A stretch of 64,000 nucleotides of DNA from a virus (Duplodnaviria; Caudoviricetes). The stretch lies in the IMG/VR virus record IMGVR_UViG_2933320104_000001, positions 2,782 through 66,781 of that record; one strand, 5' to 3'. Shown one piece after another: positions 1-64,000 of this stretch (within the stretch, counting starts at the first letter, position 1; every line of letters begins with the position of its first letter). Position numbers and translations under genes: made by a program. A model generated the notes under the pieces. The model worked only from the letters and a program-made list of their open reading frames with translations. It did not search any database and had not been told where the DNA came from.

Positions 1-1
1 C

Positions 2-136
2 GACGGCACGCTGCCCGTGGAAGAGCGCAAGCGCCGCGCCACGTCCGCCCGGAAGGCGTACATGCAGGCCCTGGCTATGAAGAGCCGCAAGACACGCGAG
101 GCCAAGGCACGCAAGGCGGGGGAGGCGGCAGCGTGA
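2..136 (+). CDS. 3' end of small basic phage protein (partial)
   Basis: Frame 2 reads DGTLPVEERKRRATSARKAYMQALAMKSRK...AAA*; stop overlaps next GTG. Confidence 0.7.
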   Translation, partial: DGTLPVEERKRRATSARKAYMQALAMKSRKTREAKARKAGEAAA

Positions 137-972
137 ACGAGCTCGCCCTCATCGAGAGCCCGTCCCTGCGAGCACAGCACGCAGACCGCGTCGATGTCCT
201 CGACAAGGTCAAGGCGCTCAGCCTCCTGCCGGACGGTGTCCACGCTACGACCGACATGGTCGCCGGCTACTACGAGGTTTCGCCCGAAGCGGTGGACCAG
301 ATCGTGAAGCGGAACCGGCGCGAGCTGGAGAACAACGGCTACAAGGTGCTCGCTCGGGCCGAATTTGAGGGTGTCATCGGTGACACTCTCAAACTGTCCC
401 CTCAGGCCCGCCGGGTCGCGGTGTTCAACCGCAAGGCGATCCTCAACATCGGCCAGATCCTGACCGGCTCCGACGTCGCGAAGGACGTGCGCGCCTACCT
501 CCTCAACATCGAGGAAATCGCCACGCACGAGCAGCGGGCCGACGCCATGGACCGGGTGCACCTTGCTAAAGCTCGGATCGAGATGCTCGCCGCCGCCGAG
601 GGCTACCTCGACAGCGAGTGGATCCGGCTGAAGATGCGGATCCAGGCCGCGATCGGGCTGGGCGAAGAGCCGGAGATCGATCACGCCAACCTCCCTCTGT
701 ACGTGCCGGACTTCCTCAAGTCCAAGGGGCTCAACCAGGCGCGGATCAAGTCGGCGCAGTCCTGGTTCGGCCGCCGCGTGGTGAAGGTGGCGCAGGCCGA
801 AGGACGGACTCTGCCGGAGAAGCGAGCGGAGGACACCGCCTCTGGCTCCGTCCGCGAGACGTACGCCTGGACGCGCAAGGACCTGCCTCTGTTCGAGGAG
901 GTCTGGGACGTCTACTACGCCGCCGAGTACGCGCCCGAGCCCGACTACGCCCTGTTCGGAGGCGAGTCATGA
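133..972 (+). CDS. Phage antirepressor-like DNA-binding protein
   Basis: 279 aa; N-domain DVLDKVKALSLLPDG..TTDMVAGYYEV..RNRREL..GY; early position. Confidence 0.65.
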   Translation: MNELALIESPSLRAQHADRVDVLDKVKALSLLPDGVHATTDMVAGYYEVSPEAVDQIVKRNRRELENNGYKVLARAEFEGVIGDTLKLSPQARRVAVFNRKAILNIGQILTGSDVAKDVRAYLLNIEEIATHEQRADAMDRVHLAKARIEMLAAAEGYLDSEWIRLKMRIQAAIGLGEEPEIDHANLPLYVPDFLKSKGLNQARIKSAQSWFGRRVVKVAQAEGRTLPEKRAEDTASGSVRETYAWTRKDLPLFEEVWDVYYAAEYAPEPDYALFGGES

Positions 973-1085
973 CGCCGACGCAGCAGTTCGACGAGGCGGT
1001 GGCGGTCGGGTTCGCCGTTCGGTGCCTGCTGCTCGACATCGATGACGCGCTGGCCGAGGCCGCCGAGATGGCATCCACCCCCTGA
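969..1085 (+). CDS. Small hypothetical protein
   Basis: ATGA overlap with previous stop; 38 aa. Confidence 0.45.
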   Translation: MTPTQQFDEAVAVGFAVRCLLLDIDDALAEAAEMASTP

Positions 1086-1167
1086 CCGCAAGACGGCCCC
1101 CGCCCGGAGGCAACCGGACGAGGGCCCAGACCACCCGCTCAAGAGCTACGAGAAGAGAGCGAGAGTC

Positions 1168-1410
1168 ATGAACAAGAGTACGACGGTCGACCGGCTCGCC
1201 GGCGTCGCCGAGTTCCGGGTCACGTACACCTGCCTGGACTCCGAGGGCGACCAGGCACTGGGAGTGGAGCGCTGCGACGGGATCGCCGAGGCCCACCTGG
1301 AGTGCTCCCGCACCCTCGCCTACCAGGAGAGTCAGGGCCTGCCGGCGGACGCGCACATCGTGTGGCGTGTCGGCGGCGGCCCGTGGCAGGCGTGGGGCGG
1401 TGCCCGGTGA
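1168..1410 (+). CDS. Hypothetical protein
   Basis: ATG after purine-rich RBS; coupled to next gene. Confidence 0.6.
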   Translation: MNKSTTVDRLAGVAEFRVTYTCLDSEGDQALGVERCDGIAEAHLECSRTLAYQESQGLPADAHIVWRVGGGPWQAWGGAR

Positions 1411-1655
1411 TCAAGCTGACGCCCGAGGTGGCCGCGGACCTGATGGTGGGGGACTTGCTCCTCGACGACGGCCGCGAACTGCTGATCACCAAGCTCATCC
1501 CAGCCACCGCCGAGGAGGCGCTGGCAGCAGGTAAGCGCGAGGTGCAGTCGCTCATGTGGTGGCGCACCTACGACGCCACCGAGCCCGTGAAGGCCGCCCC
1601 CGGCAGGTTGAGGCTGGCCCGGATCGCCGAGCAAGACGGGCAGGTGTCGGCATGA
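1407..1655 (+). CDS. Hypothetical protein
   Basis: GTGA overlap; phage-like codon usage. Confidence 0.6.
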   Translation: MIKLTPEVAADLMVGDLLLDDGRELLITKLIPATAEEALAAGKREVQSLMWWRTYDATEPVKAAPGRLRLARIAEQDGQVSA

Positions 1656-2032
1656 TGACGCCCGAGACGATCCTGAACGCCACGGTCGGCGTGCTCGAGC
1701 GCCGCGGTCGGGTCACAGGGCGCTTCGAGACGCCAGACGGCGAGGTCGACCAACTGGGCGCACTCGCCATCGCGGCGGGAGAGCAGCCGCGGGTGTGGCT
1801 GTCGATCAGGATCCTCGACTACGAAGCCCTCGATCCGTGCCTCCGCTTGCTGGTGGATGCGGCGCGGATCCTGGCCGAGGTCGAGGCGCCGCTGTGCCGG
1901 CCGGAGGATCTGCCGCTGCACCGCCTGGTGATGTTGCTCGGCGATTCCAACGACGTCGCCACGGATGCCGAGGTGTTCGACTTCCTGGTCCGGGCCGCCG
2001 ATGCCGCGGCTGGCGTGGGAGCCGCCTCGTGA
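1652..2032 (+). CDS. DUF6197-like actinophage protein
   Basis: IL..T..VLERRG...G.F....G.VD.LGALAIAAG pattern; ATGA overlap. Confidence 0.55.
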   Translation: MMTPETILNATVGVLERRGRVTGRFETPDGEVDQLGALAIAAGEQPRVWLSIRILDYEALDPCLRLLVDAARILAEVEAPLCRPEDLPLHRLVMLLGDSNDVATDAEVFDFLVRAADAAAGVGAAS

Positions 2033-2364
2033 CGTCCGTGTCTGCCCACTGGCTGTCCGTGGGAGAAGCCGCGGCCCGGCTCAGACTGCCGGAGCAGGTG
2101 GTCCGCGAGCTCGCGATCACGCAGGCGGTGCGGTCCCGCAAGGCGCTCGACCACTGGGAGCTGTGGAGCGAAGCGGTCGATGCCCATGCCCACCGGATCA
2201 AGGCCGAGCCGGAGCTGGCCGCCCACAAGGGCGACGTCCTGGCCGACCATTCGCGCCTCCCGGTAGGGCAGGGCCCCGAGATCGGCAACGGAGCTGAGCG
2301 GGAGTTCCGCGACTCGCAGGGCGACTACGACGACACCCCCAACGACGAGGGAGACGACGACTGA
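2029..2364 (+). CDS. Excisionase/MerR-like HTH protein
   Basis: WLSVGEAAARLRLPEQVVREL, an HTH_17-like motif. Confidence 0.65.
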   Translation: MTSVSAHWLSVGEAAARLRLPEQVVRELAITQAVRSRKALDHWELWSEAVDAHAHRIKAEPELAAHKGDVLADHSRLPVGQGPEIGNGAEREFRDSQGDYDDTPNDEGDDD

Positions 2365-3158
2365 TGGGCTTCACTCGTGCGCAGGTTGACCAGCTCTTGC
2401 AGCCGATCAACACCAACCGCGTCTTGAAGGACGGCAAGGGCCACTCACATGTGTCCCAACAGGACGTCCTCGCGCACCTGATCCGCATCTTCGGGTTCGG
2501 CAACTTCGATACCGAGATCCTCAGCCTGGAGTGCGTCTTCGAGACGCCCCGCGTCAATGACCAGACGGGCAAGCAGACCGGTCGGTGGGACGTCTGCTAC
2601 AAGGCCACCTACCGGTTGATCGTCAAGGACGAGAACGGCGTCGAGGTCTGCCACTTCGAGGACGGTTCGACTGCCACCGCGCAGAACCAGACCCGCGGCG
2701 ATGCTCACGACCTGGCGATGAAGTCGGCCCTGTCGTTAGCAAAGAAGCGGGCCGCGATCCCGCTCGGCGACCAGTTCGGCCTGTCGCTCTACAACAAGGG
2801 GCAGACCAAGCCGCTGGTCATAGGCACGCTCGTGATGCCTGAGGGTGAGGCCGCCGGACACGACGTGCAGGAGGGCGTCGAGAAGCAGGTTTCGCTCGGC
2901 AACGACGAGATTGACCGCGACCTGGACGCTTCGTTGGCAGAGCCCGCGCAGCCCACGCCGCAGGTGAGCGTCGATGACGGCTGGGTGGATGCCTTCGGGA
3001 AGCGCGTGGCTGCTGCAACCGCCGACCAGATCGGCGGTCTGCGTCAGGAGGTGCTCGACAAGTTCAAGGCTCGCTCTCTCGACTCCGACACTGGCAACCG
3101 GCTGATGGAGGCCATCAAGCAGCGGCAGGCCGAGCTCAGCGGGCAGGAGGCGGCGTGA
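2364..3158 (+). CDS. Rad52/Rad22 (Sak)-family ssDNA-annealing recombinase
   Basis: SHVSQQDVLAHLIRIFGFGNF...AHDLAMKSALSLAKKRAAIPLGDQFGLSLY. Confidence 0.88.
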   Translation: MGFTRAQVDQLLQPINTNRVLKDGKGHSHVSQQDVLAHLIRIFGFGNFDTEILSLECVFETPRVNDQTGKQTGRWDVCYKATYRLIVKDENGVEVCHFEDGSTATAQNQTRGDAHDLAMKSALSLAKKRAAIPLGDQFGLSLYNKGQTKPLVIGTLVMPEGEAAGHDVQEGVEKQVSLGNDEIDRDLDASLAEPAQPTPQVSVDDGWVDAFGKRVAAATADQIGGLRQEVLDKFKARSLDSDTGNRLMEAIKQRQAELSGQEAA

Positions 3159-3748
3159 ACGCCAAGTCGCACGCCCTGAAGGTGGGCGCCGCCAAGGTGC
3201 TGGTGGACATCGTCACCGCCGGATACGAGCAGCTCCGCAAGGACGCCGAGAAGGAGTTCGCCGAGCTCCGCAAGGACGAGATCAAGGGCTTGGCGGTCAA
3301 GCTCCCCGACGGCACCGAACTCGGGTCGATCGCCATCTACGACGGGCCCCCGCACACGCAGGTCAATATGAAGACCGTTGCGGCGATCGTCGCCAACGAC
3401 GCGCCCGAAGAGTTCGTCGAGGAACTGTCGGACGACGCGCTGAAGGACGAGAACCTGCTGGCGTTCGTCCGTGACCAGCTCCCGCACCTGCTCGTCAAAC
3501 GGATCCGCCCCGACTACCTGAAGAAGCTGCTGAAGCGGATCGACGGCAACGGCTACCTGAAGGACGCCGCGGGCACCCGCATCAAGGTTGCGGACGTGAC
3601 CCGTGGAGAGCCGACTGGCAAGTTCGCGTTCACCGCCGGGCCGGGCGCCCAGGAGCTGGCGTGGAAGGCGTGGAGGTCCGGCGATCTGGAGCCCGTCCTG
3701 GGCGACCTGCTCCGCCCTGCCCTTGAGGCGGGTGACCCAGGTGAGTGA
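3155..3748 (+). CDS. Hypothetical phage protein
   Basis: 197-aa ORF coupled to Rad52 gene. Confidence 0.75.
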   Translation: MNAKSHALKVGAAKVLVDIVTAGYEQLRKDAEKEFAELRKDEIKGLAVKLPDGTELGSIAIYDGPPHTQVNMKTVAAIVANDAPEEFVEELSDDALKDENLLAFVRDQLPHLLVKRIRPDYLKKLLKRIDGNGYLKDAAGTRIKVADVTRGEPTGKFAFTAGPGAQELAWKAWRSGDLEPVLGDLLRPALEAGDPGE

Positions 3749-4115
3749 CCTGACCACACCGACCGGCATCGAGGACCGGCTGCGGCAGCTCGTCAACGAT
3801 CTGGCCAGCGCTCAGTTGACGCTGGCCAGGGTCCGGGACGTTGAGGTGGACGCCAAGCACACGTATGAGGCGGCTCGTCGCGCCGCGTTGTTCTCCGGCC
3901 AGTGCCCGAAGGTGACCCGCGGCGGTTACACGACGGCGGAGCGGGACGCCTGGGTGGACGGCCAGGTGGCCGTGCAGCGCCGCGCCTACGACCTGGCCGT
4001 GGCCAAGCGCGAGGCGGCGCAGGACCTGCTCCGGGTGGTACGCGACCAGGCGATGGTCGTGATGGCGCTCGCGAACTCTGTTCGTACCGCCTACCAGGTT
4101 GCGGGGCGAGGCTGA
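3741..4115 (+). CDS. Coiled-coil hypothetical protein
   Basis: GTG start overlapping previous stop; helical sequence. Confidence 0.7.
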   Translation: MSDLTTPTGIEDRLRQLVNDLASAQLTLARVRDVEVDAKHTYEAARRAALFSGQCPKVTRGGYTTAERDAWVDGQVAVQRRAYDLAVAKREAAQDLLRVVRDQAMVVMALANSVRTAYQVAGRG

Positions 4116-4774
4116 TGAAGCGCTCGCCGATGCCGCCGCGCAAGTCGCCGCTGACGGCGAAGAAGCCGATGAACCGCAGCAACGGGTTCAAGCAGGTCCT
4201 GAAGCCGTGGAAGGCGAAGAGCCGCCCGGAGACCGCGCCCAAGAATGCGATCGTCTACGCCAAGAACCGCAGCAAGGGCCTGTGTGAGATCGGGCTGGTC
4301 TGCTTCGGCAGTGCGCCGGCGACCGAGACGGCGCACCGCCGCGGCAAGGGGTCGGGCGGGGTCGGGCCGAAGAACACGACCGCCGGCACCGCGGCGAACC
4401 TGCTCCGTGGATGCCACGCCTGCCACGCGCACATCGACAACGCCCAGGTGGCTGACGCCGAACGGCTCGGGCTGAAACTGCGCCACGGTGTCGCCCGCCC
4501 GTCCGAGCTGCCGGTCCTGCACTACCGGCTCGGCTGGGTGCTGCTGGACGACGAAGGCGGCTACCGGGCCGCTCCCGCTGCCTCGCACGCCGGGGGAGTG
4601 CTGCTGCCGGTGATCGCCTGCACCTCGTGGGAGCTGATCAACCAGGACGGCGCCTTCATCGAGGCGATGGAGCGGTTCGGTCACGTCGACTGCCCGGGAT
4701 GGGCTCCGCCGCGGCCTGGCCCGTTCCTGTGCGGGTGCGGCTCGACGCCCTTCTACCTGGAAGAGGTGGCGTGA
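4115..4774 (+). CDS. HNH-like nuclease (MKRSP N-terminus)
   Basis: RSKGLCEI..C......AHRR...NLLRGCHACHAHID. Confidence 0.7.
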   Translation: MKRSPMPPRKSPLTAKKPMNRSNGFKQVLKPWKAKSRPETAPKNAIVYAKNRSKGLCEIGLVCFGSAPATETAHRRGKGSGGVGPKNTTAGTAANLLRGCHACHAHIDNAQVADAERLGLKLRHGVARPSELPVLHYRLGWVLLDDEGGYRAAPAASHAGGVLLPVIACTSWELINQDGAFIEAMERFGHVDCPGWAPPRPGPFLCGCGSTPFYLEEVA

Positions 4775-5163
4775 TGGCCGACATCTCCTGCCAGCACTGC
4801 CGAGCCGCCTACGCCTGGCCGGTTGGCGCGAAGGGCTCCCAGTCCGATGGCGCGCGGAGTGCCGGATGGGTCGTCTGGGAAGGGCTGACGCTTGGCGGCC
4901 AGCACGTCAAGCGCGTGTACTGCCCGGTCTGCCGCGGCGTGGCCGAGCCGACTCAGGCTGAGCTGTCGTGGGATGCGGTCTGCCAGACCTGCGACTGCCG
5001 AATGTCGGAGGAGTGGGGCGACGACGAGGAAGGGCCGTTCACCGAGAACGACGCCGACCAGTGGAAGGCCGACCACCGATGCGAGCCGTGGGTGGACAAG
5101 ATCCAGCCCGTACCGCCTGGCCGCGACCTGGCGCAGCCTGACCTTGCGCTGGTGGCGTCATGA
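4774..5163 (+). CDS. Cys-rich hypothetical protein
   Basis: Three CxxC pairs; coupled genes. Confidence 0.65.
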   Translation: MADISCQHCRAAYAWPVGAKGSQSDGARSAGWVVWEGLTLGGQHVKRVYCPVCRGVAEPTQAELSWDAVCQTCDCRMSEEWGDDEEGPFTENDADQWKADHRCEPWVDKIQPVPPGRDLAQPDLALVAS

Positions 5164-5381
5164 ACGGCGTCCAGGACATGCGCTTCTGCCCGTGGTGCTT
5201 CGAGCGGAAGCCGGCCGGCCACGACTGCCCGGCCGGCGCGGTCGGCTGCACCACACGCGAGCCCGACGACCTGCCCTGCGGCATTTGTCGCGGGTGCCAG
5301 CAGACCCAACTCGACGACTACGCCCGGCGCCGAGCCGAGTTCGAGCACGGCTCGCCGACCGATCTAGACCATCCCGCCTGA
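5160..5381 (+). CDS. Small Cys-rich hypothetical protein
   Basis: ATGA overlap; CPWC, CGICRGC. Confidence 0.6.
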   Translation: MNGVQDMRFCPWCFERKPAGHDCPAGAVGCTTREPDDLPCGICRGCQQTQLDDYARRRAEFEHGSPTDLDHPA

Positions 5382-5450
5382 CGTGTCGGTGGGTGACCTA
5401 TCGGGGGCACCCATCGGCCCGCCCACCTCATCTGACCCTTGGAGAACACC

Positions 5451-5906
5451 TTGACCACCACCCCCAACGTCCTGGACCGGCCCCTCTCCTACCGGAAGTC
5501 GGTCGTGGACCTCCTCAACAACACGTTCGACCCGCAGATCCAGAAGGCGAACGCCGACATCGCCGACTGGCAGGAGCAGATCAACCTCCTCCAGTCGAAG
5601 ATCGGCGACGCGAAGAAGTTCATCGCCGAGATCCGGCAGCTTCAGCAGCACACCAGCGACAACGCCGACCTGCCAACGGTTGCGCCGCTGCCTCCGCTGT
5701 CGGTGCTGTGCCGCTCGTGCAGCATGCCGATCGTCAAGACCGCTGACGGCGGGTGGGTTCACGCGGGCCGGGAGGTAGTCGAGCACGGCGAACGCTGCGA
5801 CCCGAAGAAGCAGTCCCCGGTCGCCGAACCCGCCAAGGGGCCTGCGCAGGCGTTCGGCGACTGGAACGGCGCGATCAACGAGGAGCGGACCGGAGGCACC
5901 TCATGA
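5451..5906 (+). CDS. Hypothetical protein (coiled coil plus CxxC)
   Basis: GGAG RBS then TTG start. Confidence 0.65.
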   Translation: MTTTPNVLDRPLSYRKSVVDLLNNTFDPQIQKANADIADWQEQINLLQSKIGDAKKFIAEIRQLQQHTSDNADLPTVAPLPPLSVLCRSCSMPIVKTADGGWVHAGREVVEHGERCDPKKQSPVAEPAKGPAQAFGDWNGAINEERTGGTS

Positions 5907-6121
5907 GCGGGTTACTGGCCCGCCACTCCGGACGCCACTGCCGTCACGGGTCGTTCACCGGCTGGTCCGGGCTGGCCCACCTGGTCGCCGCCGCTCAGCC
6001 CGTCCTGGATTTCACCCGCCGGCGTGTTTCCCACCCCGCCGTGATCCCGGTGGCCGACGAGCTGATCCCGTTCGGCCCCAACCCCCGATTCCACCCCTAC
6101 CCGAAGGAGACCGCGCGATGA
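5903..6121 (+). CDS. Hypothetical protein
   Basis: GGAGG RBS; ATGA overlaps at both ends. Confidence 0.5.
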   Translation: MSGLLARHSGRHCRHGSFTGWSGLAHLVAAAQPVLDFTRRRVSHPAVIPVADELIPFGPNPRFHPYPKETAR

Positions 6122-6690
6122 GCGCCGAGACTCCCGATGTCCGGGAGAAGAACCCGTACCAGCTCCGCCGTGAGGCTGTAGCCCGCGCCATCAAGGCGTG
6201 GCAGCAGGAAGAAGACGATGGCTCCGGCCACGAGGTGGATGCCGCCTCCGCGCTGGAGGACTGCCTCCTCGATGAGGGCCTGATCCTGATGCCGCGCTCC
6301 ACCGGGCACGGCAAGTGGCGGGTTCTCGTGGACGGCGAGCCGGCCCCGTATGTCGGCCAGAACCAGCCCAGCCACCCCATGGGCGCCGAAGAGGCGGCCG
6401 AGGTGTTCCTGACGCAGACCGCCGGCGACTACTACAACCAGCGCGAGGTTCTGATCCGGCCGGCGTCCAGCGCGGAGATGGTGACGTCGGCCGTCCTCGC
6501 AGACACCGCGGTCCGGGAGGAGCCGGTCAGGGTCGCGGCCGACACCTTCCTGGTGGAGGTCGAGGTCAACACGGGAGCGACCCTGCTGCGGCTGTTCGAC
6601 AAGGACGGCCGAGAGGTGATGGTCGGCCTCGACGACGAGGCGCGAGCCACCTTGTCGTCGATCCTCCGCGCGGACGGAGACGACGAATGA
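6118..6690 (+). CDS. Hypothetical protein
   Basis: AAGGAG RBS; 190 aa. Confidence 0.7.
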   Translation: MSAETPDVREKNPYQLRREAVARAIKAWQQEEDDGSGHEVDAASALEDCLLDEGLILMPRSTGHGKWRVLVDGEPAPYVGQNQPSHPMGAEEAAEVFLTQTAGDYYNQREVLIRPASSAEMVTSAVLADTAVREEPVRVAADTFLVEVEVNTGATLLRLFDKDGREVMVGLDDEARATLSSILRADGDDE

Positions 6691-7145
6691 GCGACATCAC
6701 CCCCGAGAAGGTCGTCGACACGCTGATCCTGCCCAATGCGTTCAGCAAGTACCTGGACGCGTGGGTGAGAACCCACAGCGAAGGCAACGTCGTCCATATC
6801 GAGGTCGCCCCCAACTTGGACGGCGAAGAGGACGCCCCGCGCCACTTCACAGCGGTCGTCGTAGAGGGCGAGCAGACCCCTATCGTGCTGGCCCGCCCGG
6901 ACGTGTCGTTCCTCGGGCTGGACTTCGAGGGCGGCGCGTTCGACGACGACGCCGACGGCTGGCAGGTCGTCGCCTACTCCAGCACCGCGAAGTGGCCATG
7001 CCCCGTCAAGGATGCGGACAGTGTCCTGTTCCGTGGCGCTCCGGGGCACATCTCGTTCACTGAGGCTCGCCGGTTCGCTGCTGCTCTGGTCGCCATTGCT
7101 GACGCCGCTGAGGCCGCTCAGGCAGAGACGGACGGTGCCCGATGA
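6687..7145 (+). CDS. Hypothetical protein
   Basis: ATGA overlap. Confidence 0.7.
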   Translation: MSDITPEKVVDTLILPNAFSKYLDAWVRTHSEGNVVHIEVAPNLDGEEDAPRHFTAVVVEGEQTPIVLARPDVSFLGLDFEGGAFDDDADGWQVVAYSSTAKWPCPVKDADSVLFRGAPGHISFTEARRFAAALVAIADAAEAAQAETDGAR

Positions 7146-7543
7146 AGCTCGAAGAGATCGCGCCCTACCCGAAGCGGGAAGAGGACGTCACCGCCGCCGT
7201 CATGGCCAAGCACCACACGGCGTTCGCGCTCATGCACCAGTCGATGCTCATCGACGGCCACATCAAGACCGACGACCGCGACCGATACAGGACATCGGTC
7301 AGCCACGTGGTCGCCTACTACGGGATCGCGCACCTGCTGCGCGAAATCCAGGGCCGGGCAGGCCGGGAGGCGGCCGACGCGGTCGCCCGCGATCTGTGGC
7401 TGGCGTGGGAGGACGGCGGCAGCATCGGCGAATGGCTGTGGGAGTGGGCTGTCGGCTACGGCATCGACCCTGAGGCTGTTCGCAAGGTCGCCGCCCAGCT
7501 GGCCGCTCAGGCAGAGCAGAGCGGCGGTGGATCGGATGGCTGA
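7142..7543 (+). CDS. Hypothetical protein
   Basis: ATGA overlap. Confidence 0.7.
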   Translation: MKLEEIAPYPKREEDVTAAVMAKHHTAFALMHQSMLIDGHIKTDDRDRYRTSVSHVVAYYGIAHLLREIQGRAGREAADAVARDLWLAWEDGGSIGEWLWEWAVGYGIDPEAVRKVAAQLAAQAEQSGGGSDG

Positions 7544-7952
7544 GCCGATGTCCGAGGCCCGCCTCACCGAGATCCGCGACCTCAACGTGGACTCCTGCTC
7601 AGCGGATGCGCCGTACAACCCGGACGTGTGGGCATTGGAGACGGCCCGCATGGAGCTCCTCGCCGAGGTGGATCACCTCAAGCGGCGTATCGCCGCTATA
7701 GGCCGCATGAACGAGGTGGCTGACGGCGACTGGCGGCGCGAGGTGGACCGCCTCAAGGCCGAGCGGGACTCCGTAGCCGAGTCCGCGAAGCACATGGGCT
7801 CCGCCCTGAGCGCGGTTGGCCTGGTGATTGAGCAGGCCATCCGTACCGCCGTGTCCTCCGGCGACCGCGCTGGAATGTCCGTGCTGATCGATTACATGTC
7901 GGACGCCGACATGCTGCCCGCCACTGCTGCCGGAGAGGCGGTGGGCGAGTGA
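7536..7952 (+). CDS. Ead/Ea22-like coiled-coil protein
   Basis: MSEARLTEIR...LLAEVDHLKRRIA pattern. Confidence 0.55.
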   Translation: MAEPMSEARLTEIRDLNVDSCSADAPYNPDVWALETARMELLAEVDHLKRRIAAIGRMNEVADGDWRREVDRLKAERDSVAESAKHMGSALSAVGLVIEQAIRTAVSSGDRAGMSVLIDYMSDADMLPATAAGEAVGE

Positions 7953-8233
7953 TGGCCGGCGTCTACGCCTTCCTCCTGGCCGCCGTCGCCGGAGCGGTCT
8001 GTGCCTGGCTGCTCTGGAGTCGTGACCGCCACCAGCAGGCACAGATCGCGGCGCTGACGGGCCAACTGGCCGCCGCTCTCGACGCCGCTCACACCAATGA
8101 GCAGGCGCGGCTCGAGGCCGAGCGGGAGAACGCCCAACTCAAGGCCGATCTCCTGGCCGTCACCGAGGAGAAGACGGCGCTTCGCCGCTGGCAGGAGCAG
8201 ATCATCACCGGGACGTCGGAGGTGGACTCGTGA
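7949..8233 (+). CDS. Membrane-anchored coiled-coil protein
   Basis: N-terminal hydrophobic helix. Confidence 0.65.
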   Translation: MMAGVYAFLLAAVAGAVCAWLLWSRDRHQQAQIAALTGQLAAALDAAHTNEQARLEAERENAQLKADLLAVTEEKTALRRWQEQIITGTSEVDS

Positions 8234-8496
8234 CCGCTTGGGGCCTCTTCATGGGCATCGCCCTGCTCGTGCTCTCCCTGCTGGGGTTCGTCGCGGTCAA
8301 GAGCTGGACCGAGACGGTGCGGCGCCGGCGTGCCGCTTGGCGTGAGGACGCCGACCTCCACGACCGCTACAGCCAGACCGCCGACGACGAGAACCCTGAC
8401 GCCGTCCTGGATGCCCTCCTGCGGGCGGATGGCCACCGCTGGCGGGCCACGGCTGATGACCTCCACGACGTGTTCCCCGAGGAGGACGACCGGTGA
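8230..8496 (+). CDS. Small membrane protein
   Basis: N-terminal TM segment; GGAGG RBS. Confidence 0.65.
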   Translation: MTAWGLFMGIALLVLSLLGFVAVKSWTETVRRRRAAWREDADLHDRYSQTADDENPDAVLDALLRADGHRWRATADDLHDVFPEEDDR

Positions 8497-9584
8497 TCAT
8501 CAACCTGTTTGCCGGCCCTGGCGGCATGGATCAGGGAGCCCGCATCCTCGGCCTTCAGCAGCGCATCGACGGCTACGACATCGATGCGGATGCGTGTGCC
8601 ACGGCGACCGCCGCGGGGTTCCGCCGTACCCGAGCCAGCGTGACCGACCTTCACCCCGACGATTTCCCCGCCACGACCGGGGCCCTGATCACGCCGCCGT
8701 GCCCTCCTTTCAGCCGTTCCGGGCTCGGCAACGGCATGAAGGACTTCCCTGCCATCAGTTCGGCGCTGACCTTGTTGGGCGACTACTTCGCAGGCATGAC
8801 CCGCGAGCGCGCCTACTTCGACGCGCTCGCCGAGCTGCACGACCCGCGGTCGGCGCTGGTGGTTGAGACGCTGCGGTTCGCGTTCCTGCTGCCGGACGTG
8901 CGGTGGGTGGTCGCTGAGCAGGTGCCCGGGGTGGCGCCGATCTGGCAGGAGATCGGCGCCGAACTGGCCATGGCCGCGGACTGGACCTATCTCGGCGTGA
9001 CCACCGTGGCCGCCGATGACTTGGGCGTGGCGAGCTGCCGCACCCGCACGTTCCTGGTGGCCACGCGCGACTCCGCCCCCGACCTGTCCGGGCTGCCCAT
9101 GCGGTCGCTGTGGACCACCGGAAGGTTCGCGCCGCCCATGGACGAACTGGTGCCCACCGTGGAGCCGTTTGCCGCCCCACCCACCATGGCGCAGACGCTC
9201 GGATGGCCTGCCGGCGAGCGCGTGAACACTCGCGGCAACCGGCGAACCTCCGGCGGCAATGAGTTCTCCGCGGACCGGGTGTCCTGGTGTCTGACGGAGA
9301 AGGCCCGCTCGTGGAAGCGCGTCTCGGACGGCGCCCAACTCACCGAAGCGCAGGCGGGTTTGCTGACTGGGTTCCCGATCGACTACCCGTGGCAGGGGTC
9401 GCGCTCCAAGCGGTTCCTCCAGGCCGCGGACGTGGTGTCTCCTCCGGTCGCCGCCGCGGTCCTCGGTTCGGCTCTCGGCCTCGATTGGAAGCCCGACGTC
9501 CGCGCGTACCTGGCCCGCCTCTACCCGGCCGCCGGGAAGCCGCTGGGCGCCTTCCAGCCGTCGCTGTTCGAGGCGGTCGCATGA
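8493..9584 (+). CDS. DNA (cytosine-5) methyltransferase, orphan
   Basis: Motif I LFAGPGG, motif IV PPCPPFS, motif VI EQV, motif VIII RTR. Confidence 0.88.
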   Translation: MIINLFAGPGGMDQGARILGLQQRIDGYDIDADACATATAAGFRRTRASVTDLHPDDFPATTGALITPPCPPFSRSGLGNGMKDFPAISSALTLLGDYFAGMTRERAYFDALAELHDPRSALVVETLRFAFLLPDVRWVVAEQVPGVAPIWQEIGAELAMAADWTYLGVTTVAADDLGVASCRTRTFLVATRDSAPDLSGLPMRSLWTTGRFAPPMDELVPTVEPFAAPPTMAQTLGWPAGERVNTRGNRRTSGGNEFSADRVSWCLTEKARSWKRVSDGAQLTEAQAGLLTGFPIDYPWQGSRSKRFLQAADVVSPPVAAAVLGSALGLDWKPDVRAYLARLYPAAGKPLGAFQPSLFEAVA

Positions 9585-9748
9585 GCCTCCCCAAGTGCTG
9601 CGAACAGTCCCTCGTCCGCGGCGAGCATCCCTCCCAGCACGCCCTGGTGTGCGAGCACCGACCGCCCACGCCCGCCGTGGAGCCGGTGACGGACGCCCTG
9701 TTCGAGATCCACCCGCCGACATCTCAGGAAAGCGGACCGCAGCTATGA
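9581..9748 (+). CDS. Small hypothetical protein
   Basis: ATGA overlaps at both ends. Confidence 0.45.
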   Translation: MSLPKCCEQSLVRGEHPSQHALVCEHRPPTPAVEPVTDALFEIHPPTSQESGPQL

Positions 9749-10563
9749 GTTTGCGAACCTTCAGTTTCGGCGGTGGCGTCCAGTCCGTGGCCGCCCTTGT
9801 CCTCCAGGCGCAAGGGAAGCTCGGCCAGGACTTCGACACCTGGCTGTTCTCCAACGTGGGCGACGACTCCGAGCACCCTGCCACCATCCAGTACTTCCAC
9901 GAGGTGGCCCTGCCGTTCGCCGAGAAGCACGGCATTGACCTACGGATGCTGCACAAGGTCCGGCGCGACGGCACGACCGAGACGCTGTACGGCAGGCTGA
10001 CCCGTGAAGGGTCGCGGTCATTGCCGATCCCGGTCCGCATGCCCGACACGGGAGCTCCGGGCACGCGTAGCTGTACGGCCGATTTCAAGATCCGGGTCAT
10101 CGGCAAGTGGTTGAAGCAGCACGGCGCCAGCGCCGACAACCCCGCCACGGTCGGTGTCGGGATCAGCCTCGATGAGATCCACCGCGCCAACGCGCGCAAG
10201 GTCGAACCCCACGAGCGGCTCGTGTACCCGCTGCTTGACCTGAAGCTGCGCCGGTCGGACTGCCTGCGCATCATCCGCGACAGCCCCCTACCCCCCCCGC
10301 GGAAATCGAGCTGCTGGTTTTGCCCCTTTCACCGGCCGCTCGTGTGGCAGGACATGCGGCGCGACGAAGCCGAACTGTTCGAGAAGGCGTGCAACTTGGA
10401 GGACTTGCTCAACGAGCGGCGCGACGAGCTGGGCAAGGACCACGTCTACCTCACCCGCTTTGGTGCGCCGCTGCGGCAAGTGGTTCCCGAGGGCGCCGAC
10501 CTTCTGCCGTTCTTCGGCGACGAAACAGACGGCTCCTGCGACAACGGGTGGTGCATGACATGA
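9745..10563 (+). CDS. PAPS-reductase-like (PP-loop) protein
   Basis: SFGGGVQS PP-loop; RSCTADFKI; YPL; KSSCWFCPF; C-terminal CDNGWC. Confidence 0.85.
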   Translation: MSLRTFSFGGGVQSVAALVLQAQGKLGQDFDTWLFSNVGDDSEHPATIQYFHEVALPFAEKHGIDLRMLHKVRRDGTTETLYGRLTREGSRSLPIPVRMPDTGAPGTRSCTADFKIRVIGKWLKQHGASADNPATVGVGISLDEIHRANARKVEPHERLVYPLLDLKLRRSDCLRIIRDSPLPPPRKSSCWFCPFHRPLVWQDMRRDEAELFEKACNLEDLLNERRDELGKDHVYLTRFGAPLRQVVPEGADLLPFFGDETDGSCDNGWCMT

Positions 10564-10627
10564 CGCCTATCGAGACGCACGCCCTGTTCGCCCTACGCGA
10601 CCAGCCCGAGAGAGGAGGGCAGCACCT

Positions 10628-10942
10628 ATGACCAGTTCCCGGACCGTCAGGTGCTCATGCTGTGACCGATTCGGGCCGCACAAGGCGCATGGCTGGTGCG
10701 TCGCCTGCTATCAGCGCTGGAACCGCGCCGGGCAACCCGACGCCGGGCCTCCACCTCGCCCGCAGGACCCGATAACTGCCGCCGTGGCTGGCCGTCAAGC
10801 TGCCAAGGCAGCCCGCATCGAGGACTACCTGGAGCTGCGCGCGTGGGGCGAGACACGCGAGCAGGCAGCGGCACGCCTGGGCGTGTGCGAGGAGACCACG
10901 CGACGGTATGACCGCGCCCTGCGAGAGCAGGTGTCGGCATGA
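10628..10942 (+). CDS. Zn-finger plus HTH protein
   Basis: CSCC..HKAHGWCVACYQRW; REQAAARLGVCEETTRRY. Confidence 0.7.
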   Translation: MTSSRTVRCSCCDRFGPHKAHGWCVACYQRWNRAGQPDAGPPPRPQDPITAAVAGRQAAKAARIEDYLELRAWGETREQAAARLGVCEETTRRYDRALREQVSA

Positions 10943-11445
10943 AGGCGATCTACTTCCACGGAGGCATCCCCGGACTCGAACCGGGCGACCTGATCCTGCC
11001 CGGCAGCCCGAACTTCGTCGACGGCTGCAAGATCTGCGACGCCCACAAGGCTGGGATGTCGCACGCGTTCGACCCGCTGACGCAGTACCAGGACCGGGTC
11101 TATGTCACCACGGACCGGGAGTATGCCAGGTTCTACGCCTCCAAGTATCCAAAGGGCGACCTGTACTCGGTTGTGCCGGTCGGCGAGCTGGTCGTCTCGG
11201 ATGAGGACCGCTTCCCGACCTGGACGGCGCCTGAGGCGCGCGTGGTCGGCGTCTACGACCGGTACGTGCAGCTCTCCCCGAAGCAGCGGCGCACCCTGAT
11301 GCGCAGGTGGGAGCGGGCCGATCGAGAGGTTGCGTTCGCTCGTCTCGCGTCGGCGCCAGCCGTACAGGAGACCACTGCCGAAGACGCTCTACGCGTACGG
11401 CGTCACGTAGGGCCTTCTCCTGCGGAGGCGCCCGATGCCTCTTGA
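10939..11445 (+). CDS. Arr-like (H-Y-D) ADP-ribosyltransferase
   Basis: YFHGG..GL.PGDLILP, RVYVTTD..YARFYA, G.LY.V.PVGEL..DED. Confidence 0.65.
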   Translation: MKAIYFHGGIPGLEPGDLILPGSPNFVDGCKICDAHKAGMSHAFDPLTQYQDRVYVTTDREYARFYASKYPKGDLYSVVPVGELVVSDEDRFPTWTAPEARVVGVYDRYVQLSPKQRRTLMRRWERADREVAFARLASAPAVQETTAEDALRVRRHVGPSPAEAPDAS

Positions 11446-11635
11446 CCTCTCCACCGACCTTGACCGTATCCGCCAGCACATCCCGCACCTGAAGAGGTTC
11501 GCGGCGAAGGCGTCTACACCTTCCGAGCGGGTGGCCGTAGCGCTGGAACTCGCCGCGTGGCGGATGGCGGCGGAACTCGTCGAACACGACCGGATGCTGG
11601 CGAACGAAATCGGAACGGAGGTGAACGGTGCCTGA
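11435..11635 (+). CDS. Hypothetical protein
   Basis: GGAGG RBS; overlapping neighbours. Confidence 0.6.
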   Translation: MPLDLSTDLDRIRQHIPHLKRFAAKASTPSERVAVALELAAWRMAAELVEHDRMLANEIGTEVNGA

Positions 11636-11915
11636 CTGGAAGTGGCACGAGCGTGCCGCGTGCAAGGGGCAGCCGCTGCGGCTGATGTTCGGACCCGACG
11701 GGGAGCGCCTGCCGGACCGGATCATCCGCGAGGACATCGTCAATCAGCAGTTCTGCTCTCACTGCCCGGTCCGCATGCGCTGTCTGGAGTATGCGTTCGA
11801 CACCAAGCAGGCCGCGGGCGTGTGGGGTGGGCTTGGCGAGGACGAGCGGGCGGCCAAGCGCCGCAACTGGTTGAAGAGGACCGCCCGTGAGCGGGCCGCG
11901 ACGGGGGTGGCGTGA
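11628..11915 (+). CDS. whiB: WhiB-family Fe-S transcription factor
   Basis: W...AAC...C..CPV...CLEYA......GVWGGL...ER. Confidence 0.93.
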   Translation: MPDWKWHERAACKGQPLRLMFGPDGERLPDRIIREDIVNQQFCSHCPVRMRCLEYAFDTKQAAGVWGGLGEDERAAKRRNWLKRTARERAATGVA

Positions 11916-12418
11916 TGGCCTCCAACTATGCCTCCTCGATGGGCGGCCACGACGCCGAGTGGCTGCTTCAGCACGAGCGTGTCGCCAACGACCGCGACAT
12001 GGTCAGGAACCGCGGCACCACCAAGACACCGATCGACACTCGCCTGAAGTCGATCGGCTCGATCCTCGAGATCACACCTGACGAGGCCGGCACTGCAGGG
12101 CGGGTAGCGATCCGGATCGCCCTGGAACGGCACGCCTGCGTCGCCCTTCCCGCCTGCCAGGTGCACGGCCAAGACCCGTGCGACTGCAACCCGTGCGTGG
12201 ACCCGCGCCACGAAGGCGACCTCGCCCTGGTCGAGGAACTGCTGCGCGCCGTCGACCTGAAGCCCGAGCAGACCGACCGTAGATGGTGCGCCAGGTGCAA
12301 GCACGTGCGGCCTGTGGAGGAGTTCCAGAGCGCGCAGGACACCTGCAACGCGTGCCTCACGTATTGGAAGCAGCGGCGGCTGGCTGAGGCAGCCGCGAAG
12401 AGGGCGGTGAGCACCTGA
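11912..12418 (+). CDS. Cys-rich hypothetical protein
   Basis: CARCK..RP.EEF....CNAC Zn ribbon. Confidence 0.65.
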   Translation: MMASNYASSMGGHDAEWLLQHERVANDRDMVRNRGTTKTPIDTRLKSIGSILEITPDEAGTAGRVAIRIALERHACVALPACQVHGQDPCDCNPCVDPRHEGDLALVEELLRAVDLKPEQTDRRWCARCKHVRPVEEFQSAQDTCNACLTYWKQRRLAEAAAKRAVST

Positions 12419-13062
12419 TGACAACAATGTGCGGCACCTACAGCGGGTACACCCAAGGCGGCTGCCGCTGCCCGAGGTGCAGCGCGGCAACCCGCCGCTA
12501 CAACAAGCGTCGCGCGATGCTGATCGAGAGCGGCCAGTGGCAGCCGTGGGCCGACGCCGAACCTGTCCGCCAGCATGTCGCCCGCCTGCGCAAGGCGGGA
12601 GTGAGCGTCAGCTCCATCGCCCAGATGGCCGGCGTCAATGTGTGGAGCCTGTCGACGCTGATCAACTCGGACAGGCCGCGGGCGCGTGCGGACTTCGCCC
12701 GCAAGCTGCTGGATGTCAGCATCGACGTTGCCGCCCTGCCCGCCAATTCCAAGATCGATGCGGCGGGGACGCGTCGACGGTTGCAAGCCCTCATCTTGAC
12801 GGGCTGGCCTACGAAGGTGCTGTCCGAGCGGCTTGGCATGGACCGGACATCCATCCGCAAGGCGATGTCCCAGGAGCAGGTGCGCGCCCGCACCGCGGTC
12901 CGCGTACGCGACCTGTTCGAGGAACTGTCCACCCAGCAGCCGCCTCCCGGCGCCAGGACCCGCCGCTACGCACAGACCCGCGGATGGCTTCCCGTAGCCG
13001 TGTGGGACGACATCGACGATCCGGACGAGCAGCCCAAGGGCGCCTGCAGGGAGGCGTCATGA
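12418..13062 (+). CDS. Phage DNA-binding protein (Cys N-domain plus two HTH)
   Basis: GCRCPRC; DAEPVRQHV; GTRRRLQAL...GW; WDDIDDP. Confidence 0.8.
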   Translation: MTTMCGTYSGYTQGGCRCPRCSAATRRYNKRRAMLIESGQWQPWADAEPVRQHVARLRKAGVSVSSIAQMAGVNVWSLSTLINSDRPRARADFARKLLDVSIDVAALPANSKIDAAGTRRRLQALILTGWPTKVLSERLGMDRTSIRKAMSQEQVRARTAVRVRDLFEELSTQQPPPGARTRRYAQTRGWLPVAVWDDIDDPDEQPKGACREAS

Positions 13063-13085
13063 CCTCTTACTCGGAGGCCAGAAGG

Positions 13086-13316
13086 TCAGGAGTCGGAGGG
13101 CGCGCTGGTCTCGAACTCCCGCTGGAAGCGCCGGACCTGCTCACGGGTCAGCCCGAGTTCCTTAACGATCGCGTCCTGAGAAATGTCCTGGCGGCGGGCA
13201 TCGCGTATCGCCCGGCCAAGGTCAAGGCGGGCGCGTTTCACGAGCTCGCGGGCATCTTCCTGAGCCTGTTCGTATGCCTTGCGAGCGGCAACGACATCTC
13301 CCATCGGGTCCGACAC
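13086..13316 (-). CDS. Small HTH regulator
   Basis: ISQDAIVKELGLTREQVRRF HTH; divergent from replication operon. Confidence 0.75.
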   Translation of the reverse strand: MSDPMGDVVAARKAYEQAQEDARELVKRARLDLGRAIRDARRQDISQDAIVKELGLTREQVRRFQREFETSAPSDS

Positions 13317-13329
13317 CCCTTCATGTTCT

Positions 13330-13410
13330 CACGGTTGGCCTACCAGAAATGATGCCACATCGCAACGTGACGTATAGGCCAACGCCACATGTGGAGTAGG
13401 CATAGAATGA
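13330..13410. promoter_or_regulatory. Divergent promoter/operator region
   Basis: Inverted GTTGGCCTA (13334) / TAGGCCAAC (13375); palindrome CCACATGTGG (13385); TAGAAT at 13403; lower GC. Confidence 0.55.
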
Positions 13411-13517
13411 CTCATGTAGCACCACGGAAGTGACAAGGGGGACTGGTGCGACACCGAAGACGGGTCCAGCTCTCGTAAGCCCATCCCTAGCAGCAAGACC
13501 AGAGAGAGCCGCCCTAC

Positions 13518-14471
13518 GTGAACGACGAACAAGCCGGCCTACTGGGTGACGGTACGTACCGCGCCTACTGGCTGCGCATGGTCATGCGGAGCCCGCAGAT
13601 CAACGACTCCCTGCGGGTGCTGCTCATGACGCTCGCCCTGTACATGGACGCGACCGGTCGCGTTTCGGTCCCTCGCGATGATCTCGCCCGACTGCTTGGA
13701 AGGAGCGCCCGGAAGATGGCCGACAAGTTCAAGATCGCCCTTGAGTCGGGGTTCCTCGTTCAGGTGGCGCGCGGGCAGAAGCATCAGACCGCGGTCTACT
13801 CGGCGGCGATCAACGGCGAGGCCCTCAGCATGACCCCTGAGGGTCACCCTGAGACCGACACCTTCAGCATGACCCCCGGGGGTCATGCTGAGGGTTCTCA
13901 GGGTGACGGGTACAAGCACCCTGAGAACGAGGGCGACTCGACTGCTGAGGGTTCTCAGGGTGACGGGTACAAGCACCCTGAGAATCGGGAGCCCCATCTC
14001 AGCATGACCCCCGGGGGTCATGCTGAGGATGCCGAGACCGATCCTCAGCATGACCCCCGGGGGTCATCCCAGGGTTTTAAGTATGTAGAGGTAGTTGAAG
14101 AATCTGATCTTGGTGATTCTTCTCTCTTCACCGTCAAGGACGCCGCTTCGCGGCAGGAGACGAAGAAATCCCGGCGCAAGCCTGAGATCCCGATCCCCGA
14201 CGACTTCGCGGTCACCGCCCAGATGCGTGCCTGGGCCAAGTCCAAGAGCTACACCGTCGATCTTGATCAGCAGACCTTCCGGTTCATCAACCACGCCAAG
14301 CAGAACGACCGTCGCTGCCGCGACTGGCTCCACGCCTGGCGCAACTGGATCGACATCGGCCAGGAGAAGCAGAACCAAGAACAGCAGCGCCTCAAGGGCA
14401 ACGGCTCCGGCTCCCACGTGCCTCGAGGCCCTCGTCAGAACCCCTTTCAAAGCAAGAGGGAGACAGCGTGA
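13518..14471 (+). CDS. Phage replication initiator (lambda O-like architecture)
   Basis: N-terminal wHTH-like domain; central repeat linker; C-terminal IPDDF..T..MRAWA...F.NH.....DW..AWRNW; upstream of DnaC/DnaB. Confidence 0.8.
   Translation: MNDEQAGLLGDGTYRAYWLRMVMRSPQINDSLRVLLMTLALYMDATGRVSVPRDDLARLLGRSARKMADKFKIALESGFLVQVARGQKHQTAVYSAAINGEALSMTPEGHPETDTFSMTPGGHAEGSQGDGYKHPENEGDSTAEGSQGDGYKHPENREPHLSMTPGGHAEDAETDPQHDPRGSSQGFKYVEVVEESDLGDSSLFTVKDAASRQETKKSRRKPEIPIPDDFAVTAQMRAWAKSKSYTVDLDQQTFRFINHAKQNDRRCRDWLHAWRNWIDIGQEKQNQEQQRLKGNGSGSHVPRGPRQNPFQSKRETA
13824..14130. repeat. Putative replication origin: palindromic iterons plus AT-rich tract
   Basis: TCAGCATGACCCCCGGGGGTCATGCTGA at 13864 and 13999, variants at ~13824 and ~14044; TTCTCAGGGTG-N11-CACCCTGAGAA twice; AT-rich 14075-14130. 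Confidence 0.8.
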
Positions 14472-15028
14472 ACTCCGCCCAGCCCGCCGACGAGTGGGCA
14501 GAAGACCGCCGCCAGCGCCGACTTGCGGCCTTCCGTAAGCGCAGGCCAGTCATGCTCAGCGGCCCCGGTGTCCTGCATGACGACGTCGCCGAGTGGGGGA
14601 GTCGGCTCTTCGACAAGACCGCCCGAAACCTCGTCATCGTCGGCGACATCGGCACCGCGAAGACCTGGAACGTGTGGGAGGTGCTCGAGCGCGCCATCAA
14701 GGTCGGCTACGCAGGCACCGTCCTGATCGCCACGCCGGCCGAATGGCAGGACGTCGTCGGCCCGCCCGCCGATCGGGACCGCCTGCGCGAGATGCGCGAA
14801 GTCGACGTCCTCGTCCTCGACGATCTCGGCTCCAACCGCATCAACGAGTGGCAGCGCGAGAACCTGCTCGCCGTCGTCGACGAACGATGGCAGCACGCCC
14901 GGCCGACCGCGATCACCTCGAACATGGACGACTTCGACGGAGCACTCGGCCCGCGGCTCACTTCTCGCCTCGGTGACGGGGCGACGGTGGTCATGCTCGA
15001 GGGCGCCGACTTCAGGACTGCCCGATGA
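14468..15028 (+). CDS. DnaC/IstB-like helicase loader ATPase
   Basis: Walker A variant GDIGTAKT; Walker B VLVLDDLG; ITSN; R..SRL. Confidence 0.85.
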   Translation: MNSAQPADEWAEDRRQRRLAAFRKRRPVMLSGPGVLHDDVAEWGSRLFDKTARNLVIVGDIGTAKTWNVWEVLERAIKVGYAGTVLIATPAEWQDVVGPPADRDRLREMREVDVLVLDDLGSNRINEWQRENLLAVVDERWQHARPTAITSNMDDFDGALGPRLTSRLGDGATVVMLEGADFRTAR

Positions 15029-16395
15029 CGGCCGACGCGATGGAGCTCGAGAGGTGGGCGCCCGGCCAGGACGTTCTCGCCGCCGAGATGGCCGTGGCTG
15101 GTGCGGTGATGCAGTCGAAGACGGCGTTGGAGGAGGCCGCCGAGCTGCTCGAGGTGGACGACTTCTTCAGCGTGGCCGGGTACGTGTACGCCGCGGCGAT
15201 GGCCCTGCTCGGCGACGGCAAGCCGGTCGACCCTGCGGCGGTGTTCGGCGAGGTGCAGACCCGCGGACACCTCGAGCGAGTGGGCGGCGGCGCCTACCTC
15301 GGGTCGCTGATCGAGCACGCCGCCAAGGCCGGGTCGGTGTCGTATCACGCGCGGCGGATTGCCGCCGATGGGCTGCGCCGCCGCATGAACCTGGCCTGCT
15401 CGACCGCGTTGCAGGTCACCGAAGGCAGAGCGTGGGACGCCGAGACGGACGTAGACCTGATCCGCAAACTGATCGATGAGGCCGCGGCCCGCCGCGTAGG
15501 CACCGAACCGGGCGACGTGTCCGCAGGCATGATGGCGTTGCTCGACGACCTCGAGAACCCGCCCGCTGTCACGCCTGGGGTCGCGCCGCCGTACCTGGAC
15601 CTCGAGATGCTGCTCACCTCGTTTCAGGCGGGCCAGCTCATCGTGGTGGGCGCGAGGCCATCGGTCGGCAAGTCAACCCTGGCCGTGGATGTGGCACGGA
15701 CTGCGGCGATCAGGGACGGCCACCGAACGATCATCTTCACGCTCGAGATGTCGGAGCGGGAAGTCCTTCAGCGAATGGTGTCCGCAGAGGCGAAGGTCAA
15801 CCTGAGCACGATCCGCGCCTACAAGGTGAACGAACTCGAGCTCGAGCGGATCGCCAAGGCCGCCGCCCACATCTCCGGCGCTCCACTCACGATCGACGAC
15901 CAGCCCGGTTGCTCGCTCGAGAGGATCCGCGCCCGCCTGCGCACGCTGTCGCGTACAGGTCCGATCGGCATCGTGATCATCGACTATTTGCAGCTCATCA
16001 CCCCGCCGAAGGTCCCCAACCGTGAACAGGAGATCGCCGCGATCACCCGCGGACTGAAACTCCTGGCCATGGAGTTCAAGGTACCGATCATGCTGCTGTC
16101 GCAGTTGAACCGAGGCCCTGAGCAGCGCGCCGACAAGAAACCGGTCGCCTCGGACCTGCGTGAGAGCGGGGCTACGGAACAGGACGCCGACGTGATCATC
16201 CTGCTGCACCGCGACGACGCCTACGACCCCGAATGTGCTCGAGCGGGAGAAGCCGACCTGATCGTGGCAAAGAACCGCAACGGCCCCCGGGCGACCATCA
16301 CCGTGGCAAGCCAGCTGCACTACAGCCGCCTCGTTGACATGGCACCGAACCAGCCCGCTCCGCAGGGCCGCCCAGACCTTCGCGTCGTGAACTGA
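15025..16395 (+). CDS. dnaB: Replicative DNA helicase
   Basis: GARPSVGKS, FTLEM, IIDYLQL, LSQLNR, SDLRESGATEQDADV, AKNRNGP. Confidence 0.96.
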   Translation: MTADAMELERWAPGQDVLAAEMAVAGAVMQSKTALEEAAELLEVDDFFSVAGYVYAAAMALLGDGKPVDPAAVFGEVQTRGHLERVGGGAYLGSLIEHAAKAGSVSYHARRIAADGLRRRMNLACSTALQVTEGRAWDAETDVDLIRKLIDEAAARRVGTEPGDVSAGMMALLDDLENPPAVTPGVAPPYLDLEMLLTSFQAGQLIVVGARPSVGKSTLAVDVARTAAIRDGHRTIIFTLEMSEREVLQRMVSAEAKVNLSTIRAYKVNELELERIAKAAAHISGAPLTIDDQPGCSLERIRARLRTLSRTGPIGIVIIDYLQLITPPKVPNREQEIAAITRGLKLLAMEFKVPIMLLSQLNRGPEQRADKKPVASDLRESGATEQDADVIILLHRDDAYDPECARAGEADLIVAKNRNGPRATITVASQLHYSRLVDMAPNQPAPQGRPDLRVVN

Positions 16396-16407
16396 AAGGA
16401 CACTGAA

Positions 16408-16743
16408 ATGTCGGCAACCGCCAACATCTCCGATTGGGACATAGCCCGAATCCGGCAACTCAACCCCATCGCCCACGTCGCCCAGGACCTCGGATACGAG
16501 CTGGAGATGCGCGGCGACGGAGAGTTCGTCATCCCCTGCATCGAGTCACTGGACCCGGAGACCCGGGTCGCGTTCTCCAGGAGCCTGATCCCGGAGCGCG
16601 GCATGTACTACTGCCAGCACTGCTCCTCCGGTGGCGACGTCATCAGCCTGGTCGAGAAGGACAAGAAGATCTCCTTCAGGGAAGCCGTCGAGTACCTCGC
16701 CAAACGCGCTGGCATCCGTCTCGCAATGGGGGCTGGCGAATGA
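16408..16743 (+). CDS. Stand-alone CHC2 zinc-finger (primase-type) protein
   Basis: YYCQHCSSGGDVISLV......SFREAVEYLAKRAGI. Confidence 0.8.
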   Translation: MSATANISDWDIARIRQLNPIAHVAQDLGYELEMRGDGEFVIPCIESLDPETRVAFSRSLIPERGMYYCQHCSSGGDVISLVEKDKKISFREAVEYLAKRAGIRLAMGAGE

Positions 16744-17003
16744 ACCACACGGCCGACCTGTTCAAGCGCCGCGAGGACCACTTCCGCGTGATCGTTGTGC
16801 CGAACCGGTGGGGCGGCTATGACGTCGCCCTCGTCATCGACGGCTCGTACGCGAGCGCCGCGGACGCCCGGCACAACGCCGACGACTTCAAGCGGCAGAT
16901 CGAGGCCGCGTTAGCTGCGGACGGCATGCCGTACGGGATCCCGCTCAACCCGGAGACCGGCCGTCCCCAGCTTGTGGACGCAGCCGTGGAGGAGATCGCA
17001 TGA
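16740..17003 (+). CDS. Hypothetical protein
   Basis: ATGA overlap. Confidence 0.65.
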   Translation: MNHTADLFKRREDHFRVIVVPNRWGGYDVALVIDGSYASAADARHNADDFKRQIEAALAADGMPYGIPLNPETGRPQLVDAAVEEIA

Positions 17004-17665
17004 ACTTCCAGCCCATCGAAACCCGCTACGCAGGCTGCCGCTTCAGGTCGCGGCTCGAGGCCCGCTACGCCGTCCTGTTCGACAAACTCGGGATCCGCTG
17101 GGAGTACGAGGTCCAGGGCTTCCTCGTTGGCGAGGATGACGAGAAGCGCCCGTACCTGCCTGACTTCTGGTTGCCTGCCGACCGGCTGTGGGTCGAGGTC
17201 AAGGGCACGGAGGAATCGCTCGACGTCGAACTGATCCGCGACGCGGTCATCCCGCATGGTGGGCTGCCGGCCGACCCCACGGGCGCTCTGCTCGCCGACA
17301 CGTCTAGGGCTGGGGCGCGCATGCTGATTCTCGGCCCGCTCGGGCGCGGAGTCGTGGCGCTGAGCGATAAGGCAACCGGCGAAGCGGCCGGCTATGGCGG
17401 CCCGACTCACACAGTCCTGAGCTTCTGGAAAGGCGACGTCCTACAGGGAGCCGCCACCCTCGCCGTTGGCGGAGTTGTCATCGAGCGCTGGGACGGCGGC
17501 ATCGTCGGCAACGACTCCCGGGACGTCCTGTGGGCCAACCGCGGCACCGAATGGGGCGGACTCACTCGCGAAGGCATGTGGATCTCCGACACCTTCGACC
17601 AGCGCGTGGCCGACGCCTATCGCGCTGCCCGTTCCGCCCGTTTCGAGCACGGGGAGTCCGGATGA
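17000..17665 (+). CDS. PD-(D/E)xK nuclease-like protein
   Basis: FRSRLEARYA..FD.LGI.WEYE...YLPDFWL.....WVEVKG. Confidence 0.75.
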   Translation: MNFQPIETRYAGCRFRSRLEARYAVLFDKLGIRWEYEVQGFLVGEDDEKRPYLPDFWLPADRLWVEVKGTEESLDVELIRDAVIPHGGLPADPTGALLADTSRAGARMLILGPLGRGVVALSDKATGEAAGYGGPTHTVLSFWKGDVLQGAATLAVGGVVIERWDGGIVGNDSRDVLWANRGTEWGGLTREGMWISDTFDQRVADAYRAARSARFEHGESG

Positions 17666-17767
17666 CCGTGCCGGCCGACCCTGGACCGCCTGACCGTCCC
17701 CACCCTGTGCATCCCGCTGTGGACCCACCCGTACCAGCCGTACACCGAACAGACACGGAGGAGACCC

Positions 17768-17959
17768 GTGCTCAAGATCAGCCTTCGTAGGCGGCAGGGC
17801 TACGAACTCGCCGACACCGCCCGCCGCAACGAGAACCGCTCCCACTGGTACCGGCTGATCGGGATGCGCCGATGGACGCTGATCCTCATGGTCGCCGACT
17901 CCAACTTCGTCAGCGAGTACGCCCCCGACCAGACCGAGGAGAGCACCAGCCATGGCTGA
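17768..17959 (+). CDS. Hypothetical protein
   Basis: GGAGGAG RBS then GTG. Confidence 0.55.
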   Translation: MLKISLRRRQGYELADTARRNENRSHWYRLIGMRRWTLILMVADSNFVSEYAPDQTEESTSHG

Positions 17960-18197
17960 CACCAAGACCGAGAAGACCGTCGCAGTCCACGCCGTCGCGT
18001 TTGAGGCGATCGCTCGCCTGGTGGCCGACCAGACGGCCTACCGAACGTCGTGGGCTCCGACCGTGGAGGAGGCCGAGGAGGACCTGGAGCCTTCTGTGCT
18101 GGAAGACCTGGCGGAGCTGACCGAGGTCTGTGGACCTTGGGACGCCGCCAACCGACTGTTCAACCCGATCAACGAGAGGAGCGCCGATGTGGCGTAG
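17952..18197 (+). CDS. Acidic hypothetical protein
   Basis: Coupled ORF. Confidence 0.6.
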   Translation: MADTKTEKTVAVHAVAFEAIARLVADQTAYRTSWAPTVEEAEEDLEPSVLEDLAELTEVCGPWDAANRLFNPINERSADVA

Positions 18198-18648
18198 GTC
18201 AAGCAGGTGCAACGGCTCATCCGCGTGCGTCGAGGTCGCCTACCGCAAGAGCTCCGTCAGCGGTGGCGCCGGCGAGTGCGTGGAAGCGGGCCTGTGCCCG
18301 CACGAGGACGAGGTGTGGGTCCGCGACTCCAAGCATCCGGACGGGCCGGTCTTGCGGTTCTCGGTCGCGGACTGGCGTGCGTTCCTGGACGCGGTCAAGA
18401 CCGGGAACGTGGCCACCTACTCGGGCGCTGTCCAGGTGGCGACGGGCAGAGACGGCGGCTGGGTGGTGTGCCACCGCGATGAACCGGACACCGCGTTGGC
18501 TTTCACGCCGCGCGAAGTGAAGGCGTTCGTGGAGGGTGTCGAAGACGGCGAGTTCGATCTCGCAGAGCTGGCGTCGGACGCGAAGGCGCCGGGAGACCGT
18601 CCAGGATCGACGCTGGCGGGCTCTGGGGTCGAAAAGGCATCCGTGTAA
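18187..18648 (+). CDS. Tandem DUF397 (BldB-like) protein
   Basis: WRRSS.C....CVEVA; YRKSS.S....CVEA; VRDSK.P.GPVL.F....W.AF; AFTP.E..AFV.GV..GEFD. Confidence 0.88.
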   Translation: MWRRSSRCNGSSACVEVAYRKSSVSGGAGECVEAGLCPHEDEVWVRDSKHPDGPVLRFSVADWRAFLDAVKTGNVATYSGAVQVATGRDGGWVVCHRDEPDTALAFTPREVKAFVEGVEDGEFDLAELASDAKAPGDRPGSTLAGSGVEKASV

Positions 18649-18670
18649 GGGTCCACGGTTCTCGTGAGGC

Positions 18671-18746
18671 CACAGGGGATTCTGTGGCCTTGCGGATCGC
18701 ACTCTTGATCTACAAACGATGTCGATCAAGAACTTGTAAGTCGACA
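18671..18746. promoter_or_regulatory. Hairpin plus interlocked inverted repeats (terminator/operator)
   Basis: AGGCCACAG..CTGTGGCCT; TCTTGATC-N13-GATCAAGA; ATGTCGA..TCGACAT. Confidence 0.45.
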
Positions 18747-18768
18747 TTCGAGAGAGGAGCCGAACGCA

Positions 18769-19044
18769 ATGAGCACCTACCGCAAGGGGCCGGTCGAGGT
18801 CGAGGCCCGTCAACTCACCCGCGAGAACGGCCAGCTGATATGGCCGTGGTGGAAGTGGGCCGACGCCAAGCCCCACTTCGACGCAGATCACATCCTGGAC
18901 GGGCTCACCATCTGGACGCCGTCCGGCTACGAGCGGGTCCGCTTCGGCGACTGGATCGTCAAGGACGCGAAGGGCGACTTCTGGCCGGTCAAGGACGACG
19001 CCTACGCCAAGGTCCTGGAGCAGTTCGGGGAGGCGCCCCGATGA
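18769..19044 (+). CDS. Conserved small phage protein (YRKxPV.VEA...GDWIVK family)
   Basis: Motif; GAGGAG RBS. Confidence 0.75.
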   Translation: MSTYRKGPVEVEARQLTRENGQLIWPWWKWADAKPHFDADHILDGLTIWTPSGYERVRFGDWIVKDAKGDFWPVKDDAYAKVLEQFGEAPR

Positions 19045-19226
19045 GCCTCGACGGGATCGCGTTCCGCTGCGACGGCGACGACTGCGACGCCTGGTGCCAC
19101 GTCCGCGACGTCTCGGACGTGGAGACAGCCCAGCAGCAGATCAGCCTCCGGTACGGCTGGTCCACCCGAGATGGTGAGGACTTCTGTCGGGGCTGCACTG
19201 CACGGGCGCTCGGGGAGTCGGTGTGA
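19041..19226 (+). CDS. Small Cys-rich protein
   Basis: CDG..C ... GW......DFCRGC. Confidence 0.65.
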   Translation: MSLDGIAFRCDGDDCDAWCHVRDVSDVETAQQQISLRYGWSTRDGEDFCRGCTARALGESV

Positions 19227-19230
19227 CGGG

Positions 19231-19515
19231 CTACTCGCCGGCGGGCTTCAGGCGGGGCTTCGGTCCGGTGCGCAGTGCTGGAGCGCCGCTCTCGCGAACC
19301 TTGCGGCGGATGTACGCGCCGCTGAACGTCAGCCCGGCGTCGACTTGCTTGGGCGTCTTGCGGGCCTTCAGTCGGGCGGCGAGGTCGTCGGGCGTATGCC
19401 CTTCGCGGACTGCTTCAGCGAACGCATCGAAGAGTTCCGCCTTGAGTTTGGCGGCGGTCTCTTCGGCGGCCGTCCACTGGTCGTCGGCCTGTTCGAGGCG
19501 ATCGAGAGCATCCAT
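19231..19515 (-). CDS. Small helical/HTH regulator
   Basis: Coiled helix plus PDDLAAR..FSGAYIRRKVRE; divergent orientation. Confidence 0.65.
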   Translation of the reverse strand: MDALDRLEQADDQWTAAEETAAKLKAELFDAFAEAVREGHTPDDLAARLKARKTPKQVDAGLTFSGAYIRRKVRESGAPALRTGPKPRLKPAGE

Positions 19516-19527
19516 GGGATGAGGATA

Positions 19528-19627
19528 CGAAACTCAGTAGCGAGACTCAAGTAAAAATCATGAGACTGAGTAGCGAAACTCTATTGCGCGTCTCGGTTTC
19601 AGCGATTACGGTACTGAGTATCGAAAC
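19528..19627. promoter_or_regulatory. Promoter with repeated operators
   Basis: ACT(C/G)AGTA(G/T)CGA(G/A)AC at 19532, 19565, 19613; TTGCGC-17-TACGGT at 19584-19612. Confidence 0.65.
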
Positions 19628-19650
19628 AAGGTGAGTTGCAGGGAGAAGTG

Positions 19651-19977
19651 ATGAAGACCATGACTGCCGATCGAGTCCCATACGACGCCGATCACGTCCA
19701 CATCGTGGACCTCGGCAACGGTCGCGTCATCGCCCTCTGGATCTCCGACCCTGCCGAGGCTGAGCACCCGCGCCAGGTGGCCGAGACCGTCTACGAGCGG
19801 TACGACGCCGAGGTCATTGCCACCGCTCAGCGGTTCTACAAGCGCGACGGCGCCGACTTCTCCGGCTGGATCGTCGCCACTCCGAGCGACCTGTACAGCC
19901 ACAGCGACCCGATCCCCACGAAGCGCGAGGCCATGCAGTCCCTCCGCAACGCCATCGCCGACTACTTCAACCGCTAA
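19651..19977 (+). CDS. Hypothetical protein
   Basis: GGGAG RBS; first gene after promoter. Confidence 0.7.
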   Translation: MKTMTADRVPYDADHVHIVDLGNGRVIALWISDPAEAEHPRQVAETVYERYDAEVIATAQRFYKRDGADFSGWIVATPSDLYSHSDPIPTKREAMQSLRNAIADYFNR

Positions 19978-19986
19978 GGAGCAGAC

Positions 19987-20238
19987 ATGACCGAGTACGG
20001 CATCTGGACCGAGAACGACGGCGGATTCACCGAGCACGACCTCTACTCACTCCAGGCGGCCAACGAGCGACTCGCCGAGATCATTCGGGAGAGCGACGAC
20101 CCCGACGCCGATCGGGAAGACCTGCGAGTTGTTGAGCTCTGTCCCGATCACGAGGGCCAGCCGAAGGACGGCTGCGAAGAGTGCAACGAGGAGTACGACG
20201 ATGAGGCCGATGAAGACCCGCCAGACGACGACGCCTGA
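19987..20238 (+). CDS. Very acidic small protein
   Basis: AAGGAG RBS; D/E-rich; CPDH..CEEC. Confidence 0.7.
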   Translation: MTEYGIWTENDGGFTEHDLYSLQAANERLAEIIRESDDPDADREDLRVVELCPDHEGQPKDGCEECNEEYDDEADEDPPDDDA

Positions 20239-20276
20239 CCCCCTCTCAACCCCCTCGACGACCAAGGAGAACCGAG

Positions 20277-20561
20277 ATGCGGACCACGCTCTCACCCGAA
20301 CAGCTCGCAGATCTCGCTGTGCAGGGGCAGGCGGAGGCGGCCAAGAGCCGTTTCGTGGACCCCTGTGCCGTGGTCGCGTCGAAGAAGATCCTGCGCGAGC
20401 GAGGCGAGGAGTGGGCCGCGAGCGTGTTGATGCGAGACCTATCCCGCCGCTCCCTGCTCTTCGGTCACCTGCCGTGGCTGGAAGACGGAGAGATGGAGAC
20501 GCTGATCCTCGCCGATCGGGCGGAGTGGGAGCAGATCGTCAACTCGCTCCAGAGCGCCTGA
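20277..20561 (+). CDS. Hypothetical protein
   Basis: AAGGAG RBS. Confidence 0.7.
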   Translation: MRTTLSPEQLADLAVQGQAEAAKSRFVDPCAVVASKKILRERGEEWAASVLMRDLSRRSLLFGHLPWLEDGEMETLILADRAEWEQIVNSLQSA

Positions 20562-20844
20562 CCCCCTCTGGCCCGGCTCTCCCTGTCGGGCCAACACCCA
20601 ACCCAAGGAGATCCCGATCATGTCCCGTCACGCCCACAACTCCGACGACGCTCTCACCCCGGAGGGCCGAAAGCTTGAACGGCAGGTGGCAGCGCTGAGT
20701 ATCACCAAGCGTTTCGCCGCCAAGGGTGACCCTGAGGCCCGGGAGGACATCGACACGATCACCCTCGGCAGTGAACGCGCCGCCAAGGCGATGCGAGCCC
20801 AGAACCGCTGCTGACCCTCTGGCCCGTCTCTCCCTGCCGGGCCA
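20558..20844 (+). repeat. Two copies of an intergenic hairpin repeat
   Basis: CTGACCC(CC)TCTGGCCCG(G/T)CTCTCCCTG(T/C)CGGGCCA at 20558 and 20811. Confidence 0.75.
20620..20814 (+). CDS. Hypothetical protein
   Basis: AAGGAG RBS; flanked by the repeats. Confidence 0.65.
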   Translation: MSRHAHNSDDALTPEGRKLERQVAALSITKRFAAKGDPEAREDIDTITLGSERAAKAMRAQNRC

Positions 20845-20881
20845 CCCGTATCCCAACGCTCAACGACCAAAGGATTCAGTG

Positions 20882-21106
20882 ATGAGCGACGAAGAGACGA
20901 TCAAGCTCAGCGTCAGCCTGAGCATCGGCATCGCGAACTGCGAGCAGGCCGACATCATCGACACCGGCATCCCTGTCGCCGAGTGGAACTCGTGGACCGA
21001 CGAGAAGCGAAGCGAGGCGACCCACAAGCACTGGGAAGAGTGGATCTGGGAGTACATCGACGGCGGAGCGAGCGTCGCAGACTCCTCCGAGGGGCCGACC
21101 AGATGA
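20882..21106 (+). CDS. Small acidic protein
   Basis: AAAGGA RBS; W/E-rich. Confidence 0.65.
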   Translation: MSDEETIKLSVSLSIGIANCEQADIIDTGIPVAEWNSWTDEKRSEATHKHWEEWIWEYIDGGASVADSSEGPTR

Positions 21107-21204
21107 GCCGTGAACCCACCGCCTTCAACATGATCGTGTTCGCGCTGGTGCTCATCCTCGCCACCGTCGGCGTCATCGCGATCCTCTACACGCTGCTGAC
21201 GTGA
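21103..21204 (+). CDS. Single-TM micro-protein
   Basis: MSREPTAFNMIVFALVLILATVGVIAILYTLLT; ATGA overlap. Confidence 0.55.
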   Translation: MSREPTAFNMIVFALVLILATVGVIAILYTLLT

Positions 21205-21305
21205 CCTGCCCCAGCTCTCTTCTTCCGGTACGGCCGGACACGCCTCGGCAGGCGGAGGAGAGCACCAAAGACCAGACCCCCAAGCGATCAAGAAAGGTCC
21301 CACCG

Positions 21306-21500
21306 ATGACCAACACCACGCCCGAGGTTCCCGCCGAGCTGATGGACCAGGTCCTCGCTGGCTGGTCGCTGCACCTGTCCGCCAACGGCGGCTCACTCGC
21401 CCAGACCAAGGCCGCTGAGATCGCCATCCGGGAGGCGCTCGCCTACGCACGCGACCAGCTGTACGCCACCCGCGTCGCCGACTCCTCCGAGGAGGGCTGA
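21306..21500 (+). CDS. Hypothetical protein
   Basis: GAAAGG RBS. Confidence 0.6.
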   Translation: MTNTTPEVPAELMDQVLAGWSLHLSANGGSLAQTKAAEIAIREALAYARDQLYATRVADSSEEG

Positions 21501-21504
21501 GCCG

Positions 21505-21756
21505 ATGGCCCGCATCACTGACACCCCGCATGGACGCCAGGCCGTAGACGCACTGAAAGCCGCCGTGGCGCTCGAAGGCGACTTCCCCGGCTGGCTGGCC
21601 GCGATCCTCGCCACCGTTGCCGCCTCCCAGCCCGAGGGCTCCTACACCCTCATCGAAGGGCGGCCCGGCTCGTGGGAAGCCGCCCTCGTTCAGCGTCTCC
21701 TCGCCGGCACCGTGGGTGAGGGCGACGAATACCTCGACAGCTACAGGGAGGGCTGA
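21505..21756 (+). CDS. Hypothetical protein
   Basis: GGAGG RBS. Confidence 0.7.
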   Translation: MARITDTPHGRQAVDALKAAVALEGDFPGWLAAILATVAASQPEGSYTLIEGRPGSWEAALVQRLLAGTVGEGDEYLDSYREG

Positions 21757-21759
21757 CCC

Positions 21760-22212
21760 ATGGCCGACAAGCCCGAAGTGGTCGGTGTCCACGACGGTGG
21801 AGACGGAGAGTGGCAGGTCGTCTCCCTCGTCGGTGGCGGTCGCTGCTTCCAGACCCGCCCCTGCCCGTCCTGCCCGTGGCGGAGAGACTCCCCTGTCGGG
21901 GTGTTCCCGCCCGAGGCTTTCCGCCACTCCGCCCGCACCGCCTACGACCTGGCGACCACGAAGTTCGCCTGCCACACCTCCGGCAGCGAGCACCCGAAGA
22001 CGTGCGCCGGCTTCCTGCTGCGCGGCGCCTCCGACAACCTCTCGGTGCGCATGAGCTTCGCCGACTACTCCGGTGTCCATTCCACGGTCGAGCTGTACGA
22101 CGACTACCGGGAGATGGCCGTGGCCAACGGCGTCCACCCAGACGACCCGGCGTTGGCGCCTTGCCGCGGGGACCGGCCGATGAAGTACCTGCCGCACCGA
22201 GAGGAGCGCTGA
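21760..22212 (+). CDS. DUF6283-like Cys/His protein
   Basis: PCPSCPWRRD...FACH......CAGFL..G...NL.VR. Confidence 0.7.
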   Translation: MADKPEVVGVHDGGDGEWQVVSLVGGGRCFQTRPCPSCPWRRDSPVGVFPPEAFRHSARTAYDLATTKFACHTSGSEHPKTCAGFLLRGASDNLSVRMSFADYSGVHSTVELYDDYREMAVANGVHPDDPALAPCRGDRPMKYLPHREER

Positions 22213-22213
22213 G

Positions 22214-22468
22214 ATGTCTTTCCCGCCTCCTCCTCTCGCTGATCTGACCTCCGCCATGTACGCCCTGTGCTCCGCCTACCGGGAAGCGCTCCTGTGGGCT
22301 GACCTCGTCCGCCAAGACACCGAGCGGCGCATGGGGATCGGGCCGACCGACGAGCGGGCCTACGTCGACCCGGCGTACGTGATCGCGCTGAAGTGGTGCT
22401 CCAGCCTGAACGAGCTGCCCGAGAGCGCCGAGAACCTGCTGGCCAACGCTCCGAAGGGGGAGTCGTGA
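22214..22468 (+). CDS. Hypothetical protein
   Basis: GAGGAG RBS. Confidence 0.6.
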   Translation: MSFPPPPLADLTSAMYALCSAYREALLWADLVRQDTERRMGIGPTDERAYVDPAYVIALKWCSSLNELPESAENLLANAPKGES

Positions 22469-22782
22469 CCGCGCCAGAGCAGCGAGAGACGCCCACGGCG
22501 ATCGTCTGCACACCTCCCGAGTACCTGTCACGGGCTGTCCGCTACTGCCCGACCTGCAAGCAGCGGCGCCGGTTCTCCGGCCGCGACGCCGCCTGGTACG
22601 GCTGCACGTGGACGTGCTGCGCCTGCGGCGACTCCTGGACCGAAGGGGAGCGGCACGAGCGCCCGTTCCAGCGCGGCTGGCGCAAGGACGCGATCAAGCG
22701 CGCCCGAAAGACGTGGGACGACGCTGCCGCGTTCAAGACCATCGACCACCTGGCATGGATCAAGGAGAGGGTGGGGTTCTGA
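22465..22782 (+). CDS. Zn-ribbon protein
   Basis: CPTC..WYG...TCCACGD.W. Confidence 0.7.
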   Translation: MTAPEQRETPTAIVCTPPEYLSRAVRYCPTCKQRRRFSGRDAAWYGCTWTCCACGDSWTEGERHERPFQRGWRKDAIKRARKTWDDAAAFKTIDHLAWIKERVGF

Positions 22783-22783
22783 C

Positions 22784-23140
22784 ATGGCCGACATCCCCGA
22801 GGAAGCCCGCCAGTCCGCCTTTGAGACTCCCTTTGAGGGAGCCGACACAGTGTCAGCAGACTCAAAGGCGACGATCTCTGAGGATGCCGTACAGGCTGCT
22901 GTCCGCGCTCACGAGTGCGCCTGGGTGGCGGGAGCCGGCCGCGAGGACCTGGTAAGGGCAACCCTGGAAGCCGCTCTCTCCGGCATCGCCTCCCAGGTAC
23001 GGCGAGAGACCGCCGAGCAGATTGCCGCCGCCATCCTCGCTGTCGATCCCGTGGAGTGGGCTCTCGCGGGCCAGCATGCGGGACAGGACGCCGCCCGTAT
23101 CGCCCGCCAGATAGGAGAAGGCCGTGTGGAAGAAGCCTGA
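22784..23140 (+). CDS. Hypothetical protein
   Basis: Coupled ORF. Confidence 0.6.
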   Translation: MADIPEEARQSAFETPFEGADTVSADSKATISEDAVQAAVRAHECAWVAGAGREDLVRATLEAALSGIASQVRRETAEQIAAAILAVDPVEWALAGQHAGQDAARIARQIGEGRVEEA

Positions 23141-23489
23141 AGTTCTCTCCGCCGCTCAGCAGGCGGACATCGAGGAGGCCAACGCCTGGCTGGACCGCAG
23201 CAGAGCGGAGAAGACCGTGACTACCGCCAAGGTGATCGAGGCCGCCCTACGTCAGCACTTCGCGCTCCGCCTGAAGCCGTCAGCGCTCGAGCAGGCGCAA
23301 CGCGGCCACCTCCTGTACCTGTCCGGAGCAGAGGCCGAATACGCCGCCAGGATCGCCGTAGACGCACTCGCCGGCGCGGGCTTGGTCGTCGTCTCCGCTG
23401 AAGACCTCCGCGAGTACCTGTTCCGAGGCCCGAACGTGTTGGCCGCCGCAGCACGCCTCCGCGCCGCCCTGCCCGAGAGGGGGCGATGA
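23124..23489 (+). CDS. Hypothetical protein
   Basis: AGGAG RBS. Confidence 0.55.
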   Translation: MWKKPEVLSAAQQADIEEANAWLDRSRAEKTVTTAKVIEAALRQHFALRLKPSALEQAQRGHLLYLSGAEAEYAARIAVDALAGAGLVVVSAEDLREYLFRGPNVLAAAARLRAALPERGR

Positions 23490-23788
23490 TGTCGGATGAG
23501 GAGACCAGACACTGTGCCGGGTGTGCGCAGATCATCGCTGACACTGAGCGGGTCCAGGATTCAAGGGTGGGCGCGTTGCCGATCCCGCCGCTCATGCCGG
23601 TGCAGGAGCTGACACCCGAAGACTGGAACGTCCTCAGAGTTCACTTCCCGGAGGCATACGAGGTGGCCAAGGATCGCGAGATGGAGTTCTGGGTGGAGGA
23701 GCTTCGAGCCCGTCGTGAGGCGATGGAATGGCGACGCGTCAAGGCGGTCGTTCGCGCGCTCTGGCCGTGGAGGAGACGCCATGGCTGA
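23486..23788 (+). CDS. Hypothetical protein
   Basis: ATGA overlap. Confidence 0.55.
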   Translation: MMSDEETRHCAGCAQIIADTERVQDSRVGALPIPPLMPVQELTPEDWNVLRVHFPEAYEVAKDREMEFWVEELRARREAMEWRRVKAVVRALWPWRRRHG

Positions 23789-24005
23789 CGACCTCCGCCA
23801 GCGGGTGAGCTTTGCCGCGTCGCTGACCATCCTCGGGCTGCTCGCCGATCTCGCGTACATGCTGTGCGAGGCGGCTGCGAGGTTCGCGCTCATCCACAGA
23901 TGGCCTGAGTCGGCGGCCTACTTCATCCTTGGTGTGGTCAGTGCGTACCTGGCCTTCTCCAGGGCCGCCTCGCGAGCCGAACAGGAGGCCCGCCGTGACC
24001 GATGA
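23781..24005 (+). CDS. Two-TM membrane protein
   Basis: GGAGGAG RBS; hydrophobic segments. Confidence 0.6.
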   Translation: MADDLRQRVSFAASLTILGLLADLAYMLCEAAARFALIHRWPESAAYFILGVVSAYLAFSRAASRAEQEARRDR

Positions 24006-24666
24006 CCTCCGCCAGCGGTACGCCGAAGCGCTCGCTGCCAAATTCACCGGCCCGTCCCCTTGGTTCGTCCGCGGCCGGTATGCCGGCGACACCGACCTGA
24101 GTCCCGCCGACCGCGTGGACAAGACGATGACGATCCGCTTCATCGCCGGAGACGGCGAACCAGCGCTCCGAATGCCGACCTGCAACGAGGCGGCCGAAGT
24201 GTGCGCCGCCGTACGAGACGAGGAACTTCAGGCGTGGCGGGAACGCGCCGAGAAGGCCGAGTCCGCCCTTGACCGTCTGCGCGAGGCGGCAGAGGCGCTC
24301 CGTGCAGAGTTGGGTCCGCCGAGCCCTGAACGCGATGCCCGCCCGGACGGTGACCGGATCGCCGCAGCCGAGTGGGTGATGGAGCGCCTGATGGTCACCT
24401 TGAACGGGCCTGCCTGCCCGGCGCCAGAGTGCGGCCACCGCGGCGGCAGCCACTCCACCTCCTGCACGCTGGCATGCAGCGACTGCGGAGACGTCGACGG
24501 CGCCCACGAGGACGGATGCTGGAAGGCGTGCCCCTCATGTGAGCGGGGACGCTGGGACTCCAGAAGCGAACACCGCGGGCGGATCAGCGTCGAGTACGAC
24601 TGCGGCCACACGGCCAACAGGTGGGCGGACAAGGCAAGCGGGGAGGCCGGACGTGGGCGCCCGTAA
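23995..24666 (+). CDS. Modular coiled-coil plus Cys-rich protein
   Basis: DDLRQRYAEAL..RERAEKAE; multiple CxxC. Confidence 0.65.
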   Translation: MTDDLRQRYAEALAAKFTGPSPWFVRGRYAGDTDLSPADRVDKTMTIRFIAGDGEPALRMPTCNEAAEVCAAVRDEELQAWRERAEKAESALDRLREAAEALRAELGPPSPERDARPDGDRIAAAEWVMERLMVTLNGPACPAPECGHRGGSHSTSCTLACSDCGDVDGAHEDGCWKACPSCERGRWDSRSEHRGRISVEYDCGHTANRWADKASGEAGRGRP

Positions 24667-25045
24667 GCACATCGCCACCCAGTGGCATCAGGCGGGCGGA
24701 GGGTCGATCCTGCGCTGCCGGTGCGGCAACTGGGAGTCCAACCCGAAGGACCTTGGGCGAGTCCAGAGGGATGCACACCGGGCACACCGGGTCGAGATGG
24801 GGGAGGAGGTGGAGCCGCGCCGGCCAACCGTCCAGGAGCGGCTCAAGGCGGCGGAAGCGGCTCTCTCTCGGGTCCGCGGACTCCACCACATCCACCGCTG
24901 CGACGTGGACGGTCACGTACTCGACCGCACCCCGAACCCGTGCGTCAACGACGGCGTATGCCAGGGCTGCGGGTCGTTCAGGTGCAGGACTCTCGCCGCT
25001 CTCGACGGCAGCGGGGAGGAGGATGGTGACCGTGTCCAACTCTGA
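24653..25045 (+). CDS. Hypothetical protein
   Basis: GGAGG RBS; AEAALSRVRGLH...C..C..CRT. Confidence 0.65.
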   Translation: MGARKHIATQWHQAGGGSILRCRCGNWESNPKDLGRVQRDAHRAHRVEMGEEVEPRRPTVQERLKAAEAALSRVRGLHHIHRCDVDGHVLDRTPNPCVNDGVCQGCGSFRCRTLAALDGSGEEDGDRVQL

Positions 25046-25526
25046 CGGTGTCCTGGCCGCTATCGACGCCTGCCTGGAGGACTGCAGCGTGTCGGAGGAG
25101 GCGATGCGGTGGGCTCCAGACGAGCCAGACCCGACGTTCGACGGGTTCCTGGGCGCCGAGCCGACGATGACGTTCGTCGACGAGGCGACCTCAGGCCGTC
25201 TGGTGGTGCCGAACCTTCAGGAGGGCGTGACCGCCTACTTCGCCGTGACGCCGCCGGAGGGTGAGCAGCCCCATTGGCGGCCGATCGGAAGCGACGTGGT
25301 CAGCGACCTGACGTTCGCCCAAGATGAGACCTTCGAAATGCCTCTGTCGTGGCTCCCGACCTACACGATCGTGCTGCCCGCAGAGTCCACACGCTTCGCT
25401 AGGTCATGGCTCAACAACGTGATCGTGGTGGGCAAGACCCTGGACGACCTCCTGGCCGAGAAGGCGCGGCGCCGCTGCTTCAAGTCCGAGTATCACCGAC
25501 GCCAGCGCAGGAGGACCAGACGATGA
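25023..25526 (+). CDS. Hypothetical protein
   Basis: GGAGGAGG RBS. Confidence 0.55.
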   Translation: MVTVSNSDGVLAAIDACLEDCSVSEEAMRWAPDEPDPTFDGFLGAEPTMTFVDEATSGRLVVPNLQEGVTAYFAVTPPEGEQPHWRPIGSDVVSDLTFAQDETFEMPLSWLPTYTIVLPAESTRFARSWLNNVIVVGKTLDDLLAEKARRRCFKSEYHRRQRRRTRR

Positions 25527-25771
25527 CCTCCACGATTGAGCCGCTCGTGGTGTTCGACGCCCGCGACGAGCGATGGCGTGGAGACTCGCACATCCTGGCG
25601 TGGTGCCGCTCCGAGGGCATCGACCCTGAGCAGGTGTACCGCCTTGAGGTCTACCTTGTGGACTGCCCGTTCGCCCGCGTCTACGACGACTACCTTCGAC
25701 GTGATCCGTACGACGTGATCCTCTCCAGCCTGCCGCCGGAGGCGTCAGCCCTACCCGAGGAGCAGAGGTGA
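25523..25771 (+). CDS. Hypothetical protein (paralog of 38593-38889)
   Basis: LAWCRSEGIDPE..YRLEV. Confidence 0.65.
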   Translation: MTSTIEPLVVFDARDERWRGDSHILAWCRSEGIDPEQVYRLEVYLVDCPFARVYDDYLRRDPYDVILSSLPPEASALPEEQR

Positions 25772-26166
25772 GCAGCACCTACCGCATCCTGTGCCTGTCG
25801 CACGATCCAGCGTTGACGTTCGGCGAGTTCGACTCTCCCGGAGAAGCCGAAGCAGCGATCAGGTCGGGCATCGACGAACACCCTCGCTGCGACCTGCTGA
25901 TCGGCCGCTACTCCTACCCGCTGGTAGAGGTTGGCTGCCCGTCCAGTGTCGGGAGAGACGGAGCCACGCCCGATCGCCATGTCGTCCACAGCGTCACCAA
26001 GTGGGTGGACGCGGTGTGGCTGCGCATCCTCGCCGCCGTCCACCAATCCGGTACCGAGCAGATGAGAGCCCTGACAGGCGAGTCCAGTCTGAGCTGCTGG
26101 CAGCGGGACAGGCTGTCGCGCCTGCGTGGAGAGCTAGGGCTGGACGTCCGGGAGGACGCGTCGTGA
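25768..26166 (+). CDS. Hypothetical protein
   Basis: MSSTYRILCLSHDPA...H..CDL.IGRYSYPLVEVGCP. Confidence 0.7.
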   Translation: MSSTYRILCLSHDPALTFGEFDSPGEAEAAIRSGIDEHPRCDLLIGRYSYPLVEVGCPSSVGRDGATPDRHVVHSVTKWVDAVWLRILAAVHQSGTEQMRALTGESSLSCWQRDRLSRLRGELGLDVREDAS

Positions 26167-26399
26167 TCTGGCTGGTTGTCGGAGGCGTCGCCCTACTCAG
26201 CTTTATGGTCGTCGCCTTCGTGCTCGTGGAGAAGTGGGGGCGGGAGAGCGTCCGCAACTGGAACGCCGCAACCGAGAGTTGGGAAGCAGCGGCGGCCCAC
26301 TGGAAGGTCGCCGAAGAGAACTGGCGAAAGGCGGAGGAGAGTTGGCGGCGAACTGCCGAGACGCACGAGCGACTGGCTTGGCGTCGTCGCCGTGGATAG
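26163..26399 (+). CDS. TM protein with Trp heptad repeat
   Basis: N-terminal TM then W every 7 residues. Confidence 0.6.
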   Translation: MIWLVVGGVALLSFMVVAFVLVEKWGRESVRNWNAATESWEAAAAHWKVAEENWRKAEESWRRTAETHERLAWRRRRG

Positions 26400-26625
26400 C
26401 CTCCTCGACCTCGATGTCCCAGCCGTTCCCGGGAGCGGAACGGTTGCCCGCTGCCGCTGCTGCCACCGTCCCCTCACCGAAGACGTTTCTCTCGGGTACG
26501 AACTCGGACCCACCTGCCGAAAGCGGCTCGGCATCACATCACGGCAGCGGGTACGGCTCGCACGGGTCCGTCCTGGAGGAGACTGCGAAGGACAGGGTGA
26601 TCTCCTGGAGGGGCACGATGCCTGA
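26392..26625 (+). CDS. DUF6011-like Zn-finger protein
   Basis: CRCCHRPLT..VS....LGPTC. Confidence 0.7.
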   Translation: MDSLLDLDVPAVPGSGTVARCRCCHRPLTEDVSLGYELGPTCRKRLGITSRQRVRLARVRPGGDCEGQGDLLEGHDA

Positions 26626-26902
26626 ACTGCTCACGATGAAGCACGTCCACCGCGCGTTCCGCGACTGGGGGGAAGTCCTCGACCGTACGCCGCACGGCGA
26701 AGAGAACGGCATGCAGCCCTTCGTCGACTCCCTGAACAGGCAGCTCGGACTGAACCGCGAGCGAGCCGCCGACGCCGGCGAAGTCCCGTCCAGCGGCGTT
26801 CGGGAAGCCCTGATCAGCGAAGTCCATAGGCGCCTACCCGACGTCGACCGCGTCACGATCGCCAGTGTCCTCACGCATGCGGCCGAAGTGCTGCAGGCCT
26901 AG
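26618..26902 (+). CDS. Hypothetical protein
   Basis: GGAGG RBS. Confidence 0.6.
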   Translation: MPELLTMKHVHRAFRDWGEVLDRTPHGEENGMQPFVDSLNRQLGLNRERAADAGEVPSSGVREALISEVHRRLPDVDRVTIASVLTHAAEVLQA

Positions 26903-26910
26903 GAGGAGCG

Positions 26911-27300
26911 TTGACCGAACTCGACAGACTCCGGCAGCACGTCAGCGAGGGCTGGCCGATCACCTTGCAATGCAGCGGCGTCCACTCGGAGTCCCGCAGG
27001 CGCTGCCTGGTGGCCGCGCAACGGCTCCTGATCACGGGCTGCGTCCACGAGCATGTCGGGCCGACGTTCGTCTGTGCTGGGCACGATGCCGCGGCCGACA
27101 TGGAATGCCACGAGTGCCATGTGGCCGGACACCAATGCCCGCTCGCCGAGATCGACGCGCCGTCCGCTGATGTCGACTCGTGGCTGTTCGAACGTCTGAC
27201 CCCGGCCGACCCGACTGGCGTCGACATGGACGAGTGGCACGCCTTCGTCCGCGACAACCTGCACAAGATCGTGCCCGTGCGGCTCCGGACCGTCCTATGA
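26911..27300 (+). CDS. Cys/His-rich hypothetical protein
   Basis: AGGAGGAG RBS then TTG. Confidence 0.65.
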   Translation: MTELDRLRQHVSEGWPITLQCSGVHSESRRRCLVAAQRLLITGCVHEHVGPTFVCAGHDAAADMECHECHVAGHQCPLAEIDAPSADVDSWLFERLTPADPTGVDMDEWHAFVRDNLHKIVPVRLRTVL

Positions 27301-27548
27301 AGACATCCGACATCCCCAACGAAGCCTTCCTCGCGGCCGTCCAAGCCGTCCACGACAGCGAGCGGAGGTTGGCGGACACTACGGAGATCGCCGACGCGTT
27401 GGGTGTTCCGTTCAAGCTGGTTCTGTCGAAGGCGCGGCGCCTGATCAACCGGGGTGTGTTGGACGGGTGCGCGTGCGGATGCCGGGGAGACTTCGAGATC
27501 CCCGGGTGGCTAGAGGCGTCATGGAAGGTGCGACACCATGAGCGATGA
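27297..27548 (+). CDS. Small winged-helix-like protein
   Basis: P.KLVLSKARRLINRGVLDGCACGCRGDFE. Confidence 0.7.
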   Translation: MKTSDIPNEAFLAAVQAVHDSERRLADTTEIADALGVPFKLVLSKARRLINRGVLDGCACGCRGDFEIPGWLEASWKVRHHER

Positions 27549-27693
27549 CGCCTTCTGGGCTCTGGTCAACGTCGCGGTGGTGGTCGTCATGGTTGCCGCG
27601 AACGGTGTGGTGCTGTGGCTGAACACCATCGCCAACCGCCGACAGATGGAGCGGCTCGCACGAGAGTACGGCTGGCCTGAGCGGGAATCGTGA
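27538..27693 (+). CDS. Single-TM small protein (not in ORF track)
   Basis: MSDDAFWALVNVAVVVVMVAANGVVLWL...; overlaps both neighbours. Confidence 0.55.
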   Translation: MSDDAFWALVNVAVVVVMVAANGVVLWLNTIANRRQMERLAREYGWPERES

Positions 27694-28205
27694 GCCGGAG
27701 ATTCACGGCCGCGTTCCGCAACAAGCTCGGAGACCGGGACGGCTGGGTGTGCGGATTCTGCCGACGCCACGTGGACAATACGGTCCGCTGGCCCCATCCC
27801 GTATCGCCAAGCGTCGATCACATCCTTTGGCGTGGAGGCGGAGCTGAGGGCAGTGACGACCTGGACAATCTTCGGATCGCGCACCTGGCCTGCAACATGA
27901 AGAACTGCCCGCCGCTGCGCACATCCGAGCCGCACTCGATCTTCGTGTGGAGGCGAAAAGACGCGGGCCTGCCGCCGTACACGGCGGAGACGTGGGAGCA
28001 GGAGCGCCAGCAGGTTGTCCGCGACGCCCTGGCCAACCCCAAACCGGCCCTCAGCTTGGAGGAGTGCATCCGCCGCTACTGGGACCCTCAGTACACGTCC
28101 TGGGAACGCTGGCACGAGGAGAATCCGGGAGCGTGCGACTGCACCCCAACCACGCCGGGCTCGTTCTGTTTACCGTCGATCCCGGACGATCACCGGCTGG
28201 CCTGA
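27690..28205 (+). CDS. HNH endonuclease
   Basis: RDGWVCGFC...SPSVDHI...G.D...NLRIAHLACN. Confidence 0.85.
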   Translation: MSRRFTAAFRNKLGDRDGWVCGFCRRHVDNTVRWPHPVSPSVDHILWRGGGAEGSDDLDNLRIAHLACNMKNCPPLRTSEPHSIFVWRRKDAGLPPYTAETWEQERQQVVRDALANPKPALSLEECIRRYWDPQYTSWERWHEENPGACDCTPTTPGSFCLPSIPDDHRLA

Positions 28206-28287
28206 AGGACCGCTCAAGCCCGACGAGCGCGTCACAGGAGTGCCGCGCGTGGGAGATTGAAGGACAGACCGATCTACTGGAGGAGAC

Positions 28288-28509
28288 GTGACCGACCTCT
28301 GGCTTCTTGAGCAGGACACTTGGACGTGGGTGGACGACAACGGGTTCGTCCGCGAGGAGCCGACCGGGTGGGGCAGGTTCGAGTGCTCCTGCGGCGACCG
28401 CTTCCACGCGAAGCTGGGCGAGGTATCCGACCACGCTCGCGGCCATATCGCCGAACAGCACCCTTCATGGCCGTTGAGCTGGTGGGCTCCGGCAGGAACG
28501 ACACCTTGA
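28288..28509 (+). CDS. Hypothetical protein
   Basis: GGAGGAG RBS. Confidence 0.6.
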   Translation: MTDLWLLEQDTWTWVDDNGFVREEPTGWGRFECSCGDRFHAKLGEVSDHARGHIAEQHPSWPLSWWAPAGTTP

Positions 28510-29012
28510 GCAGCCACCAGTGCGCCCGCCCCGACACGGCCGGCAACGAGCCGTGGAGATGCCCGGATTGCAGCATGTTGTGGGAGTCTCTTCCTTCGGC
28601 GCCCGTCGCGCCCTCCAAACCGAAACGCGTCATCAACAAGGGTGGCGTCGCCGTCCTCGTGGGATCAGGCGTTGGGGCGTACGTTGGCGCGCTGATGTTG
28701 CTGCCGCCAGCGGTGCTGACCATCGGTGCAGTATCTGTGCGTCTACCCGGACTTATCGTGAGCACCTGGGAGGAGCGCATGTCCCAGCGGGCCAAAGCCC
28801 GCATGGTGATCGCCGAGGCCGAGGAGATCACCCGTCAGGCTCTCGAACCCGAGCCGGAACCATTGCGCTGCCTCGTCTGTGGCCAGCCCCCGGACGGCAC
28901 TCTGGTGTTCATCGGGGAGGGCGGCCCTTGGTGCTTCGACCACAGCCCCAACGTGCTCGTGTGGGACGAGCAGGCGCAGGCCTTCGTCGGGCCAGAGCAG
29001 CAGAGCGAGTGA
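28506..29012 (+). CDS. Membrane protein with Cys pairs
   Basis: TTGA overlap; central hydrophobic segment. Confidence 0.55.
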   Translation: MSSHQCARPDTAGNEPWRCPDCSMLWESLPSAPVAPSKPKRVINKGGVAVLVGSGVGAYVGALMLLPPAVLTIGAVSVRLPGLIVSTWEERMSQRAKARMVIAEAEEITRQALEPEPEPLRCLVCGQPPDGTLVFIGEGGPWCFDHSPNVLVWDEQAQAFVGPEQQSE

Positions 29013-29031
29013 CTTTTACGGCAGCCAATGG

Positions 29032-29340
29032 CTATCCGCCGAAGTCGTGCTCTCCCCAGTGCCCGGCGGGGAGCAAGCACAGGCGGCCGGATCCGCGTTC
29101 CTTAGTCGGGCACATCGCAACTCGCTCAACGCCACGATCCTGCTCGCCCCAGCGGATCCACCACTCGAAGCCTTCATCACCACATGCCTGCCCGAGGGTC
29201 ATGTGTTGCCCTGGGTGGCCATCCCAGAGCCAGCACTCCGCGACCGGTTCGACGACGTTCGCCCCATCTGGCAGTTCATCGAGGTACCGCTGCTCTTCGG
29301 CAGTCAGATCGGTCTTGGCCAAGCACGGGGCGAGAGTCAC
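29032..29340 (-). CDS. Protein with two C-x-L-x2-GH-x-G-x-H type motifs
   Basis: CWLWDGHPGQH and CLLPAGHWGEH. Confidence 0.6.
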   Translation of the reverse strand: MTLAPCLAKTDLTAEEQRYLDELPDGANVVEPVAECWLWDGHPGQHMTLGQACGDEGFEWWIRWGEQDRGVERVAMCPTKERGSGRLCLLPAGHWGEHDFGG

Positions 29341-29556
29341 AGGACTAAAGCTAGGTGGGGGAGATGCTGTCGGCTGGCTGATTCGGAGGAATCGCAGCTA
29401 GCCGGGAATGCCACCTGCGGTTTCTCAGCACTAAGCTGATCACAAGGCAAAGGCGGCCCTGCCCCCACGAAGACAGGACCGCCTTCAACTCCACCCTCGC
29501 CAGACTCTCCAGCCACAGAGGTCTCCCGTACAGCGTACTGATCGGGGAGGCCCAGC

Positions 29557-30330
29557 ATGCTCATCGACCTCGAAGCCCTTTGCTGCGGAAGCTGCATGAA
29601 CGGCCTGCGGCGCAAGGTCCGCGCTCACGAAGCCGCTCTCATCAAGCACCAGCACGACCTCGCCGACTACCATCGGGCTGTCGTTGGGTGGCATGCGCCG
29701 CTCATCTGGCATGAGGAGCCGATCGCGCCGGCCGAACCGCGTCTCCCACACGCCGTCTACGGTGAGCCCGTCTACTGCCCGTCCTGCGTCTACGACGTGA
29801 AGGCGAAGCTGTCCAAGCTCGACGGCGCCGCCTGCGTCTACCTGCGAGAGTCGGACGGGTTCCGCGGCCAGACCGACCAGGCGAAGGTGTCCCGATCCGA
29901 CGACCCGGGCACGCTCTCGCCGACGATCGAGGACCTGGACGAGATGGAGAGCTGGCTCCGCTCGTGGAAGGGCGCCTACCTAGGCCGCGACACGTGGGCC
30001 CGCTCCGGCCATCTGGCGGATGCGATCACGCTGGGCGTGGCGTGGCTGGTCGCCCGCGCCGAACGCATCCTCGCCCACGAAGGGATGGCGCAAGCATTTG
30101 GCGGCGAGGTGCAGTCCTGGTACGGCAGGCTCGTCCGCTACGACCCGTCCGAGGTGGTCGTCGAACGGCTGAAGGGCGTCCGCTGTACGGAGTGCGGAGG
30201 GCTCACCTTGGAGCGGAAGGTGGGCGAGGACAAGGTCGTCTGCCGCATGCGGGACTGCGAACGGGTCCTCAAATTGTCGGAGTACCAGGACCTCGCCGAA
30301 GAGGCGAAGCAGACCCGCAAGGCGTCCTGA
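29557..30330 (+). CDS. Zn-binding phage protein, candidate late-gene regulator
   Basis: GGAGG RBS; YCPSC, CTECG, C...C; positioned just before the late region. Confidence 0.7.
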   Translation: MLIDLEALCCGSCMNGLRRKVRAHEAALIKHQHDLADYHRAVVGWHAPLIWHEEPIAPAEPRLPHAVYGEPVYCPSCVYDVKAKLSKLDGAACVYLRESDGFRGQTDQAKVSRSDDPGTLSPTIEDLDEMESWLRSWKGAYLGRDTWARSGHLADAITLGVAWLVARAERILAHEGMAQAFGGEVQSWYGRLVRYDPSEVVVERLKGVRCTECGGLTLERKVGEDKVVCRMRDCERVLKLSEYQDLAEEAKQTRKAS

Positions 30331-30533
30331 GGTGGGACAATGGGTGCATCGTGATCTCTTCTCCTCCGTTCCCGGTCGATCTCATCGACATGCCCGACGG
30401 CGACGTCATGCTTCTGCCCGCGGTCTGGCCAGTACGGCTCACACCCGAGCAGAGAGTCCGCCTCGGCGAGATGCTGCTCAGATCGGACACGCCGGGATTA
30501 AGCGCCGAGTAGCGGAAACGGGTTCAGAGGCTT

Positions 30534-30627
30534 TTGTCGGTGTGGCCTGAGAGACTGTAGGGGCACGAGGCCCCGGCGACGGCGGCAACCGTCCCGGGGC
30601 ATGGCCGACTAACAAGGAGTCGACGTG
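30534..30627 (+). promoter_or_regulatory. RecA-NDp/PafBC-like promoter plus structured leader, copy 1
   Basis: TTGTCGG-N10-GAGACT; CCCCGG-C-GACGG-CGGCAA-CCGTC-CCGGGG; CGACT/AGTCG hairpin over AAGGAG. Confidence 0.6.
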
Positions 30628-31437
30628 TCACACATTAGTCCTGGCCGCGAGCAGCGAAACTGCTACACACCAGAGGACCTCTTCGACGAGGAGGCAGGCA
30701 TCCGGCCTACCATGGCGAAGATCCTCGACCTGATTGATGTGGACGATCCCGATTTCGGCAGGGTCGCATCCATTCTCGGCGAGATGGTTGCCGCCGGTGT
30801 TGACATAGACGAGTCCGCTGTCGCGATCGCTACGAAGCTCGGCAAGCTGCCGAACCGCAAGCCGCGGAGGCAGTCGGAGCGGGAACCTATCGCGGACCTC
30901 GGCCTCCCAATCTGGGGAGAAGCGCAGCAGTCCATCGTCTACTACATCCGCCGAGGCGAACTCATCAAGATCGGCACGACCATGAACCCGAAGGACCGAT
31001 TCGCGGACCTGGTCCCTGATGAGATCCTTGCGTTCGAACCCGGCGACCGATCGGTGGAAGCGCGCAGACACGATCAGTACATGCGTCTACGCAAGGGCAA
31101 CAGCGAGTACTTCGAGGCAGCCCCCGCGCTCATGAGGCACATCGCCTGCATGAGGAAGACTCACGGTGCCCCCGATCCGCGATGGATCACGGTCGCGAAC
31201 CTCAGTGAACGCATGCCGTCGCTCTCGAAGGTGCTGAATCGGCCCAACTCGCCGGAGGTCGCTTCCGCTGCAGCAATCGCCCGGATGCTCGGCCTCAGTT
31301 CAGCCACGGTGCGCGCGTGGGCTCACCGTGGGCAACTCAAGCCGCTGGCGGGAAGTCGCCGCAATAGGCCGCTCTACTTCGTTGACCACGCCCGCCAACT
31401 CGCCGAAGAGAGTGCGTCGTGGTCTGCCTCCCGGTGA
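30625..31437 (+). CDS. GIY-YIG/T5orf172(MUG113)-like domain plus C-terminal HTH
   Basis: VYYIRRGELIKIGTT.N...R...E...H......R...EYF; ATVRAWAHRG. Confidence 0.8.
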   Translation: MSHISPGREQRNCYTPEDLFDEEAGIRPTMAKILDLIDVDDPDFGRVASILGEMVAAGVDIDESAVAIATKLGKLPNRKPRRQSEREPIADLGLPIWGEAQQSIVYYIRRGELIKIGTTMNPKDRFADLVPDEILAFEPGDRSVEARRHDQYMRLRKGNSEYFEAAPALMRHIACMRKTHGAPDPRWITVANLSERMPSLSKVLNRPNSPEVASAAAIARMLGLSSATVRAWAHRGQLKPLAGSRRNRPLYFVDHARQLAEESASWSASR

Positions 31438-31475
31438 GGTTTAGGGTGTCGCAACACGCCGCGATGATCCTCAGC

Positions 31476-31568
31476 TTGCCAAGCCCCTGACCTGCGGTGC
31501 AGACTATGGCGCAGACGGATCTTTTGTGCCCGCTGACCGGAATTCCCGGCGGCGGGCATTTCGCGTTT
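31476..31568 (+). promoter_or_regulatory. Putative late promoter immediately followed by intrinsic terminator
   Basis: TTGCCA-18-CAGACT; hairpin TGCCCGC..GCGGGCA (31527-31558) then TTTCGCGTTT. Confidence 0.55.
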
Positions 31569-31581
31569 CTGGGGGGTGGAA

Positions 31582-31833
31582 ATGCGCCTCCAAGTCCATG
31601 TCGGTCCGGACGGGGAACGGTACGTCACCCGAGCCCAGGCGGCAGAGGTGAAGGGCGTATCCGTGGGCGCGATCGACGGGTGGATCCGAAAGGGCTACCT
31701 CGCGCCTCTGGAGGGCTGCCCGCCGCGCCGGCTGTTGTTCAATCTCGCTGACGTGGACGCGGCCGAGCTGCTTGCCTACGAGGCCGCGGTGCGCACCTCG
31801 GGCACCGACAAGCGGGTCACCCGCGCCGCCTAG
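31582..31833 (+). CDS. MerR/excisionase-like HTH protein
   Basis: VTRAQAAEVKGVSVGAIDGWIRKGYL. Confidence 0.8.
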   Translation: MRLQVHVGPDGERYVTRAQAAEVKGVSVGAIDGWIRKGYLAPLEGCPPRRLLFNLADVDAAELLAYEAAVRTSGTDKRVTRAA

Positions 31834-31854
31834 ATACCCCTATACATCCCGATA

Positions 31855-32036
31855 CGCGCCCTCTCTCCGGCGGGAGAGCGGCGTGAGCTCCGCAGTCACT
31901 TCCCCGTTGCTGCGTAGAGCCCCCAGGTGTCGGCCTGGTCTCCCGAAAGGTCGAGGGTCCAGGCGGAAGACCGGGCCGACACCGCCCCCACGATCGTGCG
32001 GCCCGCCCTCTCCGGGGGGTCAGGGCTGGGCCGCAC
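31855..32036 (+). ncRNA. Candidate structured RNA (four consecutive hairpins)
   Basis: No credible ORF; stems include GGTGTCGGCCTGGTCT/AGACCGGGCCGACACC and GTGCGGCCC/GGGCCGCAC. Confidence 0.4.
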
Positions 32037-32069
32037 CTTGACCCCCTGCAACCCCCCGTGGAGACCGTC

Positions 32070-32402
32070 ATGCCTGACGAAAAGCTCACAGACATCGAAC
32101 GCGACGCCCTGCGGAAGCTGTCCGCCAAGTACATGAAGCGCGCCATCTGGACCGCTGTGGTCATGCTCGGCATGGCCGCCTGCGCGATGTGGTTCGGCGA
32201 TTGGCGGTTCGTCGGCATCGCCTTCGTGCTGTTCATGGTGTTCGCCGCGCTGTGTGTCATGTCGATTGCTGCCACCTCGGAGTTGAACGAGGCCCGGTTC
32301 GCCAAGATCTTCCGTACTGCGGAGCGGGCGAAGAAGCAGCGGGCTCACCAGGAGCGGCAGTGGACGGAAGGCCTGGAGCGCGATCTCGGGATGCGTGACT
32401 GA
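32070..32402 (+). CDS. Two-TM membrane protein
   Basis: GGAG RBS; two hydrophobic helices. Confidence 0.7.
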   Translation: MPDEKLTDIERDALRKLSAKYMKRAIWTAVVMLGMAACAMWFGDWRFVGIAFVLFMVFAALCVMSIAATSELNEARFAKIFRTAERAKKQRAHQERQWTEGLERDLGMRD

Positions 32403-32677
32403 TGCGCATCCCGTTCAGGCGCAAGCCTCGCACGCAGCTCACGATCACGTTCACGCAGGACGTGGACCTCGAGGCGCTCGCCTCCGGCAAGCCGGGCATC
32501 TTCGCGAGCAGTTTGAAACTCGCGCTGGTCTGCTCGTGCGGCACCCGCCTGCGCCTCGGAAGGTTCGTCCAGAAGACCGCCCGCAGCGTCACGAACGAGT
32601 ACTCCTGCCCCGAATGCGGGGACAGGGTGGACGTCACGTACGCCGCCGAAGTCAAGACGCCTGCGAGCGTGGCGTGA
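32402..32677 (+). CDS. Zn-ribbon protein
   Basis: CSCG...CPECG. Confidence 0.65.
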   Translation: MRIPFRRKPRTQLTITFTQDVDLEALASGKPGIFASSLKLALVCSCGTRLRLGRFVQKTARSVTNEYSCPECGDRVDVTYAAEVKTPASVA

Positions 32678-32717
32678 TGGCGGAGCTGCCCGAGGTGCTC
32701 GGCAAGGAGCAGCGCTG

Positions 32718-33125
32718 ATGATCCCCAAGACGGGCGCGGCGCAACTCTTGCAGGCCGCACTCATGCGTGATGAGGCTTTCGCCGACGAGCCTGACCGGGC
32801 AGCGACGATCGTCAAGGGCATCCTGATGGACCTTGAAGACGCCAGGCTGTGCATAGCGCCAGCAGCGGAGCTGGAACGGCGTGGCTTCATCCCACCTCAT
32901 CGGCCGTGCCTGGTGTATTCGGACTCCAACGCAGAGATGATCTACACGCTGGACGACAGCAACTGGGTTGGCAGTGACCTGCCGGGCCGGGAGAGCGAGT
33001 TCTGTCAGGCCCTGCTAGAGCAGGCCCTGAGCCGGTTCCCGGCCCGCGTTCAGGCCGACAAGGTGGCCCAGCATCTGGAGTTCCTCATGCGCGCCTGCTA
33101 CGGCGTTGAAGTGAAGCTCGCCTGA
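32718..33125 (+). CDS. Hypothetical protein
   Basis: AAGGAG RBS. Confidence 0.6.
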   Translation: MIPKTGAAQLLQAALMRDEAFADEPDRAATIVKGILMDLEDARLCIAPAAELERRGFIPPHRPCLVYSDSNAEMIYTLDDSNWVGSDLPGRESEFCQALLEQALSRFPARVQADKVAQHLEFLMRACYGVEVKLA

Positions 33126-33460
33126 GATTTCCATACGCCTGCGGATTCCTGGCACCGCCGGGACGAGTAGGCCCGTCCATCACGAGCCCATAACGATCGC
33201 TGGTGGCCTCGTTGCGCGTATATCTGCGCAGAGACGCGTGCATGCGCAGCCGTCCGCGTCGGTGCGCAAAACCGGCCTTGACCTGCTGTGACAGCGTCAG
33301 AGCATGACCCTCGCAGCGTTACGGCCACGCCGTAGTGAAACCCAGCGACACCGCGCCATTTCGATCGCAAGGCTGCTCGCCCTCGACCAAGCGCCGCAGC
33401 GCGCCACCTGAGCCTCCGGGCGGCCGGTTTTGATCTGCACGTCGGCCGGACCGCCCGGTA

Positions 33461-33784
33461 CTACTCCAGCCGGAACTGCTCGATCCCTTTGAGGTACTTC
33501 TCGTCCGCCTGCTTGAGGAACCACCACCCGCCGGGCTCCTGGTACAGCAGGATCTCTTGCAGGTCGGGCAGGTGCAGCGCTTCGGACCCGTCCAAATCGA
33601 CCACGTACGCTCGCAGGTCGAAACGCCGCGGCGCTGGCCCTGGCCGTACTGCTGGCGCTAGGTAGCGGGCGTGCATCTTGGTGACGGTCCAGTAGTCGAG
33701 CGGGTCGCCGTGGGGGAAGACTCGGCCGCCCGGCTCATCGGGCCCGTTGAACCAGTTATGCAAGGTGACGCGGCGCTTCTCCAC
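33461..33784 (-). CDS. Hypothetical moron protein
   Basis: Globular-looking 107-aa ORF; hairpin downstream (~33417-33458). Confidence 0.55.
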   Translation of the reverse strand: MEKRRVTLHNWFNGPDEPGGRVFPHGDPLDYWTVTKMHARYLAPAVRPGPAPRRFDLRAYVVDLDGSEALHLPDLQEILLYQEPGGWWFLKQADEKYLKGIEQFRLE

Positions 33785-33895
33785 CCCGGCATTCTCGAAC
33801 AGCCGTTCGCGTGATCGCCAGTCGCCTGGGGTAAAGAAGCTCCGATCGTGGGCGAGGACTTCGGCCGGGTGCCGCGCACCCAGGCAGACGGCTGA

Positions 33896-34447
33896 TCAGC
33901 CCGTGCGGTCCTTCTCCGATGATTCGGCGTCCCGCTTGGCCGCCGAAGACATCTCATGCAGGGCTTTCAGATCCAACGCCGAGTACATGCGCCGAAGGTC
34001 GTAGCTCACGGCGGCGGGCGCAAGCCCGAGCCTTCTAGCGATTTCCACGGGGTCCGACGTCCCCTCTGAGAGCAGCTCAAGAATCCTGCCCTGATCTGCC
34101 GACAGGTACTGCCAGGGGTAAGCCTCGGCAGCCGTACGGGCCCGGCCGAGCCCCTCCGCCGCCTCGGCAAGGTCCCTAGCCGCGGCTCGGAGTTCTTCGG
34201 AGTCGAGGCCCTTCCCGGCAACGCGGTTGACGAGTTCGGCCACCTCGGCCTTCCGCTCTTCAACGACCGCGTTGAGGTCGATCTGCCCGCCGGGAAACTG
34301 CAGGGAACTGACCCGGTCGATCAGCCGCCCGAACGCATCCCTGTGCCTGCGCATCACCAGCCACACCGCGAGCACGACCGCTACTGGCCACGCCACTGCG
34401 CCTACGAGCCCGGCTATCGCCTCGATCAACTTTGCCCAGTCCGCCAC
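33896..34447 (-). CDS. Membrane-anchored protein with C-terminal LuxR-like HTH
   Basis: TM AWPVAVVLAVWLV; LS..QGRILELLSEG....EIARRLGL....V...LRRMY..L. Confidence 0.7.
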   Translation of the reverse strand: MADWAKLIEAIAGLVGAVAWPVAVVLAVWLVMRRHRDAFGRLIDRVSSLQFPGGQIDLNAVVEERKAEVAELVNRVAGKGLDSEELRAAARDLAEAAEGLGRARTAAEAYPWQYLSADQGRILELLSEGTSDPVEIARRLGLAPAAVSYDLRRMYSALDLKALHEMSSAAKRDAESSEKDRTG

Positions 34448-34528
34448 GGACTGATCGTCTCCCGCTTCGACGACCCTTCGCAGGCGTCGTGCCCAACCCG
34501 TAACCGCTCCGCCTGCCAGGAGGTCTCA

Positions 34529-35203
34529 ATGCCGTTCAACGACGCTGCCCGCAACGTGGCCCTGGATGGCCTCGACGAGTCCATCTCGGCTGGCATCAAG
34601 TACATCGGCGTGAACACGCTCACCACCGCACCGCCCTCGGACGGCACTCCGGGGACGGGCGGCACGCCGGCCAGCACCGAGGCGACGGGCGGTTCTCCCG
34701 CTTACGCCCGCCAGGCGGTCACGTGGGGCGCTGCCGCGTCCGGGCAGAAGTCCAACTCCGGCGCCCTCACGTTCGACGTCCCCAGCGGCACGTACGGCTT
34801 CCTCACCTTCTGGAACTCGGCAGGGCCGGGCACCTCGGGCTATCTCGGCTGGGCGCCGCTCAACGGCACCGTGAAGGGCTTCTTCAGCGTCGACACGACA
34901 CTGTCCAACGACGCCGTGTTCTCCGTTGCTCACGGCCTGTCCGACGGCGACAGGGTGATCCTCTTCAACGTCTTCGCCGAAACCCTGCCGACCGGGCTGA
35001 CCGAGGGCGCGGTCTACTACGTGGTCAGCTCCACGACCAACTCGTTCAAGGTGTCGACCAGCAGCGGCGGTTCAGCCGTGGACATCACTGCCGTGGGCGG
35101 CGGCGAGGGCTACTTCCAGAAGGTGATCCCCGAGGTCTTCGGAGCTCAGGGCCAGATCACTGTCGCGGCCAGCGCCATCGTCCTGGACGCCACCGGCATC
35201 TAG
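34529..35203 (+). CDS. Virion/tail-fibre-associated protein
   Basis: ARN.ALD...YARQAVTW.AA....SN...LTFDVP; AHGL..GD.V....LPTGL..G.VYYV. Confidence 0.7.
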   Translation: MPFNDAARNVALDGLDESISAGIKYIGVNTLTTAPPSDGTPGTGGTPASTEATGGSPAYARQAVTWGAAASGQKSNSGALTFDVPSGTYGFLTFWNSAGPGTSGYLGWAPLNGTVKGFFSVDTTLSNDAVFSVAHGLSDGDRVILFNVFAETLPTGLTEGAVYYVVSSTTNSFKVSTSSGGSAVDITAVGGGEGYFQKVIPEVFGAQGQITVAASAIVLDATGI

Positions 35204-35205
35204 TC

Positions 35206-36651
35206 ATGGCGATCGCCCGCCGCGGCACCCCGACCACCCAGCAGACCACGGTCGGCTCGACATCGACCACGATCAATGTCCCGACTGGTGTGCAGAACGG
35301 CGACTGCCTGCTGCTGTGGGCCGTCTTCGGAGACGCGATCAGCGGCTTCACCCTGTCGGGCTGGACGCAGCTCGACGCGCCTGTGGGCAGCAACTGCCGC
35401 GGGTTCCTGTATGTGCGCGTGGCGAGCTCCGAACCGGCCTCGTACACGCCGTCCTGGACGACATCGGCCAAGACCACGATGTCGATGGTCGCCTACTCGG
35501 GGACCGATGCCACGACCCCGGTCGCGTCTGGCGAGCACTCCTCAGCTGGTGAGACGGTCAACCGCACCACCCACACGACCCCGTCGGTGACTGCTGCGAC
35601 GGCTACAGAGTGGGCTGTCGCCTTCTACGCCGACAGGTCCACCAACGCCGGCGCGAAAAACGCCGACTGGACAGCGGACGCCGCACTCAGCGAGATCGTC
35701 GACCTCAACAACAACGCCGCAGCCGGGTCACCCTGGCTGAGCCAGGAAGTCGCCGACTCTAACGCCACCGTCACCTCCGGCGCCCACTCCTACACGGCCA
35801 CCTCCCAGGTCAGCATGTCCAACGCCGTGATGGCGCTGGTCATGCTCACACCCGCTGCTGCTGGCCACGCTGTCACCGGCAACAGCGCCGCGGCGATCAC
35901 AAGCACGGCCACCGCGGTCAAGGTCGCCCCCGTTACCGCACGATGTGCAGCCGTAGCCTCCAGCTCGGCGACCGCCAAGAAGGTGACGGTAGCGGCAGCC
36001 AGGGCGCCTCTCGCCGCTGTCGCCACGTCGAGCACACCAACCAAGACCGCGAAGGCCGCGGCTTCGAGCACCATCGCCGCGGCGGGCGTGAGCACGGCGA
36101 GCAAGAAGGCTCCCGGATCCGGTACGGCCAGCCTCGCGGTCACTTCGGCGAGCACGGCGAGGAAGGTCGCTCCCAGCTTCGGCAGCGCCTTCCTGGCGAC
36201 CACCGCTGCCGGCACTGCCCGCAAGGTGGCTCCCGCGGCCGGCACCGGCTACCTCACCGCAGTCTCCGCCTCTACTGCGTTCAAGGTGGCTGTCGGCACG
36301 TCTGTAGCGCCTCTGGCCGCGTTCGGTACCGCGATCGCCTCCAAGACCTTGCCTGCCTCCTGCGTGTGCTCTACAGCCGTGTACGGGTCCAGCACGGCAA
36401 GCAAGGTCGCCGCTGTCCAAGCGGACACGAGCATCGCCGCGGTCGGCACAGCGGAGGCTGCTCACCTGGCCAACGCCGTCGCGCACACCTACGCCGTGGT
36501 GATCGCCCGCACGAAGCTACTCAACGCCCCGTCCGAGCTGCCGCCGCACCTCGGCGGCACGCTGATCGGCCCGTCGCTCGGCGGCGCCATCGTCTCCGGC
36601 GAGTTGGGCGGACACTTGATCGACCGAGACCTCGGCGGTCATCTCATCTGA
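35206..36651 (+). CDS. Fibre-like virion protein with ~22-aa Ala/Thr repeats
   Basis: VPTGVQNGDCLLL domain; repeated A..KVAP..G...LA; C-terminal LGG repeats. Confidence 0.7.
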   Translation: MAIARRGTPTTQQTTVGSTSTTINVPTGVQNGDCLLLWAVFGDAISGFTLSGWTQLDAPVGSNCRGFLYVRVASSEPASYTPSWTTSAKTTMSMVAYSGTDATTPVASGEHSSAGETVNRTTHTTPSVTAATATEWAVAFYADRSTNAGAKNADWTADAALSEIVDLNNNAAAGSPWLSQEVADSNATVTSGAHSYTATSQVSMSNAVMALVMLTPAAAGHAVTGNSAAAITSTATAVKVAPVTARCAAVASSSATAKKVTVAAARAPLAAVATSSTPTKTAKAAASSTIAAAGVSTASKKAPGSGTASLAVTSASTARKVAPSFGSAFLATTAAGTARKVAPAAGTGYLTAVSASTAFKVAVGTSVAPLAAFGTAIASKTLPASCVCSTAVYGSSTASKVAAVQADTSIAAVGTAEAAHLANAVAHTYAVVIARTKLLNAPSELPPHLGGTLIGPSLGGAIVSGELGGHLIDRDLGGHLI

Positions 36652-36664
36652 AACGGGGGACGCC

Positions 36665-37000
36665 ATGGCCTCGACTGTCAACGTGCCCATGTCTCAGAGA
36701 GACGACACGGCCAAGCAGTGGCAGATCACCGCGAACAACCTGCCGCTCAACATCAGCTCGGGCACGGTCACCGCCGTCATCAAGCGGGACACGTCGATCG
36801 ACGACGATGATCCGACAGTCATTCAGCGGTCCGAGGGCTCCGGTCTCACGATCGTCGATGCTGCTACGGGCAAGGTCGAGATCGTCATCCCGACCTCCGT
36901 GACCCAGTACCCGAGCTCCTGGTTCTACAAGATCGACCTTGAGATCGACGGACGCACCGAGACCGTGATCGACGGCTGGATCCAGATAGCGGACACCTGA
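36665..37000 (+). CDS. BppU-like baseplate/fibre adaptor
   Basis: DAATGKVEI.IP...T......YKIDL......T...G.I. Confidence 0.65.
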   Translation: MASTVNVPMSQRDDTAKQWQITANNLPLNISSGTVTAVIKRDTSIDDDDPTVIQRSEGSGLTIVDAATGKVEIVIPTSVTQYPSSWFYKIDLEIDGRTETVIDGWIQIADT

Positions 37001-37356
37001 TGCCCGCCCTCCGCGTGTGCAGCAAACCGGGCTGCCCTCAGCTCTGCTCGGGCGGCCGGTGCGACGACCACAAGCGAGAGGCCGAGCGTGCCCGCGGCAG
37101 CGCCTCACAGCGCGGCTACGGCTCCACGCACCGCGAGCGCTTCCGTAAGGTCGTGCTAGCCCGCGACCCGATCTGCACAGCCGAACAGGGCTGCACAGAG
37201 CCATCCACGGACGCCGACCATCACCCGATCGACCGCAAAGAGCTCGAGCGTCGCGGACTCGACCCGAACGACCCGAAGTATGGGCGGGGCTTGTGCTCGC
37301 TACATCACAAGCAGGCCACTGGGCGGGCTCAACCAGGCGGCTGGAACGCCCGCTAA
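37000..37356 (+). CDS. Terminase-associated HNH-like protein
   Basis: CSKPGCP...RC..H...RGSASQRGYG..H...R..VL.RDPIC...ADH...GLC..HH. Confidence 0.8.
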   Translation: MPALRVCSKPGCPQLCSGGRCDDHKREAERARGSASQRGYGSTHRERFRKVVLARDPICTAEQGCTEPSTDADHHPIDRKELERRGLDPNDPKYGRGLCSLHHKQATGRAQPGGWNAR

Positions 37357-37471
37357 TCACACTCGGTAATCAACGATCTGACGTGCGAAAACTTGGCCGT
37401 CCGCACGGGCGGGTAACCGCCATCACGGGGACCGGCCTCACGCAGCGTTACGCCAGGAAACGGAGATCCAC

Positions 37472-37615
37472 ATGGACGTCCTCCTACTCCTCGCCCTCGT
37501 CGCCTTCCTCTCTGCAGCTGTCGTCGCCGGCGTACAGAAGTCATGGGTGCTCGTCCTGCTCTGCGCGGGCTTGTTCCTGCTGACACTCGCCCAGACCGGG
37601 CTGATCCACAGCTAG
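37472..37615 (+). CDS. 47-aa two-TM micro-protein (not in ORF track)
   Basis: GGAG RBS; MDVLLLLALVAFLSAAVVAGVQKSWVLVLLCAGLFLLTLAQTGLIHS. Confidence 0.65.
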   Translation: MDVLLLLALVAFLSAAVVAGVQKSWVLVLLCAGLFLLTLAQTGLIHS

Positions 37616-37701
37616 ACCCCACCAAGATCCTGCGGTTCGCTACCTCAGGTCAGAGCGCCCCGAGTCTCCCGGCTCGGGGCGCTCACATTCCGGGAGACCA
37701 T

Positions 37702-38076
37702 ATGACCGAACGCAAGCTCAGTATTTCCGGCGGACCTGGCACCTACCGTGTCCGTCTCGGCGACATCGACATCGCCAACGGCATCCGAAACCTCACGTTG
37801 AAACTGGGTGTAGACCACGACATCCCTGAGGCCACGCTGGACCTGTGCGTGTGGTCCGTAGAGGACGCCGAGCTGGCCGCTGTCCCGCGGATCTCGGACG
37901 CCACAAGCGAACTGCTGATCGCTCTCGGCTGGACGCCGCCCATCTCGACCGCCGCATGCCGGGACTGGTCGATGAGCAAGCAACACACGGCACACGAGTG
38001 GGATGGGCATGTGGACGTGCCCGTGCCGGGCCACTTCTCATGCCCCGGCTGGCCTTCGGCGGCAGGTGACCGATGA
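37702..38076 (+). CDS. Hypothetical protein
   Basis: GGGAG RBS. Confidence 0.65.
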   Translation: MTERKLSISGGPGTYRVRLGDIDIANGIRNLTLKLGVDHDIPEATLDLCVWSVEDAELAAVPRISDATSELLIALGWTPPISTAACRDWSMSKQHTAHEWDGHVDVPVPGHFSCPGWPSAAGDR

Positions 38077-38321
38077 GCTTCCTCAACGTCGCGTTCCACA
38101 TTCTGCTGGGCCTCGCCTTCATCTGCTCAGGCCTGGGCAGCATCGGCGCAGTCAACGGCCTGCTTTACGTGTGGCAGGCAGAGTCCAACCAGGAGCGGCT
38201 CGGTGTGCTGACCCACGTCGGCATCTGGCTGGCGAGCGTGATGCTGTTCTCCGGCATCCTCTACGCCTCCATCCTCAACGGGTGGCTCGGCTTCGGGGTC
38301 CAGCAGGCAGGCGGACACTGA
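38073..38321 (+). CDS. Two-TM membrane protein
   Basis: ATGA overlap; hydrophobic. Confidence 0.6.
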   Translation: MSFLNVAFHILLGLAFICSGLGSIGAVNGLLYVWQAESNQERLGVLTHVGIWLASVMLFSGILYASILNGWLGFGVQQAGGH

Positions 38322-38350
38322 TGCGGGTCCTGAATCGGGGAGATAGCGCG

Positions 38351-38596
38351 ATGACTGAGCCGACCGTGGGCGCCGTCGTCCACTACCTCACATACAGGGA
38401 TCCGTGTCGTGCCGCCATCGTCACGAGCGTGACCCGATCCCAGCCCTACGATCTCGAACCCGAGCCGACGACGGTCACCCTCACCGTGCTGCACCCCGGT
38501 GGAATGTCTTTCGCCGCCGGCGTACGCCAGCAGGACGGCCCCGACTGCGTCGACCTGTGGCACTGGCCATCCCGCTGCCGCGATGTGACGACATGA
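38351..38596 (+). CDS. Small phage protein (P.VG.VVHY...CRAAIVT...WHWP)
   Basis: Recognisable actinophage motif. Confidence 0.7.
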   Translation: MTEPTVGAVVHYLTYRDPCRAAIVTSVTRSQPYDLEPEPTTVTLTVLHPGGMSFAAGVRQQDGPDCVDLWHWPSRCRDVTT

Positions 38597-38889
38597 CCAC
38601 CGTGATGCTGTTCGACCCGAACGACCTCGACACCCCAGGCAACCGCTGCACCCGCGACTGGGTGGACACCCCGGAGCATCGAGCGGTCCTCGACTGGTGC
38701 CGCAGCGAAGGCCTCCACCCGGAGAACACAGCCCGACTCGAGATCGTGAAGACCATCCGCGGCTTCAAGGCCAAGCTGAAGGTGTACGACCTCGACGACG
38801 AGGGCCACAAGCTACTCAGCCGGGGCGGCGAACACGCTGCTACCCACTCCGAGTCCAAGGCGATCTCATGCCTGCCGCCCCTCACCTGA
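38593..38889 (+). CDS. Hypothetical protein (paralog of 25523-25771)
   Basis: LDWCRSEGLHPE..ARLEI. Confidence 0.65.
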   Translation: MTTVMLFDPNDLDTPGNRCTRDWVDTPEHRAVLDWCRSEGLHPENTARLEIVKTIRGFKAKLKVYDLDDEGHKLLSRGGEHAATHSESKAISCLPPLT

Positions 38890-39146
38890 CCGGCTTGGAT
38901 GCGAGCGCCGACCTTCTCACCTACGATCCCCGCTTCCGCTGCACCTGCACGCGCCCCCACGGGTACCGCTGCATCCGCAAGGCAACCGAAGAAGACCTGC
39001 TCTGCGACGACTGCCGGCACGACCGCCACGCCGTAGACCAGATCCGGTACGTGAGCGAGCCCGCACTGCGCAACTACCCGGAGCAGGTCGCGCAAGTACT
39101 CGGCATCCAGCGCGGCCACGCCATCCTCATCCCACCCGGCAGGTAG
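38868..39146 (+). CDS. Cys-rich hypothetical protein (start uncertain)
   Basis: CTC..C.RKATEEDLLCDDCR. Confidence 0.5.
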   Translation: MPAAPHLTGLDASADLLTYDPRFRCTCTRPHGYRCIRKATEEDLLCDDCRHDRHAVDQIRYVSEPALRNYPEQVAQVLGIQRGHAILIPPGR

Positions 39147-39217
39147 GCGGGCCGATCGAGGTTGGCCCACCACAGCCTCGACGGGCGAGAGCAGAGCGAA
39201 GGCTGATCCATCCGGAT

Positions 39218-39323
39218 TTGTCGGTGGTACCTGCGATGCTGGAGTGACAACCCCATAAGGAACCCGGGCGAGTGCGCTAACACTCCCCGGGCGTGGCCGA
39301 CCTGATTGGACCAGGACGACATG
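39218..39323 (+). promoter_or_regulatory. RecA-NDp/PafBC-like promoter plus structured leader, copy 2
   Basis: TTGTCGG-N10-GATGCT; CCCGGG-C-GAGTG-CGCTAA-CACTC-CCCGGG; CCTG/CAGG hairpin over RBS. Confidence 0.6.
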
Positions 39324-40136
39324 ACGGACCCTACCGTTGACGTGCCCGCATGCAAAGAATGCGGAGAACCACTCCCGCCAAGGAACGGCAGAGGCCGGGC
39401 GATTTACTGCACCATCCAGTGCGGTCGGAGAGCCCGCCGCCGAGAGCAGCGCGCCATTGAATCGCGCAGTTGCCTGGCATGCGGAGCCGACATCTCTCAC
39501 CTCACCCTCAAGAGCAAGTGCTGCAGCACGTCATGCGCGGACTGGGCGCGACGCCGTCCGGGCGTTCCTCGCTGGACTCCGCGGTCGTGCCCAATCTGCA
39601 AGGCGGACATGACATACCGCGCATCGCAGGCTAAGTACTGCTCGAAGCGGTGCAGTGACGTTGCCCGAGGCCAGGTCTTACTTGAGCCGCACCCAGAGCG
39701 AACGTGCGCGCTCGAAGAGTGCGACGTGGTCTTCCAGCCCAAGAGCAAGCGGCAGTACTGCTGCTGCGAAGCGCACGGCAAGATCCATTCCCACCGAAAG
39801 TACCGTGCCGCCGGCAAAGAGGTCCGAGAGGAATGGGGCGACGCACGCCGCGAGCGATACCACCGCAGGCGCGCACTCAAGAAGCAGGCCAGCACAGGAG
39901 ACCCAGTCCGCTTCTCCGAGATAGCCGAACGAGACAAGTGGACCTGTGGCCTGTGCCGCAAGCGGGTCGCCCCAGCCTTGGCATGGCCCGACCCCATGAG
40001 CCCAAGCCTCGACCACGTCATCCCACTCACCAAGGGCGGACTACACGACCCCGCGAACGTCCAACTGGCACACCTCCAATGCAACACCCGCAAGAACAAC
40101 CGCGGCGGAGGCGAACAGCTGGCGCTCATCGGCTGA
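39321..40136 (+). CDS. HNH endonuclease with four Zn-ribbon repeats (homing-type)
   Basis: Repeated CxxC..YCSxxC; RDKWTCGLC..SPSLDHVIPLTKGG.H...NVQLAHLQCN. Confidence 0.9.
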   Translation: MTDPTVDVPACKECGEPLPPRNGRGRAIYCTIQCGRRARRREQRAIESRSCLACGADISHLTLKSKCCSTSCADWARRRPGVPRWTPRSCPICKADMTYRASQAKYCSKRCSDVARGQVLLEPHPERTCALEECDVVFQPKSKRQYCCCEAHGKIHSHRKYRAAGKEVREEWGDARRERYHRRRALKKQASTGDPVRFSEIAERDKWTCGLCRKRVAPALAWPDPMSPSLDHVIPLTKGGLHDPANVQLAHLQCNTRKNNRGGGEQLALIG

Positions 40137-40348
40137 AACCGACACCCATCACGCACGACCTCTGACCTGCGGAGACGTGGGGGGATGCCCCGACCTGCGG
40201 AAACGTCCTGGACCGCGGGCCAGCGCTGCCCTTGGTCAGACGGGTTCAGAGGGTGACTGACTGTCACCTTGATTCATAAATGTTGCGGCCTCGCGCGATG
40301 CTTGGCCGTTCCTCAATGCTGCGCGATGCGGCTGGTAGGGAGTGCGAA

Positions 40349-40822
40349 ATGCCCAAAGGTGGAGCTCGCGTGGTGTCTGGCCCTCCGCCGGACCCGAATG
40401 CGCTGCGGCGTGAACGGCCAGGAGATGCGGCGACGTGGACGACGCTCCCTGCGGAGGGGCGCCCAGGCGATCCGCCTGAGTGGCCGCTGCTGGAGGCAGA
40501 TGGCCGCGAGTGGGAGCTGTGGGCCGACCTGTGGACCAAACCGCAGGCGATCATGTGGGAGCGGTTGGGCCAGCTGTACGAGGTCGCCATGTGCGTGAGG
40601 ATGCTCGCGCGGGCTGAGCAGCCGAAGTCGTCGGTCGAACTCCAGAAGGTGGTTCGCCAGTATCTGGACTCGCTGGGGTTGTCGACGCAGGGCATGCTGC
40701 GGAACCGGTGGCGGATCGCCGCCAACGAGGTGGCGGAGAAGCGGACGGCGAAGACAGCACGCACGGCGTCGGCCAGGTCCATGCGTGACCGGTTGAAGGC
40801 CATCGATGGCGGGGGAGCGTAG
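40349..40822 (+). CDS. Terminase small subunit
   Basis: GP.PDPNALRR...P.WPL...W..LW..PQA..W...LGLS..G..R.RW.I. Confidence 0.85.
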   Translation: MPKGGARVVSGPPPDPNALRRERPGDAATWTTLPAEGRPGDPPEWPLLEADGREWELWADLWTKPQAIMWERLGQLYEVAMCVRMLARAEQPKSSVELQKVVRQYLDSLGLSTQGMLRNRWRIAANEVAEKRTAKTARTASARSMRDRLKAIDGGGA

Positions 40823-42446
40823 CCCGCGTCCGCTGCTCGTGGCGCCGGCGTGGATCGAGGCGCACTGTGTGATCCCGGATGGGTTCCGCCGCGGCGACCA
40901 ATTCGCCCTCTACGACTACCAGCTGCGGTACTTCGCCGCGTTCTACATGGTGCGCGGCGATGCGGTGTGGCAGCCGGAGGATCCGATTCTGGGTCCGGCG
41001 TTCGTCTACCGGCGTGGCCTGCTCGCCGGCCCGCAGAAGCTAGGCAAGGGACCTCATACTGCGGCGCACGTCTGCGTCGAGGGTGTCGGGCCTGCATTGT
41101 TCGCCGGCTGGGCTGGCCGCGACGACGGGTATTCGTGCTCCGATTTCGGCTGCGGCTGTGGCTGGGAGTACCCGTACGAGCGGGGCGAGCCGATGGGCAT
41201 GTCGTGGCCCACGCCGCTGATCCAGATCACCGCGGTGTCCGAGGAGCAGACGGACAACATCTATGGCGCGCTCCGGCCGATGATCGAGCTGGGGCCGCTG
41301 GCGGATCTGATCCCGAAGACGGGCGAGGAGTTCATCCGGCTCCCGAGCGGCGGACGGGTCGACACGGTGACGTCGTCGGCACAGTCCCGACTCGGCCAGC
41401 GGGTCACCTTCGTGCCGCAGGACGAGGTCGGGCTGTGGACGATATCCAACAAGATGACCAAGGTCGCCGACACCCAGTACCGCGGACTCGCGGGCATGGG
41501 CGGGCGGGCGTCGCTGACGACGAACGCCTGGGATCCGTCCGAGAATTCGGTGGCGCAACAGCAGTTCGAGTCGTCGGCGAAGGACATCTACCGGCAGTTC
41601 GTCCAGCCTCCTCCGCACCTGTCCTACCGGAACAAGGTCGAGCGTAGGAAGATCCACCGGGCTGTGTATGGCGAGGCTCTGAAGGAGAACGGCGGCCACG
41701 TCGACCTGGATTCGATCGAGGCCGAAGCAGCTGACCTGATCGAGCGTGATCCGGCGCAGGCTGAGCGGTTCTTCGGCAACAGGATCGTGTACGGCGCGGG
41801 CCATTTCATCGAGGCGGATGCGTGGGATCGACGGGCGCTTGCACGGGACGTGCCGGACGGCTCGGTTATCGTGCTCGGCATGGACGGGTCGGACTCCGAC
41901 GACTGGACCGGGATCCGCGGAGAGACGGCGGACGGCCACCAGTTCACTCCGACGTTCGGCCCTGATCGCCGGCCGACTGTGTGGGACCCGGCAGCCTATG
42001 GCGGCCAGGTGCCGCGCCTCGAGGTGGCTGCGGCGTTCGATGAGTTGATGACCCGCTTCAAGGTTGTGCGCGCCTACATCGACCCGCCCTGGTGGGCGTC
42101 GGAGATCGACGCGTGGGCGGAGCGGTACGGCGACAGAGTGGTCATCCGCTGGTCGACGTTCCGGCCGGTGCAGATGCACGCTGCCTGCGAGCGGCTGCAC
42201 GTGGACGTGGGCAAAGCCGATTCACCGTTCACCCAGGACGGATGCCCCTTCACTGCGATCCACATCCGGAACACCCGGAAGGCTCCAAGGCCCGGCCAGC
42301 GGTACGTGCTGGCGAAGGCCAGCCATACCCAGAAGATCGACCTCACGGTCTGTTCTGTCTTGGCACATGAGGCTGCGGGCGACGCCCAGGCCGCCGGTTT
42401 GTTCCGCGTCCGTACTGCTCCCGCCAAGGTGATCATCATGAGATGA
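40806..42446 (+). CDS. Terminase large subunit
   Basis: GPQKLGKG Walker A; QDE Walker B; LGMDGSDSDD nuclease; KID. Confidence 0.92.
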   Translation: MAGERSPRPLLVAPAWIEAHCVIPDGFRRGDQFALYDYQLRYFAAFYMVRGDAVWQPEDPILGPAFVYRRGLLAGPQKLGKGPHTAAHVCVEGVGPALFAGWAGRDDGYSCSDFGCGCGWEYPYERGEPMGMSWPTPLIQITAVSEEQTDNIYGALRPMIELGPLADLIPKTGEEFIRLPSGGRVDTVTSSAQSRLGQRVTFVPQDEVGLWTISNKMTKVADTQYRGLAGMGGRASLTTNAWDPSENSVAQQQFESSAKDIYRQFVQPPPHLSYRNKVERRKIHRAVYGEALKENGGHVDLDSIEAEAADLIERDPAQAERFFGNRIVYGAGHFIEADAWDRRALARDVPDGSVIVLGMDGSDSDDWTGIRGETADGHQFTPTFGPDRRPTVWDPAAYGGQVPRLEVAAAFDELMTRFKVVRAYIDPPWWASEIDAWAERYGDRVVIRWSTFRPVQMHAACERLHVDVGKADSPFTQDGCPFTAIHIRNTRKAPRPGQRYVLAKASHTQKIDLTVCSVLAHEAAGDAQAAGLFRVRTAPAKVIIMR

Positions 42447-42453
42447 GGTGAGC

Positions 42454-43905
42454 ATGGCCCGCTCGGAGATGGAGTGGCTGAAGCACCTCGTCAAGTGCCA
42501 TGACAAGGAGCTGAAGGAGCTCCGCAGGCTGGATGAGTACTACGAGGGCGAGCAGGCCCTGTCGTACATGGCGCCGGAGCTGATCCAGGAGCTGGATGAG
42601 CGTGTCCGGCAGGTCGTCATCGAGTGGCCGCGTCTGGTCGTGGACTCCGTGGAGGAGCGCCTCGACGTCGAGGGGTTCCGGTTCGGTAAGCAGGCCGACG
42701 CGGATGCCGGGTTGTGGCGGATCTGGCAGGCCAACGACCTGGACGAGCAGTCGCAGCAGGCGCACGTGGACGCGCTGGTGATGAAGCGCAGCTATGTGAT
42801 CGTCGGCGCGAACGAGGACGACGCTGAGACGCCGATCATCACGGTGGAGTCGCCGCTCGAGGTGCACGCCGAGTATGACCCGCGTACGCGTGCGGTTGCT
42901 GCGGCGGTGAAGCGGTGGGTGGAGGAGGACGACGATCGCAAGATCGATCACGCCACCCTCTATCTGCCGAGCTCGACTGTCTGGTTCGTGAAGGACGAGA
43001 AGAGCAACTGGGTCGAGGACCCGGACAACCCTCGCGACGATCACGGCCTGGGACAGGTGTGCGTTGTCCCGATCGTGAACCGGCCTCGGTTGAAGCGGCC
43101 TGGTGGTGTGTCGGAGCTCAAGCCGGTGATCCCGATCTCGGATGCCGCCTGCAAGATCGCCACGGACATGATGATCTCGGCCGAGTTCCACGCCATCCCG
43201 CGCCGGTACGCGATCGGCGTCGGGCCGGAGGACTTCGAGGACGAGCAAGGCCGCCCCGTCTCGGCGTTGAAGCGGATCGCGGGCCGGATCTGGGCGATCG
43301 CCAAGAACAAGAAAGATGACGGGGTCGAGCTCGGCCAGTTCCCCGAGGCGTCGCTGAACAACTTCCACGAGACGCTGCGGCTGCTGGCGATGATGGTCGC
43401 CTCGCTTGCGGGTCTGCCGTCCAGGTTCCTCGGCCACGCCACCGACAACCCTGCCTCCGCTGACGCGATCCGCTCCGACGAGTCCCGGCTGGTCAAGCGC
43501 GCCGAACGCAAGCAGCGCGCTTGGGGCGGCTCCTGGGAGAAGGTCATGCGCCTGGCGTTGCTGATCCGCGACGGTGAGGTGCCGGATGACGCCAGGAGTC
43601 TGGAGACGCTGTGGCGCGACGCTTCTACCCCGACCGTTGCGCAGAAGGCGGACGCGGCGATGAAGCTGTACACCAGCAAGATCGTGCCGTTGCGGCAGAC
43701 GCGTGAGGACCTCGGTTACACCCAGGCGCAGATTGACCGCATGCAGGAAGAGGACACCAAAGCTGCCGAGTCGGCGTTCGAGCGGGTTATGGCGGGCGAT
43801 CTGGCCGCGTTGACTGGCCCGAAGCCGCCTCCTGAGCCTGTCGGACCACAGCCTCCCGACCTCCAGCCGGCAGGGGTGAACGGTGGCGCTGCAGCAGGTG
43901 GCTGA
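42454..43905 (+). CDS. Portal protein (SPP1 gp6-like)
   Basis: YYEGEQ; WPRLVVD..EERL; WQAN.LD; NPASADAI. Confidence 0.93.
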   Translation: MARSEMEWLKHLVKCHDKELKELRRLDEYYEGEQALSYMAPELIQELDERVRQVVIEWPRLVVDSVEERLDVEGFRFGKQADADAGLWRIWQANDLDEQSQQAHVDALVMKRSYVIVGANEDDAETPIITVESPLEVHAEYDPRTRAVAAAVKRWVEEDDDRKIDHATLYLPSSTVWFVKDEKSNWVEDPDNPRDDHGLGQVCVVPIVNRPRLKRPGGVSELKPVIPISDAACKIATDMMISAEFHAIPRRYAIGVGPEDFEDEQGRPVSALKRIAGRIWAIAKNKKDDGVELGQFPEASLNNFHETLRLLAMMVASLAGLPSRFLGHATDNPASADAIRSDESRLVKRAERKQRAWGGSWEKVMRLALLIRDGEVPDDARSLETLWRDASTPTVAQKADAAMKLYTSKIVPLRQTREDLGYTQAQIDRMQEEDTKAAESAFERVMAGDLAALTGPKPPPEPVGPQPPDLQPAGVNGGAAAGG

Positions 43906-44797
43906 CGCCCACTACGTGGCCCAGCAGCAGATCGTTCGCGCTACCGCCGAGCAGGCGCAGAGCTTGTGGGGCGAGTTGGCGGCGGCCAGTGTGATCAAGC
44001 AGTGGATGGATCTGCTCGCTCAGATCGTGGACCTGCTGACCGGCGGCCAATTGAGGGCGGCGCGGCTGGCCATGCCGTACCTGCGGCTGGTCGCGAAGGA
44101 GCAGGGCGCCAGCGGGCCGTTGCGGGCGCAGGTCGACCCGTTCGGGTTCGCGGGACGCGGAGCAGATGGCCGGGACCTGGCGACGCTCTTGATGCAGCCC
44201 GCACTCCGTACGGCAGGCCTGGTGGCACGCGGCGCCGACGATCAGGAGGCGCTGCGCTCCGGTCTGGCGTCGCTGACCCGGATCATCGCTACCGAGATCC
44301 CTGACGCTGGCCGCGCCGCGGTCGGCGCCGGGATCACCGCGAACCGGCGGTTCACCACCTACATCCGTATGATGCGGCTGCCCTCGTGTAGCCGGTGCAT
44401 CGTCCTGGCGGGCAAGACCTACCCCTGGTCGGAGGGCTTCGCCCGGCACGACCGCTGCGACTGCTACCACCTTGCGGTCGTCCACGACGGGACGGGCGAT
44501 CTGCCGGGCGAGACGCCGCAGCAGGTGTTTCGTGGGCTGACCCGAGAGCAGCAGGACGCGGCATTCGGCATGGCCGCGGCCGAGGCTATCCGTGCCGGCG
44601 CGGACATCGGCCGGGTGGTGAATGCCCGCCGTGGTGTCTACGTCGCGGGGGAGCGCGAGTTCACCCGGACCGGCATCCGCGGGCGCAAACGCAGCCCACG
44701 TGAGGCCAGGCCGACGTCGGAGCAGATCATCCGAGACAACGCCGATGACCGGGCTGCCGCGATCGAGCAGCTCAGACGGCACGGATACATCCTCTGA
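43883..44797 (+). CDS. Minor head (MuF/VG15-like) protein
   Basis: CSRCIVLAG...F.RH.RCDC; located after portal. Confidence 0.8.
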   Translation: MALQQVADAHYVAQQQIVRATAEQAQSLWGELAAASVIKQWMDLLAQIVDLLTGGQLRAARLAMPYLRLVAKEQGASGPLRAQVDPFGFAGRGADGRDLATLLMQPALRTAGLVARGADDQEALRSGLASLTRIIATEIPDAGRAAVGAGITANRRFTTYIRMMRLPSCSRCIVLAGKTYPWSEGFARHDRCDCYHLAVVHDGTGDLPGETPQQVFRGLTREQQDAAFGMAAAEAIRAGADIGRVVNARRGVYVAGEREFTRTGIRGRKRSPREARPTSEQIIRDNADDRAAAIEQLRRHGYIL

Positions 44798-44878
44798 AGC
44801 TTCCTCGCGCACAGACGCGAGGATCCCGGGGTGCGCATTCCCGCGTGCCCTCAAATCACGATGAGAGGGCATGCCGCG

Positions 44879-45631
44879 ATGGCACCCACCCCGATGGACG
44901 CGACGTCCACCATGTACAACCCGTGGTTCGACCTGCAGCGGCACGACGAGGACGCGACGTCCGAGCAGAGCAGCGACACCGACGCCACGGAAACCGACGA
45001 CGCCGACACCGCCGATGAGGCCGATACCGAAGTGGACGCGAAGTCCGACGACGGCCTCGGCGAAGCGGGCAAGAAGGCGCTCGCCGAAACCCGGGCCGAA
45101 CGCAACCGGGCCAAGAAGGAAGCATCCGACCTGAAGAAGGCCCTGGCTGACCAGCGAAAGCAGGCAGCTGAGCAGGCGAAAAGGCTGGCCGAGTTCGAGG
45201 ACAAGGACAAGTCCGAGACCGAGAAGCTCACCCAGCGCGCCGATCAGGCCGACAAGCGCGCCGAAGCGGCAGAGGCCCGCGTCCAGGCCGCTCTTGCTCG
45301 AGCAGTGCAGGCCGAAGTTAAGGCGATGGCCGCCGGCCAGTTCGCCGACCCCGAGGACGCACACGCCTTCCTCAAGCTCGCCGACTACGCGGGCGAGGAC
45401 GGCGAGGTTGACGTCGAGTCGATCAAAGCCGACCTGGAGGCGCTGCTCGAGCGCAAGCCGCACCTGCGCAAGTCGGCGCCGGTGACGGAGGAGCAGGCCA
45501 AGAAGCCCAAACCCAAGCCTGACCCATCGCAGGGATCCCGCAAGGAGCCCGGGCCGCTCGACTTCCGCACCGCCGACAAGGCCACCCTGGACGCCGAGCT
45601 GCAGAAGCTGGGCGTACGGCCCCGCTGGTGA
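44879..45631 (+). CDS. Capsid scaffolding protein
   Basis: Acidic N-terminus; LGEAGKKAL; coiled coil; LLERKPHL; PDPSQG. Confidence 0.88.
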   Translation: MAPTPMDATSTMYNPWFDLQRHDEDATSEQSSDTDATETDDADTADEADTEVDAKSDDGLGEAGKKALAETRAERNRAKKEASDLKKALADQRKQAAEQAKRLAEFEDKDKSETEKLTQRADQADKRAEAAEARVQAALARAVQAEVKAMAAGQFADPEDAHAFLKLADYAGEDGEVDVESIKADLEALLERKPHLRKSAPVTEEQAKKPKPKPDPSQGSRKEPGPLDFRTADKATLDAELQKLGVRPRW

Positions 45632-45816
45632 TCCGCATCCGCGCCCGGCTGGGCGACGGACATACCTCCATCGAGGTCGACGGACACGAGGGCCACGTCT
45701 TGGACGGCCGCGTGTGCGCTGCCGTGTCGGCTATCGCCCAAACCGCTCTGCTCGGCCTCGAACAGGTGGCCGCGCAGCATCCGGACCTCGTGTCCATCGA
45801 AATCACACAGGAGTAA
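45628..45816 (+). CDS. prp: Mini Prp-like cysteine protease (DUF464 family)
   Basis: IEVDGH......VCAAVSAI carrying the His/Cys pair; QTALLGLEQVAAQHPDLVSI tail. Confidence 0.8.
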   Translation: MIRIRARLGDGHTSIEVDGHEGHVLDGRVCAAVSAIAQTALLGLEQVAAQHPDLVSIEITQE

Positions 45817-45819
45817 TCC

Positions 45820-47148
45820 ATGACCACGCAGACCGCCCGCCCGCGGGCCTGGTTCGACCTCGGCCGCCATGACGTGCGGTCACACGTGCCCGCCGGAATC
45901 ATGGCGATGCTGCAGAACGGCCTGCTCGACAGGGTGTTCCGCGAGGCGCTGATCCCCGAGTTCCTGTTCCCGATGATCGCTGACGTCGAGCCGTGGATGG
46001 CCAACGTCGGCGACACCAAGACCTTCACCCGCAAGGGCCTGCTCGCTCCCGCGACCACTGCGATCACCGGCTCGGACGTGTCCGCCGCGACGTACGGCAT
46101 CGAGCAGTGGTCCGTCACCATGGACCAGTTCGGCAACTCCGTCGACACGAACATGCTGTACTCGGCGATGGCGCTGGCCAGCAAGTACGTGGCCGACGTG
46201 CAGACGCTCGGCGTCAATGCTGGCCAGTCGATCAACCAGGTCTCCCGCAACAAGCTGTACAAGGCGTACGCGGGTGGCCGCACCTGGGCCACGGCTGCGG
46301 CAGGGTCGGACACGAGCATCGTGGTGCAGTCCACGGACGGCTTCGAGACGGTGCTGGTCAACGGCGTCCCCACCCCCGTTTCTGGCGCCAACCCGCTGAC
46401 CGTGACGATTGGCGCGGCCGGTTCCGGCACCGGCACCACCAACACGGTGACCGGCGTCAACACCTCCACCAAGACCCTGACGCTCGGCACCGCCCGAGCC
46501 GATGTCGTGGGCGACTGGGTGGTCGCGGCGAACGCGCCGTTCAGCGTCCGGCCGAACGCCAAGATGTCGGCGTTCGACCTGGCCGCCTCCAACGACGGCG
46601 CCACGTTCAAGCTCTTCCGCGCCGCGGTCGCAAGGTTGCGCAAGATGAACGTGCCGACCCTGAGCGGCTACTACGTCGCCCACATCGACCCGGACACCGA
46701 GGCGCAGCTGTTCGACGACAGCGACTTCAAGCAGGCGCTGCAGGGCCGAGTCGACTCGCCGATCTTCCGCGACCTGTCGATCGGACGGTTCGGCGGCATC
46801 GACTGGGTCCGCAACAACGAGACGCCGACCCTGCTGGGCGGCTCTGCGGGCACGCTGAACGTGCACCGGCCCATCGTGATCGGCGGCAACGCCCTGGTGG
46901 CGGCCCCGTTCGAGAACATGGGTTCCCTCATCGCAGGGACCGGCGTCGAGGACGTGCCCGAGATCTCCATGATCAACGCTGCGGCGGGTGTAGACGTCGC
47001 CCTGATCGTCCGGCCGCCGCAGGACCGCCTCCAGCAGGTTCTGGCCACCTCGTGGAGCTGGGTCGGCGACTACGGCGTCCCGTCCGACAGCCTCACCGGA
47101 GACGCCGCCCTGTTCAAGCGCGGCGTCATCGTCGAGCACGTCGCCTGA
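45820..47148 (+). CDS. Major capsid protein with inserted beta domain
   Basis: AGGAG RBS; 442 aa; GDT.TFTRKG; YYVAHIDP; IVRPPQDRLQQ; position. Confidence 0.88.
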   Translation: MTTQTARPRAWFDLGRHDVRSHVPAGIMAMLQNGLLDRVFREALIPEFLFPMIADVEPWMANVGDTKTFTRKGLLAPATTAITGSDVSAATYGIEQWSVTMDQFGNSVDTNMLYSAMALASKYVADVQTLGVNAGQSINQVSRNKLYKAYAGGRTWATAAAGSDTSIVVQSTDGFETVLVNGVPTPVSGANPLTVTIGAAGSGTGTTNTVTGVNTSTKTLTLGTARADVVGDWVVAANAPFSVRPNAKMSAFDLAASNDGATFKLFRAAVARLRKMNVPTLSGYYVAHIDPDTEAQLFDDSDFKQALQGRVDSPIFRDLSIGRFGGIDWVRNNETPTLLGGSAGTLNVHRPIVIGGNALVAAPFENMGSLIAGTGVEDVPEISMINAAAGVDVALIVRPPQDRLQQVLATSWSWVGDYGVPSDSLTGDAALFKRGVIVEHVA

Positions 47149-47157
47149 TAGGCCGTG

Positions 47158-47184
47158 AGGACGGGCCCGCGATGGGCCCGTCCT
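47158..47184 (+). terminator. Hairpin after capsid gene
   Basis: AGGACGGGCCC-GCGAT-GGGCCCGTCCT. Confidence 0.6.
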
Positions 47185-47203
47185 GTCCCGGAGGGAAATC
47201 ACA

Positions 47204-47554
47204 ATGACGGTCGTCGCTACGGCAGACTTCACGACCTATCTGGGCATGGTGTGCTTCAGCTTCAAGCAGGGACAGGAGATCGACGGGGCGCTCGCCGATC
47301 AGCTCGTGGCGCAGGACGCCCCGGTGCGCCCTCTCACCGCCGCGTCCGACCCGGGCACTGGCAGCGAGCCGGAACAGACCGACCCGGAAGGCGAGCAGGG
47401 CGAGGTCCTGAATATCGAGGGGACCGCCAAACAGGTCCTGGCCTGGGTCGGCGACGACCCCGAACGGGCACGGCAGGCCGCCGAAGCTGAGGCTGCACGA
47501 GGCAAGCCCCGCAGCACGCTCCTGGCCCGCCTGGACGAGATCATCAACACGTGA
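47204..47554 (+). CDS. Head-associated protein
   Basis: VLAWVGDD..RA..A..AE....KPR.TL motif. Confidence 0.75.
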   Translation: MTVVATADFTTYLGMVCFSFKQGQEIDGALADQLVAQDAPVRPLTAASDPGTGSEPEQTDPEGEQGEVLNIEGTAKQVLAWVGDDPERARQAAEAEAARGKPRSTLLARLDEIINT

Positions 47555-47566
47555 GCGGAGGCAATC

Positions 47567-48193
47567 ATGTCCCTGCCTCCGCTCGCCACAACCGCTGACC
47601 TCGAGGCATACCTCGGCCGGACGCTCCCTGGAGCCCAAGCTGAGGTGGCCATCCGGCGGGCATCGGCCCGGGTGCGCGCCTACACCCGGCAAACCCTGTC
47701 GTTCGTCGCTGACGACACGATCGACATGCCTGGCGGGGACCGCGTCCTCAACGTGCCGCAGCGGCCACTGGTCGTCGACCAGACGCACCCGCTGACCGTG
47801 GTCGAACTGGGCGACTTCGGCGCCCCAGACCTGCCCATGGTCGAAGGCTCCGACTACCTCCGGATCGGCAACCAGCTCACCCGCGGCCACCCCTTCTACG
47901 TGCGGACCCGCGTCACCGGCTGGCCATGGAGCCGCGTCCTGGGCGTGTGGGCGCCCCGCGTCCGCCTCACCTACAGCCACGGCTACCAGGTGATCCCGGA
48001 CGACATCGTGGATGTAGTGCTGGAACTGGCTAGCGTCAACGTCACCAACGTGGACGGGCTCCGCTCGGAGTCGATCGACGACTACTCGCGGACGTTCGCC
48101 ACCGAGACAGTCGGCGGCGCCTCCATGACCCGAGATCACAAGGACGCCTTGCGCACCTATCGGACCGGGGCGTTCTCGGTGATGCAGGCGTGA
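47567..48193 (+). CDS. Head-to-tail adaptor
   Basis: LAT.ADL; TYSHGY..IPDDI; SESIDDYS. Confidence 0.82.
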   Translation: MSLPPLATTADLEAYLGRTLPGAQAEVAIRRASARVRAYTRQTLSFVADDTIDMPGGDRVLNVPQRPLVVDQTHPLTVVELGDFGAPDLPMVEGSDYLRIGNQLTRGHPFYVRTRVTGWPWSRVLGVWAPRVRLTYSHGYQVIPDDIVDVVLELASVNVTNVDGLRSESIDDYSRTFATETVGGASMTRDHKDALRTYRTGAFSVMQA

Positions 48194-48582
48194 GCGTCGA
48201 AAGCGTCCTGGCCGCCGGCCGTACCGCGGCGCTCCAGCTCATGCGGGACACCTGCACGGTAGAGCGCAAGGACGGCGACCCGGTGCTCGACAACGACACG
48301 GGCCAGCTCGTGCAGCCGTGGACCACGATCTACACCGGCAGATGCCGTGTGAAGCCCCGCTCCTCCTCGGAGACGGAGTGGGGCGAACGTGAGGTGACGC
48401 TGGGCCAGTACGTGGCTGTGCTGCCCTGGGACGCCTCTGGGCAGGTGAAACGCGAGGATCGGTTGCGGGTGACCGTCTCGGATGATTCCTGGCTGGTGGG
48501 GCGCAACCTCGAGGTGATCGGCATCAGCCTCGCCGGTACGGCAACCGCTAGGCGGCTGCTTGTCGAGGACAAGGAGGGCTGA
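48190..48582 (+). CDS. Head-to-tail stopper (DUF6093-like)
   Basis: GR.AA..LMRDTCTV.R...Y.G.CRV..TARRL. Confidence 0.82.
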   Translation: MSVESVLAAGRTAALQLMRDTCTVERKDGDPVLDNDTGQLVQPWTTIYTGRCRVKPRSSSETEWGEREVTLGQYVAVLPWDASGQVKREDRLRVTVSDDSWLVGRNLEVIGISLAGTATARRLLVEDKEG

Positions 48583-48968
48583 TGTCGTTCGATCTCGACG
48601 CCAGCGAACTCCTCGACATCGTCCGCTACCTGGACAACGCCGAGCACGAGGCAGCACGCAAGACCTACCCCATCGTGAAGAAGCACGCGGAACAGCTGCG
48701 GGATCAGTGGCGTGAGAACGCCACGGAGACTGCGAGGCGTCACGGCAAGCACTACCCGAAGGCGATCACCACGGAGCAGATCCCGACGGCCGAGGAAGTC
48801 CTTTGGGAGGTCGGACCCGAGTCCGGGCTGCCGCAGGGCGGGATGGGGCCCGGGTTCGAATACGGCTCGCGGAATCAGCCGCCCCACTGGGACGGCGCGC
48901 GGGCCGTGATCAAGCAGGAGCCCAAGTTCATCAAGGACCTGGACGAGATGGTCAGGGAGTTGCTGTGA
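48582..48968 (+). CDS. Neck protein (HK97 gp10-like)
   Basis: EVGP....QG....FEYGS.N.PPH. Confidence 0.78.
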   Translation: MSFDLDASELLDIVRYLDNAEHEAARKTYPIVKKHAEQLRDQWRENATETARRHGKHYPKAITTEQIPTAEEVLWEVGPESGLPQGGMGPGFEYGSRNQPPHWDGARAVIKQEPKFIKDLDEMVRELL

Positions 48969-49366
48969 CGCTGCCTTCCCTGGCGCTCGTCAACGGGCTG
49001 CTGGCGATGGTCCGCTCGGGCGTCCCGATCACGCTGGCGATCTACTGGGCTCAAGCCCCGCCAGACGCGGCCATGCCGTACGTCGTGTTCTACCCGGACG
49101 CGGGGATCAAGAGCTCATTCGAGCGTGACGTGCTCAACAACGCGCCCACCGACCTGCGCTACCAGCTGACCGCGGTCGGCGGCAGCCCGGATCAGGCGGC
49201 GTGGGCGCACGACAAGGTCGCCGGCGTCCTGCTGACCGGCGTCCCCACGGTGGCGGGACGCCGGGTGTGGCCCGCCATCCAAGAGGCTTCGCAGCCGGTG
49301 CGCCGCGACGACACCTCTGTCGCCACTTGGCTGGCTACCTCGCAATGGCTCAGCCGCTCCGACTGA
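48965..49366 (+). CDS. Tail terminator
   Basis: PYVV.YP; YQLTAVG; VAGR; RDD. Confidence 0.75.
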   Translation: MTLPSLALVNGLLAMVRSGVPITLAIYWAQAPPDAAMPYVVFYPDAGIKSSFERDVLNNAPTDLRYQLTAVGGSPDQAAWAHDKVAGVLLTGVPTVAGRRVWPAIQEASQPVRRDDTSVATWLATSQWLSRSD

Positions 49367-49441
49367 CCTGACCTCTTCCATCTGATCCAGCCCGGCACTC
49401 AGCGTGTGCGGGCCCTTTGGCATGCCCCGAGGAGAGTCCGC

Positions 49442-49771
49442 ATGGCCAACATCGATACCTCGCAGGCGATCACCGCTGCCGGGCTGACCCCGTCGTACAC
49501 GAACGTCGCCGGCGGCGGAGACCGGCTCCTGTACGTCGAAGGCGGCTTCATCCACATCAAGAACGGTGCCGGCGCGTCCACGACCGGGACGATCACCCCG
49601 GTCGGCAACACCGCGTACGGCGCCGCCAAGCCCGTCAAGACGTACACGGTCGGCGCCACCAGCGACCTGATGATCCCGATGCTGCCCGACCACGTCGATC
49701 CGGCCGACGGGCGGATCCCGCTCGCGTTCTCGCCGACCACGACCGTGTCCGTCGCGATCCTCCGGAAGTAG
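49442..49771 (+). CDS. Small beta-rich virion protein
   Basis: GAGGAG RBS; within tail module. Confidence 0.7.
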   Translation: MANIDTSQAITAAGLTPSYTNVAGGGDRLLYVEGGFIHIKNGAGASTTGTITPVGNTAYGAAKPVKTYTVGATSDLMIPMLPDHVDPADGRIPLAFSPTTTVSVAILRK

Positions 49772-49776
49772 TACTG

Positions 49777-49986
49777 ATGGCCCGCCTGAAGGTGCGTGAC
49801 CGCGCCTGCCGCGAGTTCGAGATCGACGAGACGGCCCTCCCGTTCTGGAAGCACCTCGTGGAAGTCGTCGAACACATTCCAGACCCCGGCGAGGAGCCCG
49901 AGCTCGCCGAGTCCCAGCCGGAGGAGTCCGGCGACACCAAGACCAGCAAGGCCGCCGCTCGGCCTGCCCGTGAAGTGAAGGAGTAG
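49777..49986 (+). CDS. Hypothetical protein
   Basis: Lies between structural genes. Confidence 0.6.
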   Translation: MARLKVRDRACREFEIDETALPFWKHLVEVVEHIPDPGEEPELAESQPEESGDTKTSKAAARPAREVKE

Positions 49987-49993
49987 GCCGAAA

Positions 49994-50479
49994 ATGAAGC
50001 GTTTGAGCGACGGGAACACCAAGGCCACGTTCGTACCGACCGTGGCCGTACTTTCGGCGCCCACGGTTGCCGAGCTGACCGCGGTCGGCATCGTTGCGTG
50101 TGAGACGGTGATCACTGCGTCCGGCCTGAAGATCAGTATCGACCAGGGCGAGGTGAAGGGCGACACCCTCGCCTCGATCCAGACCTTCACCGGTCCCGGC
50201 CGCACCCAGGCCAAGATCGATCTCGAATTCTTCAGGGACGACACCTCGCTCTATGACCGCATGTGGTCCGTCATGACGAACGGCACCCCGGGCTACTTCG
50301 TGGTCCGGCGCGGCATCTCCTACGCCACGGCGTACGCGGCAGGACAGAAGGTGGCCATCTACACCGTGACCTGCGGCGAGCCCTCGGAGATCGCGCCTGA
50401 GGCCGAAAGCTACGACCGCGCGCAGACCAAGCTCTTCCCCAGCGGGCCGTACCTGCGAGAGGTGACGGTGGCCGCGTGA
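49994..50479 (+). CDS. Major tail (tube) protein
   Basis: DGN.K..FVP.......PTVAEL; GY.V.RRG......AAGQKV. Confidence 0.85.
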   Translation: MKRLSDGNTKATFVPTVAVLSAPTVAELTAVGIVACETVITASGLKISIDQGEVKGDTLASIQTFTGPGRTQAKIDLEFFRDDTSLYDRMWSVMTNGTPGYFVVRRGISYATAYAAGQKVAIYTVTCGEPSEIAPEAESYDRAQTKLFPSGPYLREVTVAA

Positions 50480-51018
50480 GCGCAGTCGACGACCTCAAGG
50501 CCAAGGTCAGGCGGCCAGAGAAGACCGTCAGCCTGTGCCTCGCAGGAGACCTTCAGGCCGAGTTCGAAGACCTCGAGCGGGAGTTGGCGGCGGCGCGTGA
50601 TCAGCCCTCGTCCGGCACGCTGGCAGGCGGCAGCGCTGAGGCTGCCGAGATCGCGCGCCGTATCCAGGCGCTGCAGGCCGAGATGCGCGAGCACTCCGAA
50701 GTGTTCAAGTTCCGCGGCCTCACCAGGCGCGAGCACTCAGATCTGGTGGCCAGGCATCCGCCCACCGAGGAGCAGCTCGAGCAGAGCCCGAACGTGGACG
50801 TCAACTGGGAGACCTACGGGGTGGCGCTGATCGCCGCCTGCTGCGTCTCCCACCCGATGACCGAGGCGGAGGCCGGCGAACTCGTCGACATCCTCACCAC
50901 CGCGCAGTACAGCGCCCTGTACCAGGCGGCGAGCGCCGTCAACATCCTGGGGCTTGATATCCCAAACTCGTTCACCGCCTCCGCAGTGCTCCAGGGCTCC
51001 AAGAGGAACTCGAAGTAG
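50476..51018 (+). CDS. Tail assembly chaperone (G)
   Basis: Between tube and tape measure; slippery site near 3' end. Confidence 0.82.
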   Translation: MSAVDDLKAKVRRPEKTVSLCLAGDLQAEFEDLERELAAARDQPSSGTLAGGSAEAAEIARRIQALQAEMREHSEVFKFRGLTRREHSDLVARHPPTEEQLEQSPNVDVNWETYGVALIAACCVSHPMTEAEAGELVDILTTAQYSALYQAASAVNILGLDIPNSFTASAVLQGSKRNSK

Positions 51019-51389
51019 CCGCGGCCTGGGGCGTACCCAGGTCGAAACTGCTGGGGCGGCAACAGAGAGCCGTCACCACCATTCACAGGGATGCTGACAC
51101 GGGCGAGATCACCCAGATCGAAACGGTGTGGGATGCCGAATGGCTGGAAGAGGACTACGCCTGGGCAGCGGCCTATAGGCGCTGGCTGGCAGGCAAATGC
51201 CCAGGCTGCAAGATGGACCTCGTAGAGACGACCGCCATGCAAGATGGCGGGCCAGCCCACACCTACCATGTTCCGACGCCGCGGCGATGCTACGCCTGCG
51301 ACGCCCGGATCGAGGCGCAGGAAGAAGCCGACAAGAAGGGCTCACTACGCCCTCAGGCGAAGATCTGGCAGATCGAGCAGACGTCTTAG
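50961..51389 (+). CDS. Tail assembly chaperone GT extension via -1 frameshift
   Basis: C CCA AAC at 50961-50967; the -1 frame is open to 51389. Confidence 0.78.
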   Translation, partial: PKLVHRLRSAPGLQEELEVAAAWGVPRSKLLGRQQRAVTTIHRDADTGEITQIETVWDAEWLEEDYAWAAAYRRWLAGKCPGCKMDLVETTAMQDGGPAHTYHVPTPRRCYACDARIEAQEEADKKGSLRPQAKIWQIEQTS

Positions 51390-51955
51390 CGGACAGTCCA
51401 TTCCACCTGCATGGCAGCTTGTGTATCCGAGGCGGGCAGCGTGTACGCGACAGTGGACGGTTTCTTGCCCTTGGGAACCTCGTACGGGATCCATCCGCGA
51501 ACGCATTGCCCTGCACGCACAGGTCGGTCGCGCGGGTAGAGCGGTACAGAGAAGTGGTCGGCAGACCATGAACTCGGCGGGTCCACGATCGTGCCGTTCT
51601 TGTAGGTGAGACTCCAGGGTTCCCAGCCGACCGAAATTCCCTCCTTGGCGCTGATGGTCTTGAAGCATTGGCGGATCTCGATGCCCGCGAACTCGTAGCC
51701 GGCGCGGTCGGGCGGGAAGCGCGATGGGAACGGCTGCCGGAATTTCAGGACGGTCATGGTCCCGGTGCTGTCGCTGTCATTAAACGGGTGCTGACTGCCG
51801 ATCTTTATCAGTGCGGGCTGCTTCTCCGTGGCAACGGTGGGTTCTGCGGTCACCGTGACCGTGGCGGTCTGGGCTGACTGTGGAGCGCCGGAGCCGCTAC
51901 AGCCAGCGGCCAGAGCGCCAGCGCATCCAAGCGTGGCAAGCTGAACTTTGAGCAT
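51386..51955 (-). CDS. Lipoprotein moron (DUF4352/Ig-like)
   Basis: Lipobox LAAGC; TVTVT linker; GQCVRGWIPYEVP. Confidence 0.78.
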   Translation of the reverse strand: MLKVQLATLGCAGALAAGCSGSGAPQSAQTATVTVTAEPTVATEKQPALIKIGSQHPFNDSDSTGTMTVLKFRQPFPSRFPPDRAGYEFAGIEIRQCFKTISAKEGISVGWEPWSLTYKNGTIVDPPSSWSADHFSVPLYPRDRPVRAGQCVRGWIPYEVPKGKKPSTVAYTLPASDTQAAMQVEWTVR

Positions 51956-52068
51956 GGGGGATTCCCTTCCTGTTGCCGATGGCCCCCGACCTTGCGCGAT
52001 GATGACACGTTCCAATGGCTCACCAGCCCCATTCGACCCATTTCGTGACCTGACTGGCGGGGGGCCCG

Positions 52069-54915
52069 ATGGCGGATCGCAGTGTTTCGGTCGCGTTGCG
52101 AGCCAAAGTCTCCGACTACGTCGCAGGGATGGGGCAGGCCAAGCGCAGCACCGAGGGCCTATCCAGGCAGCTTCTGGAGACTGGCGGCAGCGCGGATGAG
52201 ATGCGCAGGCGGCTCGAGGCGGCGTCGAAGCGACTCCCGAAAATCAAGATCGATGCGGACTCCTCCGCGGCCGACATTCGGATGGCGCAGCTACGCAAGG
52301 AGCTGGAGTCGCTGTCGTCGAAGCGGATCGGCATCGACATCAGCGCCGAGGAGGCTTTGGCGCGCACGGCTGAGGTGGCGAAGGCGCTCGAAGAGCTGGG
52401 CCACATGGAGGCCGACCCGCTGGTGCGGGCTGATGTGAAGCTGGCGATGGCCGAACTGAAGGCGATCGACGCCGAGCTGAGCAAGATTGACGGCCAGACC
52501 GCGAAGGCCAAGGTGGATGTCGACACCAAGTCGGCGCTGCCTAAGCTTGCGGACTTCGGCGCCACGGCGGGCGAGTCGTTCGCTGAAAGCCTTTCGAAGA
52601 CCGCTGGACCCGCCATGCTGACCGGACTGGCCGCCGCGGCGGTGGCGATCGGTCCCGCGATCGGCAGCGTGACAGCGGCGTCGATGGTGACCAGCATCGG
52701 CGCAGGCTTGACCACGCTCGGCGTCCAAAGCTTGTTCTTCGTCGAGAAGGTGGACAAGAGCTGGTCGAAAGCCCACCAGAAGCGTGTGGAGGAGGCGAAC
52801 CGGGAAGCGGAGAAGCTGAAGGAGCAGTTCCGCGTCCTGGGCGTGGACCTGATGCGAGAGATGGCGCAGTCGAGCCGGCCGCTGCTGTCCGTGCTGGATC
52901 AGGTGCGCTCGACGGCCCGCGACGTCGGCAAGGATGTGGCGCCGAACCTGGAGCGCGGGTTCAGCCTGGCCCGTGTCCCACTGGAGCAGTTCGTACGTGA
53001 CCTGGGCCGCGGGCTGAAGGACCTGGGTGACTCGATCCCGTCGCTGATGGGCGGGTTCAGCGACATCGTCGGGCAGATCGACATCAAGGGCTTCTTGAAG
53101 GAGCTTGGGAGCGCCTTTTCGGAGCTGGGGCGGACGATCAGTGAGAACCGGACCGCGATCGGCGCCGTCTTGAACGGCCTGCTGGCGGCTATCCCGCTGG
53201 CGATCAACGGGTTGTCGAAGGTGGTCGCGTTCTTCGGCACGATGGTTACGGCGACGCTGCGGGCTGGTGCCACCATCGCTGCGGGCATGTCCGGGGTGAC
53301 GAACGCGATCACCGGCATCGGTATCCGGGTCCTGGAGGTGGTCCGCAACATCGGCCAGGCGATGCAGAACGTGCCCGGCGCGGAGGAGCTCGGCAAGCGG
53401 ATCGTCGCCGGCGCGAACGCCGGGATCGACAAGCTGACCGAGCTCAAGAACAAGGCGGACGAGACGTCGCGGTCGCTGAAGCTGAAGGCCGACATCGCCG
53501 ACATTCAGCAGAAGCTCGACAAGGCGATGACGCTGCTCGACGACCCGAACCTGACCAAGGAACGGCGTTCGCAGATCACGTCCGAGATCACGAAGCTCCT
53601 CCAGGCGAAGGGCGAGGCGCTGCGTCAGCTCGGCGACCCGGCGCTGATCAAGGAATACCGGTCGTCGATCACCACGGACATCGCGGCCCTCCAGTCCCGG
53701 CTAGCCGACGCCAAGAAGGAGCTGAAGGACCCGGACCTCACCAAGGAGCGCAAGTCCAGGCTGAACGCGGAGATATCCCAACTCAAGGCGCAAGTCGAGT
53801 TGGCCAAGGCGGCGCTCGCGTCGGTGAAGGACAAGACAGTCACTCTCACGATCGAGCAGCGGATCACCCAGAACAACCGGACGAGCGAGCAGCGCAACCG
53901 GGCAGCCGGCGCGATCGACCGGTATGCGGCAGGCGGGATCACCGCCTACGCTGCGGGCGGCCTGCGTCCTCAGCCTCCTGCGCTGGTGTCGAAGCCGACG
54001 GTCCTGTACGGCGAAGGCAGCAGCGGCACCGGCGCGACAGAGGCGTTTATCCCGTATGAGCAGCAGTTCAGGCCGAGGGCGATCCAGTTGCTCGGCCAGG
54101 TCGCGGCCGACTTTGGACTCGAGGTGTACTCGCCGCAGGCAGCGCTAAAGGTCGACAAGGTGACCTCCGTGCTCGATCAGACGCGGTACGGCGTGGCCAG
54201 TGGCTTGACGTCGGCCACGTCCGCGCTGACGCAGACGCTCGGCCAGTCGGGCAGCCTCACACAGGTGGTCGCGAACGTCGGCGACGTAGGCAAGGCCATG
54301 ACGGCGGGCTGGGTTGAGGGCAGCAACGAGCTCGGCCAGACGGTCACCTCGATGTCAGACACGGTGTCGACGTCGATCGACGACCTGTCCGGCTCCGTCT
54401 CAGATCTGGCGAATGCGGTGGTCGCTGCTAATAGCGCCACGTCCGGGTCAGGACGTGGCTCTCAGGGTGAACAGGCGGTTCCGTCGCCGCGCTCTTCCTC
54501 GACGAAGTCCAAGGGCAAGGCCGGGTCGACGAGCTCGAGTAAGGGCACGGGCAGGGCCAGCCAGGGCGAGCGGGCGGTACCGCCTCCGCCTAAGGCGGCA
54601 ATCGAGAAGCCGATCGTCGTCTCAGCGGACAGGGTCGGCTCGCTGTACGGCAGCGACGGCAGCTACGTCACCGCGTCGGCTCCGCAGACTGGCGGGCTGG
54701 TCAACTCCTCGCGGGTGTCGGCTCCTGTGATGGGTGGCAGCAGCTACCCGGGCATGTCGGGCGGGTCGCCGGGCGGCGGGAGTGGCGGCGGTGGGGCTGC
54801 GGCACCCACGGTGATCAACAAGTCGGTCAACTTCAACGGGACAACGGTCCGGGAAACCGCCGACGCGCAGGTGATGTTCGCGCAGGCCGGCATGTTCCTC
54901 AACAGTCGCGGCTGA
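52069..54915 (+). CDS. Tape measure protein
   Basis: 948 aa, helical; MADRSVSV.L; YAAGG..GE....EAFIP. Confidence 0.92.
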   Translation: MADRSVSVALRAKVSDYVAGMGQAKRSTEGLSRQLLETGGSADEMRRRLEAASKRLPKIKIDADSSAADIRMAQLRKELESLSSKRIGIDISAEEALARTAEVAKALEELGHMEADPLVRADVKLAMAELKAIDAELSKIDGQTAKAKVDVDTKSALPKLADFGATAGESFAESLSKTAGPAMLTGLAAAAVAIGPAIGSVTAASMVTSIGAGLTTLGVQSLFFVEKVDKSWSKAHQKRVEEANREAEKLKEQFRVLGVDLMREMAQSSRPLLSVLDQVRSTARDVGKDVAPNLERGFSLARVPLEQFVRDLGRGLKDLGDSIPSLMGGFSDIVGQIDIKGFLKELGSAFSELGRTISENRTAIGAVLNGLLAAIPLAINGLSKVVAFFGTMVTATLRAGATIAAGMSGVTNAITGIGIRVLEVVRNIGQAMQNVPGAEELGKRIVAGANAGIDKLTELKNKADETSRSLKLKADIADIQQKLDKAMTLLDDPNLTKERRSQITSEITKLLQAKGEALRQLGDPALIKEYRSSITTDIAALQSRLADAKKELKDPDLTKERKSRLNAEISQLKAQVELAKAALASVKDKTVTLTIEQRITQNNRTSEQRNRAAGAIDRYAAGGITAYAAGGLRPQPPALVSKPTVLYGEGSSGTGATEAFIPYEQQFRPRAIQLLGQVAADFGLEVYSPQAALKVDKVTSVLDQTRYGVASGLTSATSALTQTLGQSGSLTQVVANVGDVGKAMTAGWVEGSNELGQTVTSMSDTVSTSIDDLSGSVSDLANAVVAANSATSGSGRGSQGEQAVPSPRSSSTKSKGKAGSTSSSKGTGRASQGERAVPPPPKAAIEKPIVVSADRVGSLYGSDGSYVTASAPQTGGLVNSSRVSAPVMGGSSYPGMSGGSPGGGSGGGGAAAPTVINKSVNFNGTTVRETADAQVMFAQAGMFLNSRG

Positions 54916-54954
54916 GCCCGCCTTTCAACACACGGATGGGAGGCGGGCTTCGCC

Positions 54955-55206
54955 ATGCCATGGGATCCGAATAGCGATCAGACGTTCGGCGAGTGGATGC
55001 GCGGCGGCGAACCGCTAGGCCAGGGCCGTACGGCAGACGTGGTGGTCGGCGAGCGGACCTGGGCCACCCGCGACCAGGTCGACGAGGGCCACACGCGTGA
55101 AGGCGGCCGATACAAGACGACCACTGACCAGGCGGGCCACCAGGTCTCCCAGGAGACCACGTCGGATGGCCGTGAGCGGCAGCACGTACGCATCAACCTC
55201 AGATAG
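54955..55206 (+). CDS. Hypothetical protein
   Basis: GGAGG RBS within a hairpin. Confidence 0.6.
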   Translation: MPWDPNSDQTFGEWMRGGEPLGQGRTADVVVGERTWATRDQVDEGHTREGGRYKTTTDQAGHQVSQETTSDGRERQHVRINLR

Positions 55207-55217
55207 GAGCCGCTCGC

Positions 55218-55685
55218 ATGGCTATCACCCAGGATGGGTGGTTCAACGACACGATGGTGAAGGCGTTGTCGAACACCATCGCTTTGGACCTGTCGAACAC
55301 GACGTCTGGCACCTACAAGGGCGCACTCTTCCAGTCAGCGCTGACGCCGGACTTCTCCGCCACCAACCCCGCCTACGGCAGCGCGCCCTACAACGCCAAC
55401 GAGGCATCCGGGCCGGGCTACAGCTCGGGCGGCCTGAACATGACCGTGACCGGGTTCGGCGAACTCGGCACCGCAGCCAACAAGATCGGATGGAAGTTCT
55501 CCACCCTGCTGTGGACGTCGGCCACCATCTCGGCTGCCGGGCTGCTCGTCTACATCCCCGGCATGTCGAACAAGGCCGTCCTGCTGCGCTGGTTCACCCA
55601 GACGTACCAAGCACAGGACGGCGACTTTTCGATCGCCTTCCACACGGACGGCATCTGGCGCAATCTGAACCGCGCTGCTGCCTGA
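55218..55685 (+). CDS. Minor tail protein
   Basis: K.ALF......NE.SG.GY..GG. Confidence 0.75.
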   Translation: MAITQDGWFNDTMVKALSNTIALDLSNTTSGTYKGALFQSALTPDFSATNPAYGSAPYNANEASGPGYSSGGLNMTVTGFGELGTAANKIGWKFSTLLWTSATISAAGLLVYIPGMSNKAVLLRWFTQTYQAQDGDFSIAFHTDGIWRNLNRAAA

Positions 55686-55745
55686 CCACTTTTCGACCTT
55701 CGACCCCGCCAGCGCGCGGGGTTTTCGCACGTGAGGAGGCCGATA

Positions 55746-56216
55746 GTGGCCAAGGCTGGATACACGATTGTGACGGGCGGCGCGGTCGCTCTCACTGCAT
55801 CGACGGCAAAGAGCGTGCTCGGAGTGCGCGGGGCAAGCGACTTCGGCATCGACCTGAAGAAGATCTGGTGGGGCTTCACCGGCGTGGCCGCGACCGAGGC
55901 GCCCGTGGTGTGCGAGCTGTGCTATTGCACGTTCGGCGCGAACGCCCCCGGCACTAATAGTTCCTCGGTGACGCCCGCCCAGGTGTACGGCAGGGTGATC
56001 AGCCATGGCGTGACGGCGGCGAAGACGTGGACGACGGAGCCGACCACGATCACGGTGCTGGGCGAGGTCCCGCTCACGCCTAACGGCGGCACGCTGCTGT
56101 ATGACTCGCCGCTCGGGGACACCCCTGATTCGGCCCCGAACGAGGGGTTCGTCCTCCGGTTCACCGCTGCCGCGTCTGTGAGCGTGCGGGCCACGATGTG
56201 GTGGGAGCGGCTTTAG
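55746..56216 (+). CDS. Minor tail protein
   Basis: AGGAGG RBS; beta-rich. Confidence 0.72.
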   Translation: MAKAGYTIVTGGAVALTASTAKSVLGVRGASDFGIDLKKIWWGFTGVAATEAPVVCELCYCTFGANAPGTNSSSVTPAQVYGRVISHGVTAAKTWTTEPTTITVLGEVPLTPNGGTLLYDSPLGDTPDSAPNEGFVLRFTAAASVSVRATMWWERL

Positions 56217-56915
56217 ATGCCCGCTTCCGTCCGGGCTGTCTCGACTGCTACCCCGTCGACAGGCTCGTCGAGCGCGAACAAGCCGTCTGGGACGCTGCAG
56301 GGCGACATTCTGCTCGCGTTCCACAGCGTGGACGACGGCGCCCTGACCGACATGGGCACTCCGACGGGCGGCGCCACCTGGCTGTCGCTGGCCACACGCC
56401 AGGCCGGCACCGGCTACGACAACAAAACCAAGGTGTGGTGGAAGGTCGCCGGAGCGTCCGAACCCAGCACTTACACGTTCACGCAGAACTCCTCCGGTGA
56501 CGGCTGTATCGCGATCGCCTGCGTGATGGACGCGGACACAGCGGTGACGCCGGTGGTGGCGCAGACCGGCAACGACACGGCCTCTACGACGGTGCCGACG
56601 CCGGGCATCACACCGACCCGCAGTGATGACCTGGAGTTGAGGTGGGCGTCGGGTAACCCGGACGCCACCGCGACGTCGTGGACGTCCCCGGCGGGGTACA
56701 CGGAAGTGGCCGACGTGACGGGCGGAAACCAGACGGGCAGCCTCGCCTACAAGCAGCTCACGTCGAACGCGGCCACCGGCAGCCTCAACTTCACGGCCAC
56801 GATCTCGCTGCAGTTCCGGCAAGGGTTCACTGTCGCGGTCGCGTCCATCCTGGTGCCTGTTGTGCATCGCCCTGTCTACGGCACGACTGCCGTCCACCGC
56901 GCCGCCAACTGGTAG
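56217..56915 (+). CDS. Minor tail/fibre protein
   Basis: KPSGTLQGDILLA; WKVA..SEP..YTF. Confidence 0.75.
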   Translation: MPASVRAVSTATPSTGSSSANKPSGTLQGDILLAFHSVDDGALTDMGTPTGGATWLSLATRQAGTGYDNKTKVWWKVAGASEPSTYTFTQNSSGDGCIAIACVMDADTAVTPVVAQTGNDTASTTVPTPGITPTRSDDLELRWASGNPDATATSWTSPAGYTEVADVTGGNQTGSLAYKQLTSNAATGSLNFTATISLQFRQGFTVAVASILVPVVHRPVYGTTAVHRAANW

Positions 56916-56927
56916 AGGAGGTGGCGG

Positions 56928-58004
56928 GTGGCTCGTGCAGGCCGCGGCATCCCGAACCGGCCGAGAGTCCTGAAGGGCCGGTTCACCCTTCAGGTGAATC
57001 AGACGCTCGCCCCGTTCGAAACGATCAGCGAGTGGCCGACGATCACGGTCACCACGCCGAACGCCAACATCTTCCTGCCGATCTTCGAGACGACGTCCGA
57101 ATGGCCTGCGCTGACGCTGGCCTTCGATCAGAACCTCACGCTGCCAGTCTTCGAGACCGTCTCGGAATGGCCGGACCTGACGGTCACCACGCCGGTCGTG
57201 CCCGGGGCGCAGATCACCAAGCCGGGGCAGGTGGAGTGGAACTTCACCCTGTGGGGTGAAGGCACCGATGTTGACGTGCTGATCCCAGTTGAGGGATGGC
57301 GGGACCTGCCGCAGGTCGACAACCTGAACGTCCCTCGTCCGGCGCAGCACGGCGCGTGGGACGGCAGGAAGCTCGCTCAGCAGCGGATCGTGACGTTGAG
57401 GTTGCAGCCGAACTCGGCGTCCGATCCGACGTTGATCGATGACCTGCTGGCGCAGATCGACGCGGTTACCGGCTTGCCTGACGATGACACGCCGCTGCCG
57501 CTGGTGATCCGCGGCTACGGAGATCCGCACCTCGCCTACGGGCAGGTGATCGGGCGGACACCGCCGATGGATGGCGACTACAACGTGGGCCTGCCCACGG
57601 TGACGGTGTTGATCGCTTGCGCGGATCCGCGGCGTTACAACGTGCAGCGCACGGGTGTGGTTTTGCCGGTCGGGGTGCAGGTGGCGCTCGGCAACGCCGG
57701 GAACGCCTCGACGCATCCGACGATCCGTGTGGACGGCCCGGCCACTAACCCGACGGTCGCCAACGCGGCCACAGGCAGGTCATTGTCGTTCGCGTTGACC
57801 CTGACGACAGGCCAGCAACTGGTGATCGACGCGTTCAACGGCAACGCCACCGTCGACGGGGACAGCGTCATGTCCACCCTGACCGGCACCAGTTCGCCGG
57901 TGTTCGACTTCACGCTGCAACCGGGCTCGAACCCGGTCACTTACACGGCCACATCGGGCGGCGGAAACAACGCGACGATCCTCTATCGCGACGCGTGGAT
58001 CTGA
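56928..58004 (+). CDS. Distal tail (Dit)-like protein with N-terminal triple repeat
   Basis: GWRDLP; ACADPRRY; NAGN..T.P...V.GP..NP; YRDAW. Confidence 0.82.
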   Translation: MARAGRGIPNRPRVLKGRFTLQVNQTLAPFETISEWPTITVTTPNANIFLPIFETTSEWPALTLAFDQNLTLPVFETVSEWPDLTVTTPVVPGAQITKPGQVEWNFTLWGEGTDVDVLIPVEGWRDLPQVDNLNVPRPAQHGAWDGRKLAQQRIVTLRLQPNSASDPTLIDDLLAQIDAVTGLPDDDTPLPLVIRGYGDPHLAYGQVIGRTPPMDGDYNVGLPTVTVLIACADPRRYNVQRTGVVLPVGVQVALGNAGNASTHPTIRVDGPATNPTVANAATGRSLSFALTLTTGQQLVIDAFNGNATVDGDSVMSTLTGTSSPVFDFTLQPGSNPVTYTATSGGGNNATILYRDAWI

Positions 58005-58040
58005 CCCTTTCGGCCTGCTGACACACCTTGGAGGTGATCG

Positions 58041-59867
58041 GTGGGCGCCCAGGTCAGGTCTTTCACCGTCGCCTCCGCCCACAGCGATCCGATCGTTATC
58101 GCCCGCCCGGTCGGCGTCCAATCCGGCGATGTGCTGGTAGCCGTCTACTTCGGCGACATCGGCGTCACGGGGGTGACAGCGTCCGGCTGGTCCGTCGTCG
58201 GCTCCAAGACCTCCGAAGATCTGAACTGCCGGGTGCTGCGCAAGACAGCGACCGGCGGCGAACCCACCACCTACACCTTCGGCCAGCCGGTCAACTCCGA
58301 CGGCACCCTGCACCTGATCGCGGTCAAGGACGCCGACACCGCCACGGCGCCGAAAGCGGCGTTCCTGATCGGGTCCGGCGAGACGGTGGTGACGCCGTCG
58401 CTGATCCCGGCGTCGGAGTCGACGCTGGAGATCCGCGCCGCGGGCCTGTCCCCGTTCCCCGGGACGTTGACTCTGTCGGCTCCTGCTGGGTATGCGCTGC
58501 GCGGGCAGACGACCGCCCCGTCCGGGTTCATGACGTCCGCGGCGGCCTCCCGCACCATCACCAGTTCGACGGCGACCGGGGAGAAAGGGTTCGGGTTCGT
58601 CCCGTCCGCTACCAGGTTCGGGCTTGGCGTCACCATCTCGATCGCGTCCGCGACGGGCGGCAGTGTGGAGCCTCCGCCGCCGCTCACGCCCGGCCGCGGC
58701 ACCAGCCTGTACCGGTACGTGCTGAGGCGTTGGGACGGCACCTACCTGGACGACGTGGAACTGTCCGGGGTGCGGTTCGACAAGAGGATCGGCCAGCCGG
58801 GCACGTTCAGCGCGTCGATCCCGATCCCGAACGCGACCATCGCCAAACGCGTCGCCCGCGTCATTCCGCGTGACCAGGTGGGGACGGGCGGCATCACCGA
58901 CCTGACCATCGGGCCTGGCGTGGTCACGTGCGAGATCTACCGGGACGGCGTCCCATGGGGTGAGTACTGGATCACCGCCACCCAGATCCAAAGGTCGCGC
59001 CGAGCCGTGCCGCAGATCCAGCTGCGTGGGTCGACGATGGACGCCTTCATGCTGCACGTCGAACTCCAGGAAGACCTGGACTATGTGGGCGAGGACCAGA
59101 TCGACATCGCCCGCGCACTCATCTCCCACATGCAGGACCAGCCGCACGCCAGCCTCAACCTGATCCTGCAATCCGGCACGTCGGGGCAGGTGCGCGACCA
59201 CTCCTACAAGGCGGATGAGGCTACCTATGGGCAGCGCCTCACCGAGTTGGGTGAGCTGGAGAACGGGTTCGAGTGGACGATCAACGTCGTCGCCGGAGCG
59301 CTCGGGCTGGAACGCCACTGGGTGTGGGGATACCCGACCTTGGGCGCCTCGACGGTGCAGCATGTGTTCTCCGACAGTCCGGGCGGCGGCGACATCCTCG
59401 AATGGTCGGAGGAAACCGACGCGCTGCGCGGCGCCACCCGGTGGCGGGCCCGCGGCGGCGTACTGCCGTCCACCGCGGCTGACGCCTCGACCGAGAACGT
59501 GCCGCTCATGTCCACCCCGCACGAAGCAGATGCACACCTGGCGGCCGGGTGGCCGCGCCTGGACCGGACGCTCACCTACAGCTCGGTGATCGTCCCGGCC
59601 ACGCTGGAGGACTACGCCGCCTACTGGGCGGCCACCGCGCCAGGTGCTTTGCGCGTCGACTCGGTCACGGTCGCGCTTGGCAGCCAACCGACGTTCACCC
59701 CGAACTCGCTCGGCGACAAAGCCCGGCTGTTCTTCAACAACCAGTGGCACCTACCCCACAGCAGAGTGCGGCGCATCATCGGCGTCGGCATCACCCCGAC
59801 CTCCCGCCAGTCCGGCAAGGAAGAAGCACAACTCATCTTCGAAGGGCTGGAGGTGCCCGGTGGCTGA
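58041..59867 (+). CDS. Tail hub/Tal-like minor tail protein with extra N-domain
   Basis: EIYRDG..WG; DQ.DIAR.L; GYP.LG; GWPRLD. Confidence 0.82.
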   Translation: MGAQVRSFTVASAHSDPIVIARPVGVQSGDVLVAVYFGDIGVTGVTASGWSVVGSKTSEDLNCRVLRKTATGGEPTTYTFGQPVNSDGTLHLIAVKDADTATAPKAAFLIGSGETVVTPSLIPASESTLEIRAAGLSPFPGTLTLSAPAGYALRGQTTAPSGFMTSAAASRTITSSTATGEKGFGFVPSATRFGLGVTISIASATGGSVEPPPPLTPGRGTSLYRYVLRRWDGTYLDDVELSGVRFDKRIGQPGTFSASIPIPNATIAKRVARVIPRDQVGTGGITDLTIGPGVVTCEIYRDGVPWGEYWITATQIQRSRRAVPQIQLRGSTMDAFMLHVELQEDLDYVGEDQIDIARALISHMQDQPHASLNLILQSGTSGQVRDHSYKADEATYGQRLTELGELENGFEWTINVVAGALGLERHWVWGYPTLGASTVQHVFSDSPGGGDILEWSEETDALRGATRWRARGGVLPSTAADASTENVPLMSTPHEADAHLAAGWPRLDRTLTYSSVIVPATLEDYAAYWAATAPGALRVDSVTVALGSQPTFTPNSLGDKARLFFNNQWHLPHSRVRRIIGVGITPTSRQSGKEEAQLIFEGLEVPGG

Positions 59868-60276
59868 CCGATTCCCCGCCAACGCGCTGGCAGAACTCCG
59901 CCAGCTCCGCAATGACGTCGAGGAGCTGAAAGCGTTGCTCCGGCAGCAGCCCGCGCTCACGACCGCGTCGGCGGGCTGGCAGATGCCGAACCGGTCCGCA
60001 CCACCTACGCCGGCGAGCGGCGGGCATCTGTTCGCCAACTCGAAAGAACCCTTCTGGAAAGACAGCGACGGCACCGTCTACAGCCTCAAGCCATTCGACA
60101 AGGCCTCGAACGTGTCCTCGATGACGGCCACGTCCGGGACGGCGAACGACGCTGTCGTGGATGTCGGGATCAGCTACAGCCAGAACACGATCAACGACAA
60201 CTTCCGTGACGTCGTCGCGAAGCTCAACGCGATCCTTCTCGCATTGAAGAACGCCGGCCACATGTTCGGCCCCTGA
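59860..60276 (+). CDS. Minor tail protein
   Basis: N-terminal coiled coil; KLNAIL.ALK.AG. Confidence 0.7.
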   Translation: MADRFPANALAELRQLRNDVEELKALLRQQPALTTASAGWQMPNRSAPPTPASGGHLFANSKEPFWKDSDGTVYSLKPFDKASNVSSMTATSGTANDAVVDVGISYSQNTINDNFRDVVAKLNAILLALKNAGHMFGP

Positions 60277-60359
60277 TACGTGGCCGCGCGCGCGGGCTTG
60301 TGCTGTCGCCCTGAGGGAGCGCGAGCGGCCACCCCCAACCAACACCAGCGAGGAGCGAC

Positions 60360-60680
60360 GTGGCCGATGAGCCCACACCTTGGGAACTCCACCGGACCGT
60401 GGAAGCCCTCCGACGAACAGTCGAGGCGGGGTTCAACTCCCTGAACTCCCGGCTCGATCGAGTCGTCACTAACGACCTGTTCCAGGCCTATCAGGCGAGC
60501 GTTCAGAGGCAGTTCGACGACCACGAACGTGAAATAGCCGCACTGAAAGCGGAGCGCGACGCCGACAAGAGCCAGCGCACCAACGACCGCAAGCTGATTA
60601 TCACGGCCGTCTTCACCGCGTTCATCGCACCTTTGGTGCTCCTTTTGATCCAGTTGTGGCTGAACAGCAAGGGGTCGTGA
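60360..60680 (+). CDS. Coiled-coil protein with C-terminal TM (lysis cassette)
   Basis: GAGGAG RBS; [21 protein letters not shown]. Confidence 0.75.
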
Positions 60681-61291
60681 TGGGCCGCCATAAAGACGAC
60701 GGGCTAGACCATGACGACCCGAACGAGCAGCCGCGGCGGCCTCGGACCTGGCCGCTGCCTCTGGCGGGCGCCGTGGTGTTCGCGGCGCTGCTCGCGGCTT
60801 TGATGATGCAGGTCCAGAGCGTGAAGGACGATCTGAGGGCTGCCGAGGACAACAGTTCGGCACTGGCCGACCAGGTGCGGCAACTCGGCGGTGTTCCTGT
60901 GGTCACGCCATCGGCGGGGCCTCGAGGAGAACGAGGCGAGACTGGATCCTCCGGTCCTCCAGGACCGCAAGGACTTCCCGGCCGCGCTGGCGCGCCGGGC
61001 AAGCCCGGTACGGCTGGCCCTGCGGGTGTGGCGGGTTCTCCGGGTCCGCCAGGGCCGACTGGTCCTCCTGGCCCTCAGGGCGAGGACGGGAAAGTCGGCA
61101 AGGACGGAGCCCGCGGCGAGCCCGGAGAGAAGGGCGAGCGCGGCCCTGCTGGTCCTCAAGGCGACCCCGGACCGCGCGGCGAGCCCGGCTCGCCGCCGTC
61201 CAGCTGGTCGTTCACCCTCGCCGGGATCCCGTACACCTGCACGCCGACAGAGCCCGGATCCACCAAGTACACGTGCGCGCCAGGAGGCTGA
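60680..61291 (+). CDS. Membrane-anchored collagen-like protein
   Basis: TM helix; long Gly-X-Y run; terminal YTC..YTC. Confidence 0.85.
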
Positions 61292-61294
61292 TCT

Positions 61295-62056
61295 ATGCCC
61301 GGCATAGACGCGATGATCAAAACGGCGGCGGACGAGATCGGGTACCGCGAGTCCGGCACCAACAACACCAAGTTCAACCGCTGGCTCGGCAAGCTGCCCG
61401 GCTACCCGCACGATGGGTACGGCTACCCGTGGTGCTCGAGCTTCCTGTCCTGGTGCCTGAACGCGTCCGGCAACGCCGGCGCGGGCCCCAAGACCGCCGG
61501 GTGTGAGACGGGCGTGGCCTGGTTCAAGGCCCACAAGCGCTTCTTCAAGACTCCCGAGGTGGGCGACTTCGTCTACTACGGGCCCGGCGGCGGCACGCAC
61601 GTCGAGTTGGTCGTCTTCGTGTCGAAGGCATCCATCACGACCATCGGCGGCAACACGTCGGGCTCGCTGGACGGCAGGTACTTCAACGGCGACGGCGTCT
61701 ACCGCAAGACCGTCGACCGGGACAGCCCCCGCATCTACGGCTACGGCCGGCCCGACTACCCCAAGGCCGATCCGAAACCGACTCCCGCCAAGCCTGCCAA
61801 GCATGAGCCCGCGAACTGGACGGAGGCCATCGTGAAGAAGCTCCCTCTCCTCAAGCAGGGCGACGAGGGCTGGCACGTGAAGACCATGCACTACCTGCTG
61901 GCCGCCCGCGGCTACGCGGTGCTGCCGGGCGTGGACGACACCCAGTTCACCCGACACCACACGGACGCGCTCAAACATCTCCAGGACGGCGCCGGACTGC
62001 CGCAGAGCGGTACGACCACCCCGGACACGTGGGCGGCCCTGCTGAAGGTCGCATGA
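61295..62056 (+). CDS. Endolysin: CHAP amidase plus peptidoglycan-binding domain
   Basis: PWCSSF; GD.V....HVE.V; TIGGNTS; LKQG..G..VK...Q...GL...G.....TW. Confidence 0.9.
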   Translation: MPGIDAMIKTAADEIGYRESGTNNTKFNRWLGKLPGYPHDGYGYPWCSSFLSWCLNASGNAGAGPKTAGCETGVAWFKAHKRFFKTPEVGDFVYYGPGGGTHVELVVFVSKASITTIGGNTSGSLDGRYFNGDGVYRKTVDRDSPRIYGYGRPDYPKADPKPTPAKPAKHEPANWTEAIVKKLPLLKQGDEGWHVKTMHYLLAARGYAVLPGVDDTQFTRHHTDALKHLQDGAGLPQSGTTTPDTWAALLKVA

Positions 62057-62156
62057 CTCTGTGGACGGCTTGCACTCCCTGATCGGGCTGTACGTGGCCC
62101 GCACCGCATCCAAGCTTCCCGCCATCTCGCCGGCGGGCGTCCCTGAGGAGGGGCAT

Positions 62157-62540
62157 ATGAAGGTATTCGGCCGCGAGCCCGCGGCATGGCTGCACGCGCT
62201 GCAGGCAGTGCTTGCCTTCCTCGTCACCCTGCCCGTCCTCAACGGGCTGGGGTTCACGGAGGAAGTCTCCAACTGGGTCATGACGATCGCCGCTGGCGTG
62301 GTCGCTCTGTTCGTGGCTATCGCTACCCGCCCTGTGGTCGTGTCGGCTCTGACCGGGGCCGTTCAGACGATCCTGACTGGCGCCATCGCGTTCGGGCTGC
62401 CGCTGTCGGAGCAGTCTTCGGGCGCTCTAGTGGCCGCGCTGAACGTGATCCTGATGCTGCTGCTGCCGCTCGGCATCACCCCGGCAGCGGACCCGGACCC
62501 GGCGTTCGTGCGCGCCCGGAATGTCAGAGCGGTCCGCTAG
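62157..62540 (+). CDS. Holin-like multi-TM protein
   Basis: FGREPA start; four hydrophobic segments; follows endolysin. Confidence 0.8.
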   Translation: MKVFGREPAAWLHALQAVLAFLVTLPVLNGLGFTEEVSNWVMTIAAGVVALFVAIATRPVVVSALTGAVQTILTGAIAFGLPLSEQSSGALVAALNVILMLLLPLGITPAADPDPAFVRARNVRAVR

Positions 62541-62844
62541 CCTCAGATCGTGGTCTCGCCCCGGAACGCCGGGTGACGGGACTGCCCCGACGCCGGGGAC
62601 GGGCAACGCCCGAGTCCGGATGTCTCACGCTGAGGACCCGGCCTCGGAGATCTCTCCCGGGCCGGGACTCCTCGTACGGGTCGGCGAATGCCTCCTGTAC
62701 GGCGGACCGCATGAGTGCGGGTACACCTGCCACCCAGGGCGCCTCCTGAACGCCTACGACGTCGAGAGAACCTGTCACCCCGCCTCGATACGCTCGTAGA
62801 GCGCGACCAACGCACCGAGGTCCCTGTCGGGATGACTCGACAAC

Positions 62845-62880
62845 GGCCCCGTCCACCTTCGGGTGGGCGGGGCCTTCTTC
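62845..62880 (+). terminator. Intrinsic terminator ending the late operon
   Basis: GGCCCCGTCCACC-TTCG-GGTGGGCGGGGCC then TTCTTC; between convergent genes. Confidence 0.75.
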
Positions 62881-62891
62881 GCGTTGTACGG

Positions 62892-63431
62892 CTAGTCGAG
62901 GCGCGACTGACACGCTAGGCGTTCACTGACGGCTTCTTGGATCCAGTGAGCGCGAGACATGGTCCCGCGAACGGCGTCTACCTCAGACAGGATGTCGAGA
63001 GAGAGCGGAAGGACAATGACGGGTTCGGCGTCCGGCCAGCTTCCGCCTCTGCCTGCCACACGGCCGAAACGGGTGAACTGGAGCCGATCTGTCATGTGCT
63101 GCGAGACCGGAAGTGTCTCGGCGAACGCTATGACGTCGTCTACTCGCGCGTCCATGAAGTATTCGCCGTCGTTGGTCGACTTGAAGTGGGTGTGGCAGAA
63201 CTCGACCAGCTGTATCTCGTTGCGCCGCGCGAGGGGATGCGGCTGCGATAGCCACTGCGCAGCAACGAAGATTCCGTGCGGACGCGCCGCGGTGGCGTGT
63301 GACTTCAGCCGCGAGGCAGGGTTTCCGGTTCGTCCGATCTTGATAGTCCCGGAGTTGAATTGGACGACGTAAACGTAGTGACCGAGGCGGGAGGTCCCAG
63401 GTAACCCTGCGTTGGCCTGAGCGGGAATCAC
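62892..63431 (-). CDS. GIY-YIG/T5orf172-like domain plus RHH-like tail
   Basis: YVYVV.F..G.IKIGRT.NP..RL..H; GEYF; RG.MSRAHWIQEAV.ERL. Confidence 0.72.
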   Translation of the reverse strand: MIPAQANAGLPGTSRLGHYVYVVQFNSGTIKIGRTGNPASRLKSHATAARPHGIFVAAQWLSQPHPLARRNEIQLVEFCHTHFKSTNDGEYFMDARVDDVIAFAETLPVSQHMTDRLQFTRFGRVAGRGGSWPDAEPVIVLPLSLDILSEVDAVRGTMSRAHWIQEAVSERLACQSRLD

Positions 63432-63943
63432 TCAGCTTCCTCATCGTCCTGGCTGGGGGTGACGTCCACGTCAGTCTCGTCGAACTCCCACCCGCTGATG
63501 GTGGTGAGGTCGTGGACCTGCTTCTCGTACAGCGCCGCGATCTCGGCGAGGTCGGCGCTGTCGATCAGCTCGGACTCGGCCGGGTCGTCGTGGACGAGCG
63601 CCCATCGCTGCTGCCCTTCCATCTCGAAGGCGACCACGCGGATGTGGTACTCCTTCTGCCCGATCTCGTCGAGGCTGTAGGACTCCCGCTCGACGTATCC
63701 CGCGTCGATGGCCTCGCGCACCGCGTTGGCGATGTCGCGAGTGACGGTCGGGTCTACGCGGTCGATGGTGGACTGGATGGTGCGCACGACGGGCTCCTTG
63801 GCAATCCGGTTGATGGGGACGATGGCGGCGACCTGCCGCCCGTGCCGGGTGATGTAGGTGATCTCTCCGGCGTACTCCGCGCGGTTCACCAGGTCCCCGA
63901 ACTTGGCGCGTCCTTCGCGGAGGCCGATCTCGTTCTCGCTCAC
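63428..63943 (-). CDS. Phd/YefM antitoxin-domain fusion protein
   Basis: IGLREGRAKFGDLVNRA...GE.TYITRHGR.VAAIVP. Confidence 0.82.
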   Translation of the reverse strand: MSENEIGLREGRAKFGDLVNRAEYAGEITYITRHGRQVAAIVPINRIAKEPVVRTIQSTIDRVDPTVTRDIANAVREAIDAGYVERESYSLDEIGQKEYHIRVVAFEMEGQQRWALVHDDPAESELIDSADLAEIAALYEKQVHDLTTISGWEFDETDVDVTPSQDDEEAE

Positions 63944-63945
63944 AC

Positions 63946-63979
63946 CTAGAGAGTACACAGTTTGCATTGTGTACACAAT
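63946..63979 (-). promoter_or_regulatory. Leaderless-type promoter with Phd-type operator
   Basis: Palindrome ATTGTGTACACAAT (63966-63979), second GTACAC at 63953; TTGTGT-17-TACTCT on the minus strand. Confidence 0.65.
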
Positions 63980-64000
63980 AACTTGGACGTGCCTCTTCAT

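Follow-up and report, generated by a model that had tools for sequence, protein, structure and literature searches.

Four described systems stand closest to the locus analysed here, namely Staphylococcus aureus Prp (SaPrp) with phage 80alpha, Streptococcus phage Cp-1, Enterococcus phage phiFL3A and Streptomyces phage Kromp. According to the account of SaPrp in PMC9405229, His22 and Cys34 form the catalytic dyad, a Gly stands before the His, a Ser lies four residues after the Cys, and Asp31, three residues before the Cys, stabilises the loop, the D31A mutant being inactive. The tables of the same source list KFNLQFF'A, KLNLQHF'A and LDLQFF'A as experimentally defined Prp sites (the apostrophe marks the cut). 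For 80alpha, the N-terminal sequence of the scaffold is described as required and its cleavage as dispensable (PMC5744158). The protease of phage Cp-1 is an experimental precedent, placed in clan CR by one account (PMC9405229) and in family C108 by another (PMC12445089). Viral contigs often have a phage-encoded Prp gene beside tagged head proteins, and such genes are already annotated, as seen for gp45 of phiFL3A and gp6 of Kromp; together with the Cp-1 precedent, this makes the novelty claimed by the original prediction, that of a phage with its own Prp-like protease and tagged head proteins, too high. Nevertheless, no paper was found on the Kromp protease, nor, in a search made mostly outside the subscription literature, on a phage-encoded Prp in actinobacterial phages, a 62-aa Prp or the tag described below.

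The window, that is, the whole stretch of 64,000 nucleotides that was analysed, carries a prophage head-assembly module in an actinobacterial host genome, with genes on the plus strand in the order terminase, portal, VG15/MuF-like protein, scaffold, mini-Prp and major capsid protein. The module starts with the terminase large subunit (546 aa, 40806-42446), which is collinear with Kromp gp2 'terminase large subunit' and is named from this synteny because it has no significant Pfam match. It is followed by the portal protein (42448-43905; Pfam SPP1_portal, E 6e-54) and by a VG15-family/MuF-like minor head protein of 304 aa (43883-44797; Pfam VG15, 32.7 bits against a cut-off of 26). The head scaffolding protein (44879-45631; phrog_4708 scaffolding protein, E 1.3e-19) is homologous to the scaffold of Ralstonia phage Raharianne (E 6e-4), and its open reading frame is translated as ...MYNPWFDLQRHDEDA. 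The start of this protein is uncertain, with a frame open from GTG 44831, the more likely start being ATG 44879, preceded by the ribosome-binding-like site GAGAGGG. The major capsid protein (45820-47148; phrog_1357 major head protein, E 5.7e-25) reads MTTQTARPRAWFDLGRHDVRS and shares 55% identity with Kromp gp7 'major capsid protein'. Many long spurious open reading frames also arise in the GC-rich DNA of the window. Classical prohead proteases (HK97-type S78, ClpP and S49) were rejected as candidates, as profile searches found none of them in the window: PF04586 has no match in the genome, and PF00574 and PF01343 match on other contigs only.

The sole gene between scaffold and capsid had been read as encoding a Prp-like His/Cys protein, and the profile searches bear this out. 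Its 62-aa product (mini-Prp, a Prp-family cysteine protease candidate; 45628-45816) has a GTG start overlapping the scaffold stop (GTGA) and reads ...DGHEGHVLDGRVCAAVS...; it scores 30.4 bits with Peptidase_Prp (PF04327; MEROPS C108), above the gathering score of 27, although the match covers only profile positions 1-57 of 90, and it also matches phrog_4478 'peptidase' (PHROGs). PF04327 likewise recognises every one of 22 diverse mini forms. His20 and Cys30 (Gly19-His20 at 45682-45687, Cys30 at 45715-45717) are invariant in alignments A1, A2 and A5, Gly19 never varies in A1 and A5 and reaches at least 90% conservation in A2, where one row has Asp, and Ser34 is invariant in A5 only, with Thr also present in some rows of A1 and A2, while the mean identity of the mini forms is 38%. 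At least 479 mini-Prp clusters exist at 90% identity, with lengths of 61-65 aa among the 120 listed, and the median dN/dS is 0.247 over 599 pairs against 1.77 in the shifted frame; the gene is real and under purifying selection. It is not a ribosomal-processing Prp, given its place between scaffold and capsid genes, its low scores with the NCBIfam Prp equivalogs NF011128 (21.9 bits, cut-off 136) and NF011133 (20.1 bits, cut-off 171) and the short L27 of the host. The public name 'ribosomal-processing cysteine protease Prp', borne by hundreds of actinobacterial proteins, thus mislabels what is a prophage head gene.

Searched with the mini profile, canonical Prps align to it in two separate segments, and their joint alignment with the mini forms has one internal gap of ~45 columns. 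What is kept comprises strands 1-2, the Gly-His pair, the helix-start Cys with the Ser at +4, and the final strand. Judged from these alignments, mini-Prp is the canonical Prp fold minus ~45 internal residues, with the His/Cys dyad retained; at 62 aa and with a gap of this size, it does not have the complete fold order described in the account of PMC9261936. About half of the canonical fold is absent, including the strand that, according to PMC9405229, supplies in Thermotoga maritima Prp a Gly that bonds to the active-site loop. The equivalent of SaPrp Asp31 is out of register in mini-Prp, whose loop DGRVC is two residues shorter than GxDIVC, while other mini forms retain GxDI(V/I)C; Asp26, at least 90% conserved, may substitute for it. 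This internally deleted 62-aa 'mini' form had been missed by the earlier reading. In a monomer model (pLDDT 75), mini-Prp has two strands and one long helix, the last strand being unformed. Comparison of this model with 48,161 chains by VIA-align placed Prp crystal structures at ranks 1, 2, 3 and 5, with Z scores of 4.1-4.8 that lie below the tool's caution level (2g0i_A, Z 4.8, rmsd 2.1 over 57 residues; 2idl_B, 4.8; 1s12_A, 4.3; 4peo_A, 4.1). Foldseek of the model against the PDB gave nothing at E <= 0.001, a result that we regard as uninformative for a query of 62 residues at pLDDT 75.

Scaffold and capsid protein carry the same short motif near their N-termini, PWFDLQRHD in the scaffold (W at 44924) and AWFDLGRHD in the capsid (W at 45850), and no further motif of this kind occurs in the window. 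Scanning all six frames over its full length with W[FYL].[LIVM].R[HF] confirmed both tags where the original prediction had put them (44924-44944 and 45850-45870), and returned two further matches on the minus strand (34343 and 25946) outside a D...D context, against a chance expectation from composition of ~0.2 matches. Among 121 related loci, the scaffold tag is present in 112 of the 113 with enough upstream DNA and the capsid tag in all 117 testable ones, counts that overstate independence because the loci are kin to one another. The predicted co-conservation of tag and protease gene therefore holds, and it holds also in the other direction, the tag being missing from the capsid and scaffold homologues of phages without the gene. 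A stricter pattern, W.?F.[LIVMA].R[HF], fits 112 of the 113 scaffold tags and 117 of the 119 capsid tags that were detected, and has 0 matches in a background of 677,739 residues translated from the reverse strand of these loci. In 95 unique tag pairs the codons vary while the protein motif is kept, W-x-F and P1-Phe variants occurring among the related loci.

Position by position, P6 is Phe in 95 scaffold and 94 capsid tags of the 95 unique ones and P4 is Leu in 91 and 90, respectively. Every detected tag has Arg at P2; the pattern used to find the tags demands this Arg, yet every testable locus except one (L113) matched. P1 is His in 87 and Phe in 8 of the scaffold tags and His in all 95 capsid tags, and no column of the mini-Prp alignment distinguishes the scaffold P1-Phe loci from the P1-His loci. 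P1' is Asp in 84 and Ala in 2 of 95 scaffold tags, and Asp in 72, Ala in 20, Asn in 2 and Gly in 1 of the capsid tags. The register agrees with that of the experimentally defined sites tabulated in PMC9405229, and, as in a head module of the 80alpha/phiFL3A type, scaffold and major capsid protein both bear one short N-terminal motif whose register is that of the L27 site. Relative to the L27/80alpha site, Phe at P6 and Leu at P4 are kept, while Phe-Phe at P2-P1 has become Arg-His and Ala at P1' has become Asp. Window-type tags mostly lack the Phe or Leu at P1 and the small P1' of Prp tags, and they have Arg in place of the hydrophobic P2. Asp at P1' is also at odds with the small P1'-P2' residues given for known Prp substrates (PMC9405229). 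The idea of an altered, private recognition motif is accordingly sustained as regards P2-P1-P1', which do differ, and has to be given up as regards its being wholly private, the tag being a diverged L27/80alpha-like site.

The host of the prophage has a short L27 that begins MAHKKG; its gene immediately follows that of L21, no Prp gene intervening, and no other Prp is found in the host genome. Within the genus, the Prp-like gene and the window capsid family occur in the same 7 of 110 genomes, side by side; neither turned up in 400 other genomes sampled from the phylum. This agrees with the earlier statement that Actinobacteria are not known to use the Prp/L27 system and, since the host has neither Prp nor long L27, the phage provides enzyme and sites together. 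Capsid homologues that serve as controls are found in Raharianne and in Komagataeibacter phage phiKX1, which have no tag and no gene between scaffold and capsid. Ser4 of the Raharianne capsid protein aligns ungapped with Ser21 of the window protein, therefore Met1 of the former corresponds to Asp18 of the latter, and the Raharianne scaffold begins MADPDPNP where Kromp has RH'DDPDPADP. Both phages likewise have no VG15/MuF-like gene, so that these controls do not separate mini-Prp from that second candidate.

The reading that we favour, and hold to be probable, is that the tag W-F-x-L-x-R-H on scaffold and capsid protein is bound, and cut after its His, by the phage-encoded mini-Prp, as a diverged L27/80alpha-type system. 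Its support comes from profile membership, conservation of the dyad, purifying selection, the strict linkage of gene and tag, and the lack of tags in phages without the gene. Mini-Prp, probably dimeric like other Prps, would bind the N-terminal tags of both proteins and cleave between His (44942-44944) and Asp (44945-44947) in the scaffold (WFDLQRHD, 44924-44947) and between His17 (45868-45870) and Asp18 (45871-45873) in the capsid protein (WFDLGRHD, 45850-45873). The capsid protein would thereby lose 17 residues and the scaffold, provided that it starts at 44879, about 23. We infer catalysis, the dimer and any effect of cleavage on assembly. A cut near H/D by the phage protease, as originally proposed, is consistent with the end of the sequence common to the two proteins at His, with the Phe-for-His tags and with the starts of the Prp-less homologues, which together would place the scissile bond within about one residue. 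As cleavage is dispensable in 80alpha (PMC5744158), the main role of the tag could be binding rather than removal.

The tag is apparently derived from the L27/80alpha site, changing from LQFF'A to LQRF'N (in other mini-Prp phages) and then to LxRH'D in the window. Canonical phage Prps adjoin ..LQLF' tags in 14 of 20 loci, none being found in the other 6, while mid-GC mini-Prps adjoin ..LQRF'N tags in 5 of 9 loci, with MF in 1, LF in 1 and none found in 2; in four of the mid-GC mini-Prp phages, P2-P1 of the scaffold and capsid tags agree. Single non-actinobacterial mini-Prps used as queries (P0132 and P0172) found no related loci, and a four-sequence alignment, A6, did find some. A stronger form of the proposal is that the 62-residue mini-Prp is an active, self-sufficient dimeric endopeptidase whose specificity has shifted from (Phe/Leu)-Phe'Ala to Arg-His'Asp on a seven-residue tag, and to this we give about an even chance. 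To our knowledge, mini-Prp, if it is an active endopeptidase, would be among the smallest known. Were the stronger form true, mini-Prps would be a separate phage lineage, born by internal deletion of the canonical fold and co-evolved with two substrates via LQRF'N to LxRH'D, and the Prp-tag system could enter hosts without Prp and long L27. Enzyme and tag would then be a natural orthogonal protease-tag pair and a tractable model for the joint change of a protease and its site specificity.

Mini-Prp could instead be non-catalytic, a tag-binding chaperone or assembly factor that holds the scaffold and capsid N-termini while the tags stay in place or are removed by another agent. The loss of ~45 fold residues and the altered loop at the Asp31 equivalent fit such a role, as do the chaperone function suspected for S. 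aureus Prp (PMC9405229), the need of 80alpha for its N-terminal scaffold sequence and not for the cleavage (PMC5744158), and the description of inactive C34S Prp as remaining bound to L27 (10.1101/2025.08.01.668195). Yet invariant His20 and Cys30, a nearly invariant Gly19 and a Ser34 that is always Ser or Thr, at 38% mean identity, are hard to explain without catalysis; tag conservation stops sharply at P1 and the homologues without Prp begin at P1', and on balance we regard a purely non-catalytic mini-Prp as unlikely.

It is very unlikely, in turn, that the tags are cut by another protease, either the upstream VG15/MuF-like protein or a host enzyme, with mini-Prp in an unrelated role. The 304-aa protein does match phrog_1522 'head maturation protease' (E 1.1e-57; PHROGs), its Kromp counterpart gp4 bears the annotation 'capsid maturation protease', and its gene is missing from the tag-less, Prp-less control phages. 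However, it matched no protease family in the Pfam search and has no relative among solved structures, and a MuF-like protein is present in 80alpha and phiFL3A too, although Prp is the shown cutter in 80alpha. The register of the tag, moreover, is that of the Prp site established by experiment, and tag changes follow the kind of Prp that the neighbouring gene encodes. A third possibility is that the two tags resemble each other by chance or act as a DNA-level translation or regulatory signal, the 62-aa frame being a spurious one. This would fit the shortness of the frame and the abundance of long spurious frames in GC-rich DNA, but is extremely improbable: it is contradicted by the in-frame constraint, by a Pfam match above the cut-off, by the 479 or more protein clusters, and by a motif conserved as protein with varied codons, expected only ~0.2 times by chance and matched nowhere in the background.

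Taken as proposed, with mini-Prp cutting both tags, the locus offers a way to learn if 62 residues suffice for site-specific proteolysis. The natural series of protease-tag pairs with differing P2-P1 may serve the study of specificity evolution, or supply orthogonal cleavage tags; Escherichia coli is stated in the literature to be without Prp.

Compared with the known systems, the locus shares with Kromp gp5-gp6-gp7 (MH744420) both arrangement and family. Kromp gp6 is a protein of 62 aa, 81% identical to mini-Prp and annotated 'protease', and the Kromp tags are GWFQLTRHD in the scaffold and SWFRLDRHD in the capsid protein; among 50,697 phage records searched by tblastn, Kromp is the sole carrier of mini-Prp. 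It is an isolated lytic or temperate phage, whereas the window holds a prophage. Like the window, phiFL3A has a phage-encoded Prp in its head module (gp45, 'peptidase, domain DUF464') and tags on both the gp47 scaffold (..LLLNLQFFAEK) and the gp48 major head protein (..IKMNLQIFAAK). Its gp45, however, is full-length (103 aa) and encoded between the portal and MuF-like genes, while mini-Prp is encoded between scaffold and capsid; the phiFL3A tag is of the canonical L27 type, in a host lineage with its own Prp/L27, and, as far as we searched, the system is known as annotation only. The Cp-1 protease, likened here by description only, is also phage-encoded and trims an N-terminal stretch of the major head protein; it is described as removing about 40-48 residues, and that description mentions no shared scaffold tag. 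With S. aureus Prp and 80alpha the locus has in common the protease family, by profile, the His/Cys dyad, the placing of a single short N-terminal motif on both scaffold and capsid, as described for 80alpha in PMC5744158, and sites with hydrophobic P6 and P4 and an aromatic P1, as listed in PMC9405229 (Table 1) and PMC5744158. S. aureus Prp is nonetheless a ribosome-essential host protein of ~105 aa, encoded between rplU and rpmA, while mini-Prp is phage-encoded, 62 aa long and internally deleted; P2-P1-P1' is Phe-Phe-Ala there and Arg-His-Asp here, and the host of the prophage lacks Prp and has a short L27. Whereas 80alpha borrows the ribosomal Prp of its host, the phage of the window and its ~120 relatives present the reverse case, in which the phage brings a stripped-down Prp together with the matching sites.

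The region is a prophage head module, lying on contig 1 of a genome of 10.78 Mb, and its genes run from a 546-aa ORF collinear with the terminase large subunit through the portal (SPP1_portal, E 6e-54), a 304-aa VG15-family protein, the scaffold, a 62-aa ORF (mini-Prp, 45628-45816, plus strand) and the major capsid protein to head-tail adaptor genes. The most likely scaffold start, judging from the sequence, is ATG 44879 with GAGAGGG ahead of it, and not GTG 44831. The GTG start of mini-Prp overlaps the scaffold stop (GTGA, 45628-45631), and the identical 4-base overlap is annotated in Streptomyces phage Kromp (MH744420; gp5 end 5355, gp6 start 5352), which suggests coupled translation. No classical prohead protease (S78, ClpP, S49) was found within the window, and the VG15-like protein has neither a protease family match in Pfam nor a relative among solved structures.

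The original prediction placed 45628-45816 in the Prp family, and comparison with the Pfam profile Peptidase_Prp bears this out (a score of 30.4 bits against a gathering threshold of 27, covering positions 1-57 of the 90 in the profile); the protein also matches phrog_4478 'peptidase'. Its relatives form at least 479 clusters in a search of 5.8 billion proteins, and the 120 clusters listed are 61-65 aa long, with Streptomyces, Nonomuraea and allied genera as their main sources. Searching 1.84 billion representatives with a profile recovered 591 proteins, comprising short forms (58-77 aa) and canonical forms (about 100-115 aa). Canonical Prps align to the mini profile in two separate stretches, and in a joint alignment the mini form corresponds to a canonical Prp with a single internal gap some 45 columns long, a layout also visible in the 2g0i alignment, so that the Cys-bearing first helix leads directly into the final part of helix 2 and the last strand. 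The two canonical helices are alike (..QTALLGLrqVA.. and ..ILETvlLGLqdIA..), which makes a deletion between them a plausible origin of mini-Prp.

Even across mini forms whose mean column identity is 38%, His20 and Cys30 never vary, Gly19 is conserved to at least 90% and position 34 holds Ser or Thr; Gly19, His20, Cys30 and residue 34 correspond to Gly21, His22, Cys34 and Ser38 of Staphylococcus aureus Prp (SaPrp), whose roles are described in PMC9405229. The gene is under purifying selection, with a median dN/dS of 0.247 (599 pairs, 83 unique genes) and a value of 1.77 for a shifted-frame control on identical DNA one base out. The AlphaFold monomer (pLDDT 75) has two strands and a long helix. 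It gave no significant match in Foldseek, and in an all-against-all structural search of 48,161 chains Prp crystal structures took ranks 1, 2, 3 and 5, at modest Z values of 4.1-4.8.

Among the 120 clusters listed, public sources often use the name 'ribosomal-processing cysteine protease Prp'. The 62-aa protein scores 21.9 bits against the NCBI equivalog cut-off of 136, and the host L27 is short, beginning MAHKKG and encoded straight downstream of L21, without an intervening Prp gene; the public name is therefore a systematic mis-annotation of a prophage head gene, in mini-Prp and its 479 public relatives. In the whole genome this gene is the sole Prp match. Two phage-filed records (OR846610 and MT836103) have, where the match lies, a bacterial L21-Prp-L27 operon and are host DNA or a mis-assigned contig.

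A six-frame scan of the window located the tag at 44924-44944 in the scaffold frame (...MYNPWFDLQRHDEDA) and at 45850-45870 in the capsid protein (MTTQTARPRAWFDLGRHDVRS), the shared motif that the earlier reading had noticed. A looser pattern matched only twice elsewhere in the window, both times on the minus strand and in unrelated contexts; the number expected from composition is about 0.2. Linkage of tag and gene was followed through 121 loci (39 actinobacterial genome loci and 80 viral contigs, all with the 62-65-aa gene, plus Kromp and the window) with the pattern [FWYL].[LIVMA].R[HF], which requires Arg at P2. In this test of co-conservation, which had been proposed as a check, the tag occurs on the scaffold in 112 of the 113 loci that have 900 or more upstream bases and on the capsid protein in all 117 with sufficient downstream DNA; upstream DNA was too short in eight loci, one of which nonetheless has the scaffold tag. 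The exception, L113, appears to have disrupted frames near mini-Prp and may have decayed or been misassembled. A stricter pattern, W.?F.[LIVMA].R[HF], fits 112/113 scaffold and 117/119 capsid tags and finds no match among 677,739 residues translated from the reverse strand. Within the genus, gene and capsid family occur in the same 7 of 110 genomes, adjacent to each other, and neither was detected among 400 further genomes sampled evenly across the phylum.

Over 95 unique tag pairs (scaffold / capsid), P7 is Trp in 82 / 86, P6 Phe in 95 / 94, P4 Leu in 91 / 90, P2 Arg in all, as the pattern imposes, P1 His in 87 with Phe in 8 / His in 95, and P1' Asp in 84 / Asp in 72 with Ala in 20, beyond which the two proteins diverge (D-P-E-P and V-R-S-T). 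In 8 unique pairs both tags of a locus have one more residue between Trp and Phe; in 5 pairs the scaffold tag alone has it and in 1 the capsid tag alone. The loci are kin, so this pattern is no more than suggestive. In three loci (L004, L048, L051) the capsid gene that follows closely on the mini-Prp match (3001-3186) encodes tandem tags, WFRLDRHD and WFDLGRHD separated by 17-20 residues, an apparent tag duplication.

Among other phage records the capsid family is confined to four records of three named Ralstonia phages and to two Komagataeibacter phages; identity is 30-32% and the alignments begin at query residue 21. In the two records examined, Raharianne and phiKX1, the scaffold and capsid genes are adjacent with no gene between, the capsid N-termini are MPISNFPAALQP.. 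and MAIANFPASLQP.., respectively, and the tags are absent from the scaffold and capsid proteins. Raharianne capsid Ser4 aligns with window Ser21 without gaps, so that its Met1 falls on Asp18, next after the tag His, and the Raharianne scaffold N-terminus, MADPDPNPNP, resembles the sequence after the RH of the Kromp scaffold. As these phages lack the VG15/MuF-like gene too, they cannot alone separate the two candidate proteases.

The best reading of these sequences is that the phage's own mini-Prp would cut the scaffold and capsid tags, both after His. Several features speak against catalysis: about half of the canonical Prp fold is missing, the loop Asp equivalent to SaPrp Asp31 is out of register in actinobacterial mini forms, and Asp at P1' is unlike known substrates. 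A binding or chaperone factor acting without cleavage is a live rival, because in S. aureus phage 80alpha, according to PMC5744158, cleavage is dispensable and the scaffold tag itself is required. The case introduces no new principle but is sharply defined and easy to test, and mini-Prp and its tag may be of use as a very small protease-tag pair. Cleavage of L27 and of the 80alpha head proteins by Prp is already known, and databases already label phage copies (phiFL3A gp45, phrog_4478, and 'protease' for Kromp gp6); PMC9405229 assigns the phage Cp-1 head protease to clan CR, PMC12445089 to family C108. The literature searched contained no report of a 62-aa internally deleted Prp subfamily, of mini-Prp in phages of actinobacteria that have neither Prp nor a long L27, of the WFxLxRH'D tag or of a tag shift with protease clade.

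Known sites, from Tables 1-2 of PMC9405229, are KFNLQFF'A and KLNLQHF'A in the 80alpha scaffold and capsid, and KLNLQFF'A and LDLQFF'A in L27 of S. aureus and B. subtilis. The window's FDLQRH'D aligns with them in register, so the tag once described as private is better seen as a diverged L27-type site. In the SaPrp-inhibitor structure, as described in PMC9405229, the dimer interface accommodates P4 and P6, and P1 stacks against the catalytic His, which would fit the invariant P6 Phe, P4 Leu and aromatic His/Phe at P1. Enterococcus phage phiFL3A has a full-length Prp, gp45 (annotated DUF464), with ..NLQFFA on its scaffold and ..NLQIFA on its capsid.

A second viral-contig scan with four non-actinobacterial mini-Prps as query gave 413 stretches with a relative, of which 80 were kept, and tags were surveyed in the 29 kept loci with GC <0.62. 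Mini-Prps do not always have a scaffold-capsid context, for in L150 and L151 (GC 0.36-0.37) they are 62-66 aa long and lie between a preceding 531-544-aa ORF and a following 167-aa ORF, with no adjacent scaffold gene. The mid-GC phages L143-L148 have the order MuF-like gene, mini-Prp, scaffold, capsid, whereas in the actinobacterial group mini-Prp lies between scaffold and capsid. In L133, L159/L161 and L181/L183 the Prp domain forms the N-terminus of a larger protein of 336-408 aa, and the next large gene still begins with ..IQLF'A or ..DLQLF'A.

Canonical Prps (85-111 aa) were found in 20 of the 29 loci, where the next large gene starts ..LQLF'(A/N/T) in 14 and no tag was found in 6. Four fused forms (403-408 aa) accompany ..DLQLF'A. 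In the nine loci with mini-Prps (62-77 aa) the next gene is a Gly-rich scaffold, starting ..QRF'(N/S) in five, ..QMF'N in one and ..QLF'T in one, with another context in two; in four of these phages capsid P2-P1 is identical to scaffold P2-P1. Arg at P2 was observed only adjoining mini-Prps. The series LQ(F/L)F'A, LQRF'N, LxR(F/H)'D connects the window's tag with the canonical site and is also an argument that enzyme and sites evolve together.
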